A stretch of 64,000 nt of DNA, taken from contig CM106585.1 of the NCBI GenBank assembly GCA_048013815.1, positions 8,060,001 to 8,124,000 on the forward strand. The letters are read 5' to 3'. Below, in pieces: positions 1 through 64,000 of this stretch (the first letter of the stretch is position 1; every line of letters starts with the position of its first letter). This DNA is from Setoptus koraiensis. Taxonomy: Eukaryota > Animalia > Arthropoda. The notes beneath the pieces were generated by a model. The model did not search any database. It was not told the origin of the DNA and saw only the letters and a program-made list of their open reading frames with translations. Position numbers and translations under genes: made by a program.

Positions 1-1
1 A

Positions 2-1210
2 GAAATAGAATCAACATCCAATTGCAAAGTGAATGCTGAACCTATCTATGATACTAGTCCTAACCAGATATTATTGATCAATGGTCGAACTCAGAACCAG
101 ATGATGCACCATCAGCGCGAGCAAAACCAACAACCACATCATAATTCTAATCATTATGGCGTCTATGATGTTCATACATTGCAAAATTCGTCAGCATATC
201 AGAAGCCTCAATTGGTAGGGACAACTTCTAATTCATATTCTACCATTGTTCTATCAAGACAACATGGTAAAAATCCGCCACCTGTGCCAGTCAGAACAAA
301 CTCATTGAGATCTACAACCAGTCCTCTGCTTCCTCGTTCAAATCAAAATAAGTCCAGAGTATATCCCAGGTCTCTGCGATACAAAACCCAATGTGTTTCT
401 ACTATTAGTGCCAATAATTACGGAACTTTGAATAGGTTCAGGCAACGATATTCAGTTGGTCTCAGTGATAGCAATAGCAATATCGATACTATTTACGACT
501 CTCGTAGCGACGACTACTACCACAATAATGATAACGATACCAATTCGGATACAAACAGTATCAAGAGCCTACTTATCCCGACGAATAATAACGTCTCACC
601 TCAAAAGTCTTCATCGCCCAGTGTCACAAGTGTGAATACATACTCTAACAATTTTACAAGCCACCAGAGTCTACCTGCTAACAAGTCTGAACCCATAGAG
701 AGTCCGCCCACGACGAATAGTTACAACTGTTACAACAACTATGGTCACAGTATGGGAATGAACAATTTGAATAACAATAATAATTTTGTCAGCAGCACTA
801 GAGGACAGGATGAAGATTTTCCTCCCCCTCCATCGCCCTTACCTCTCATGGACTCCGAGGAAGATGAACAGTCCTTGCAAGCTTTAGATTCGGACCCTTC
901 GCAGCCTCTACAGTTGAATCATCAGTTTTCTATGATGTCTCTCGCAAATACTCGCCCACCACCTTTGCCAACTGATAATTGTATTCCATACAATGGTTAT
1001 GGCGAGACCGCGTACCCAAGTAATACCACCTCGGAGTTACAACAAAGAGTTCCTCATGCGCAGACATTATCGTTTTCACAAGGGCAAGCCTCTCACTTAA
1101 CACAGTATGGCAACAATCAGGTAGAAGATGACAGAATGATCAACAATCAAGCCTCTGCGTGGGCGTCCATATCACCATTTATCAGTCCTTGGCCGCTTCC
1201 CAGCAATTAA
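2..1210 (+). CDS. 3' part of a low-complexity Ser/Asn/Pro-rich protein (5' end outside window); family not recognised
   Basis: The frame is open from the window edge (GAA at 2) to TAA at 1208-1210. It has several SH3/EVH1-type proline motifs (PPPVPVR, FPPPPSPLP, RPPPLP) and no recognisable folded domain. Confidence 0.6.
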   Translation, partial: EIESTSNCKVNAEPIYDTSPNQILLINGRTQNQMMHHQREQNQQPHHNSNHYGVYDVHTLQNSSAYQKPQLVGTTSNSYSTIVLSRQHGKNPPPVPVRTNSLRSTTSPLLPRSNQNKSRVYPRSLRYKTQCVSTISANNYGTLNRFRQRYSVGLSDSNSNIDTIYDSRSDDYYHNNDNDTNSDTNSIKSLLIPTNNNVSPQKSSSPSVTSVNTYSNNFTSHQSLPANKSEPIESPPTTNSYNCYNNYGHSMGMNNLNNNNNFVSSTRGQDEDFPPPPSPLPLMDSEEDEQSLQALDSDPSQPLQLNHQFSMMSLANTRPPPLPTDNCIPYNGYGETAYPSNTTSELQQRVPHAQTLSFSQGQASHLTQYGNNQVEDDRMINNQASAWASISPFISPWPLPSN

Positions 1211-1893
1211 TATACACTAAATTTAAGGACTGTTAAAGAGATGGTCTTAATGCTTTTGTCAGTAATCTTACTTGACTAGCTATTTGGGTCAAGTGGCTAG
1301 GCGTTCTCTTTAAATGTAGAAAGGGTTAAGGTAACATATATTACAGGTTACATGTAATCGAATTGATCTTTCATGCATCCTTGTAGTTTCTGTGCTTTGT
1401 TTGTAAGATGCAGGTATTTATGCAACTATTTCTGCACGCCAATAACTAAGAATGACGATAATGCTCTTGTCATTAGATGAGAAAGTTGGTGTCAAATAAA
1501 CATGTTTCCTCAATTGTTGATGTAAAATTTCTTGTTGTTATTGTCCCAATTGAGTGAGTAACCTTTGATCAGGACCATCAGTAGTTTACCCGACGACATC
1601 GTATACTAGATGTCAAAAAATGACTCCAAGCATTCTCTCTCTCCCTCTCAAATCCACCATTGGCTTACCAACAAACAATTCAGGGTTTTGACATGTTCAA
1701 ACCTTATTGCTACTATGTGTAGTGTTCCAACAGTAATTGTCATATGGACTTTTTAGTGTAGACCTTGAGTTGCTTTATGCACTTTTAATCAAGGAGAAGC
1801 TATCAAGCAAAATCTTGAACACTCAAGGTTAATAGAAATATATACTAGAATATTGTTACCCATTTAGAAAAGAAATATCCTTTTCCATTAACT

Positions 1894-2769
1894 TTATTTG
1901 TTAGCGTCAGAAAGACCTCTTGCTCTGTCTATAGATTGTTGGAAAGATTTTCCAATGTAAGAATTGATAGAATTCTCATGCCATGTGCTTAATCCATAGA
2001 TTGTACTACCCGCCGGCGATGAAACATCATCTCTAAGTTGATATGGATGTTTCCCCGTCTCGAGGCACATTTTGCCAGCCGCTATCGATAGTTGAGCTGC
2101 AGCTTGAAATGAATCTTGACGGCTTAGTCCATTCTTGACTCCAATATCACTAACAGCTTGTATAACTTCGAAAAAGAACGCTATACCACTTCCGGTAACA
2201 CCTGTACAAACATCAATTAGTTTTTCATCTTTTAATATGGTGGTTGTGGGAGCAAAAACTTCAAATAAGTTTTGTATTCGTTGTGAGTGCTCTTCTTGCA
2301 TATTTGGACTAATGTAGAGGAACGCGTTTGTTTGTTGTAACTCGGCAGCAACATTGAACATAGCTCTCACGATATTGTCTATAGGGAAATCCGAGGCCAT
2401 GGAGCTCTGTATATATTGTGTTGTTAAACCGGCTATAACTGATACGACAATGCAATTTGTGGGAATTTCTTTCAACATTGATGACAACGGTTCAATCTTT
2501 TGTTGAACTATCTGAGGTTTCACACACAGAAACACCACATTGGGTTGAAATTTTGCGATGAGTTGAAGGTCATGAGTAAGACAGGTTTGGATTCTGGCAC
2601 TTTTGAGCTTATCCAGGTTAACCCGAGACGGCGCCACAGCCAGTATTTGTAGTGCAGACTCCTCAAATCGGCTAGACTGTCCACGATTGTTACAATTGGT
2701 CAATCCCTTAATAACGCTCTGCGCAATTTTTCCTGCACCAATAAATAGTAGTCTAAGATTTTTGTCCAT
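1894..2769 (-). CDS. PYCR: Pyrroline-5-carboxylate reductase (ProC/PYCR family), intronless
   Basis: Rossmann motif LLFIGAGKIA, VVFLCVKPQ, VSVIAG, TGVTGSGIAF and VSSPAGST match P5CR motifs. Likely start is ATG at 2769 (MDKN); the ORF track begins 27 codons upstream. Confidence 0.93.
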   Translation of the reverse strand: MDKNLRLLFIGAGKIAQSVIKGLTNCNNRGQSSRFEESALQILAVAPSRVNLDKLKSARIQTCLTHDLQLIAKFQPNVVFLCVKPQIVQQKIEPLSSMLKEIPTNCIVVSVIAGLTTQYIQSSMASDFPIDNIVRAMFNVAAELQQTNAFLYISPNMQEEHSQRIQNLFEVFAPTTTILKDEKLIDVCTGVTGSGIAFFFEVIQAVSDIGVKNGLSRQDSFQAAAQLSIAAGKMCLETGKHPYQLRDDVSSPAGSTIYGLSTWHENSINSYIGKSFQQSIDRARGLSDANK

Positions 2770-3741
2770 CTTCTCTGGGATCCCGAGGTTCACAATAATT
2801 ATGCAAAAACAATAGTCGATAATGTCATGTGTAAATTTACATAGACACAAACTATTGTCACTTCAGTAGGTGACAAATAGGTTTAACAGGTGTGTTACCA
2901 CGAGGGCACGGGTGGATTGTGGGAGTCGGCACAATTCATTGTGGTGGTGGTTTCCAGCGGCCAGCCTAACTTTAGATATTAGTCATCGACTGGCTGGCCA
3001 GGTGGCGCAGTCGAAACATACGAAAAATTCTTTATGCGACTTAAAGAGAGCGCATGAGTCTTTTGCAAGTGCACCACGATGACGAATTTTTAGATAGAAC
3101 TTGTGTGCGTACTGTGTGTGTTGCATTCAGTTTGTTTTAAATCTAATTCAACAAAGATCCGCTAGAGGCACTTGGTTCGTCATGGAAATTTACTGTCAAA
3201 GCTTGAACGTTACGTCTAACGTCTGTAATTTTTTCGGATGACTCACTTTTTTTTTAGTGTGCATTGAGCAATTACGGCATTACTGCATGTTTGTTTCTCT
3301 GTCGCTGACTTTCACAATCTAGTAGAGTGACTCTACGCAACACCTAATTGAACTATTTGAGCGGGCAAGGATTCCTTGCCATGGAAGGCGAGGCGCCACC
3401 TTGTGTAGTTTTTGATGAACTATGTTGGAGTGCATCGACGATAGCGCACACATAAACATACATGTAATCAACTATGCGTGGTGTTGACATTGCTCACATA
3501 ATTTTTATTGAGCAAAAATCACTACTATTATTGTTACACCATATTATCAGCATCCTAATATATAATTATTATTATCCCTATTGTACTAAATTTAATGTTA
3601 TCTAATATTTGTGTTAGTGATTTTTCCAGGACTACAAACCATTGATAGGGCACAACATTTTACACAACAAAGTCAATAATAACATTATTAGATAAACAAC
3701 AATATTGTAATTGATAATAATAATCAGATTGCTCGACCAGA

Positions 3742-6700
3742 ATGACCAGTCACAACAACAAGGCAGCGGCAGCAGCAACTGCAGCAGCTGCATCGCCACC
3801 ACCCCAGCCACCTCCTCCACTAGAAACCCTATCACCCGAGACAGATGATATGCAAGAAAATGAAACCGTATATGAATTTGGATCATCTTCCACCCCCAAC
3901 ACCTCAACAAACAACTCAAATCTTAATACTGTGGTAGGCAGACTAGATAATGCCACCTCTTCTTCTACTCCTAACAATAAGAATAAGAACAATTCTAGCA
4001 TTAGTAATATTAGCATAAGCAGCAATAGTAACAGTAGTCTTGTTATTTCATTACCAACTCAAGCTATTCAATCACCAAATCAAACAACAAAATCCAACAC
4101 TAGTCAATTGCCAAATCCAAACTTTGACTCGCATGTTATTTCTGAGCGTGTTAAAAATTTGGCAACACAAATCTATCAGGAACTTAAACGGATTATATCT
4201 AGATGTAATTACGATGAGGACGTCCTGTCTGGATTAATGCCACTCATAGTTAGAGTATTGGAATCGCTAGATTTGGCTTTGATTGAGAACCAACAATTGC
4301 AAGTTGAATTAGAACTATGCAAGGACGACAATGAACAACTAGTGATGATGTTCGAAAAAGAGAAAGTGGCAAAGAGAGCCACAGACAAGAAACTCATTGA
4401 GAGCGAATATGCGTATGAGGAAGAAAGGCAGCAGCATCAACAGAAGATAGAATCTTTGGAGAACATTGTCAAAATGTTTGAACTCAAATCCAAGAACGCT
4501 TCTGACCAAGGTAATTATATTCAGAACTATTATTAATAATTTTTTACTCCCAAATTTATCGTCGAGACTGTTCATTAAACTGGAGTTGTTTCTTTTATAC
4601 CTATCTATATATATCTTCTGCCCCTCATTACACAGCCACACGTCTGGAAGAGAAAGATGCCGAACGAGTAGCAGAATACAATAAATTACATGACAGATAC
4701 TCAGAGCTACTTAAATCGCATTGTGATGTTATGGAAAAAGTGAGGCACTTCCTTGGGACTGATGCAAACGATGTAGTCCACCTAAGTAACCTAAATGTTC
4801 CTTCATCAATGGTTTCATCTACTGAATTATCCGACCAGCCAATGAGTCACCAAGTCGGTCGTGCCAAATTGAAGAGTCACGATAACCTCTCCGATAGTCG
4901 TGGTAATATTAACAAGCGAAATGTAGACTCTACAACCTTGGGCTCAGGTAGATCAGTATGGAACGATACTGAGATGACTTTAGAGGATGCCTCGCTAGTA
5001 GTTATTGAGGATGATGATGAAAATGTGTCCAACTCTGGTGATAAAAGCCACCAGAATATGGACGAACGTAGCGAACAAGATAATGAGTCCAGTGATAAAG
5101 ACTCTATTACTTACACTTCAATGGAAAGAGAATTTAGAAAACTTATCCAAGAGAATAAGGATTTACTAAATACAAAGAATGCATTGAATGTAGTCAAAGA
5201 TGATCTCATTGCCGAAGTAGACAGGTTGTCCAATGTTGTGTCTATGTATGAGCAGGAAATCAAACAACTAAGCGGCGTCAAGGAGCAATTGCGACAGAAG
5301 AATTCCAATTTAGAGGCCGAGTTACGCAAATCGAGAGAAGAGTTTACCAAAGCTCAACAGAAGATAAAAGAGGTGAGAATTTATTCATTATCTATAGAAA
5401 TCCTCACACAAAATAACCATTCTATAAGCTAATGATAATCTTTTGTTCTTTTCAATAGAATGATGAAGAGGGTGTACCTTATTCACAAAGAAAAAGATTT
5501 AGTCGTGTTGAAATGGCCAAAGTACTAATGGAACGCAACAACTACAAGGAAAAATTGATAGAGTTACAGGACGCGGTTCGATACACTGAACACGTTAGAC
5601 AAAACAAAATGGAAACTGAGAAACGCTCTGGTCTTTGGAAATTGTTAGTTTACGTTCTAGATTGATCTTCTAGATAAGTGCAACTCCGATTCTAACCATT
5701 TTATTTATTATAGCAATACCCTCTCCTTTGAGGAATAACAATAACATGAAAAGCTCCCATCCTGACCCGCTTAAGTGCAAATGCAATCGCATACTTAGAT
5801 GTGCACACGCATCTAAGTAGATGATAATGAGAATCAAGTCTAGTCATGAAACGCAGCAATCGAAATTCTCCAACATGCAATCTCAATAGATTTATTTTCA
5901 AATGAATTAAAAAACCTAAATACTCCGATCCGGCATCAATAGCACTGTCAAGTCGCGGCATTATATAATTCATATCTAAAATTTCCTAACCGGACCTCCA
6001 TTTGCCCAAGCCGATACGTTACTATTGCTAATCATACAACTCTTACTAACATAACTCACACTAACTCCATTTAAATCTCTTTTTCTCTGTCTCTTCTACT
6101 CTTGAACTCTTCACTACTTTCAATCTAAAAACAACATTAACTTTTGCTCAATCAAACAACCTCTAACTAGACCGAATCTCACCAGGTAGTTAGAAAATAT
6201 ATCAAATGTTTAGGCCTTTAACCCACTATAGCACAATACGCAAGCAATATGAGATTGAAACTGTAGCAATCCAATAACTATGAGCACATATACACACTCT
6301 ACAATTGCTTCTCAATATGGCATATTCTAGAAAATTAACCTATTCTTAAAAAATCCCTAAGTTACAGACCGCACATAGCAGAAGTTAATCTTACGTTCTT
6401 TTTCTTTTTTTACGCACCACCACTTTACAACCTTTATACCCAATCCTTATTTTCATTCATTTACACTCATACAAATGCACTAAATACCTTTGTGAAAATG
6501 AATTAGCTTTAGCAACTTGTTTGGCGCACAAGCTCCGGGTAATGGAATGGGTGGTTCCCCGAATATGGCTAGCTCGCGAAATTCGAGCCCCGTTGTGTCT
6601 TACCATAGTTCAGTGACTGCAGATTCTAAAAATCAAATAGCCACTGGTTTCGATGCCATGCAAGCTGGTTCTAGGTTAACAGGTTCTAGGTCGTCTAACA

Positions 6701-9239
6701 CTCAGCGACTGACAGCAAATACAGACCTTGTTCTTCTCATGGATGCTGATTTAACTAGTGATAGAAACAGGGCTATGCGATCTAGCCGCGACATGTCAGA
6801 TAGAATTCAGGCATACGGTTGGAGCTTGCCAACAAATAGTATGAGCGCAACAAAGCAGGTTCAAATGGACGCCGGCCAACAATTACAATCTAGTTCGACG
6901 AGTAGTGGCTCGGTTGTAGTGGGTGGTGTTGGTACTGGTAGTGGGTTGCAAGTACCTGTTCCACTTTATTGTCGACCACTCAGCGGGGACTCGCTCGGTA
7001 TGAAGATCTGGTGTGCGACTGCTATCGACCTCAGTGGAGGTGATTCATCCTCGAACAATGGTCTGACCCCCGAAGACGTTGATCGTGCTGTTGACAAAGA
7101 CGACAATGGTGAGCGCAGTGATAGATCTTCTTCGGCCGCCTTAAAGACTCTGGAAGAGGAGGTAGCTCGAGCTTTGAGAAAAACAACTAACAGGTCGATG
7201 GTAATTTCTGGCCAAGGTGACTTATCTCGATCAAGTCAACAAGTAGCCAGTAATAGTCCAAATGGTGATGATAATAATACTGCTGATGATGACGACAATC
7301 AAGTGTCTACTTGCGTATGGATTTGCAGTACCCAACACTCGAGGAGTAAAATAACAATCATAGATATCAAGAATAAGCCGAATGATGTGCTGGATTCTTT
7401 TTATGTTCAAACTTACCTGTATTGTATCAAATCAATACCGGGTGCTAAATCGAGCGATTTCCTAAGCGCCATTCCTGATTCGAGTACTAAAACAGACAAA
7501 AATCCTGGTGAAAGAGAAACTAGTTCAATTTTGACAGAACTACTAAACGATATGCCCAATACTTACAAACTAATCAAGGTTGACAAAGAAACTGAAATAC
7601 AGTTGCGTCAACGTAAACTAAAATCTTCGCTTAGCCAACAAGCGTCTCTAGATAAGTTAGAGCCACTAACTGATCACTCAACTAATCCGGCTGATAGGCC
7701 AAATGTACAGAAATTTCAAACATCAACCGTTAACAATACTACAACAACTTCTCAAGCAACTAGAAGCAGGATGGATGAGAGTGACGCAGAAATATCTCGC
7801 ATTTTAGACGATAACACAAGTGTTGGTATAACAACGCTTCAAAAGCTCGAGGATTATGTCGCCCATACTCAACCGAGTGATACTATTAATTCTGACGGGA
7901 CAGATGCAAATGTCACAGATGACAATTCGACTGGTCCTCTTCAGCCTAACGATTGCCAGCAAACGGACCCATCTGAATTGATTCAAGGTCATCCTCTCCA
8001 ACAAGATTCCACGGCTATTATTTATTATCAGCCTATATCTACTTACTTGCCTACCGTTTGGATGGGTGGTAAGGATTGCACTCTTTATGTTCATTCGGCC
8101 ATTGGCCAATGGAAGGATTGTGTAGCTTGTGTTAAATTGCCCGATTCTATTATACAGATTTGTCATCATCGCGGACGAGTATTTATTGCTTTAGCGAATG
8201 GTCAATTATGCGTATTTATGCGATGCAGCAAAACTAAACGCTGGGATGTCTCTCAATATTTGATCATCGATGTAGGAACTATAGCAGAAAATTTATGCAA
8301 TCAAACAGGATGCACTGGCATTGAAACAAACAATCCACTGATCTCAAGAAGAAACAATTCACAAGAAAGCAACGAGTCACCGCAGCATGGCAGCACTCCA
8401 ACAAGGGCAAGCAATGTTGCAAACAAGAGAAAAACTGTAGCCGGTATCAGATGTCTAGAATTGGCTAACGGAAATCTGTGGATAGGATATCGGAATATGA
8501 TTTTTATAATGGATACTGTAACACTTCGCATGAGACATAACTTCAATGTCGTACCTCAAATAGACAATCAAGTTCGTCAATTAGTCTCGATGAAAGATGG
8601 TGTGTTTTGTTGTTTGAGGTCAGACTTGATACTGCGATTATATTCAGCCTTGAAACCATATCAACATATTCAGGACATTGACATTGAGCCGTTAGTCACG
8701 CGTATGATCTCCCCAAAGGCATTTGTAATCTCTAGAATAACCGCTTTAAGAGCAGTGGACAATGTTCTCTGGATCGGTAACGCTCATGGGATTATATTAA
8801 CTATACCTTGTGATTTAGACCCACAAGCCTCTGAGATGTCTGGCTCGTCACAAGACGGAACAACCGAAATGAGTCGCTTAGAATTGCGAGAAAACAGTAA
8901 CAACGAGGGATTGTCGATTGCTCAATACGTACCAAAGTGTGACATTTCCAATGCTCATGTAAGATATATTGCTACTTCGACCATTTGTGCAATGTCATAT
9001 ATCATTAGTCATTCTCTAATCTCTTTGTCTATAATTCATCCATCTCTCTCTTATAAATCGATTAGATATCATTTCATGGCCACAAGGACGCAGTTAAATT
9101 TTTTGTTCATTCGCACAAATTGATGCTCAGTGGAGGCGAGGGGTACTTCGACTTCAGACTAAATATTGACGATCAATCCAAACCGACAAGCTCGTCCAGC
9201 GATAAGAGTCATCTTATACTATGGCAACTACTGAAATAG
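3742..9239 (+). CDS. MAPK8IP3: JNK-interacting protein 3/4 (sunday driver); join(3742..4510,4636..5372,5459..5643,6507..8958,9066..9239), about 1438 aa
   Basis: RH1 (VISERVKNLATQIYQELKRII..LMPLIVRVLESLD), leucine zipper II (ALNVVKDDLIAEVDRL), RH2 (RKRFSRVEMAKVLMERNNYKEKLIELQDAVRY), WKFFSNLF reconstituted across intron 3, the VPVPLYCRPL/KIWCA WD40-like region and the C-terminal FHGHKDAVKFF..SGGEGYFDFR..SHLILWQL. All four GT-AG junctions keep the frame. Confidence 0.93.
5714..5738 (+). CDS. Candidate alternative terminal exon of JIP3 (encodes F-NTLSFEE-stop)
   Basis: A CTAAC branch motif (5692-5696), a T-rich tract and TAG (5711-5713) lie 70 nt after the donor at 5644. A phase-2 join gives TTC AAT ACC CTC TCC TTT GAG GAA TAA. 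Confidence 0.35.
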
Positions 9240-9849
9240 ACTCATCTGGTTTCTAAGAATCAAATAAAATAGTCCATTTATAGTTTGTGACGATGAACAA
9301 ATCATGAACATTCTTGATAGCATGGAAAGTAAAAGAATAAATGTGGAATATAGAGGTGATTTACCAGAATATTCGTCTCCCTTTTAGACTTCCAGTGACT
9401 ATCAGTTTTCGCCTCAATCTGATCTTCGCACATTCTAAAATAGTTTCGATTTTCAGATATCGCTGCTGAAAGATGTGAGAAATTGATAGTAGTGTCCAAC
9501 AATCAGTTGTAACCGAAGACATATCACATCTAGGAGCGGTATTTTTTCATCCGCCATGCTCAAAGACGATGGCAGAGAACATAAAAACTATGGAGATAAC
9601 GAGAAGAAAAAAATCTTTATAATCGAAATATCCACCTTTCGCTAGCATCGATAGCTTGAACATATCGAAGGAAGCTTCATGATATTATTGCAAAAACTGA
9701 TAGGAGATATCTATAATCAAATCAGCTCTGAAAAGGATCATGCGCATCGAATGAGAGTGACAGTGAAACACCCTATGAAAAACTGAGCCTGTTTTTCCTG
9801 TTTATCTCGTCAACTGTTAGTCGAACAAATCTAAGACTAACGGCATCGT

Positions 9850-10600
9850 GTTCGGCATTCTCTTATCCAGCTGAATACCGAGTTTCAAACTCGTATCCCG
9901 AACCTTGCATAACTCAGGAACCGGAAGTTTCCGCAGTTTCGGACTGAATAAGTTATCGATTGGAGGCCCTACGGGCGTTCTGTGTGAAATTTCATAGGAA
10001 TGGGAGTGTGGCGCTATTACTCAGAACACCAAAATACTTTTCTACAGGGTGCAATGTATACTAGGTATTCAGTGATTTAGGTTGCTTAAATTGTAATGTG
10101 TTACAATTACTCTCTTAAACTTAATTTAAAACTGAGTCAGACTGGACTATACCATAAACAAGAAGTCGGTTGGTCGTTCGAAGTAAGACTGACGATCCGT
10201 AGATCAGCGGGGTGTGTTTATATAATTTTTTCTCGATCTTTTTTTATACGTTCAAACTTTTTCGGTGGCAAGGATTCTGTCATCACGCGCCGAGATAAGT
10301 TTGGACCCATTTCCATTAACAGTGAACTATTTTTGCTGGATTTCTGCACGAGAATCAGTTTTACAGCAAGTTTTTACGTCAGAAACTCTTCATTCAGTCA
10401 TGTTACGAGTCTATGGCGCAACCTATGATGATGAAGTCATTGTCAACCGATTACCTTTGAGACTCAAAGTTTGAGTCATATTCCTTGAAAATAAAATTTT
10501 GAGCGCCCCCTGCCGTGGGGATCGGAAGTTATTTTAGAGAAAGTTACTCGGTTCTAAAAAAGGCACCCAGAACATGTGGCGATGGGTAAAGCACTGGGTT
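9850..10600. mobile_element. Possible degenerate DNA-transposon relics
   Basis: Motifs reminiscent of arthropod non-autonomous element ends (ataactcaggaaccggaagt near 9910-9928, tacagggtg near 10043-10051, gcgccccctgcc near 10502) and broken coding-like frames. No matched TIR pair or TSD was found. Confidence 0.2.
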
Positions 10601-12436
10601 ATTGTTGTACGGGGGTGTAGTGAATATTCATCTGACTGTCGGAATATCCATAGAGCATGAGCGGCAGCTTTGCTCCCAATGGGAGGCTCCCATATCATAA
10701 TACACGGACGGTGGAGCGTCTGGTCTCACAACAGCACACACAAACAGTGCCGCACGTCTCCTAGCAACGAACTGCTCGCATAGCAGACAAACACGTTGAA
10801 GCATCAGAACAAAATGACACTGGTAAAATATGTTATTTGTCACGAGTCTGATATGTAGAACAACTAGATCAGTGAGCCGAGCAGATGGATAAAGAATTAA
10901 TTTATATTGAATATACTATTTATACACACACATGGTCACCATTATCAATAGTAAAATCTTCGCTAAAACAACACAATAATAATACCTGCGGTCTAAGTGG
11001 ATCCAACTAGAAGCTTGGCTATCCCGTTCTGTAAACAACCCTAACGCTCGTTGTAAAGCCGACAATAGTAATATTGTTCAGAAATTAATCAATGAACAAC
11101 CCGATACTATTTAACACAAGAGACATCACGTCCGCGTAACTACATGCATACAATTATTATTATTTTTACAATCGAGAAGAAATAGTAGATTTAGTGAACC
11201 CATTCGAGGAACAGACGCGCCTAGAGTCTCTTCACGGAGTCACATTTTTAATTTCAATAAGAAAAAACTACACTATAAAACAATAACCATATTGTCTATC
11301 GGGAACGAAAATAGACTCGATTTATCGGGAGTTTATCACATCACTCTAATTATTGCAAACAACAATAACTGAACACCGTTCGATCAAAGGAATAGTGCGA
11401 GCTATGATTACAACTAGCGGTGGCTACACAACATTATTAATGTTATTATCAATATTGCACTAACTGATAGGCACTACACTAGTCCACATAATAACATAAC
11501 TATTTATTACAATAGTTGCCATATTCATCTGTCGATTGAAGTAGCAACTAACAAGCATATTCGCGTAATCTTGTGGATCTTTATGAAACACAACAGAAGA
11601 ATAGTAAGCTAAATCTCTAATATTGTTGTCCTGGAAACGAAGCGATAAAACTTTGTTTAATTACAACAACTATTGCTAATATTGTTTCTGTATGCGAATT
11701 TAAGTGTGTGTGTCTATCCATCTGTATAGCTCCATCATTACTACTCCCAATCATCATCATCATAACAGCAAAAAACAAATTGTAATCGACATCAACAAGT
11801 TGCCCAGTACAATTGCATCGATGAACTAGTCATTCCAGTTGTCATACTATACCATTCCTACGAAGCACAACAACATTTGTGTATATACCCCAACTTTCAT
11901 TTGAGTACAGCAATCCAGCCAAACATCATAATTTTTAATAGTAGACCACCTGTGTTAAATCCTAGCGTAATAAATGCAGCGGGATCTATCATCTACCGAG
12001 GAATGGGTGTATTCCAGAGAATCATGAATGTACCATATGCATACATTACAATTGCACCGATTTGAAATAATTGTGCTAATATATGATCGGTGTGGCTAGT
12101 CAAATATCATTATTTCGTTGATTTTTCGGTATTAAATAATTGTCAAAATATTCCGTAAATTTCAGCTCTAATCACCTAATCCTATAATCTTAAGACGAAT
12201 AGGAGCAAAACAATCCAGTTCAAAAAAATAATGTAACTACTCCAGAAACTAGTCCTTAGTTGACGTTTTGGTATACCTTTGCTTGCTCATCTCGATGAGG
12301 AAAAGATTTAGGCTATAGTCAGTCGGAATCTCTTGTACCCCGTAAAGAGGTTTACCTCGCAAGCTACTTCGTTTTTGATGAAAATAAGATTATCTTGGCA
12401 AAAAAGTGACGAACAATATCTACTAGTCAAGCCAGG

Positions 12437-14152
12437 ATGCATTCACTTTACTTTGCAACAAGCAATGACAACTCTAATCATCAACAACATAATATTAACG
12501 CTAATCAGACCATAATAGATCATGGAAATAACATGATGGAAAACCAAAACATAGCGGATAACAACCACTGCGACCATATCGAGACGCATTCGTCCAACAG
12601 TCATATAATGTCGGTGAATCACTTCAAGAAAGGGACCAGGAATAAGCAAATTGAGGGAGTTTCCGAAGGCCTCAGTTATATTATCGAGTGGCTTTTGGAC
12701 ACTTACGAAATGGTTGATGGAGAATCATTGCCTCGCTCTATAGTCTACATGCATTATCAAAACTTTTGTTCCAAATGTAATGTAGAACCAGTTAATCCAG
12801 CTTCTTTTGGCAAACTTATTCGGTCAGTGTTCGCCAATCTTAAGACTAGACGATTAGGTACACGTGGACACTCGAAATACCATTATTTTGGTATAAAGAT
12901 CAAGTCAAAGTTTTCATTGTTAGGATCAACTTCAGACTGTAACCAACAGGAAGAACACAACGATTCCTCTAACTCTAAAACCGACGCTAGTGTTGGTGAT
13001 AGCCCGAGAAAGAAACTGAGAACTTCGGCCAGCTCCTCTCTATCGAACAACATCGACACTGATGATACTAACTTGGATGATAATAATGATGTTGATTCAC
13101 CTCAAGACGTTCATACTCATCACGCGGTCAACCATAACTTACTGAAAACCTATTTAATTTCAGAATTCAGCAGCCTAGTCGATGATAACTGGTTGCCGCT
13201 TAATGAACAAATCATTGACGGCTCCTACAATGGTGTTGTGTCGCCAGATATGTTGACTACTTTTGAAAAGATGTATCAAGCCCACTATCGCGAACTAATC
13301 GAGTCTATATTCAACCTGAGGTTTAATGAAGTCGAAAGAATATGGTATAAGTTCTGGCATCCAGACGAATCATCAGAAATTAATTTTAAAGTACTATATC
13401 GATTGACTATGTCGAACTCCATATTAAACGACTGGATTGTCCAAACAGATTATAATTTATATTCAGCCATTGAAACAGGTCTACTACCGGATCTCCTATC
13501 TCCTGTTCCAAGGGAACTAAATCAAGAAATAAGACAGTTTGCCAAAAATATGGGTCCGTGGATGGAAAAGGCTGTGCAAGATTATGGATCCAGTTTCTCT
13601 TCAGCAAAGTCTAAGGCAGCGCGAGCTCTTGGATACACATTACGACGATACACGGCTTTGAATCATTTGGCCACATCAGCTAGACCAGTTTGGGATAGTA
13701 AGGCTACCATGCAGCAGATGTATATGGACCTTGGCCGCGTAGATCTCAAAGATGTCCAGAATCAAGCGACTCTCATCACAAGATGTGCCAGTGATGTATC
13801 TGACCAGATTGTATCAAAATTCATGGTGCTGATCAATAGTACTAAACCCTCGGAAGTTTGGAATGACTGGTGTCGAGATTTAGTGAAATCCAACATACGG
13901 GAAGGCGATATTGAATCTGCCAGGCGTTTCTTGCTTAGATGGAATTTCTACAGTTCTCTAATTATGAAAGATCTCACATTGAGGTCTTCTTCGTCATTTG
14001 GATCATTCCATCTCATAAGACTATTGTTTGATGAGTACATTTTTTACCTGGTCGTGTGTCAGTTAGCTCAGGCTCAAGGTAAGACGCCCACTCAGCTTCT
14101 TTGTGAAGCTAACGATTGGATTGATTATGACAACGGTCAGACCCCAGTATAA
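12437..14152 (+). CDS. Rfx: RFX winged-helix transcription factor (RFX1-3/DAF-19 type), intronless CDS, 571 aa
   Basis: DNA-binding domain WLLDTYEMVDGESLPRSIVYMHY..VNPASFGKLIRSVF..RRLGTRGHSKYHYFGIKIK, plus LRRYTALNHLA and dimerisation domain DLTLRSSSSFGSFHLIRLLFDEY. Confidence 0.95.
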   Translation: MHSLYFATSNDNSNHQQHNINANQTIIDHGNNMMENQNIADNNHCDHIETHSSNSHIMSVNHFKKGTRNKQIEGVSEGLSYIIEWLLDTYEMVDGESLPRSIVYMHYQNFCSKCNVEPVNPASFGKLIRSVFANLKTRRLGTRGHSKYHYFGIKIKSKFSLLGSTSDCNQQEEHNDSSNSKTDASVGDSPRKKLRTSASSSLSNNIDTDDTNLDDNNDVDSPQDVHTHHAVNHNLLKTYLISEFSSLVDDNWLPLNEQIIDGSYNGVVSPDMLTTFEKMYQAHYRELIESIFNLRFNEVERIWYKFWHPDESSEINFKVLYRLTMSNSILNDWIVQTDYNLYSAIETGLLPDLLSPVPRELNQEIRQFAKNMGPWMEKAVQDYGSSFSSAKSKAARALGYTLRRYTALNHLATSARPVWDSKATMQQMYMDLGRVDLKDVQNQATLITRCASDVSDQIVSKFMVLINSTKPSEVWNDWCRDLVKSNIREGDIESARRFLLRWNFYSSLIMKDLTLRSSSSFGSFHLIRLLFDEYIFYLVVCQLAQAQGKTPTQLLCEANDWIDYDNGQTPV

Positions 14153-14175
14153 TTTAAATAAAAATATGAACTTTA

Positions 14176-14853
14176 TTATGTGTTGTTTAATATGTTATGT
14201 TTTTCAAGCAATTCGATAGTTTGATTCAGCGCACATCCTGGTCGGATGATCTTATAATGTTTCGGTTCTGAGAGATCTACAACTGTTGAACCCAGCCTAT
14301 CGCCGTCAAGCTGCAAGTTGCCGCCATCGAAGATAGCATCTATTTTATCCCAGATGTCTTGAAAATCGTGAATAGAGAGCGGACTTGTTTGCTCACTTCT
14401 ATTAGCGGATGTCAAAGCTAAAGGTCCCGCTTCTCTACAAATATGTTGAATGAATTTATTGTCAGGTATGCGAACTCCCACCAACGGTATACCCGGATTG
14501 AGATGAGAGTTTAAATTGGCCTTTCGTCTCAGAATTAGAGTTACCGGTCCCGGCAACAAGGTATTCAACAAATTGTTATCGATGTGATCTGTATAAGCTA
14601 TTTGCTTGATAGTTTGTATATCTGGAGAGCATATGGCGAGAGGCTTAGATGAATTTCGTGATTTGATATTGTAGATTTTTTGTATTGCTGTTGAGTTGTC
14701 TACTTTGGCAGCTAAACCGTATAAAGTATCAGTTGGCAAGGCGATAACTCCACCAATTTGCAAAGTATCAAACGCCTTTATCACATGCTCCTTACAAATC
14801 GCATTATCGGCTAGCTTGATTATCATGCCAGAGGTTGATTTGAAACCAATCAT
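14176..14853 (-). CDS. YRDC: Threonylcarbamoyl-AMP synthase YrdC/Sua5
   Basis: Motifs GGVIALPTDTLYGLA, IYNIKSR..KPLAI, LLPGPVTLIL, VGVRIPD, PLALTSANRS, STVVDLS and IIRPG. Confidence 0.95.
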   Translation of the reverse strand: MIGFKSTSGMIIKLADNAICKEHVIKAFDTLQIGGVIALPTDTLYGLAAKVDNSTAIQKIYNIKSRNSSKPLAICSPDIQTIKQIAYTDHIDNNLLNTLLPGPVTLILRRKANLNSHLNPGIPLVGVRIPDNKFIQHICREAGPLALTSANRSEQTSPLSIHDFQDIWDKIDAIFDGGNLQLDGDRLGSTVVDLSEPKHYKIIRPGCALNQTIELLEKHNILNNT

Positions 14854-15851
14854 AATCTCAGTTAGTTATCTTCTTCAGTCATAATGAGTCACTATATTAA
14901 AGGAAGAGTCCTCCGACAACTTGTAAATGCAAAATCTTGTCGGGATTTTACTTCTCCAGTAGCGCTAATTTTGAATATGACACGTGTCTGGAAAAACATC
15001 TTTATCGGACAAAGTCTTAGCAATATTTTCTGATTTACACTGGAAAGATATCGAAAGACATGTTTGATAGATGTTTTCTAGAATCTGATGTCATTATGCA
15101 ATAGCATATGTACTAGGTTTGTCGCCAACAAGAACATCTAAATAAACCTCATATATTGCGTCAGCTATCACAGAATGATTTGTTTTAGTTGTCTATTTTA
15201 TATACCCTAGGTACCCAATGGAATTGTTCTTGGATGCTACAATGATGTTCTATTTAGCTTCCTCGAAGTTTTCTTTCTCACGAGCTACATGATATCGAGT
15301 TCTTCTGAATAAACTAGTTACATGTATCCCGATACAAACTTTGTGCTTTCTACTTATATTCGGTGTTCTGGGGAGATTCCATTGTCGATGGCTATTGCAG
15401 TATCAGTTACTTGAAATCTGTCTGAATCATCAGCTCATATACCTAGTAAGAATGTAAAACGGTGAGATTTACCCCTGTATGTTGTGTTCGTGATATGTTG
15501 CACGAGCATCAGTGCGACGTTCTGCCTCTCTCCTCTCTGCCAGTACCTCAGTGGAGCTATTGTCTTCGCATTGGGGCCCCTGATGTAAAAGGGTGTAACG
15601 TGCTCAGCTGTGAGGAGTATCCACTAAAGCTGAGTCCCAAGTAGTGTGAGCGCCATGGATGAAATTATTTGTGCTTCCCATCGATGACAGTCAAGATCAA
15701 ATTATTTACGCTCATGAAATAGTGCCGATATCATTTAATCGATATTAATCTGCCTCAATAATATTAATACTGATGACAACGGGAGTGGCAATGACACAAG
15801 TTTCTATTTTATGAATTTTTTATTGTTCAAAATAAAAATAGAATTGTAGCT

Positions 15852-16361
15852 ATGATTTACTTGCGAAGAATTACACTCATTCTTTCATTGACAATGGTAG
15901 TAGTGGCCATTTATTGGTCGCATGTTGGGCCCCAACTAACCAAAACAGTTCGTTATTATTACCCAAGCGATTTAGACGATTCCTTGTCGGACCATAAAAC
16001 ATTTAAACAATTGCCACAGCATCCCAAGTCTCGCGGAAAACTCATCAGGGTATACACTAGAAGTTCCGGGAGAATACCAGCTTCAGGCGGCTATGCACAA
16101 TACAATCAACAAGATCTAGAGATGTTACAGTCCGAGGCAGAACCAGCTCGATCTCACTTTATAAGTTTGCCACTATTTACGAGTGCCATAATTGTGCTGA
16201 CATGTATAACAATTTTCAAGTTAGCATTGAACAAACAAAAAAGGAGACACCAGCAAAGAAGCCGATATCATCCATTCCTCACTAAACATAGAGAAGAGGT
16301 TGAACAACTGATACATTTATTTAACATTATAAAAGATAACCGTAATGATGCAAAGAAGTAG
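15852..16361 (+). CDS. Uncharacterised 169-aa protein with two hydrophobic segments
   Basis: ATG-started ORF with an N-terminal hydrophobic stretch (ITLILSLTMVVVAIYW) and a second one (LPLFTSAIIVLTCITIFKLAL) followed by a basic tail. It is packed tail-to-tail with INTS12. Confidence 0.6.
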   Translation: MIYLRRITLILSLTMVVVAIYWSHVGPQLTKTVRYYYPSDLDDSLSDHKTFKQLPQHPKSRGKLIRVYTRSSGRIPASGGYAQYNQQDLEMLQSEAEPARSHFISLPLFTSAIIVLTCITIFKLALNKQKRRHQQRSRYHPFLTKHREEVEQLIHLFNIIKDNRNDAKK

Positions 16362-16423
16362 TTTGCCGGAAAAAGCTGACTGTAGTTTGTTGCTTGATAT
16401 ACAACCAATTATTTTACAAAAGT

Positions 16424-17173
16424 TTATGACGAATCACTAGATTGTTTCGAGCTATCACTTTTTTTCGAAGCAGCCGCCTCTTTACTAGAGGTGCCTCCAG
16501 CATTCCATCTTGCACTCGGCAATGGCCAAGGGCTAAAGAACGAGGCCGAGCCACTTGCTTTGGTTTGTTGATTCTCTACTTTGGTTTCTTCGACTGTTGG
16601 AGCTGTTTTGGTTTTTGTCTTGGCCATCAATTTAGCTTTCTTTCTGGCTTGAATGCATTGTGAGCAATACCAAACAAATCTAGGGTCAGAAATATTTTGA
16701 TCAGTGAGCGTGGGCTTATGACATTCTTGGTGGTAAAGATTGTGGCACTCCTGGCATTCGACCATCTGATTATTGGTAGTTCTTGTGTTCAATCTGATTG
16801 TTTATTTTATTTTGTTTTGTTTGTTGGCAGTTGGACGATTGGGAAAAGGGCGAGAAATAAGATTATTGTTAGTTAGAAGAATTAGACATAAAAAAATTGT
16901 TGTAGCAATTGGATAAAATGTTTAGTGTTCTGATGCGACTTACTTGCAGGCAACACAAGCCTCAGCATCTGATAGGGTTTGAGGTTTTGAGTCAACTGGT
17001 GCAATCACTGGTACAGTTACCGAGGACGATGGCATCTTCTTATTGAGCGGGGGTTGTTTAGTTATTTTTCTTTGCACCATACATGAGTCTAGAAGGGCCT
17101 TGAGCTGTTCGGTGGATTCCTTGCTGGGAGAATGTAATAATCTCACAGCCTTTGTGATAATGTCAGAAGACAT
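16424..17173 (-). CDS. INTS12: Integrator complex subunit 12; join complement(16944..17173,16424..16793), 199 aa
   Basis: N-terminal microdomain (KAVRLLHSPSKESTEQLKALLD) and a PHD finger (CVACK..QMVECQECHNLYHQECHKP..DPRFVWYCSQC) joined by a 150-nt phase-2 GTAAGT..CAG intron (16794-16943). Confidence 0.9.
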
Positions 17174-17759
17174 TTTCCCTATTGTTGTTATTGGTGGTGG
17201 TGAATATTGTTGTCAGTGTAATATTGAATGATGATAATAGTAATAATGAGAGCTTATGTAATAGTAAATGAGTGTGATGAGAACGTGCTAATGGCAGTGA
17301 TAAAGAATGCGAATTATCGTTTCGTTTCGAACAGAAAACAGCTGAACGTATGTGCACACATGCGTTGTAAACAGACAAGCAAGCAGCGGATTGGTGGCAA
17401 ATGTTCGCTGTGTGTGTATCGTTGGTTCGATCTTCTGTACAGTATGAAGCTATGCTACTTATAGGCAAACAATACAGCGGCGGCGGCAGCGGCAGCAGCG
17501 TAGTTCGGTGTGAAACTTACACAGTGTAAGAGTATTGGCAATACTACATGTACTGGCACTACAGTACAGCATTGAAAAATTGTCCAAGTGTGCAGTGTGC
17601 ACAGCAGGCACAGGGTTGTACAATAAAATAGCGTGTATCGTTAGCATCAAAAGTTAGAGCGAGAAGTACAGTGTGTGCATAAATTTATTGTGTGCGCGCC
17701 TTCAAGAGAGTGCGCTCTTTGCTTTCCCCTCATCTCCCAGTGGCGCAATGCTTGCGCAC

Positions 17760-17851
17760 TGTGTGTGTGTGTGTGTGTGTGTGTGTTGTGCGCGTTGTGC
17801 GTTCGCCAGTGACTACGACGACGACGACGACGACGACAACAACAACAACAA
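17760..17851. repeat. (GT)n tract followed by compound (GAC)n(AAC)n microsatellite
   Basis: Read directly at about 17760-17786 and 17813-17851, in the region between the divergent INTS12 and Rbfox starts. Confidence 0.9.
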
Positions 17852-18699
17852 GCGAACGAAATGGGAAGAAAAAGAATAAGATGGAGCGCTCTTTGGCAGT
17901 AGCACTACAAACGACTATACAGTAATAGCGCACAGATAGAGAAATTCTTTCAAGTATAGAGAGTAGTAATAATAAGGCAGACAGAGGGCAAGATAATGAA
18001 ATGATGCAAATATAAAATAGATCTGCTGCAATTATCATATAGTAAAAATGCGATGCTGCTACTGCTGCTTTAGTAATGCTCATCATACACACATGAAATA
18101 CACAAGTAAGCTTATAGTATCTATTGGATAAGAAAAAGAGGAACAAGAAGCTAATGACAAAAGATTCTGTAATAGAGCAGCAACATCCAACTCACACAAT
18201 CATCCAGTACAGCGAGGCAGCATGTTGTGTTCAACATTTACTATACAGTATGCAGTAAACAGTCGAAGAAATCTCAGGCAACAAGAATCTCCTAGGCAAC
18301 AATAGCTTATAGATATAGATTAACAAATTCTAAGACAACATCATCAACGACAACAAGACAATAATCGTCAAGGACGACAACACACACACACTACACTGAG
18401 ACCATCCATGGATATGTCGAATTAACGTTTCGAGGATTTACATTTATTAGGAAGCAGCCCTTTGATATTATTCGCTTAGCTACGAGCTGATATGGTGGTG
18501 GCTGTTGGATCAATTTTATCATCGTCGTCACAGCCAGACAACCAGGACAACAATAACATTGATGAACAACTGACTAACACTCTTATTTTTAAAACACAAC
18601 AGCAAACACTCAATTCGGTATCAATATCAATAGAAATATCATAATCATATCAGTGTAGAGCCAACAGAGGAAGCTGTTAGAGATTTGAAAATTATCGTC

Positions 18700-21600
18700 A
18701 TGGCCGAAGAGGAATTATCTCCACAAACAACAACTGCGGCAGTCACATCGAACTCTGCTCCTGCCGCCCCTGTTCAAACTCATATTTTACATAATGAAAC
18801 TCATCATAATAGTACTCAACAACAATTATCGTTATCTCAGTCAGTGATTGATACAACCATAGGAGTCTCAACTAACCATAGTAATAATAATAATAACAAC
18901 AATATCAGTAATATTAATAATGGTAGCTGTAGTAATGCCAGTGATCAAAAGGATCCCGGCCAAGATCATTTTGTCAACAAGAATCAAGAATCGTTAGTTC
19001 AGCTAAAACATCAGGCTAGCACCTCAAATCAGCAATTCAACTTGTCAAACATTAGTGATATTTCCTCCAACAACAACTGCAACAACAACCAAACAACCAC
19101 AAATATTATATCAACCACCACAAATACCAATATAACCACTTCAGCTGCAAATACAACAACACCCGCCAATGGCCCTTTAATAGTGGCCCAACAGCAGTCT
19201 TGTAGTGCGACACAACCCCATAAACACCAGCAGCAACAACAACAACAGATAACTAGCAACAATATAAATTCGTCGATCCCCAACACAACTACCAACAACA
19301 ACAACAGTAGCAACAGCAACAACAACAATAGTAATAACAACACTACTAGCGGCAACATCACTTCATCCTCGTCTAAGCCCAAACGATTGCACGTGAGCAA
19401 TATACCCTTCAGATTTAGAGATCCCGATCTAAGGCAATTATTTGGTAGATTTGGTCACATTTTAGATGTAGAGATTATATTCAATGAAAGGGGCTCGAAA
19501 GGTTTTGGTTTTGTTACATTTGCTTCATCGCATGACGCCGATCTTGCTCAACAACAACTCAATGGTAGTCTAGTCGAGGGACGAAAAATAGAAGTCAATA
19601 ACGCCACAGCTAGAGTACAAACGAACAAAAGTAAGTTGGTCAGTGCAGCCGCAGCCGTGGCTGCAGCCGCCTCTGCCATGTCGCCATCTATAACAGTTTT
19701 GCCAGATATGGCCTCATCACTAAGAGGAATAGCACTACAAAGAGCCACTAGAGTTGGAACACCTAGATTAGGACACCGCGAGATGTTGGCATTAGCCACA
19801 ACCAGGCATCCGCATCCAATATCTGCATTTGGTACCTCATACCCGTGAGTATAATAAATCTGCTGCAAACCCCCGCTTGCCGGTTTACCATGAATGCTAA
19901 TATTACAGCTGTGTATAGTAGCAGTGACAATTATTTCATGATATGACTATCTCACTATATAATTGTTGTCATATTGCACACTCTGTCTTAGCATCTCTGA
20001 TTATTATCGTTCTAACTCGCCATTCTCTGTTTCTCTCTGTCTTTCCGTCACATTGAACTCATAACAACCATTATGTCCAAAACTGTCTAAATGGTATTCT
20101 TGTTTTCAATGACAACATACAACAATAACGTACCGCAACTATTGCGTCTATTCATACACGTACACAACTATCACGTAACAACAATTACAATTGCAACCAT
20201 TAGCACCGTCTACCAAGATCCCTTCTTAAATTATGCAGCAGTCGCTGCAGCAGCAGCATCTGCCTCAGAGAGATTTCAAATACCGGTAGGTAGTAGTTTA
20301 GTCATAGTACATGCATAAGAGATAATGAATGGAATGCTGGTTATCAATTTATTTGTAGTAGTATCAATTATGAGAGTAGTAGCCGACTGAGATATGACTG
20401 TGTGGCGCCTAGATCCCTATGCCTATATTGATAATTGTTTTCGCGTTCATGTTTTAGCCATGTCCGATGTATAATTACTTTTCACTACTATAGCTACTTA
20501 CATAATCCAACCCCTTACTCTTACAAACACTATTATCACATATCCACTTCACTTGATGATGATGACCAACTAACGAACGAACAAACAAATGAACGAATAT
20601 ATGAACGAACGAACGTACCGACAAAACAATCGAAAACAATATCCTGCATCACACAAACACTTACGAACGTCTGAATTCTCTCACGAATGCAAAATTATAT
20701 ATTATGACGAACTCCCTAAAATCACAACAATCGAAACAATACAAAAACAATCCCATCTAAAATGATAACAATTGTTATTATTGCATAAAAATCACTCGTT
20801 GTTATCATTGAACTGTTCACGATCATCATTTGTGGTCACTGCCACCACCAACTCAACCACAAACCACACTAACGGTATAATCTACTGGACTGACAATTCC
20901 CATTGAATGAAATTACGTAAAATTGATTATCACAATCACAATCACAACACACACACACGCACACACACACACACACACACACCATGTATGATATCCACAC
21001 ACACGCACACGCACACACACACAAAATCTTATTACATAACACACAACCGATTATTATGTAATGTACAACATAATGAATAATCTCTAGGCTTCATATGCAA
21101 CAAACGCTGCCTATACCACGGCAGCAGCACGCCAGTATGCGCATCTTGGAGCTGCATCAGCATCCGCAGCTGCAGCCGCAGCGGCTGCATCAAATCCCTT
21201 ATCTCATGGTTACGCTGTTACAGGGTGAGCACGGTTTCATTAATTAATCAACAACAATAGCTAAATTAGATCTACCATCACTAGCGACTAGCGACCTGCA
21301 GACTGTTTTTTAGTTGAAAAAATATTACATAGTCGATATAGGACAGAAGTACTAGTAGTGGGAGTAATAGCAAACAAAAGTGTCTGCGTGAACAGAGGGT
21401 CTGACCTAACAAGCTAAGGAGAGTCCACGCTCTAATAGCTGAAAAAGATGCCAAAAGAGAACAGAAAGAATGTATGTGTGTTTAAATATAGATAGGAGAA
21501 AAAGGCTCGAATGAGCGAGTGATTTGATTGAAAAAATAGCGAAAGAAAAAAGAGAAGTTAGATGGATAGTATGCGATGGAGCGCCTGATATATAAATAAG

Positions 21601-24600
21601 TTGACTGTTGCTATGCTAGATTATTGTTTGCTGCTCGATTTCAATGTAAAGGCTCGCGATGGATAGCTAATTAAATGATGGACCGATATATATAGGTGCA
21701 AGCAGCACTTTGTGCTATGCGCTTAGATGGCATTTAACCCCCCAAGACCGTTAATCAATTTAGAATGTGTTGTTGGCTTCAGCAGAATGAGCTGAAGTTG
21801 CAATTAAGGCACGACGATGACTATGAGCTATCATTCATTGCACTACTATCATCACTACCGTCACCACCTATACCACAACCACCAACTCGATTGATTGAAT
21901 GAATGAAACTCCTATTATACTGCCAACTTACCTTTGTTTAGATGACAACAACAACAATTACTGCATTGACAATGACAATAACTGAGCCCAAGTTGCCGCT
22001 TTTGCTGCTCTAAAGTTGGCACACTACTAATTCCAATTCTCAAAACTTGATTCTTTCTTTTATCCACTTCCTTCCTATTACATAACTTGCCGTTATATAT
22101 GAAATGTGCCCGTATTGACCATTACAATGCCACCTCTATATAATTGCCTCTATTATGGCAACTATTGCTATTGTGTTTCCGTTATAATTTGTATGATTTT
22201 AATTGGCTTAATCGCTGCCAAACACGCTGTCAAATATCGCCGCTCTACTAACGAACGGATGGACGAATGACCGAACGCACCAATCATAAATAAATGGCCA
22301 ATTGATCAAAATTAAACAATTGCGACGTCAACATAACAACTCGCTGCTGCTGGTCTCGGTTGTTCACTCATCTCTCTGGCTAACTGCGGACAACTTTTGA
22401 AACCTATCAACTCGGCGCAACTCGACCGGAATCGACAACAACTAACCATCCAACGACCAACCTGTCTGTATCGACTTGATACCTGGCTCGTTGGCTTTGA
22501 AATGTTTTTTGACTGAACTCACTTATGGTCACTCATTCATGTGTGTTTTGAACTGCCACTAATGGACATTGGCAATGGCAATCGTTCAACATTGGAATGT
22601 CGTGATGTACCGCTTGTTATCAAACGACAATCGAACGTTAAAACGAAACAACAACATGGCATCAATTCAATAAATCTTCGTTCGCAACAACAACAACAAC
22701 AACCGATAACGACAACGAATGGCGAAAAAACAACTGCAACGACGAAAATCATCGTGACAACTTGCTTGACTTGATTTTGTTGTGCCTTTTGTCTACTGGC
22801 TTATGTTGCCTACTAACTACTCACGCTTCAAATGTTATAACCTCTAATGAATGAACCAATCAATGACAACTCCGATTGATTGTGTTCACCGCTGGCTGGC
22901 TTCACTCTCAACGAAACACACACAAACATTCGCCAACTAACTCTTCTGGCTAACTCACGGTCCACCTTAACTACGCCAACTGCTCTCTGGTCTTGCCGAT
23001 CCTACGAAATCTGCCTACAACTTTATCATCGTTTGATGCTTGTGCGACGCCCTGATACATTTATTTGTTCCACAAATAATGGTGCACCATTACTGTTGCG
23101 CAATATTATTATCACAAAATCCATGGTCGTTGCTGCTGTCGTTGTCAACTGCAACTCGGTTCAACTCAACTATCCAATGCTCGACCTCTATATACAATGC
23201 GCTGCTGTTGTTGGACATCGCCTAATGCCTAATGCTTGATGCAACCATGACCATGACAACAACTTAAATTCACTTAATGCAACACTTAACAACGCTCACC
23301 AACAACTATTGCGAACAACCAACTATCTTTGCAACTACCATCGGCATCAACTACGGCAATGATTGCGGTGCACTACTTACCACTTATCTTTTTCTGTCTA
23401 CCGCTATTATGTGTGTATGTATGCTGTCGTGAATACCTGATTTTGTGTCCACTTCACATGATCATTTGGATTGGATGTGACAATTCTCGCTGGCTACAAT
23501 CATGATATGTATGTACTGCGACTGGCCAACCACGACGCGCAAAACTATATAAATACAAATGGCGTCCAACCAATTCAAACATGTGCATTTCAATCGTGTG
23601 TGCTACTTATGGGATAACATCATCGCCATATGAACAATCTGAATGAATGCAATATCATAACGATGACGTTATGCAACGCTGTGCACTATCATCTATCGTC
23701 AAATGATGAATTGCGATGACCATGCAATAACGTTAATTGTTGCACCGTCACACACACACTCACTCACCATTATGGAATTAAAACAAATTATACTCGTGGA
23801 CAACGTACAAACCGGACAAAACAAACAACCATTATCATTTTTGTAACACCTCGCTTACTGGCTCGCCAACTATGCACTTACCAGTTACAATCGTGACTTT
23901 AACGAACCATACCTTGGTCATGCAGTGGGACCGGTTACTGGCTACGGGGTAATTACCAACTAGAATAAAACTAATCCCATTCAATATTTTCGCAATACTA
24001 CAACAGCTACTACTACGGCTACTTTGCAAAGGTTTACATCTCACCACTTTCGAGCAGCCACTCACTGAACAGTGCACATTAATGGCAGTTAATTTTTTAT
24101 GCCTATTTAACACATAGAACCAGTTACATAGAGCTCGTCACATATAGCAAGTCGCTTGCAGCTAGCGGGCCAGAGTTAAATTCTAAAGAGCAGTTGCTGA
24201 TGCCATTGATATAAGAAAAAGTTAACTGTTAACTTATTGTTATTATGCTGGTCTCTCGGTGATTGTCAAAGTAGCCAGTGAAGTCGAGTAGTAGAGGAGC
24301 AGTGGTGGCAATTAGCATAAATATAACATACTACTATCGTCACCATGGCTATGATATGTCTCATGTAGCTAGTGTAATGTTACCCCATCGACTGTTAGCT
24401 GCAGTGGCTTATGCAATAAAACTGTCTAATGGCGAACCCACGAGACTAGACTCATGAGAAGGCCAGACGAGGCTAGGTAGATGGATGGATGGATAAAGCA
24501 ATTTATTCTGGAATGGCTTCTGTGAATTGTGTGTTGCCACTCACACTTTTATTTCTAGTAGCGCGCAATCCCAGTATATATACATCTAGTTATCTATTGC

Positions 24601-25416
24601 AGCCAGTTTTACACTATCACACTCTAATAGACTAACAGAGCAGAGCCAACCAGCATGGACAGAGAATATTATCATATATCGCTCTATGATATATCAGCTA
24701 GGAACATGAATAATGATTATGGCCAGTGAAAATGCCATTGTTCTTGTTTGTTGTATGTCTGATGTTTTCGTTTAGGCAGTAACCACCAACCAAAACAGCA
24801 ACAACAGCAGCAACAATCTTGATAATAATATATCTCTGTGTCTATGCTGCATTACAGTTGAGATGCAGCTTACAACAACAACAAAAAAGTGTCCAAGTGA
24901 TGATTGTGTGCTGCTGCAACGTTATATAGATAGATGCTCATTGAGCGACATTGTTTTTCTTGTCGAGACAATAGACTGACAGCATGACTAACAATGCAAT
25001 TGAATTTGTTGAGCTGAAAAGTGTGGCCATTTTAAGGTTTAGATGCGTTTCAGTTAATGCGATGAGCCAGCAACAACACTATCCAATCTATCACACTATC
25101 TATGCACCAGTCCACCAGACTCTATTCTAGTTCACTTGACTGATCCATCTCTTTCATTATCATTATTATTATAACTTACATTATTACATAACTTTGCAAC
25201 TAATGCAACATTTATACGGACTACACATACATACACGGCTTGCGCGCACTATGGTCATAATTGATTGGTAAAACTATCAACAAAATGGAATTTGTTGTTG
25301 TCTCCGGCGATTAAACATGCGAATGTCACTTGAAACGACCAACCCCCATCAATGTCCACAACGTCTGCCACCTAATCGGCTAATGTACTTCATTTGCGTC
25401 CCACAACCATTTTATA

Positions 25417-25473
<57 letters not shown>

Positions 25474-27472
25474 CATGTTGTCCAACCACACTTTGCGCCA
25501 CTTAAATGATGACTAATACATGTCAATGTGGATACTCGCTGTCTGAATATACGCTACGCAACATATATGATGGAAAATATTATTTGTCACACAATCCGGC
25601 TTGGCAAACAATCTTGGACGCAACACTATTTGTGTGTATTGCGTCATTGTTACAAAATCGCCCTTTGTTGTTATGTTGTGGTGCTGCTTGCTGCAACGTA
25701 ATATATTGCCTACTGGTGTGTGGCGCTATTTATCAATCTATGTGTATGTGTGTGTGTGTGTGGCTTCGCTACTTGACCAACCACCAACTATTATTTGTCT
25801 GCCTGCCACAAATCATTACTGACCGTGTATATTGTGTCAAACGACGCACGACAATAATCGCGACGCTATACACAACAATGGCTTGCCAAACGCGTTTGTT
25901 ATGTCCACACATATATACGCAACCACACTTGCTATGTAACAACAAACCGAATACAATATGCTCTCTTATGGACGGTCTTGGCGCAACAAACAAACGCGCT
26001 TGCAACGCTAACAAATTGTCCCTGTCTGCGCTAATGGGTTAAACAACAACGGAATGCTCTATGCTCTTCTGTCGTTACACTATTTTGTTGTGTTGGCCGC
26101 TAAAATACTGACCACAACATAACCAATTGTGTGAATGGACCTGCATCAATCGTGTCAAATCAAACAATCAATCATGGCCCGAATGGCTCGACGGCCTCAA
26201 TGCTCTATCGACCATCATTGGGTTCTTTGTTGGTGCGCTTTTGGTGCCAACTATAACTACAATCGCAACAACCGATTAACGGTGTTTGCATTTGCATTGT
26301 GCATTAATACATTGGCTTCGTTGCAACATTTGACTGACACCACCATTATACACAAACACCAAATTTATTCCATACATGATTACATCTGACTGGCAACCAT
26401 CATACATTTACATGCAAACACATTTGTTTATGTACCAACTCATACGGCACCATTTGTGTGAATTGAATATATAAATTGATGGCTGTGTCTCACCGGTGTC
26501 ACATTTACTAATGACAACTCAACGTTTTATACTACCACATCTGGCGACTTGCTCTCTCCGATGTGCTCCACCTAATAATAATGCCCCAACGATGCCGACG
26601 TTACACAAACATTGACGCTGTTAATGAATGTGATAAAAACACAACTGACCAATCAAACGATGGACAAACGAACAAAAACGTACCATACACTGTCATTGTT
26701 GTTATATTACCAACTAACCAACAACAATCCGTCACGTGCTACCAACACCTAACCTGTGCCTAACGTGTCCATTCCTAACCGGTCCGATCGATCGGCAAAC
26801 TATTTTACTGCTGCACCCATTTCAATTGGTACCTGTTCAATTTAAATGTTGATGCTGGCTGGACCCATATATATGGTCGATTGTTTATTTCGCCTAAACA
26901 AACTAAACATCACCGAAAACCGTGCCCCGTTGTTAATGCCCTCTAATCAAACTAATATTCACCTATGCCAACCACGCTACTACCTTTACAACGGTGTTTA
27001 TTATGCGCCTTGCAATTACTATATCAACTACAAAACAACAACCACGACAACAACGACATCAATAATAATAATAACTTCCTTGTTTCTTGCCAAACACGCA
27101 ATGGTCACGTTCTCGAATTTATACTATACCTAACGCCCACGATGTCATCTCCTCGTTGGTGCTGCTACCATCACCTCAAAACTGAACATTCCAACGTAAC
27201 ATTTTGCTGTCAACTAACTAAAACCAACAACGAAAACAATACGCACAACCGCGTGCCAACCAATTTGATGGATCATCCGGTCAACTCTTCACCGTTGTTA
27301 TTATTATTATAATTATTATTATTATGATCTGTTTGTTTGTGTGCTCCCAAAATTCACCTAACCATCACTCGCCAATGACGTGCGCCTGCTTTTATAATTT
27401 ATTATTTATGCCTTATCACTATTATTACTACTATAGGTTTATCGAGCTTATAATAGATTTGCTCCTTATTAG
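18700..27472 (+). CDS. Rbfox1: RNA-binding Fox protein (Rbfox1/A2BP1); join(18700..19844,20204..20285,21088..21224,23885..23948,27437..27472)
   Basis: Near-invariant Fox RRM ([56 protein letters not shown]), Ala-rich exons, [15 protein letters not shown] and terminal [11 protein letters not shown] (PY-NLS). Phases match at all four GT-AG junctions (2,0,2,0). Confidence 0.92.
20946..21022. repeat. Imperfect (CA)n microsatellite in Rbfox intron 2
   Basis: Direct reading. Confidence 0.9.
25422..25469. repeat. (AT)n microsatellite in Rbfox intron 4
   Basis: Direct reading, about 24 units. Confidence 0.95.
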
Positions 27473-29757
27473 ATCATCATCATCATCACTGTCTAAATCA
27501 AATTACTACTCTAGTTGTTGGCGCTCGTCATCATCGGTACCATAAACATCAACTTGACAAGTCAATGTCCAGCATCGTTGTTCCTTACTATTATCATTAC
27601 ACCAGCACATTGTTGCCCATTGCAGCCATTGAGTCATAGTATTATTACAGTATAGTGAATTTGATTTGTTACAATTCGGACAATTGCGAAACAGTTGCAA
27701 CACATTTTTGGCTAGAATACATTCTTTTTTCTACATTCTAGTAATGATTATGCAACGGCCCAAACAATTGACGGACACATGCCTGCTCGATCGAGGCTCA
27801 TTATACATCGACAAATGCCAACTAGTGACAGTCCACACAAATCTCTGAGGTTCCAATCGAGTAACGAGCACGTATTTCGTGACATTTATCAACTGAACCA
27901 GTTATAATTGTCCTGTCACATGATCATGGTGCGCACTGCATTCACTAGTCCAAGTTGGAACAATCATCTAACCAGAAATAGATGTAAACATCCACTGAAA
28001 CTCAGGATGAAACTTTTTCCAAGTGAAAACTTTCAGAAATTATTTCAAAATGATGTATGAAATTAATTGATTGTTGTGTCGGGGTGGGCACCTTTCATCA
28101 TCATCAGTCACGAAGATTGTCTCACCTTACGACCACTAAATCACGTCACATATAAAAGTATTGAAATGAAATATTGGTGTATATATCATATTATATTAAA
28201 AGGTCCCTATATTTAGTCATAACAGGCTATACCGACTGCCAGAGAAAAAGTGTGATTAATTCATTTCTTGTTTTACTCAGTGACCATCATCATCATCATC
28301 ACACCAAAGCTAAAAAGTACCATTGTCATTGGAATGATTTATATAATGTCACTAACACTAAGCACGATTTCAAACTAACAACATTTACACACTTCATAGC
28401 AACACTTTCTCCACCATGTCCCTATGATGTATAATTAATTAAGTGCCTACTCACACTTATCTTATAATTATTGAAACACCAGGAGGAAAAATTAACAATG
28501 AAAGCAATCAAACAATCAATTAGATCTCATTTCATCTCAACCACACAACACACAAAACAAAACACTAATAGTCAGTGATAATAACGGGTCAGATACACTG
28601 ATGATGTAGCACACAAACTAGGACAAAATAGTAAATAAATTACGGTTAGTTTAATTTATTGATGAGAACATTGAATGGAAAATATTGATTATGGATAAAT
28701 ACTCAAGGCACACTCCCAATCCATTTTAAATTCATTTTATATGGACACAAATCACACACTCAAGCTCAAACCAAAAAAAGTTATTACATTACATAGATAA
28801 ACTGCGGTTCTACACGACAGACTAACTAGACATACTATTATTAAATAAGATACTCGACCAATCGATCAAACAATCAGCTTTTAAAGATGGACAATTGGTG
28901 GCTCTGTATTTACTGTATTCATCGGACAGATCCTATCAATTTATGACTGACTCTCTCTATCTCTCTCTCTATATATATATATATATATTATTCTAGAAAA
29001 TTACACTTGATGTGTTTGTACTACAACTAATACTTGGTGAGATGTGAATACATTAAATAGACACCATCTAATTCAAATACTACTATTGATATCACTATCG
29101 TGGGACATCCGTTGCATCGTGTGCAGTAGATGAATATAGACAGGAGAATGATGAACATTTGTTGAACCCAATATTAGGATGCAATCTATGGGTCAACTCA
29201 TGTATCGAGAATTTGTAATAAAAAAAACACATTTCATGATTTATCACATTGCAAATTAAGAAATATAAGAAGAATTATAAGGAGAAAAACAAATTATATA
29301 TATATATATACATACATATGTATGTATGCATATGTATATATACAACAAATAAAAATTCTCAGCTTCCTACAACAACTAGTGTTGTCATCCGAGTCTACAT
29401 TGTGTTCGATAGAATTGGAATTGCAATTTTTTGTCGTTTCCTTCATCGCCTGACCTGCGGTTTTATTTATATATTTTGACTATCGTCTGACAATCATAAC
29501 AGTTAGGGCACGCATGCACGCGCTCTAGCCAATCGATCAAAACTGACGTTAAGTTCCGTTTCTCACGTATCAAATGAATGGAGAGAAAATGAAATGTTTT
29601 TTTATTGATCAGTTACTGATCAGTAATTACTCAGCGAAAATTAAACTTAGACGGCTGATATGATACTGCTTTAATTATTGGTCATTCTTTCAACTTGAGG
29701 TAGAACATGTGAGAGCTTGTGACAAGTTGAATAGCAACAAAAAAAAAGTAAGATAAA

Positions 29758-30870
29758 ATGATTATTAAGTCGGTGATTGATAAGCGCAAAAAAGAGGCGA
29801 CGAAGAAAGCGGGTCACATCTGTGTCAATTATAAGAATAGGACACTCATTTGGGGCGGTTGGTCTCCACATGGAGCAAATAAAGACTTACTACTGTATAA
29901 TCCTGCAAAGAAAAGTTTTTCATCCAAACAATACAAAGGCTCCACACCATCAACTACACCTAGTTTAACGGGTTCCATTATTGGTGATAAATTTTATGTT
30001 GTCGACGAGTACGTAACGGATAGGACCCCTCGGAATATATTGAATTATTTAGACTTTAAAACAATGACCTGGTGCGCTAAGGAAAATATCGAAGGCATTG
30101 AGCCGCTAGCCTCAATGGGTAGTGTAAGTTGGGTTTATGATTCGAAGATGTACATATTTGGTGGCAAAGGTCCGCTCCGTAATGAAAATTTTAACCAATT
30201 GCGTGAGAGGCAACAGGGTTTAGAAATGGTTGACTTCGAGGGTGATGGCTGTGGCTACAGCAATCAATTGGTTGAATATGATCCAGTTGAAAATAAGTGG
30301 GACTGGCCCAGTTACACCGGCCAATGCCCATCGGCTCGCTCAAACACAGACGGTGCCTTAATCGGACACAAATATTATCTTTATGGTGGCGAGTGTGAGA
30401 GAGAGTATGGCGGCGATATTTATTGCTATGACATGAAAATGAAAGCTTGGTCGAAAATTGACCCAAAAGATGACAAACAGCGACCGTTGGCTAGAACAGC
30501 CATGTCGTTCACACAAATCTCATCGGATTCAATTGTTTTATACGGCGGCTACAGTGGCTGGGGACCATTGGACGATTGCTGGTTGTTCAACATCAATGAA
30601 AGAACTTGGAAAAAAATAGCTCTTCCATTTCATCAACCTCGATGGTTCCATCGAGGTGTCAAATGTTGTGAGGGCGAGGTTATCATTCATGGTGGATTTT
30701 CTACTGCTATGGGTGATTATTGCAGAGATTTAATATCTCTGAGAGGCTCACCAATGAGCCTGGCGAAGATTGCCTGTGATGCAATTCAAAGTGAAGAGCG
30801 TCACAGAAATGAACAATCAATCAAGAATCTACCATCCAATTTGCAATCAATGATAATAAGCGATAGCTAG
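29758..30870 (+). CDS. Kelch domain-containing protein (KLHDC1/2-like), intronless
   Basis: Repeated GG-containing kelch blades (LIWGG, MYIFGG, YYLYGG, IVLYGG, VIIHGG) and a C-terminal BC-box/cullin-box-like SPMSLAKIACDAI..LPSNLQSMI. Confidence 0.85.
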   Translation: MIIKSVIDKRKKEATKKAGHICVNYKNRTLIWGGWSPHGANKDLLLYNPAKKSFSSKQYKGSTPSTTPSLTGSIIGDKFYVVDEYVTDRTPRNILNYLDFKTMTWCAKENIEGIEPLASMGSVSWVYDSKMYIFGGKGPLRNENFNQLRERQQGLEMVDFEGDGCGYSNQLVEYDPVENKWDWPSYTGQCPSARSNTDGALIGHKYYLYGGECEREYGGDIYCYDMKMKAWSKIDPKDDKQRPLARTAMSFTQISSDSIVLYGGYSGWGPLDDCWLFNINERTWKKIALPFHQPRWFHRGVKCCEGEVIIHGGFSTAMGDYCRDLISLRGSPMSLAKIACDAIQSEERHRNEQSIKNLPSNLQSMIISDS

Positions 30871-33863
30871 AAAACAATTTCTAGCGGCAAAAATCGAATA
30901 AAGGTAGAGACAGAAATAGTAAACTAAATGGCAAACCCATTAGAAAGGGGCCATCAAATCAAGCGCGCCACTTTCCGTATAGACACTCCAAAAGGGAGTT
31001 AGACCTTTTATCCTTACTGCATTACTGCAATCTATAAAGTAGTCGACGTCTTGGATACAATCGTTGTATTTCATGCCCGCTATCACACTTTTAGAGGTGG
31101 CTGTAGCAATAGAAAACAATTGATCGGAGTGAAAAATCGGACTATAGACCAAAATCAAGAATGATCAGATGAGATACTCTGAGCAGATAAAAACGGAACA
31201 AAGTAATTTTGTTGCTGTCTAAGTCGCATTTATATTAGCAAGCAATGGCTGATATAATTGTTGGTAATATGTAAATACGTCAGGCATAAACTGATAGAGT
31301 GAACTGATTTAGTGTAACTTGTTCATTTGTGCATGATAGATTGAATCAGGGAAGAGAACAATGGTTCGTAGATTTGATCTGGTTCTTTGTCAGCACATCA
31401 AGTATATCGAGGATTTATCTTTCTTTTCTAGTTATAGATTTGTGTTGCTTTCGTCAGATTACGCACAAAAAATAATAATCTATAAATAAAGCATCAACAT
31501 ATTTTTAACCTAGATCAGAAGATCAAAGAACATTCGGAAACAGTGTATTAATGGAACTCTTTTGTACGTGACAATCCATTTACACTAGAGGACGAAAACG
31601 TGATATAATCGTTTGACTATTGATTACGTAGTTATCACTACCGAGCATCTGATTAATCTTGTCAATGGTAAATACAAAAAATAATGTCTATGTATTGTAG
31701 TGTGTGTCTGCTGCGATATTGATACCGCCATAAATGAAAATGTTTCCTATGGTTTCAATTGGAAAAGATTAAACAAAACACAAACTTTCCGTCCTTCGAT
31801 GCAAACTTAGTCCAAAATGATCCCAAAGCAACAGGTGGACTCTGGATTCTAGAAAAAAATGAAACGAACACGGTATGCAATAAAAAAAGCACGAGCTAAT
31901 GGCAGTAGAGTTTTTGAGTTGCGTCAGTTGTTTTTCCATCACATTCATGCACCAAAAAATGTAAAACCGGTGGGTCCTTATTTGGCCTCTTCTTATGATC
32001 TCTATGCTAGGGATAATGAATTTATCTATTTTCTATCTACTTTGATAATAACAATCGCATGACTTGAACGACTGTTTCTCGTAATTGATGTGATGCTGCA
32101 TATGCAAATTATTGAGCGACAACAATCTCGACATTTGCATCTAAGGCAATGGAATGGTTTTTTCAAGTGCAACTAGAACCAATCTAATTATTAATCAGAG
32201 ATAATGTCAATTAATTTAGCTTAGAACGATGAACAATAATGCATTTATTTTATCATTATTATAATCTGAATCTCTCATCTCAAGTTCCATACAGTTTGAT
32301 TACATCATGGAATACAAACAATTAAGATCATTGATTATACAATATATAAGACACACAACAAAGGTTTCACAGTTGTCCAGTCAAAAGCAAACAATAACAA
32401 CAACATGACTGCCATCTCACACATGATGGTATTGTAATTATGATTATCTAATCTTTGAAACAGGATAAAATGTTAGATGTATTGATAAAAGTGAATATAA
32501 TTTCACACACTCTCAATTGTAGACAATATACAATTGAAAGAGAAAACCTTATATGATATCATATCTGGTCACATTGAATAACATAAACAACAACAATGCA
32601 ATACACAATAGTCGAATTATGGTAGATTGTAATTGTTTGATAAGAATTGAATTGATAATTATTATAAGTTGATGATATATTGATGTAGACAATTCATTTT
32701 GATGCATCTCAACCCCAATAGTGGTGCGAGATGTTTATCACGGAGACCGGTTTTCACCACCATCATCACACACACACAGAAAATTATTATGAAACTAACG
32801 TTTGTCAGGCGACGAGTGTATCGGGTCCTAGTGACCTGACAAGTTGTGACAAGAGCAGTCCAGTCTGAGATTAATTGTCCGGCATGAAAAATATCTTATC
32901 TCTTTGGCGTGTATCGTATGATTTAAATATTTTCGAATTTGAGAAGAAGTTAGATATGAACATAGATGAGATGAGGTTGTTAATTGTTAATTGTTTGTTA
33001 GTTTGTTTGTTATTATTGTTTGTTAGATTAATCAATAGATAGATCAATGAATACAGTCCTCATCAATATTTGTTTGAAGCGTCACGACAGTTAATGACAA
33101 TAATCGTCAGACGTTTGATAAGACACCTTCGTTCGTATTGGTTGTGTCATTTTTCACAGTGATATTAGTTTATAGAACGTTGATAGCTACGTGACAATAG
33201 CTATTATGATTAATAGTTGTCTCTGTCATTATTATAACAATAAATATATAATAATAGTAATTGCTGATAGATATACACAGCAAACACATGTAGATAATAT
33301 GCGATGGGATAATAAAAGATTTTTGTATTTATATCTATCACTATGTCAGTTAGATATTATTATAACTATTTTTATTATGGACACTAACCAATTTGCTGCG
33401 GTTGCTGTTGTCATCGTTGCTGTTGTATTGTCCTATCTCTGTATTCATATAAATGTGCGTGTGGCAAAATATCACCCTATTTAATTAGACCGTATATATC
33501 AACATAATGATCAGACCGATCTTTATATCGGAATTTTTCTTTTTGTTACAAATCATGATAACAATAACATCAGTATGTTTGATCTAATCTTGTATAAAAC
33601 ATCTGATTGGAAAGTTCAATTAAAGTTACTCTATCTCTTGATCTCTTTTCGTTAATCTAACACCTAGTGGGTTGTAGTCGAGCGTTTCGACATCAATTTC
33701 ATCACCGTCGCTGTCGACGCTATGATATATGGAATAAAGAAACATAAATAGATGTACAATCGGATAGTTAATATTAATATTTCAATCAGTCGCATCACTA
33801 CATGACCGGCCCGCTGATAATTGTTCGCCAATGGTATATATACACTAGTCTGCGTGTATACAA

Positions 33864-33867
<4 letters not shown>

Positions 33868-33900
<33 letters not shown>
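33868..33900. repeat. (AT)n microsatellite
   Basis: Direct reading. Confidence 0.95.
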
Positions 33901-33901
<1 letters not shown>

Positions 33902-34403
33902 TACTGGAATAATAAATATCTTTAAGGCTGCAACAACAATTGGCGTCCAGCGACATGTAGTAGTTGCTACTGTTGCTGGGTGATCAATAATGGCATTATC
34001 ATATCGTTTTATCCATCAATATCGATTGTTATTCATTGTTATCGACAACAGCGCCAACAATATGTCACCATAGTCAACTAATCAATAAATACAACTTGGT
34101 TTATACTGTATGGACACTATAGCATAGTGAGCAAAGTTAATCAAATACTAAAATTGTAAAAGTGAATTTGTAAATTGTCTCACCTCCATCGAAATAAAAC
34201 TCATCTCATAAAAGAAATGTTTTTATTCAATTCTAAATCATGATATACAAAAGACAAAAAAAGAGATGATTGTTTAAAAAGCAAACGTTGTCTTTCAACA
34301 TCAAATTGCTTGAGCTATTAAATTTTTACAATTATTATTAGCATTATTATTTATTACTAGTATTATTATAACAAGATTATATCATCAACGTAGTTAATCA
34401 ACA

Positions 34404-36757
34404 ATGGCTTCTTACATCGAATGTACCAACAAACAGAGACGCTTGCCACCATTGACTATCCAAGAATACATTTACACCTATCAAGATCGTGAAGCCCTTG
34501 ACATGTATCCACCTGTTGCGGATTTACATTTTAACAATGATCATCAGCATCATCTTAGGTCATCCTATTATAATAATCACAATGATTATCATCAATTTAA
34601 AAGTCAAAAATTAAGCATGGACATTGATTTAATGACGCACATATTCAGAGGCAGTCTAGATTCTAATTTGTTACGTCGTGTTCTGTGGCCAGTTATTTTC
34701 AATCTAGTCGAACATCGTGATAGAATAGTATCATTCAATAATGATTTCAAAGTGATACCACACGAATGTAATGTGGAACGCTGGCAACAACTATCAGATG
34801 GTTTCAACGTGTACCTACAACAATGGAGATCTATATCATTTGAACAAGAGTCCCGATTTGCCTTATTCCGTGAACGAAAATCCTCTATTGAACGTGACGT
34901 AATTAGATGCGATCGTTTGCATCCATTTTACAAGGATCGACCTGAAAATTTGGAAGCATTAACAACATTGCTGATGACATATATGATGTATGATTTTGAC
35001 ATTGGTTATGTACAGGGTATGCTAGATTTGGCAGCGCCAATATTGTTTGTATTTGAAGGCGATCTAGTAAAGGCATTCTGGACATTTAATGAAGTGATGA
35101 AATTATTTAGAAGAAACTTTGAGCAAAGCCAGAAGACAATTCATTTTCAATTGAACTGTCTATTTAAATTGATAAAATACACAGACAATGAATTTGCAGA
35201 TTATCTTGTGAAATTGGACTCGGCAAATTGTTTTTTCGCCTTCCGGTGTATAGTGTGTCAATTTAAGCGGGAAATAATGAAAGAAAGCGAAGACGACTAT
35301 AGCAATGTACTGAAATTGTGGGACACTATCTGGTGTGTTGAGCGCTTATCTCAATTAAAACAACAACAATTGAAGCAGCAATGTTGCGACAACAACCACT
35401 GTGGAATAGGTATTGATATACCACAGGTGATGTCACAACAACAAGGAAATAAAAACAACCACAACAACAACAACAATAATCAAGTTATTGTTGATCACCA
35501 TAGTACCATGATCAATAATAACAATCATTTCCATTGTCCTGGACATATTCAGATCAGCTCCACTGTTATTGAGGTAGACGGACATCAACATTTTGAGTTG
35601 TCATGTTTGAATCAGCAACACAATCATCACAATGGAAGCAACAATCACAACCACTCCAGAAACAGAGCACTCAACTCGTCGGCCTCAGTAGTCAGTGATT
35701 TATTGACAAACAATTCAAGTGATTGGACAAGCGATGATCCCATGATGATCAAAGGCGACTTTGCAACAGGTTGCGAGAGCACCATAGACAGCAGTATATC
35801 ATGCAAACGAACAGAATCAATGCAATCACAAACTAGCCTGCCAGATAGTATACCATTTAATGGACATGACGGCAGCGGTTACGATGGTGGACATTATGAT
35901 GACTATTTATATCATCATGATCATCATCGGTCTGGCTCTAGCAATCACCATGGAACCAACACCACCACCAACACCACCACCATCACCACCACCAACAACA
36001 TCAACAACAACAACAACAACAATGACAACAACCAATTGATCACAAGCGTCGATAAGACTCTGGTGAACACCTCTATGGTCACCACCACAAATGAGCACAA
36101 TACTGATGATATCAAACAAATGAAGTCTAATTGTCTTTGTACGGCCCCCACCAGCCTGGGGCAGAGCAAATATTCATCCAGGCAATCCTTTTATTCGGCC
36201 ACTTCATTTGGCCAGACCCAGGCCGATCTACCTAGATTCTCATTATCGGAAACGGAGACATTTGTACTATCATTGTGTTTGTCATTAATACGAAGAGAAC
36301 GCAATCTCATAATGGACTCAAAACTGGACGCCACAGAGATACTACAAGTGAGTTTTCGATTAATTTAGTTTAATTTATTGATTAGTTTATTTTATCTAGT
36401 CGTCTCACTCATAATAATTTTTCTGAATCTAAAATTATCTTTTCATTTGATCATTTCGTTCTCGTGCACATCTCATCGCAACACCAGCATTTTATCGATC
36501 CGAAGCTATGCGATAACTTGGATCTTTTCATTGAGCATGCCACAAATATCTACTCTTACCTCAAGGAAGATTTCGACATAGATAGATTGTTCGAAGATGA
36601 AAAACCGTCACCCAACAGCAACAGCAACAATCACAGTCAACAGAGTCAACGACAGCACACATTTATCAGCACTACAAACAATATGAATTGTACCTTTGAC
36701 GAAGGTTACGACTTTCTCAACGATTATCTGATCATCAATTCAATACCCGAAGATTGA
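34404..36757 (+). CDS. TBC1D15/17-like Rab GTPase-activating protein; join(34404..36347,36488..36757), 737 aa
   Basis: Arg finger IERDVIR, Gln finger YVQG, LMTYMMYDFDIGY, FFAFRCIVCQFKRE and LKLWDTIW. A 140-nt phase-0 GTGAGT..CAG intron yields TEILQ|HF. Confidence 0.85.
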
Positions 36758-39700
36758 TCCTTCTCTGCCGCGCTCCCACTTTTTCTCTCAATCTCCAAAA
36801 TCAAATTTTATCTCTATGTATCTATATCATCATCATCATGTACAATTCATGTTTATATTTTTTTCCATCTTTGTATTTATCCATGGACTAACTGTATTAT
36901 TTTCTACATCGATTGCACAACAACAACAAAAATGTAATGCCATTTGAAAATAAATTTGGAAAAGTTCCTGTAAACTCTATCCTCATACAAACACATGTAG
37001 CTGTTGCATATATCACATATCTATCATCAGTTGCATCAGTTGGATCATAGTTGCCATAGTTGCTATAGTTGCTATAGAGCAATCACACAAGTTTTATCTG
37101 ATCGCCACCGATCGATCCGATGAATGTTAGTGCGAGATTTGCAAATAGTTGCTTACAAGTATGAGCACCATTCGATACTCATAGGCTATGAGTTATAGCA
37201 ACTGACTCGTCGGGGTTCACACGAACCTAATAATATTTTGTCAGCGGCCTCTTTTTCGTTGGAACTATACGAGGATGATACTAGCATATTGATCCATCCA
37301 ATACTGAAGTGGTGAATCGCACAAATCGCGCGAGAATCGCCCACAACTAAATTGACATGAGTCACAGAAAGTTGCAATGATTAGTGTTTTTAGATGATTA
37401 GGTTTTTAACCTTGAATCCGTGATTATTGCGGTGTTGCCGAGAGAAATCACCCTAGATCACTGTTGATCATAATCTCGAGGACGCGCCTAAATAAACCAT
37501 GTCTGCTAGCCCATCTAGTAGGTCTTTGATTGTTTCTCATATTTGAGTCCATACTGGGAAGACGCAAGATTAGGGTTCTCACAATGAGCTGTTTTCAGCG
37601 ATTTTATACACGACCTCAAATTGACAAATCAGAGCGGAGTTGCTAATATAGAAATATTACATGATTATTGTGTTAGCAGATGATTATTATAATAAATCTA
37701 TGTACATGAGGAATTGAAGTGCACTGGTTTGACTGGAATGGATTGGGCAATTGATTATAGTGAAATGAAATTTATAAGGCCAGAATTCTCGCTTAGAAAA
37801 GGGTAATGTACTTGCAATGTGACGGGTCATTGCATTACTACTGTTGAGTTTATTTGTGAGGTCTGAGCCACAGCGTAGAACCCCCTGAATCATCTTTCTT
37901 GGTATCTCTGTAGCTTGATTAATTCATTTGGATTGACCATAACATGGATTGCGTTAGATGATGCCGGTGCCAGCAATTGAGAGCCAAGTCAGTTCCACTG
38001 TTTATCTAGATTTATAGCAATTTGTCTTGCATTCCGTGTGTATCACAATACAACTGGTAGAAAAAATAATAATTATAATAATAATAATGATAAAAATACA
38101 TTGAGAAGATATTTCTCTCGTTCTTGTGCTCATGCATCGTTTATCACAGTGACAATGATATCACGGTGACATTGTTTCGAACAATAAGAACGCCACGCAT
38201 AGTTGACATTCGATACAGAGATAATGTAATATGCAATTAGACAAAAAGATCTTTTGTTGTGTTAGTGTGTACATAAGAGCAAAAGAAGAGCTTAGACTGT
38301 CAAGTTGGCCGAAAATTTAACCCTAATCTGTTTGGGATCTGATGAAGGCATAAAGGATGCAATGACATTATTGAAGTGTGCATAAAAGGTGCCCTCTGAC
38401 TCACTGCAACCATTCAACAGATATTTATCACACAAACAAACACTCTGAGACATCGATGTATAATTTTGTTTTTGTTGTTTTTCTTGAAACAATAAATGAT
38501 TTACAACAAATGATGGCTTGCGTTGGCAAAAGCGCCTAGCGACCTCTTACAAATATTGTGTATGTAAGTAGCAAATGAAAGTATTGTTCAAGCGAAGAAA
38601 TAAGAGCGAAAGAAAATGTAGAATTTATCTCTTTGTTCGCCACTCTTTGATACAATTAAGGAACTGCACATGAGGTGTCCCAGTTTCTTTTCTTCACACT
38701 CCACTCTTTATCTATCCCATGTTTTAGTTTGCATATAAAGCCAAGGTGTCATGCAAGCGAATGCGACTGCCATGCACTCGCCGAGCTAACCATGCCAAGC
38801 TGTTTGCAGTGCCACAAATAGTAGACACAGGAACAGGATAATAATCTCAAACTGAGCAAGCTAAATGATTTTGCAAAATGAATTCTTGAGTTGGTGTGTC
38901 TTTGTTGCATTGCATTGTGTTGTGTTGTGTTCTAAAACTGGCTAACCAAAATGAAAATATTATTATTATGTAGTCATGCATTTTATCGTCATGTGTCTCG
39001 CTTTTGTGCATCTCATTATGATAACGTCTGTCTATGTGCCTTGTTAGGGCGACATCATTTGGTGGTGGGCCGCTTCTTTCTATCGCTAGCAGGCTATATC
39101 ACTACTAGATCTATTGTTCTGCTGTCTATGCGCCATTATATCTTCTATCTAATAGATTATATCATATTAGTTGGGTGATGATGATGATCGCATCAGCGTT
39201 CACCACATCGCATCCAGTGCACGGCCTCTAGTGATTTAGTAGCTCGAGTATTCGAGTTGCCTCTTTCTAACTTTATGACATATATATTGCATATTCAAGA
39301 TGGGGAGACGACGAGCAAAACGAAGAATTTGTGGCTATGTAATAGATTGCTATATATGTGTAATATCTGTGTTATCTTGTGTTTTTAGATTGTCGTCGCA
39401 GTAGTATAATTGCTGCTGCAACATCTTTACATTTGCACTGCTCCAAATATATACACCAAAAGCTAGCTACTAATTTAAACTTGATGTAACCTTGTCACAC
39501 ATAGTTAGTTGGTTTAGTCTCGTTCGGGGCATAAGGCTGCTGCCATCAGAAGAACAGATAGCGACAACACGCCAACAAGTCTAACGTCGACACCAACTTA
39601 AGACGTAAACATCGAATCGAAAATAATTGTAAAATTCTCACCAAATCACCGGTCAACCTCGTCAACATCTTTTTCTACAAGCCAATGTTTGTTGTAATTC

Positions 39701-40063
39701 GGTTTTATTGTGCGATTGAAGCCAATCGACGAGTTCATCCAGCCAGTCAATTTCGTTTTCACTGAAACAGCTCGCCTATCCGATAGTTGCCGATCGAAAG
39801 AGATCGAATCGAAAGAAAACAATTCAAACGAAAATCAAAATGCCCCCCATCAAACTGGCCCGTTCGATTGAACCTGTTGCCGAGTGATTCCAAACAATTT
39901 AATTATCCACCTAAAAGCCGAAGGCTCAGTGAAACAGTCACTTGACAAGTCGTTGCTGTAAAGCAAATCAATTGTTTCACTCCGTCGCATCACCAACATT
40001 GAACAGTAAGTTTAAAGCAGTTATTTTCAGGTGATCTCACTTTCGAGAACAAAAAGCTCAAAG

Positions 40064-43023
40064 ATGGGACTCGACATTGTTGATATATTGCTCATTTTCT
40101 GGACATTGGTGGCATCAGGCACTTTTGTGCTGGGCAATGCCTATGAGAATTATTTAAATCAACAGAAACTTTTGAAAAAGAAAAACAATCAATTGAAAGG
40201 CGCTCCAGACAACCTAAGAAATCATCAATACGGACAATCCAATTATGACCAGTCTAAAAGCTACAATGACTATCAATCGTCTACAACAAAAACGGCAACA
40301 ACCAATGAATTTTATCATCAGCAACACAAATCGAACAATTACTCAGATAATAATAATCAGAGTTATCAGCCAAGCGATGCCAACAAATTCAGAGACAATA
40401 TATATGCAAATGATGGTTCGAAAGGCGATTATCATGGATCGGGAACAATAACTTATCGTCGAGCTCAGGAACCAGACAGCTCGATACCAACTGCAACGGG
40501 ATTTAATAATGACTGCGTGGAATGGATCAACAAAATCCTGTATCTGTTCTACAGCTCAGACCAAAACTCTAAATACATACAGATTATATCTGAGAGTTTA
40601 TGTAGATCACTAAATGAAAAATTGTCCAATTTACAGAGTTCGCAACAGTTGTCTTCTTTGGTGTCCAACATCAGTGATGGCCAAAATAAGAATTGTAGCA
40701 ATTTCAAGCTGGCATTTCGCGATGTTGTTCGCGAGGCCAGCTCGAAACCTGAACTGACCAACGTGAGAACAGAAACAGAATCTAACAGAAGTGTAAGCAC
40801 TATCTGTAAGATATACAACCGTCGTCTGGTACTGGATCTGACTGTGACAATTGTACACCGGCAGAACCGTCAGCAATTGAATTCTAAAAGTAACATAATC
40901 AATGAAACTAGCCGGGCCTCACTATACGATGGCTATGATCCCCTCTATCACGGTCAGGCCTATCAAGATCACCAGGCTCAACAGCAACAAAATGAACAGC
41001 AAGAGACACTGTTGTACGAATTATATTTGGAAAATCTCGAGGGAAAATTGAAAAGCGTGTCGATATTGCAAGATAAATTGGTGATAGTCCAATTTATGGA
41101 GAGACCCGACACAAAGATAACGCTCAAACCAAAATACGATTCTTACCAGACAATGAAACAGCAGGCTACCTTAAATGAGGATGCCATTATTAATTTAGTG
41201 ATGCAAACATTCACTCAAGTTGTTGTTGATTTGTATTTTGGTGACGATCCCGATTTTCCGCGTTTTAACATGTCGGCACACAAGCCGCCCCATAGTGGCA
41301 ATAGCACTCTGAGAAGTGGCCAATTGATGCAACAGGCATCAATTGATTCGGGCGGCCAGCAACAGACACGAAAGCAGATAAAGCAAGACTTTTTCAGTGT
41401 TCTCACCAACAAACACAATAAACACCATTCGGCGGAACAAAAAGAGAAAAAGATATTCATCAAGGTGAATAAGGCGATCAATATTAATTACAACAACAAC
41501 GTCTATTGTCTAATTGAGGTGGACGAGCCATCGCAACGCTTCCACACTGCCATTAAACAGGGCAGCGAACCTGTTTGGGACGAGCATTTTATATTTAATC
41601 TGAATGATAAATCAAATGAAATGCTTTTCGAACTGTGGGACGGTGTTCCTGCCTTGAAAAAGAAAGATCACGATCGCAAGAGGGACAAATTCTTGGGTAT
41701 GGCCATTGTTAGCATGGATGAATTGCAAAAGAATCCCGTTCAGAAACAATTGTTAGAGTTACAATCTCGTCCGATGGAATCAGATAATATCGCCGGTCAG
41801 TTGTATGTTGAATTTTTGTTTATGGAACATTCATCTTCCACAAGTCGACAAGTTGCCTCACAATTTCAAAAAGGCGACGTTGTGTCAATAGACAGAAAAG
41901 TAACACCATCCGGTTACGTGATAACCACCACTACAATAACTAAACCCAATCCAGCGGCTAACACAAGTGACGACAAACAACAACAATTAGGCCGACAACA
42001 GGTAATTATCATGAGATCTGATTGATTGAAATCGAGCGAAAGACAATAATCATATTATATGAATACACGAGCATATATTAACTGTTCTCATTCTGTATCC
42101 TCTTGTCCCACAATCAGCTAAGCCCTAATGACCCCGAGAGAACCTCGTCGAGAGCACCATCTTCTATCAGCACCACACCAAGTGATCTGGAAATGGCCAA
42201 TCATTATATGGATGATCAATCGTCTGATATGGAGATAAGTGTACCGATTCACAATAGCCAGACAGCAAGAAGATCGCGCCCAACTCAGAGGTCAAACTCT
42301 ATTTTGCGTGCCATCAAAAAAAGATTTAGCTTTTCTAAGACACGCTCTAAATCGGTGGAGCAACGTTTCGGAAATGACTCGAGAACCGGCGCTCAAACTG
42401 GTACTTCGTCCGCATCGGTTAGTAGGGCCTCGTCTATTAATTCTCACACCGACAGAGCTAGATCGGTGCCAGCTTTTGCTAGAGATCAACAACAAAATCT
42501 GCCCTCAATTGTTATTAATCCTGGCAGAGGATCATCACTTGACGATGCCACCAGCGATTATACCTATACTCATCCTAATAGTCAGCTTATCATTGAAAAT
42601 GATTCAGATGGTGTGTTGCGTCATTATTTAATTCCGCCCAATCTAGCAAACAAGAAGAGCAAATGGGGCAAGAAGGGTACGAAGATTCATCTTTACAATG
42701 AGCATCAATTTATCGCCACCCATTTATCTAGTCCCACTAGTTGCCATTTATGTGGTAGAGTATTTTCTCGTAGGCCAGGCAAACAGGGTTATGTTTGCAG
42801 AAATTGTCAAGCTATATCACACAAACAATGTCATGTTAAAATAGATCATCAATGTCCGTTTGCAACTAGAAATACCATGATACTAGAATATATGCCCACT
42901 AATAGTAGTCGTTCTAGCAGCAAGAGCCGCAAAAATAACAAAACCAATAATGATAACGAAAGAAAAGATTCGCTGACACCTGATAATAGACAGGCATTGC
43001 GAAGAGAAAGTAGGGACTTTTGA
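40064..43023 (+). CDS. C2CD2/TMEM24-like membrane-contact protein (TM, SMP-like region, C2, C-terminal C1 zinc finger); join(40064..42001,42118..43023)
   Basis: N-terminal TM (IVDILLIFWTLVASGTFVLG), CVEWINKIL (SMP start), C2 (YCLIEVDEPSQRFHT..PVWDEHFIF..LFELWD..DKFLGMAIV) and C1 (HQFIATH..CHLC..KQGYVCRNC..HKQC..C). 116-nt phase-0 intron. Confidence 0.8.
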
Positions 43024-44124
43024 AGATGATGACCTTCAAATACATTGAATGTTGTTTAGGTGTATATTAATCAATTAATAAATTCACAAGGACAATTATG
43101 CAATATGTAAACATGTGTAAATCTATGCACTGGTGAAAAGTTCCAGGTGAAAAACGCGTGCCTACGATAAGTTTGTATAGGAAGTAGAAATTCAGCCAGA
43201 GAAAAATGAGCGGCCTTTTCAGCTGCAAGCACAATTGTATAAAGTTGGGAGCATACTGCTTGTATTTCGTTTTAATTGGCCTGCCCCGGATCTTAATCAT
43301 TTCACAATGTTTATGTGCAATATTAGTAATGAGTCTATCCGGACAACGGGGCGAGTTGCCATAGTCAAGTATGAATATCATCTGCAATCTAGTTACGGAG
43401 TGATACATATGCATGATTAGTTAGATTAAGGTTATACTAGCCATTTGTTAGCGCAAAACACTATACCTGAACTGGCAAATTGTTTGACTTTGACTGCAAT
43501 TGTTGCACAGGGGCCCCAAAAAAGATGGGTCTCAGACAGTGCATCATTGGAAAGGTCATCGTCAATCAATAGTTAGACAGCTTCTAACGGCTGTAACAAG
43601 GTAGCATAAGCACTGAATTAGAATTGCCCACTACTATTCGAGTTACAGACAATTCCCGGAAACGGTGCCATATGGAGACGAAGACGCCATAGACAAATAA
43701 ACGAGTTTGAACTTTTGCGCTCTAGCTCACCAAAATAATAATAATTAGGATAATAATAATAAAATTAATAATAATGAGGATAGATCCCAAAAGGCTGTTC
43801 GGCATAACGTGACCATTGCATCGTTGCATCGTTTTTCGTCAGATGTCTCTGTATGCCTGATTGCATAAGCCATGATGCTGTGCCATGTGCGCTTTTGCCG
43901 AATGCAGCCCGCTCAAAAGTCAGTACAATGAAAATCCGCCAGGGGCGCCTGTGCTGGACTCACACACCTGATTACTAATACTGATTTTGCTGTTGCTGTT
44001 GCCACTGATGCACGTGGTCCGATTATAATTTTTATTTTTCTACTAGTAAACACTGTGATTATTATTATTGTTGCCATTATTAGATTGTAGATTAATAGAT
44101 TATCCATCGAATTAAGGCAACGGC

Positions 44125-44805
44125 ATGGACCCCGCAGCGGATCCCAAAGACACAGAGGAGCCAGAGGAGGGGGAGGAGGAGGAAGAAGAGGAAGAGTTTG
44201 AGAGCCTGAGAGAGGTTTATGATAAATTGCTAGAGTTCACATCCAACGAGGCAGAAGTGAAATATCTCTTGCCCTATCAGCCGGCCGTTGTGGACATTAT
44301 GATGGATCAAATTTTGCACATGAACACAGCCATTGAGAATGCTGTTGCTTGGCATCCGTTTTCAATTGAGCAACACAAATTGGAGCTGGAACGTCTGCAT
44401 TATGTAGTCAACAACTACCTCAGGACTAGATTGAAAAAGATTGAAACAAATGCCCCCCATTTAATACAACTGCTCAGAACCAATAGGCCAAGAGCGGACA
44501 AGTACCTTTCACCTTTAGAGGCAAAGTATCTAGACAGATACAACGATAGCATCGATACCTATATGAACGATAAAGTTCTCGCAGATATGCCAGAAAACAT
44601 GCAAAGCTTCAGGCTGGCGGACATGGTGTCAAAACAAAACGAAGATGCCAAATACAACTATGCCTTTGTGTTGGCCAAAACTGAGTCTCGTTTACTCGAT
44701 GGAGAATCAGAGGTTATATTAGAACCTGATGTGTGCCGTATATTAACATTGTCAACTGTTTTGCGTATCCTGGAAAAAAATTCTAGGCAATTTCACTTGA
44801 TTTAG
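44125..44805 (+). CDS. GINS4: DNA replication complex GINS subunit 4 (Sld5)
   Basis: EVKYLLPYQ, LELERLHYVVNNYLRTRLKKIE, YLSPLE and C-terminal FHLI are typical of Sld5. Confidence 0.88.
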   Translation: MDPAADPKDTEEPEEGEEEEEEEEFESLREVYDKLLEFTSNEAEVKYLLPYQPAVVDIMMDQILHMNTAIENAVAWHPFSIEQHKLELERLHYVVNNYLRTRLKKIETNAPHLIQLLRTNRPRADKYLSPLEAKYLDRYNDSIDTYMNDKVLADMPENMQSFRLADMVSKQNEDAKYNYAFVLAKTESRLLDGESEVILEPDVCRILTLSTVLRILEKNSRQFHLI

Positions 44806-44870
44806 AATTTATTCTATCAACTACAAATACATATTTTTATACACATACATGCATACGTACATCTATCTAT

Positions 44871-46433
44871 CTATCTACTGTCTATTACTCTACTATTGTC
44901 TAGGAAAATTAATTTCACGCTAAGCAGCATGAGACTACAAAAAGCTAGCTGTGCAGCAAATAAACCAGCGAAGAATACCAATCTAGCTCGTTGTTCATCA
45001 TATATATCGCTGCAATCGATAGGTATGATTAGCCACGTGCCAAACCAAGATAGTCCAGATATGCATACGTAGGTCAAGTTTAAATAGGAATACAATAAAT
45101 AGAATAATGTAAATAATGAATAGCAGATAATATACTTGTAAGATTGTTTGTTGCTACTGGGCCAATCACATAGTATCTCTAAGTAGCCAACAGTGATATC
45201 TTGTTGGCAACCGTTGTCTAGAATTTCTGTTGATCCTATTCGTGAATGATGATCATTATAGTTATTGTTAGTTGGTAAGCTGAGATATCTCTTGGTGGTT
45301 TGTTTGTTGTTGACATTGACTATGCTAATGAGAGAAACAATTAGCGCGATATTAATTATCACTAGTAGATTTGCCTCTGTTAATGTTATTTCCAAGCTGA
45401 AAATGGTCTCATATTCAAAAATCACAAGTAGAGTACCATTGACAGATATTAGCCATAACTCATATAATCTGTATAGAAGATCACGTTTATACCTAACGTG
45501 TGGTAAGTTGAAATGATTTGCCTCGGAATTTCGTTGGTAGCTTTTTTATTAAAAAGGGTAGAAAGATAAAATTTTCACTGTTACAAACTAGAATGTGTAC
45601 TGAATATGATGATATCAATGAAGGATGGCATATGGACCATTTTGAGCACATTTTCTCACTCTATGTTTAGTAGACTGAAAAGTGTTGTGGACAACATTTT
45701 CGTCTATTTTTTTGACACAATATTTGATTCTCTTTATAAGAGAATCAATGGAATTTGGTCTATTGCGACCTGACCAAACCATCCGATCGAGATAGACCCA
45801 AAAATCTTCAATAGGCCTTGCCTGAGGAAGATTTGTGGGGTTCCTCTCGAGCGGCACAACATTGATGTTGTTGTCACGATAAAACTCTTGTGTTAAACGA
45901 GAGTAGTGTGACTTGGCTTTATCAGGCCAAAAATAATAATTGCCATCTGAATGGTGTTCTTCTATAAATTTGACTAATCTTTTCAAACATTGGTTGATAT
46001 AAATCTCCGAATTGACCGCATTTTTTCCTCGATGAATGTACACCTCCGAGATTCCTTTTGGAGAGCCGGCCAACCATATCATCATTTTCGGGGTGAACTT
46101 CTCACTCTCTCTGTATTTGACGGCATCGGGAATCTCGGCAGAGTTGCTGGTGTGATAATGTTGATGAGTTTTATGTGAAGCACACACAAAAAAACAAAAG
46201 CGAATCATTTCAACTTACCACACGTTAGTATCCAGGTATCTAGTTCTCGAGGCCGTTGTGGCCAGACTATGCAAATACTTGATTAGAAATACTATTATAG
46301 GTGGATTAAATAGTACACTGGCAGCCACCAAGTAACTTATTGATTGACTAGCAAAATAGCAGGTGACTGGCATCAATATAATAACAAAAAGCCTGGCCAG
46401 CGTTAGACTAGCGGTTTTACATGCATTGTCCAT
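44871..46433 (-). CDS. Orphan multi-pass membrane protein split by a transposon-derived intron; join complement(46219..46433,44871..45492), 278 aa
   Basis: Exon 1 (215 nt, ATG 46433) ends TG|GTAAGT inside the right TIR. Exon 2 (622 nt) starts after TTAG at the end of the left TIR. The join gives TGG TAT AAA CGT and an open frame to TAG at 44871. Both halves are TM-rich. Confidence 0.65.
45493..46228 (-). mobile_element. Internally deleted IS630-Tc1-mariner DNA transposon, DD37E type, 736 bp
   Basis: Perfect 26-bp TIRs CTAACGTGTGGTAAGTTGAAATGATT (45493-45518 and 46203-46228). TA flanks the right end (46229-30), and TA lies at 45490-91, one base off the left end. Internal transposase remnant present. 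Confidence 0.92.
45615..46208 (-). pseudogene. N-terminally truncated DD37E transposase (197-codon open frame)
   Basis: KF.PKMMIWLAGSPKG, YFWPDKAKSHY and NPTNLPQARPIEDFW, with exactly 37 residues between WPD Asp and PIE Glu. The HTH DNA-binding region and the first catalytic Asp are missing. Confidence 0.88.
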
Positions 46434-46531
46434 CCTGCGAGCTATATATAAATATGCTAGAAATATAGCAAAAACATGGTGATAATAATACTGGTGTTGA
46501 TAGTTAATTAGTAGTGTAATGCATCGCTTTA

Positions 46532-46581
46532 ATGTAGTAGTTAATGAGATTCCGGTATGTAGTAGTAAATGAGATTCCGGT
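46532..46581. repeat. 25-bp tandem duplication
   Basis: ATGTAGTAGTTAATGAGATTCCGGT followed by ATGTAGTAGTAAATGAGATTCCGGT (1 mismatch). Confidence 0.9.
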
Positions 46582-46739
46582 GGTAAGAGTTACATGTAAT
46601 AAATATGATATGTACGACCATAATAAATACCATAATAAATAAATAAATAATAATAATAACAATAAAAACGAACACACTGCTACAGCTGGAATTTTGTCAG
46701 CGCTATTTGGCAATAGTGCGAAAGCGTGTCGTCGGAACG

Positions 46740-47220
46740 GGTTTGTATCATTTCAACGACAGACCAGGTTCAACGGCGGCTGCGTTCAACGACAAATCTA
46801 AACAACGACAAAGGTACGATTCGACGAAAATCATTTCACCGAAAAACATTTCAACGAGAATCCGAACACAGAAAAATTGGAACATCGACAATAGACCACC
46901 GTGTGGGAGTCTGCCAAGTTCTTTGGGCGTAGTTCCAGAAAAAGACGCAAGGGGCACTCGCATTAGGCAAAAAGTACATTGAGGAGACTGGGGTGTCTCG
47001 ATGAATGTTGCGATTTTTCTTCTTTTTTTTTCTTGTTGATTTATTTTTCGATTGCTCATTCGATCTCGGTATACCAGCAATGCTGTGCCCGTGAACGAGC
47101 CGGGTAAAGGCTCAAGTCGACGGCAGAACAGTCGTTGAAGTGAGCTCTCGTCGAGAAGCATTTCGTTGTTATGAATCTGTCGATGAAGGGAGTGTCGTTG
47201 GAATGAAGTTTCGGTGTCGC
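46740..47220. mobile_element. MITE-like element with inverted arrays of subterminal repeats (TTCAACGAC-like)
   Basis: About 7 degenerate TTCAACGAC copies at 14-19-bp spacing (46751-46858) and about 7 inverted GTCGTTGAA-like copies (47116-47218). Exact termini and TSD not resolved. Confidence 0.5.
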
Positions 47221-50200
47221 TACGTTGGTAGTTTGGACTCTAAACGCGCCGGAACAGCGCCTTTCTGCAACAATGCGAATGGCCATCATGGCTGCAGGAT
47301 GTCAGGCATCACGTTACATGTAGAAACATCGTATATCAGTATTAAATATTTGTCGCAATTAACCATCGTATTGACGAGTGAAAAGACATGACAGAAAGAG
47401 ATGTATTCATAATTATATTAACAGGCGGTTCATTAGGAAGTCAACATAGCGTGAAGGGTCCTCTTGTGAACCAAATCATTTCATCTGACAATTGTGAGAG
47501 TGTAAATGTCAGAGATGGAGCGAGAACGGGACATAGAGTAAAAGGATACGGACATTTTGTTACTCTCGCTTATCTCGATGCATCTTTTGAAGAGATATGG
47601 ACATTTTGATGGACTGACTAACTTTTATGATTTATACCGTCATAAACTTGTCAGCCGAGTCCTAAATCATGACTTGTATTTATTTGTTTATTCATTTATA
47701 TTTATCTGTTTGGACACACGATTTATCTGTTTGAATGTGTGTGTTTTATGTCAACGTGTCAACGTCAACCAGTTGACAGACTTCAAGATTTGTGAATGAT
47801 AATAAGCGAGAGACAAGACATGAGGAAATGATGAGCTACACAAACTTATCCACCGAACAAGACAAAACAGTGACAGGGGTCGTGTAATCCATGAGAACAT
47901 GTGTATCAAGCAGCGTAGAGTGTGTTTTAGAAACGAGAAATGATATACTGAGACTGAGGCATGAGGGTATCTTGCCGTTCGCTCGCCAGATAGCGCGGAT
48001 AGAGCAAGTTAGATTTAGACAATCACGACGAATCATCACTGACTTTTGAACTGATTAAAAACAAGACAGAATATGTTATGTTAACCCTTTTCACACTGCA
48101 TATAGGTTGATTGGATTGTTGCTTAGTTGCATAACGCAGTCATTACAGTTAAAGAACGTCTAAGTTGCGCCACTACGACAATAATAAATGACTGGCCAAC
48201 TAACGAGAAGAAGAAGAAAGTTAAAATTGAATCTAACTGTAAATGTTAGTTGGCCAATGTGACCTCATAAATTAGCGGCGCCTATAAAGATGCGTTGCAT
48301 TTGATTCATCATCACATTGGACATTTATTACACTGTTTATAGTTATTGGATGATGTTATGAGTATCACTTATTTGCTTTATTATTTGAGCTATTATTGAT
48401 ATGTTATGTAATGTGCGCATTGCGAATGACCCCATATAACGAGGTGCTCGATGGGATATGTGTGGCATGGTGTGGCCAGCCGGTCAGCAAGCCAGTTTAT
48501 TAGGATGATTATTGCCCATTTTATATATACCACCGCATAGGCTGACAGCGGCAAATAACGGTTGGCAACAATGCCAACGGAGAGAGAACCGTTAGTATAG
48601 GAGCAAATATTGTGTAGAAATCAGCGTTCAATCAATGTCTCGCCAGTGCATAACAATGAACAGATGTTATTTACAACATGTACATGCTCACCTGTACATT
48701 GTTAGCTAGTATAGTCGAAAATATCATAGACACACCAACAGGGTATATACACCATATTACAGCATATTGCAGTATATTGCAGTTTGTTAGTCGAACGTAC
48801 AAATGTACTAATGTCCATGTGATCGACCTCCTTTGCATACAATCTACAGTTGTTGTTGTTTGCCATCCATCATTTTGCGTTTACAACTTCAACTGTCGGC
48901 CGGCCGGCCAGACAGACAGCTTGTCGGTGGGCCAGCGAACCACAGCCAGACAGCTCACGGTGACGATTGGCAAGCTAATGCCAGTTGCAATCCATGTGTT
49001 GTTAATAGGATAGACACGTAGGCAAACATGGCAAATACACATTATATAATATGTGTGTGTGAGAATGTCATAAATGATCATAGAAGAAATCATTCGCGTA
49101 TTTATAAACACTACCTGTAGTAGTGTACTGTTGGCTCGCTGCGAAGCTTCCCCATGGCCGCTGTTGGCTGTTTAGGGCGCGCGATTGTTTATTCATTTTA
49201 TGACAGAATAGGACAGGTTGTATTTGATGAGATCGTAGCATATTGTGTCACTCTCACTCAGCCATTCGAGCGTTCGATTGTTTGATCGGCTCACGTTTGT
49301 ACAGCTTGTGGGCGATGCGATGGCCAACAGCGCAAAACATTGGCAGAGAGCCATTTGAATATGGAGTAGAAAGGTTCTTTTGCTATTATTCAACTTTTGC
49401 TATTATTTCATGTTGCCGTTGCCTTGGTGTCCATAAGCTACCAGAGTTGTTGTTGTTGTTACCGTAAAAGGCGTCAACATTGTACGTTGCTTAGTGAAGA
49501 GGGCGACAGAGAGGGATGGGGTTATAATTAGAAAGTTGGTCCGTCCAATTGATGATTGTGTTGCCGTGTTGGGACGAAACGAACAGCGAGTTGCTCTCGC
49601 AAATCCAACATCCTTTCACTGGCCCGTTGCAACTTGCAAGCGAGCAGTGAACAATCCCCGCGAACAACCAGCCCGACGGGACACACCGGAGTTCGGTGTG
49701 GACTGAACAGGAAAGAATAAACACGAGAGGCATCAAGAGAGAGAGAGAGAGAGAGAGAGCCATTAGAGGCAACAGCCAGACCAAGCTAGATTGGCCGGCC
49801 GGCAAACACACAAAGTTACATACACAGAAGTACATGTGAGATTAGAGGAGCATATCATTTTTATGGTCCTGCTTGAATGATAGCGAAAAGGATTGGTCAA
49901 GCGAATTGTTTCGTGATGCCTGAACAACAACAAGCAAACAGAAATAGCCGCTATTGTTTTGAATCACCAACAGCTGATCGTTATTCGTCAGAGCATCGAT
50001 CAATCTTACTGTAAATCCACTATGAATTCTCCACATTCTCCCAACATTGGCTTGTTGTTGGCCGCTGTTGCCGTGTGCCCCCCTCGCACCATGTGTATGA
50101 TTGATGCTGCACTTGTTTGTTTTGTTTCCTCTAGCGAGTCGGAGAACGCGCGTTGCGTCCGAGCTGCCCCATTATGTTTTACCTGAGCTCTTATGTATTA

Positions 50201-53200
50201 ATATAGGTCATTGTTTAAAAGAACAAATACGGTTGACTAACGGTGATCGGTAATAGTAGCAGCGTGTGTCACACAATTAACGGCACACATCAAACTGCAA
50301 ACTATCAAGCTGTTCGATCAGAAATGGTCTCCAATGAAAACTCAACTTTCTCTCTTTGCTTGCCCGCTCGCTCTCGAATTCTTCAAGATCATTGTTGGTG
50401 AGACCAGTGGCCAACCAACAAACAATTCAGTTTGCAGCAGCAATCTCTACAGAAGCGGCGTCGTATCGAGCCCGGCGGCAGCTTTCGATACAAGTGGACG
50501 CAAGTGCAGTAAAAGTAGAGATCGCCCAGGCGCGTAGGTGCAGCAACATGTTATATTTAATAATTTTGATTGATGTGAGCACTCGAGCAGTTGCAACTGG
50601 CCGCTACTGCAGCCACTAGTATGCCAGTTACGGCAGCAACGCAAACTGTAGCAACAAGTAATAAGAGTAATAATAGCAATAATAACAGTAAAATAAATTG
50701 ACGGAACGGAGGCGCTAGATTACATCTTGGCTTACAAGCGATTGAGGTTAATTTATGAAATAAAACAACAAATGAAATAATTGCCAGCCTCTCTCGCGAC
50801 TCGCATCGAACAGTGCTCCGGCTTTTCACCCATGGAGCCAACACACACTACAAAAGATGCAACTGTCTAGGCATGAGCATCAGAGGTATGGATGTTTGCC
50901 TATCTGGCAGATGCCGAAATAGTTCGCCAGATGATGATGATTATAACGTTTGAATGTAAGAGTCCCACTCACAGCTTCAGTAAGTAGTTAAGTAAGGTCC
51001 CGCTGGCGCCCCTGTGATATTAATGGCTTTCGTTGTCGTCGTTATTGTAGGATGGTGGCGACATGACACAAACAGTGTATGCCAACTATAAAATAAAATC
51101 ACTTTTGTCTCTTTGTAGCCGCCATTTTATTCGCCGTCACCCTTTGCTAATAATTAGGCTGCTCTACGTGTGCACTGTCAAAGCCCCTTGCGACCATCAA
51201 GTATCAACATTGGCGAGCTAGTTGCCGCTTGGCCGCTGCCAAGAATTAGAGGGGATCATCCATCATCAGAAGCAACAGAGACTCAACGACGAGTATGGCA
51301 ACATTTCGATTAATGATAAAAGTTTATTCTGCTGTTATTCTGCCTCATTGAGCGGCTGTGTGTCGGGCACGCACATAAACAGTAAAGGAGTTGACGAGAG
51401 TGATCTAAATAAGACGATGATCCCCAGCTACATGCTGTCCAAGTGCAATTGAGATCAAGTTTTGTTTTAGTCACCAACTCATATCTAATTGTACTAATGA
51501 TACGAAAATGATAAAAGGGGCAAGAGAGAAACAGTTCCAATCTGGATCTTCTTCCTACTTTTACTAGTGCACATACACGCTTAGTTATTAACCTATTCAC
51601 AGTTCAAGTTGGTGACACACTATTTGTACAATCAACTGTTGTTACATAACATAAGTACCAACTACTACATTATAGGCATATTCATGGTAGCATCATCTTA
51701 CATTGCATAATCGCATTAGATGATGGTCCACAACCACACACATTCATAAACATGTACATGGGACATACGTAAGGGGCGAGTCATGTGGGGGGTGCCAGTC
51801 TGGGGTGCACGGCGAGCATATCGAGTTTCATGTATTATTAATATAAACGGCATTTTTGATTCTCTTTCTCATTATTAGCGAAAACACTTATTCCATTTCT
51901 TTATTTCGCTCTCGCTCTGTGCGCAGTTTGCACAACTGTCCAGAGTGTGGTTCGTTGTCAAGCCGTTTGAACTTACTGAAATTGAATTGATTCTGTCCAA
52001 CAAAAACAAACACACAAAACGAGTTTGAATGCCATTGACACTAGCATAAATTGATTATCTTATAAGATAATAATCATCAATCTGGCCGGTCACTCACAAT
52101 CAGTGCGCCTCTAGCAAGGCCCAGCTAATGGCTTGATGTTGCTAAATCAGATTGAGATTTTTTAGTTCATAATTTAAGCTTTCAAATGGTCAATAAATGG
52201 TGTGTTCGAGCTCCAATTATTGACTGGCTCGCTGCTTCGTGGGCGCGTAAGCTCTTTACCACTGAGTTATCTGCAATCTGTAATATATGTGTGTATTTGT
52301 GTAATTGGTACTCTTTTGATTGATTGACTTTTTTTCTCTCTCGCTCTTGGTAAGAAGTTTGCGAACTCCAAATACTCAAAAACATTTATTTGCGGTTGCC
52401 ACACTAACAACCGCCGACTGTTACTTGTGTAACGCTGAGATGATCGAGGCATCATCAATACAACAACAACAACAACAACAAACAGCCTTAATATTTTTGT
52501 TGTTGACCGCAACTATATATGCCACCGCCATTAACAACAAACCACTAGATAGCACTAGCAAATCTTACAAGTTTCTAATCAAACTGACTTTCGGCTAGTG
52601 AATAAATCTAAATTTGATTATATACGCTAGACCGGCTAGGCGTTTTTGTTGAATTGATTCAGATCAGAGAGTGCACAAGTACAGCTCACTTATCAGCAGG
52701 ATGATTTGGCAATAAGTCAAGGCAGCTGGCTTATGTGTAGTTGCTTAACAGGTCACTAACTAACTAAAACTAACTACCTGACTAACCAACAAGAGGCAAT
52801 TCTCACTTTTCATCTAGCCGGCCATATCTGTTGTCTTTGCGAAGAGTTCGCTTTGAAAGTGCCTATTCAATTACGAGCAAACGTATAAAAACGTATGCGA
52901 ATGTGTGAATGGATGCCTGTTTGTTTGCCCGTTGTTGATGTTGTTGTTGTTGTTGTTGTTGCTGTTGTTACATAACTATTCCATCCATTTCAGTATGCGC
53001 CGCAGTCTCTCTGACCTGACAGCTGCGAGTGTGTGTTTGTGATCTCAATCTCGGGAGTAAAAATAACAATCACCTGGCGCCAGTGAGCTTATTCGGCAGA
53101 AGATTCTTATCTATTGAAGATTATACATAATGGCACACAGAGATTGATATTCTCTATGGGCTGTTGCGCAAAAGAACACAGCAACAGCATCGGCGACGAT

Positions 53201-56200
53201 CCCCTCAATTCCTTCAGCTTTGTCTCGCTTGGTCCATTGCCAACACTGCCCAATGCTAACTGCTAAATGCTCGCTGGAGGTGCCCATGTTAGTTTGTGGC
53301 CAGCAACAACGGTACATAATAATATTGTAATTATTGTTTCCTGTTCAAAACGACTCACTAACTCTATTCCATACGATACAACTTAGATTCCTTAGAGTCT
53401 CGCCTTAACAATGTGACTACTCAATTGGCACCCTGTTCAAGAATGGAGATGTGAATTTTGCTAAGCTCAAGCACACAATTTGACCCACATACTGCGCATG
53501 AATGAAGTCACTTTCTAGCAAGCGACCACGCTAATACTGGACAAGAATTCTTGCATTTGCTGCCGATGCATTAATCAACAGGTCTTAGCACCAACATCTA
53601 ACAATGTGTGCTGTACAAATGGTGGGAGGGCAACCATCTTCGTATGTTATTATTGTGTCTTGTAAGGGATGAGAGAGTGGGAGAGGCCACCTTCATCAAT
53701 GAATGGATATTTCTGGCAGCTTCCTCTCCCAAGTCTGTGCGCACTCAAACAGGCCGACTCATGGGCAGGCGAAACAACCATTTTTGAGTGATCACGCCAA
53801 AGAGTTGTAGCGGATGTGCAAACTGAAAAAAAAAGAAGAAGCCGCTTGTGCCTAGTAAGCTCACTCACTCACTGGCTTGCCGGCTCAACTTGCCGGCCAG
53901 CCAGATATGGCTGATGGCGATAGAATGTAGATGAGGCGCGCGCCGGAACGCTCATTACCATATACCCACAATGGCTTGTCAGTTACCAAGACAGTCGGGG
54001 CTCTCGGATGGATGCCGTCGAACATCCGGCATCCGGCTGGTTTATTGTTTGCGCTGGTGGCTGGATTATTGTTTGTGCCAGTGGTGGCGGCCATAGTCAA
54101 CGTTCGCACCGCTTGCGCGGCTCGAATGCGTGTCGGTAAATTATCATTTGCCAATACTATTGGCCCAATGGTGTAGAACAGCAGAGAACTTTTTAATACA
54201 TACGAACACACACACAACCAGAGAATTGTTGGCCGTGTGAATATAATGGATTTGGTTGTTAGTTCGCAAGCGATTTGATTGGATGGGATCTAGAGCGAAT
54301 CGGCTGCATCCGACGAGCAACATCGATACTTGTTAGCGGACATTTAAGCGATGCGTTGAACAGCAACCGGCATGGACAAGCAGCGTATAACATTCTTTGC
54401 TACATGCGCCACTGGTACTGTAATATGAATATAGAATGTGTGTGTGAGTGTGTGTTGCTCCTTTACATTCGCTTTTAATCATGGCCGTCGCTCTTATTGG
54501 TCGTAACGTTGCAAGTTGCAGTTGTATTGGAGTAGAGTGAGCACAAATGAGCGAACAACAACTATTCGCACAATTCGTCTCTCTGCACCAGTGGTGCAGT
54601 GTGTGCTCAAGCTGGTTCTTTGTATGCTATAGCACTGGCTCATCGGCGTCGTTCTACGGCATTAGTTCGATAGTTGCTCGTTGTGCGCAAATTTGTTGCC
54701 TCTCGCCGTCGATCGATGTGTGTGCTGTTCGCTCTCGTTGTTGTTGTGCTGCTTATGCGATGCTGTAACCATTCAACTTTCCTGTGACTGTGAGCGTATT
54801 TGAGTGTGTGTGTGTGCGTTCATCACAAAGAAAGTACGCACACACACACACACGGATGTTGCTATTCGATTTATAATTCGACATGATTTAGATAATATTG
54901 CCATCACACTACACACTGTGGTGTGTTATTGCAACGCACAACATAATTTCATTATTTTATCATCATTATTTTACTAATATTATTACTATTATTATTACCA
55001 ATAATATTATCGTCAGCGTTATTATTATTACTACACTGCTGATAACAAAAATGTCTAAACGTTGTTGTTGTTATCTCGTCACAAAAACCAGATTGGCATA
55101 TTATTATTAATATACACACACTCAAGCAACAACTGAAGCTGTATCATCGCAAGCAACTACGTAGCGTTTTTTATTTATTATCATCACTATTATTACACTA
55201 TCCAACATTCACAAGCACTCATGTTGGCAAGGCGACCAAGACACACATAGATCGACACATCGGAGACCAATTCTACATACAATAATAATCAGTTCGGTTC
55301 AGTTGTTGTGTAATCAATTCAACTATTATTATTACTATTACCACTACCGTCGTCGCTCCTCAACGAACTCTTTCATTCGACGGCATGACACAGATATCAC
55401 AAACACACACACACACACAATTAATAGCGACAAACAGACTGCTGAACAAGCTGACTTGACGAGCAACATTTACTATTATATGGCTATACACGACTATATA
55501 CTAGAAACAATACACACTCATTAGTGAATTAGTGTATTAGTGAATTAGCAAATAATGATGACAACAATGACCAAGATGGTGACGATGATAAGCGGATAAT
55601 CAACACACACACACAGCCACTAACCAAATGTAAACAGAAAGGCCGGCGCGACTTTTTCAACTTTTTCACCACCACCACTACCATCATTCGAGCCATTTAT
55701 GGAGCTATTCATTTCTTTGCTTGCTGTTGTTGCTGTTGTTGTTGCTGCTGTTGCTACCGAATTGTCAAGTCACACATCACATGGCCGATTACATACATAG
55801 CACTATTTTACCATCATCATCATCATCATCATCATTATAGAACGAGTGAACAACGACAACAACACACACAACTTAAAATAAGAACTATTGTAATTCTTCC
55901 TTCGTTCGCTCGTCGTCGTTAGCCTTCTCTTACTTGCTTCTGCTCCATGTTATTGTTGCTGTCTTAACAACAACAACAACAAGTAGCCGGCTGCTACTTA
56001 GCTCATTCACAGCAACCTCCTCCTACTACAATTCCAAAAACTTTAGGGGTCAACACATAAATTCTATTGGAACTCTCTTGTTTTCAAGCACAGGTCACAA
56101 CGATAGCAACAAGTTCTCCCTGTGTCTAGTTAGTAAGCAAGAAACGTACGAGTCAAGCAACAGATTTCTTCTCCAGAAAAAATAACAAGCAAGTGAGTGG

Positions 56201-56738
56201 GAATAGTTTAACTTAAAACTGCCATTTGCTGCTCCTAGCATAGACCACGCATTTTATCCAGCTCCTGTGGCGCTGCTGTTGCTATATGCTGTGGCAGTTT
56301 TATGCATGCAACCAACCTGATTGGTCTCTCCACTGTATAATCTTTGCTACTTGTACACACAAGGAGACACACAGACAGATATATATATTTATATAAATAT
56401 ATATATTTCCCAACTCACATGAGCCAACGTATACTAAAAAGACAACTTTCCATCGATACACACTTACTACCAACAAGAAAGTACTAAGACAAATTCCCGC
56501 TCAAGGATCTGAGAAAGAAAGAAGCGACATTCTCTCAAGTTATAGCTAGCTAAGCTTCAAGACTTCTGTCAACCCCCTCCTCCTCTTGCGTTTAATGATT
56601 GACCGCAGCCGAATTGTTCCAGCCTACTCATTAGATAGAGAAGAGTTGCGCAGAAAGGCTGGATAGATCATTGGTCGTGAAGTTCCTTTCTCATCTCGCT
56701 GTCTACATGCATTTATGTGATGATGATAAACTAACACT

Positions 56739-59700
56739 ATGGCCAAACGTAACACCGATAAACCGTCACAATTGATTAAACCATCATCAATTAGCACCCG
56801 TATGTTCAATGATGAAAATCCCACAGTCAGCATCAATGGCCATTCGCAGCAATCGATTGCCAGCAGAAACAACAACAGCAATAGTAGTCAACTACCACAC
56901 CAGTCCTTCATTCCTCGGCGTCAATCGTCCGAACTTACCAGTCAGCACCTCACCTATAAGTCTCCCACTGCCATCATAGGAAAGAGTATTAAATCAAACA
57001 GCAGTAGCAATAGTTCACCAACACATTCAATCCCATTGAGAAATTCTACAAATAATGATTTAATTAAGCAACAAAGACCACCAGTCTGTTCTAACAACAC
57101 GACCAACCTACCTACCCCATACAAGACTGACAAGCCGATACTATTAGACAGTGATCAACCGAGTGCCCAATTTCAAAATGTCTCGCCACCACAAAAAAAT
57201 TATGATTGTTATTCCGCGTATACTTATGACAAGTCAACCTCTGATGTGGTATTAAAACCGCCAAACGATTCTTCTATCACAATTGGTACTGCAATTGACA
57301 AGACCAACCACAATAACGAGCAAAGTGACTCCGATTCAAAGTCACATTCTAACAACAACAGAAAAAGAAGACATTATGATGCGACATATCAAAAAATGTT
57401 GAATGAGAGGCGACTCACGTACACTGTTACAGAGAACGACCTACCTAAAAAATATTTCAACAGAAAACAATCTTTAGATCCAACCAAGATAGATCAACTA
57501 CAACAAACCGACCTATACTCTGAAGTGCCAAATATGAATGTTATTGGTTTGCCACTTAGATACAGTCATTATGGCGACAATTGGGCCAATGATCATGACA
57601 ACCGTTCTAGATTACCCGAGTCGAGATTGTCGACACCTCAAAAGCAAAACAATCCGACGCTCTCAAGTCAAAGAAGGATGCTTGGAGATTACGTCCATCG
57701 TGTCAATGGATACATCTCTCAGGTCGATCCTTCGTCTATTTCCAGCACAAATGGAACTCGATCGACAAATTTAGAGACAAATGAAAGTTCTAGTCAGCAT
57801 AAGCAACGATCAATGTCGCCACAGAATCGACTTATGTATCGTCCTACCTTGCAATGGTCGAGTAAAATTCCTAAAGATGAGTTACCTAGATACAATTCTA
57901 GGATGGTTGGAAACGAATCTGAGAAGCAAGAATGTTCTCGCGTTGTTCGCCCAAAATTACTAGGATATCCCAACCACAAATCTTCCGTCAATAGATTGAA
58001 TGCAAAGCAGACCACAACAATTTGCAGTGAAGATCATCAAGATATTAATACACAAGGTGATAAGAAACAATCAACTACTAAACAAAAAAGTTCAAACTTA
58101 GACGATGAGAATTCGTCTCGTCAACCAAAATTCGAAGCATTTATCATGACAGGTGATTCCATGATTAAACTATCAAGCAACGAAACTGAGAAACAGCAGA
58201 AGCAGAAATTATGCCCATTCACAGCAGAGTTAACGCCAGCAGAGTTATATTTGAGTCAGCGACAGAATAAATTAATTCCGGAAAAATCCGGGGTTGATTC
58301 GGCAAACAAAAATGAACTAGATCATAAGCTACACAATAAAATATTCTACAATGATGATGAGCACGGCAACTCCAATTGTGATGCACAAACAAGTCATATC
58401 TGTGATACGAAGGTTAAAGCTATCAACAAATTTGCTGTAAATATAATCTCTCATGGTTTTACCACCGCAAGCTTGGATGACAAAACTGTAGATAAACAAC
58501 GAGTCACAGACACACAAGCGAGCGATACAATAGACAATTCTGGAGAGAACGGTCAGACCAGCCACATTCGCAAGTGTTCACCCTTACAGGCCATATCGTC
58601 GGAAAAGAAGAATGAAGAATATCTCGCTGTTAACAATTCATCATCATCATCATCGATACCAGGAGTTGACCAAAGCACTCAAACGAATTGGTTTCCAGCT
58701 CAAGACTGTAGAAATGATGTAACCGATATATACAAACCCAACGAACGCTTAAACGAGGTAGCCACCAACAACAACGTTCGCAGTACATCCAATGTCGCAG
58801 TTCAATGCACACATAATCATTTGACTTTGGACAGAAGTCGCAAGACAACTGATAATAACGAGTTAGCTGATCAACAGACAACTAGTGCCTCATCGCCTGT
58901 CTCATCAGCCTCATCTGGTTTTTATTCATCTGAAATTGTTGATCAGAACAAGCAAATCTCAAATCCTACTGGGCCACCAACAGATTATGATAGAATTCAA
59001 AATTCTATGAGTGAACGATTGAATTCCTCTATAACATTGAACAATGTTGTTGGACGTTCTGATATGTCATATAAAGATCAGTCCAATCCACCTAGTAATG
59101 CTGCTAGCATTATCGGCAACATGAATGACGCCACCCAAAGCGTCAAAGTAAAAGAATTATTCCTTGAGCCTGACGGTATAATAACAAACATAGTCAGGTC
59201 GAAACCGTCCAAGCCTTTGTTCGGCTTCTTGGGTAAAGGTAAACTACCGTCTTGTGATAATCTATTGGTTAACGGTAAAATTGAAGATTCGTCACCACCG
59301 CACACAGCTCGTGTGCATGGTGGACACCACAACAAAAATTTGATTGTCTTATCAGCTGCTCTTCAGCATGAAAATAAATCCATTCTATCTAATGATTTAG
59401 CATCCGCCATAACTAGAGATTCAAGCAATTCTATTTTATCTAAAAAGAATAATAATATTAGTAATAATTCAACTGCACCCATTGATGCTCAATCGACATC
59501 TATAACCAACGCTGCTAAACGTTTGTTTTTCAACAGCAATAAAAATATTACAAATAATTTTTTGCCACATGCAAAGGATGAGTACACCTATGACAAACAA
59601 TATGATAAGGAATCTCATGGAAAACACAAAAAATCAATAAAGTCCAGAAAAGATAATGATCTTCAGAATGTATACCCACTGCACGCGGCTATATCTCATG

Positions 59701-61550
59701 ATGATTTGTCGAATGGTCCAATACCAGGCACAATAAGACTACAACAATCCCATTTCTCATCAACACCATCAGTTGCTCATAATCTTCGACAAAACAAATC
59801 AACCACTAGTGGCCATATTTCTGATAATACCCCTTCGATAGCTGATGATAAAGAGAATAGGCCTCAACAACAAACACACATTCAGTCGATCCTCAAAATT
59901 AATAGAGAAGAATATCCTATTAAGATGGACAGCAGTCCCAATATTAAATCTTCACCAATAAATGATGGGGACATTCCTTCTCAGAGAGACATTGATCGCT
60001 ACAAATTATCTCTTCGAATGCCTGAGGATTGCAACGATGATTCTAGTTTGAAAGTCAACACACCAAAGAATAACACCAGCCCAAGTCAAGCGGCTGATGA
60101 CAGAGCAGCGGCTAGACGTCTAGCTGAACGGTTGTACAAACTAGACGGTTTCAGTGAATCAGATGTCAGTCAACACTTGTCGAGAAATAACACATTCAGC
60201 TTGTTAGTGACCGAAGAGTATCTACAATTTTTTGATTTTAGAGGAATGAGCTTGGACTCTGCACTTAGGAAGTTTCTATCCAAGGTACACCTAAATGGGG
60301 AAACACAAGAACGAGAATTGATCCTTAGCAAATTTTCACAACACTACTATGGGTGTAATAAAAGTAAATTTGCTCATTGGGAAGCAGTTCAGACACTCGT
60401 TTGTGCCCTTATTCTACTAAATACTGATCTCCATGGAGGACATAGCAAGAATCGCTCCAAACTAAGCATGGATGCATTTATAGCAGGGATTAATGACTCA
60501 ACCGCCTTGTTCAAAACGTCAGGAAATGAACACTGTGAGCTTAAACCATTTACTTTTCCGAAACACATGCTAGTAAAACTGTACGGTTCTATCAAGAAAC
60601 ACCCTCTCAAGTATAGCGATGACTCGAATGCCAAAAAGTTTGCAGCCGAGTTGGATAGTATTTATTCTAATGGCCGCGCCAACACTTTGCCAACGAGGAG
60701 GTTCGTACCTGGTGCTAATGCACCAACGTCAACACTCACAGCTAGCGCTAGAAAACAATTTAAATTAGGACTTCGTGATGAAAATCAATCCGACGATATG
60801 AGTGACACTTCATCTTCTATAGACTTCAAGACTGGTTATCTAATGCGAAAACGAATTTTTGACGCCAACGGGAAACCAACTCCACGTGGTAGAAGAGGTT
60901 GGAAACGTGTCTACATTACAGTAAAAGATTTAGTTATATTCATGAAGATTGTTGAAGACGCCAAGACAACAACGGATGATACTACGGACACTATAAGTTC
61001 TAACGCTAAGGCCTGGTCGGAAAATTTGCGTAACTCGATAAGAATTCATCATGTTTACGCTTCCAAAGCCACCAGCTACACTAAGCGTGAATTTGTCTTC
61101 AATTTACGTATTGCAGATCAGGCAGAGTACCTATTCCAAGCTTCTAATGAGCAAGAAATGAACTCTTGGATTGAGACTATTAACTTTGCCACAGCATGTC
61201 TATCAGCGCCAGTCCTTCCAGGTGCGGTGGGTTCAAATCAGAAAAAGATCCAGAGACCGTTGTTTCCTTCGTCTTATACAAAACTTTCATTTTGGGAGCA
61301 ACTCTTAGATCATGATGAACGTCTACAGAAACTCAAAGTCGAACTGGATGAACACTTAGCCAAAGCTCCGGTAACAAAAAAAGCAACTAAAAAGGACCGA
61401 TCTGATTTTATTGAGAAGATCGCTTTACTACGTCATGAAATTGAACGCTACAACACCTATGTAGAATGCATGAGAAAGAAATCAAACTCTCCAGAGGCGG
61501 TCTTGCTATCTAAACATTCTAAGTCATTGTCTTCATCATTCAAACCATAA
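56739..61550 (+). CDS. Efa6: PH and SEC7 domain Arf6 GEF (EFA6/PSD), single-exon CDS, 1603 aa
   Basis: Sec7 (AARRLAERLYKLDGF..LDSALRKFL..GETQERELILSKFSQHY..LILLNTDLHG), PH (GYLMRK..PRGRRGWK..KREFVF..YLFQA..WIETIN), C-terminal coiled coil, and the MTED motif QPKFEAFIMTGD. An in-frame TAA at 56727 precedes the ATG. Confidence 0.93.
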   Translation: MAKRNTDKPSQLIKPSSISTRMFNDENPTVSINGHSQQSIASRNNNSNSSQLPHQSFIPRRQSSELTSQHLTYKSPTAIIGKSIKSNSSSNSSPTHSIPLRNSTNNDLIKQQRPPVCSNNTTNLPTPYKTDKPILLDSDQPSAQFQNVSPPQKNYDCYSAYTYDKSTSDVVLKPPNDSSITIGTAIDKTNHNNEQSDSDSKSHSNNNRKRRHYDATYQKMLNERRLTYTVTENDLPKKYFNRKQSLDPTKIDQLQQTDLYSEVPNMNVIGLPLRYSHYGDNWANDHDNRSRLPESRLSTPQKQNNPTLSSQRRMLGDYVHRVNGYISQVDPSSISSTNGTRSTNLETNESSSQHKQRSMSPQNRLMYRPTLQWSSKIPKDELPRYNSRMVGNESEKQECSRVVRPKLLGYPNHKSSVNRLNAKQTTTICSEDHQDINTQGDKKQSTTKQKSSNLDDENSSRQPKFEAFIMTGDSMIKLSSNETEKQQKQKLCPFTAELTPAELYLSQRQNKLIPEKSGVDSANKNELDHKLHNKIFYNDDEHGNSNCDAQTSHICDTKVKAINKFAVNIISHGFTTASLDDKTVDKQRVTDTQASDTIDNSGENGQTSHIRKCSPLQAISSEKKNEEYLAVNNSSSSSSIPGVDQSTQTNWFPAQDCRNDVTDIYKPNERLNEVATNNNVRSTSNVAVQCTHNHLTLDRSRKTTDNNELADQQTTSASSPVSSASSGFYSSEIVDQNKQISNPTGPPTDYDRIQNSMSERLNSSITLNNVVGRSDMSYKDQSNPPSNAASIIGNMNDATQSVKVKELFLEPDGIITNIVRSKPSKPLFGFLGKGKLPSCDNLLVNGKIEDSSPPHTARVHGGHHNKNLIVLSAALQHENKSILSNDLASAITRDSSNSILSKKNNNISNNSTAPIDAQSTSITNAAKRLFFNSNKNITNNFLPHAKDEYTYDKQYDKESHGKHKKSIKSRKDNDLQNVYPLHAAISHDDLSNGPIPGTIRLQQSHFSSTPSVAHNLRQNKSTTSGHISDNTPSIADDKENRPQQQTHIQSILKINREEYPIKMDSSPNIKSSPINDGDIPSQRDIDRYKLSLRMPEDCNDDSSLKVNTPKNNTSPSQAADDRAAARRLAERLYKLDGFSESDVSQHLSRNNTFSLLVTEEYLQFFDFRGMSLDSALRKFLSKVHLNGETQERELILSKFSQHYYGCNKSKFAHWEAVQTLVCALILLNTDLHGGHSKNRSKLSMDAFIAGINDSTALFKTSGNEHCELKPFTFPKHMLVKLYGSIKKHPLKYSDDSNAKKFAAELDSIYSNGRANTLPTRRFVPGANAPTSTLTASARKQFKLGLRDENQSDDMSDTSSSIDFKTGYLMRKRIFDANGKPTPRGRRGWKRVYITVKDLVIFMKIVEDAKTTTDDTTDTISSNAKAWSENLRNSIRIHHVYASKATSYTKREFVFNLRIADQAEYLFQASNEQEMNSWIETINFATACLSAPVLPGAVGSNQKKIQRPLFPSSYTKLSFWEQLLDHDERLQKLKVELDEHLAKAPVTKKATKKDRSDFIEKIALLRHEIERYNTYVECMRKKSNSPEAVLLSKHSKSLSSSFKP

Positions 61551-61683
61551 ATAAAACAGATATTGAATTGTATGCAACAAGAATAAAATTGCAAATTACT
61601 ATTCTATGATACTCCATGACTATCGCGACCTTATGAGAGGAGGAATTTTATTATGAACGATCTAGTCTGTCAAACTTAGCTCG

Positions 61684-62964
61684 CTAACTATAAGCATAGT
61701 CTATTTGGTAACCACTACTATAAGTATCACAACAAGACTCCACAGTCAATCTTAATAATGACCTATCGGTGTTCCAATTGACCTTCATTGTTTTTCCGTC
61801 CTTTAGATCGTGCTGACATGTTAGTTTTCTCTTATTATGTTCAAGACTCAGATTATCAACACAGCATCCGTCGACATCATGAATATCACTAGTTTTCGCT
61901 GGGAATGATCTCTTCTTCAAGAAATTCTTTTTAAGTTTGGATTTTTTCTTTGGCGACAAACCATCATCATTGGAAGAAACGAAATTGTCTTGGCTGCATT
62001 GACGAGCGGACATCTCTAGTGTGTCGAATGACAAGGTTAAATAGTTAACAATGATATTTTTGGGTTTGATGAAACAAACATCGTAGCGATAATTCAATTG
62101 TTTTGGTTGTAAACTTCTAACGGGGCCATTTCGGGATTGTTCGCCACCAAAGCTTTGCAGGCAACCTGTAGGGGCACTATAAGGGTCGCCTTGCTCCAAT
62201 TGTGTTACTCTCAATGACCAGTATCTTGAATACTCGAGCGCCGAAGTCTTTATTGATAAAATCAAATTTTTCTCCTTGAAATCTAAGTAGAGGTGTTGAT
62301 TAGTGTTATTGCCGCATAATTTGGGTGAAAGCGGTTCATTTAGATCATTATAGACTCTAAAATGATCATGAAGGCATTCACCCATAACTGTTGGTTTGTA
62401 CAATTCAAGTTTGTCAAATTCAATTAGTAGTTGATTCACGCTTGGGCTGGACCTTTCAATGACTATTTCACAAATGGTCACCTTCTTCACTGGCTTGGGA
62501 TAAGCATCATTTTGGAGATAGATTGTTGCGCCTAGAGATCCTTGTTCTTTCGAAATGATACTACCACATGTTGTTTGTTTTACACAACAGACCAAGCTGT
62601 CGTTGGAGGGTAGTGAACGTCTGGCCGGGTCCGGAAAATGAGATTCGCCGCAAAATCCTTCAATATATCCATTGTTTTTGATACACGCTTTGCCAGTAGA
62701 GCAAACACCCAATCTTGATGAAATATAACTTGTGCAGACAGATTTTGGAAGGGCGATCTTGTTAAATTGGCTTGATTGTTTGTCGGTGAAATGAAGTATT
62801 TGTTGTTGTTGTTGGTGGTTGTTGATAGTTACTAGATTGTCACTACAGTCGCCGGAGTTGTTCAACGCGGTGAATACAATAACCAATAAGATGATAATAT
62901 TGTTAAAACGATATCTAGATGAAAGACATGAATTCTTGAGCATATCTCCCCTCATTTTTTCCAT
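61684..62964 (-). CDS. Secreted arthropod-type CUB-domain protein, 426 aa
   Basis: Signal-like hydrophobic stretch (IIILLVIVFTAL), Cys-rich GVCST..C..GFC..VCCV..TCG, CUB-like LLIEFDKLEL..GECLHDHF..KLCGNNTNQHLYLD..WSLRVTQ and APTGCLQ. Confidence 0.8.
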   Translation of the reverse strand: MEKMRGDMLKNSCLSSRYRFNNIIILLVIVFTALNNSGDCSDNLVTINNHQQQQQILHFTDKQSSQFNKIALPKSVCTSYISSRLGVCSTGKACIKNNGYIEGFCGESHFPDPARRSLPSNDSLVCCVKQTTCGSIISKEQGSLGATIYLQNDAYPKPVKKVTICEIVIERSSPSVNQLLIEFDKLELYKPTVMGECLHDHFRVYNDLNEPLSPKLCGNNTNQHLYLDFKEKNLILSIKTSALEYSRYWSLRVTQLEQGDPYSAPTGCLQSFGGEQSRNGPVRSLQPKQLNYRYDVCFIKPKNIIVNYLTLSFDTLEMSARQCSQDNFVSSNDDGLSPKKKSKLKKNFLKKRSFPAKTSDIHDVDGCCVDNLSLEHNKRKLTCQHDLKDGKTMKVNWNTDRSLLRLTVESCCDTYSSGYQIDYAYS

Positions 62965-63768
62965 ATGTATTGAGACTACTGCTGATTGTGCCGTTAATAT
63001 TGCCTGTATTACTCCATTCTCGATTACGCTGTTATGGCTAATTAACTGTCTTTCTTTCTCTCTCTCCCTCTCTCTATCTCTTTCCGATCGATATTTACTC
63101 CAATTATTTCAATTAGGCATTTCTAAATGCCAAAGAAAGAGTAACCCTCTAGTACTTTTTCTTTCATGGAGCTGATAATGTCCAAAAATAGACAAGCAGT
63201 TGGACAAACTTGATGAGCGTATCGTGTTGCCATTTGAAAAGTGAGTCAATCGACAATTAGCGTTTGTCATTATGAGTTTTTCAGCTGTCATCAATGATTC
63301 CTAATTATCTTCGCAAACAATGATGAGACATTCGAAATAGACGATCCGAAGCTAGGCATTAATGAAATGGAAATAGTCTAAACTTAGGTCCACATCAACC
63401 ATAAATCATCTTTTGATCTATTGATAGATTTACTAGATTTGAGCATTCATGATCTAAAATGCAAACATAGGAAGAAAATTAAAAATTTCAAAACAAAAAC
63501 TGACATTTATATGTCTATATGTTTTGATGACACCTAACATATCATATTAAGCACACATCATACAACCATTACGAGAATACATCAATTTTTATTTTTGATT
63601 CTCATCATGGATCCATGAACTTTAATAACCATGTACGAATATTAGATTGTCTGATGCAAGATGAGCAGGCATTGTTCTGCTAATACAACTACAGTAGTAT
63701 GTTTTTTTCATAGTATATTAGTCGCCTTGAAACTCTGCATCTTCCAGTGAAATTCTCGCTCAATCGTT

Positions 63769-63957
63769 TCACGTGTAGTTTTTGATCCGATTATTTTCAT
63801 ATGTTACAGCTAAAACTACAAAAACTTCATCTATAAAAACTTCAGAAAAGTGCGCGAAAGTCATCCCTGGGAGATTTTTCCTTGGATTCCCTGTTGTGCT
63901 ATATATAACTCTGTTTACGCTATGCCCATATGTATGAATATTTTCTGAGAACTCCAA
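63769..63957 (-). other. Possible exon or relic of a gene continuing beyond the window
   Basis: A 62-codon open frame directly after a TTTAG acceptor-like site. No homology recognised. Confidence 0.15.
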
Positions 63958-64000
63958 CTAAATCGAACTGAGTAACTGTAGAACTTTATACTAATATTAA

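Follow-up and report, generated by a model that had tools for sequence, protein, structure and literature searches.

A DD37E Tc1/mariner remnant with candidate splice sites in a membrane-protein gene of Setoptus koraiensis

Spliced transposons and introners

Splicing of Tc1 insertions and of maize Ds/dSpm insertions from transcripts is established. In C. elegans, Tc1 is said to be removed from most mutant pre-mRNAs via splice sites in or near its ends, a result attributed to Rushforth and Anderson (1996), who reportedly demonstrated this splicing by RNA analysis and found it to be often imprecise. The insertion described here resembles the C. elegans Tc1 insertions in its superfamily, its TA target, its position in coding sequence and the presence of candidate splice sites in or beside its inverted ends. 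It differs from them in that its layout would leave exactly +6 nt in the product and in that it is known here from sequence.

Introners provide the second point of comparison. In Micromonas, the introner element gives one splice site while the duplicated target gives the other (PMC11282704). Introners are mostly non-autonomous, although some families include copies with ORFs (PMC12130899), and introner surveys list only two animal groups in which they occur (PMC9860276). Similar to the introners of Micromonas and Aureococcus, the present element is a non-autonomous DNA transposon with inverted ends, which would supply one splice site, while the duplicated target helps to form the other. However, the Micromonas and Aureococcus introners form families of numerous, nearly identical introns that are spread over many genes and are proven to be spliced, whereas a single insertion of a low-copy family is concerned here, whose acceptor depends upon a lucky host G. 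In addition, half of a transposase ORF is retained here, while most introners carry none (PMC12130899).

In the tunicate Fritillaria borealis, the account of Henriet et al. 2019 given in PMC11282704 describes thousands of transposon-derived introns with non-GT-AG borders and an altered spliceosome. As far as that account goes, the likeness lies in introns born from transposons, in a compact animal genome and in the pairing of inverted ends, which brings the intron ends close to each other (PMC11282704); unlike F. borealis, the locus described here is a single case with canonical GT-AG borders. In an eriophyoid mite genome, 84% of the genes are intronless, transposons make up 1.5% and intron gain is minimal (PMC7738191), and the genome studied here looks similarly intron-stripped. 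In the window (i.e., the whole 64-kb stretch of DNA that was analysed), ORFs are long and uninterrupted, and introns are few and short. The domains found in the window are Sec7-PH, C1, C2 and a borderline CUB, and its RFX protein is nearest to chordate clusters, a gene content indicative of an animal. The Rfam and tRNA scans of the 64-kb window were blank.

The element and its host gene

The features of the element are the following, positions being those of the window.

45496-46225, minus strand: element proper, 730 bp, oriented like the host gene, its border set by a second copy in run X8
46200-46225, minus strand: 5′ terminal inverted repeat (gene strand), which holds the candidate donor G/GTAAGT
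45496-45521, minus strand: 3′ terminal inverted repeat (gene strand), which reads ...ACTTACCACACGT
46226-46227: TA target-site duplication, upstream copy
45494-45495: TA target-site duplication, downstream copy
45615-46208, minus strand: transposase remnant ORF, 197 codons, alignable with full-length relatives at the protein level
46172-46182: approximate internal-deletion breakpoint, where other copies in X2 and X8 cease to match the one in the window

Read along the gene strand, the insertion appears as ..GGATAC-TA-[ACGTGTGG...CCACACGT]-TA-GGTATAAA.. and thus has TA on both sides of 45496-46225, the target duplication of Tc1/mariner elements, as well as the terminal inverted repeats of that superfamily. 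The sequence-only reading had described an element of 736 bp with perfect 26-bp terminal inverted repeats. The inverted-repeat element is real, but its length is 730 bp, the earlier figure having taken in 3 + 3 host and target-duplication letters, and the perfect stretch within the element is 23 nt. The element-only end repeats are 26 nt long with 1 mismatch, and the inverted arms with the host and duplication letters included (45493-45521 and 46200-46228) are 29 nt long, also with 1 mismatch. A contig from run X8, which represents another locus, matches the arm through the TA at 46227 and then carries a C where the window has a G. Because the X8 copy keeps the TA and then differs from the window flank, the outer C and G are host letters, and the target of the insertion is a TA within a palindromic CTAG host site. 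The 23-nt arm core has 2 matches in the 64-kb window, both at these arms, against 0 expected by chance. No further copies of the end repeat were found in the 64-kb window with mismatches allowed, a looser 15-nt pattern returning the same 2 sites, and the end-repeat motif is absent from L001, a contig of a related genome, and from L002.

The 197-codon ORF within the element is 62% identical to P0002 (341 aa) and 42% identical to P0003 (345 aa), and matches Pfam DDE_3 weakly (E 5.8e-4, 20.2 bits vs a curated cut-off of 28.6). Homology begins at about codon 15 and corresponds to residues ~155-341 of the full-length relatives (alignment A2). The spacing from the second D to the E is exactly 37 residues in the remnant, in P0002 and in P0003, so that the label DD37E previously given to the element was correct. 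Neither the DNA-binding domain nor the first catalytic D is left, and the remnant hence lacks the complete triad of an autonomous copy. Judged by this anatomy, the element is an internally deleted, non-autonomous Tc1/mariner DD37E copy in which only the C-terminal half of the transposase is kept. It shares with the DD37E (maT-type) Tc1/mariner group the TA duplication, the short inverted ends and the 37-residue D-E spacing, and departs from it by the two deleted parts. The deletion was mapped at the protein level and from loose contig ends in X2 and X8; an exact contig look-up with the remnant ORF matched no contigs.

The element interrupts a minus-strand ORF, as had been proposed, and leaves two pieces of it in the window.

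46218-46433, minus strand: 5′ part of the host ORF, 72 codons, with its ATG at 46433
44871-45491, minus strand: 3′ part of the host ORF, open for 206 codons up to its stop

The 5′ part codes for two hydrophobic helices followed by the beginning of a basic loop, and the final 8 nt of this part (46225-46218) belong to the element. With the 206-aa piece as the query, a single protein was retrieved, P0001, which has 269 aa, is 89% identical and spans both halves. A homology search with the 72-aa piece gave no match. In contig L001, P0001 is encoded by one uninterrupted 269-codon ORF, which lies beside Sld5, the same neighbour as in the window, and the DNA alignment (A1) shows the orthologue to be continuous through the insertion site. 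It had been suggested that the orthologous locus be searched for an empty site and that the reading would fail if the two halves were separate genes in orthologues. With both halves in one ORF and the same neighbour, the L001 locus is, on this alignment, an empty site, and the gene was formerly continuous. Exact contig look-ups with the 72-aa upstream ORF and with the Sld5 protein returned no contigs. In the related genome, the gene that follows Sld5 (L001 3629-5248) encodes a muHD-domain protein.

Comparison with the orthologue by the Nei-Gojobori method gave a dN/dS of 0.10 upstream of the insertion and 0.095 downstream of it, with a dS of 0.54. The dN/dS of Sld5 is 0.046. By this measure, the host gene is under purifying selection, with a dN/dS of about 0.10. 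An exhaustive profile-free search yielded 20 cluster representatives of the host protein, down to E 1.6e-18. The relatives are hydrophobic multi-pass proteins, the remote ones are single ORFs, and the position of the proposed intron is not shared with them. In the family alignment, the element lies in the loop after the second helix, the length of which varies greatly. No Pfam family was found for the host protein and nine of its relatives, and an Atlas search of the host protein gave weak matches (<=0.80) to unnamed clusters.

Two further peculiarities of the host sequence were seen around the insertion. With the element set aside, 16 nt in the window (46226-46238 and 45491-45493) stand against 1 nt in L001.

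46228-46238, minus strand: upstream part of this surplus, from alignment A1 with the orthologue

The 15-nt surplus at the insertion site corresponds to 5 codons in frame and is bounded by a direct repeat of ACTAG. It was considered as an excision footprint and rejected, as the footprint expected of these element ends is different. In addition, two tandem 25-nt units, 96% alike, are located at 46532-46581, ~100-150 nt upstream of the host ATG.

Splice geometry and competing sites

The GTAAGT donor proposed at 46218 was confirmed in the 5′ end repeat, the cut of the candidate site G/GTAAGT falling between 46219 and 46218, 7 nt inside the element. Without splicing, the ORF (46433-46215) ends after 72 codons at the TAA at 46217-46215, and joining 46219 to 45492 gives an open frame of 278 codons, as had both been read before; the frame-restoring GT..AG geometry is hence real. 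Removal of 46218..45493 (726 nt) would leave +6 nt and turn Thr-Arg into Thr-Asn-Val-Trp. The acceptor AG had been ascribed to the end of the element, a view that does not hold, since the AG (45494-45493) consists of the A of the target duplication and the flanking host G. Because this AG needs a host G after the duplicated TA, the acceptor can work only at TA-G targets. The +6 result holds for any TA-G target and, at CTAG, for both orientations. A direct reading of the sequence indicates that, in one codon phase out of three, the retained letters would make a TAA stop. Introner splice sites come from the element with or without its target duplication, and in this the locus agrees with them, its donor lying in the repeat. 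The branch site and pyrimidine stretch that the proposed acceptor needs would come from the 3′ repeat.

The native introns used for comparison are three ORF-extending intron models in the window.

Native introns: 125, 140 and 116 nt, with donors GTAATT, GTGAGT and GTAATT, respectively, and all with CAG acceptors
Length: native introns 116-140 nt, proposed intron 726 nt
Acceptor: native introns CAG, proposed intron TAG
Pyrimidines in the last 30 nt: native introns 67-77%, proposed intron 53%

The proposed donor is no worse a match to the consensus than the three native donors, and the proposed intron is 5-6 times as long as the native introns. Its acceptor was initially thought to resemble the native ones, but it is weaker in both its terminal triplet and its pyrimidine content. 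The 116-nt GTAATT..CAG intron (42002-42117) joins the C2-domain and C1-domain ORFs (40031-43023) into a 958-codon frame, and these two ORFs are probably one gene.

More than 40 AGs lie between the donor and the proposed terminal acceptor, one of which deserves its own line.

46147-46148, minus strand: an internal AG that competes as acceptor, ..CACACCAG; it lies 72 nt past the donor and downstream of a T-rich tract

With the AG at 46147 (GTAAGT..CACACCAG), exon 1 and the transposase remnant would become one frame of 248 codons. Another AG, at 45541, keeps the frame of the downstream part and would give 294 codons. In the predicted RNA fold (MFE -219.6 kcal/mol, z -7.1), the end repeats pair and form a long stem over the donor and acceptor region. 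This stem could block U1 or, alternatively, draw the intron's ends towards each other, as proposed for other transposon-derived introns (PMC11282704).

Age of the insertion and state of the allele

Sequencing runs were compared as assembled contigs of low depth and uncertain library type. In the contigs of four such runs, the 46218>45493 junction was not found, which, given their depth and library type, constitutes weak evidence against splicing. Similarly, no spliced product was found in the protein collections. X9, the only run flagged as possibly RNA, contains one 262-nt contig (46486-46226), which runs a single letter beyond the TA and ends short of the proposed donor, and has no coverage of the downstream part.

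The same contigs bear on the presence of the insertion in other samples. A contig of X2, which derives from another sample and study, crosses the right junction (45442-45584) without differences, with a word depth of 47.7 vs 116.2 for the adjoining flank. The left-flank contigs of X2 and X9 stop at the upstream TA (46226-46227), and this TA is where contigs of X8, X2 and X9 break off or diverge. The depth and the break in X2 suggest that several alleles were pooled in this sample, the insertion being one of them. In X7, the flank is 99.7% identical to the window up to 45489 and then runs into a related but different element end (ACGTATGGTAAGTAATAATT), which contains GGTAAGT and is joined at a TA (45488-45489), 6 bp from the window junction. 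The X7 junction would have no AG at its border, and the next AG would give an in-frame stop. The occurrence of two different insertions within 6 bp suggests a target hot spot and the persistence of disrupted alleles, and the insertion in the window is probably polymorphic.

Given the 1 mismatch in the end repeats and a remnant ORF that is still open, the insertion is recent on the scale of the lineage dS of 0.54. It is in fact too young for the intact downstream frame to say anything on function after insertion, and the intact ORF was for this reason rejected as a sign of continued function. In X2, the end repeats have only some 2-3 times the depth of the single-copy flanks, and the 64-kb window contains one copy of the element. 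The word “introner”, applied to the element in the sequence-only reading, hence does not fit, because the family is of low copy number in both respects and many intron-forming copies are not seen.

The insertion is real and recent, and we consider it rather probable that the locus is a probably polymorphic insertion allele, which is at most partly rescued by splicing. A non-autonomous, deleted DD37E element would have landed at the TA of a CTAG, where a conserved gene for a multi-pass membrane protein, natively without introns, encodes a loop, and the present state would be a mutant allele and not an established intron. Unspliced RNA would give a protein that ends after 72 residues, and some splicing probably starts from the strong end-repeat donor. 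The likely outcome would be mixed and include the in-frame +6 nt product from the terminal AG, products of internal AGs and unspliced RNA, with a rescue of the gene that would be partial at best. This reading is based on the anatomy of the element, its DD37E spacing and lost N-terminal half, the empty orthologous site and the dN/dS of 0.10. It also draws on the youth of the insertion, the X2 depth and the breaks at the TA, the second element end in X7 and the lack of the junction in four runs, as well as on the shorter native introns with better acceptors, the many internal AGs and the pairing of the end repeats over the splice sites. Against it speak a donor at least as consensus-like as the three native ones and an exact, in-frame +6 nt product of the terminal AG in a loop of variable length. 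In addition, the presence of the insertion in a strongly conserved gene, in samples of four studies, hints that the allele is tolerated.

A nascent transposon-born intron, with efficient, precise and in-frame removal of the 726 nt and a working protein, is plausible, although we hold it to be less likely than not. Here, U1 would bind the GTAAGT of the end repeat and the spliceosome would use the A of the target duplication together with the host G. The consensus donor, the AG at the boundary and the 278-codon frame would all fit, the variable loop length in the family implies that two extra residues should be tolerated, the gene is intact and under purifying selection, and Tc1 is, as mentioned above, said to be removed by splicing in C. 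elegans. The Micromonas introners similarly take one splice site from the element and the other from the duplicated target (PMC11282704). However, neither the junction in any of the four runs nor a spliced product in the protein collections was found, the acceptor is weaker than the native ones in an intron of 5-6 times the native length, internal AGs compete, a 26-29 bp stem can bury both sites, and the youth of the insertion deprives the intact ORF of weight. Only tentatively, then, may the locus be pictured as an intron caught at birth in an animal genome that has shed most of its introns, with its parent family still readable and an empty site in the sister lineage. If spliced precisely, it would be a rare datable animal example of a DNA transposon becoming an intron, with the parent family, target site, empty orthologous site and protein consequence all known; if not spliced, it would be an ordinary insertional mutation in the host gene. 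Splicing of the donor to the internal AG at 46147, with a 72-nt intron, would instead attach the 72 host residues to the remnant of the transposase catalytic core and leave the host gene unrestored. This outcome we regard as improbable: the acceptor ..CACACCAG is like the native ..CAACACCAG and follows a T-rich tract, the 248 codons are in frame and short introns are the native rule, but 72 nt is less than all three native introns seen, and an in-frame outcome has a one-in-three chance of arising by accident. Finally, a mis-assembly of repeats could have placed the element in the gene, as further copies exist elsewhere in the genome and its ends coincide with contig breaks; this artefact is hardly credible in view of the X2 contig, from another sample and study, that crosses the right junction (45442-45584) without differences and of the clean TA duplication that flanks the element.

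Three observations concern the sequence upstream of the host gene. The interval 46632-46676 was treated as a repeat in the read comparison. In the upstream intergenic region, an X2 contig skips 34 nt at 46733-46768 (GG..AG), which looks like an indel polymorphism. Further upstream, the X2 word depth reaches ~1865 at 47000-47099 vs ~100 nearby, with several loose ends at 47025-47067, and a high-copy repeat appears to begin at about 47000-47099.
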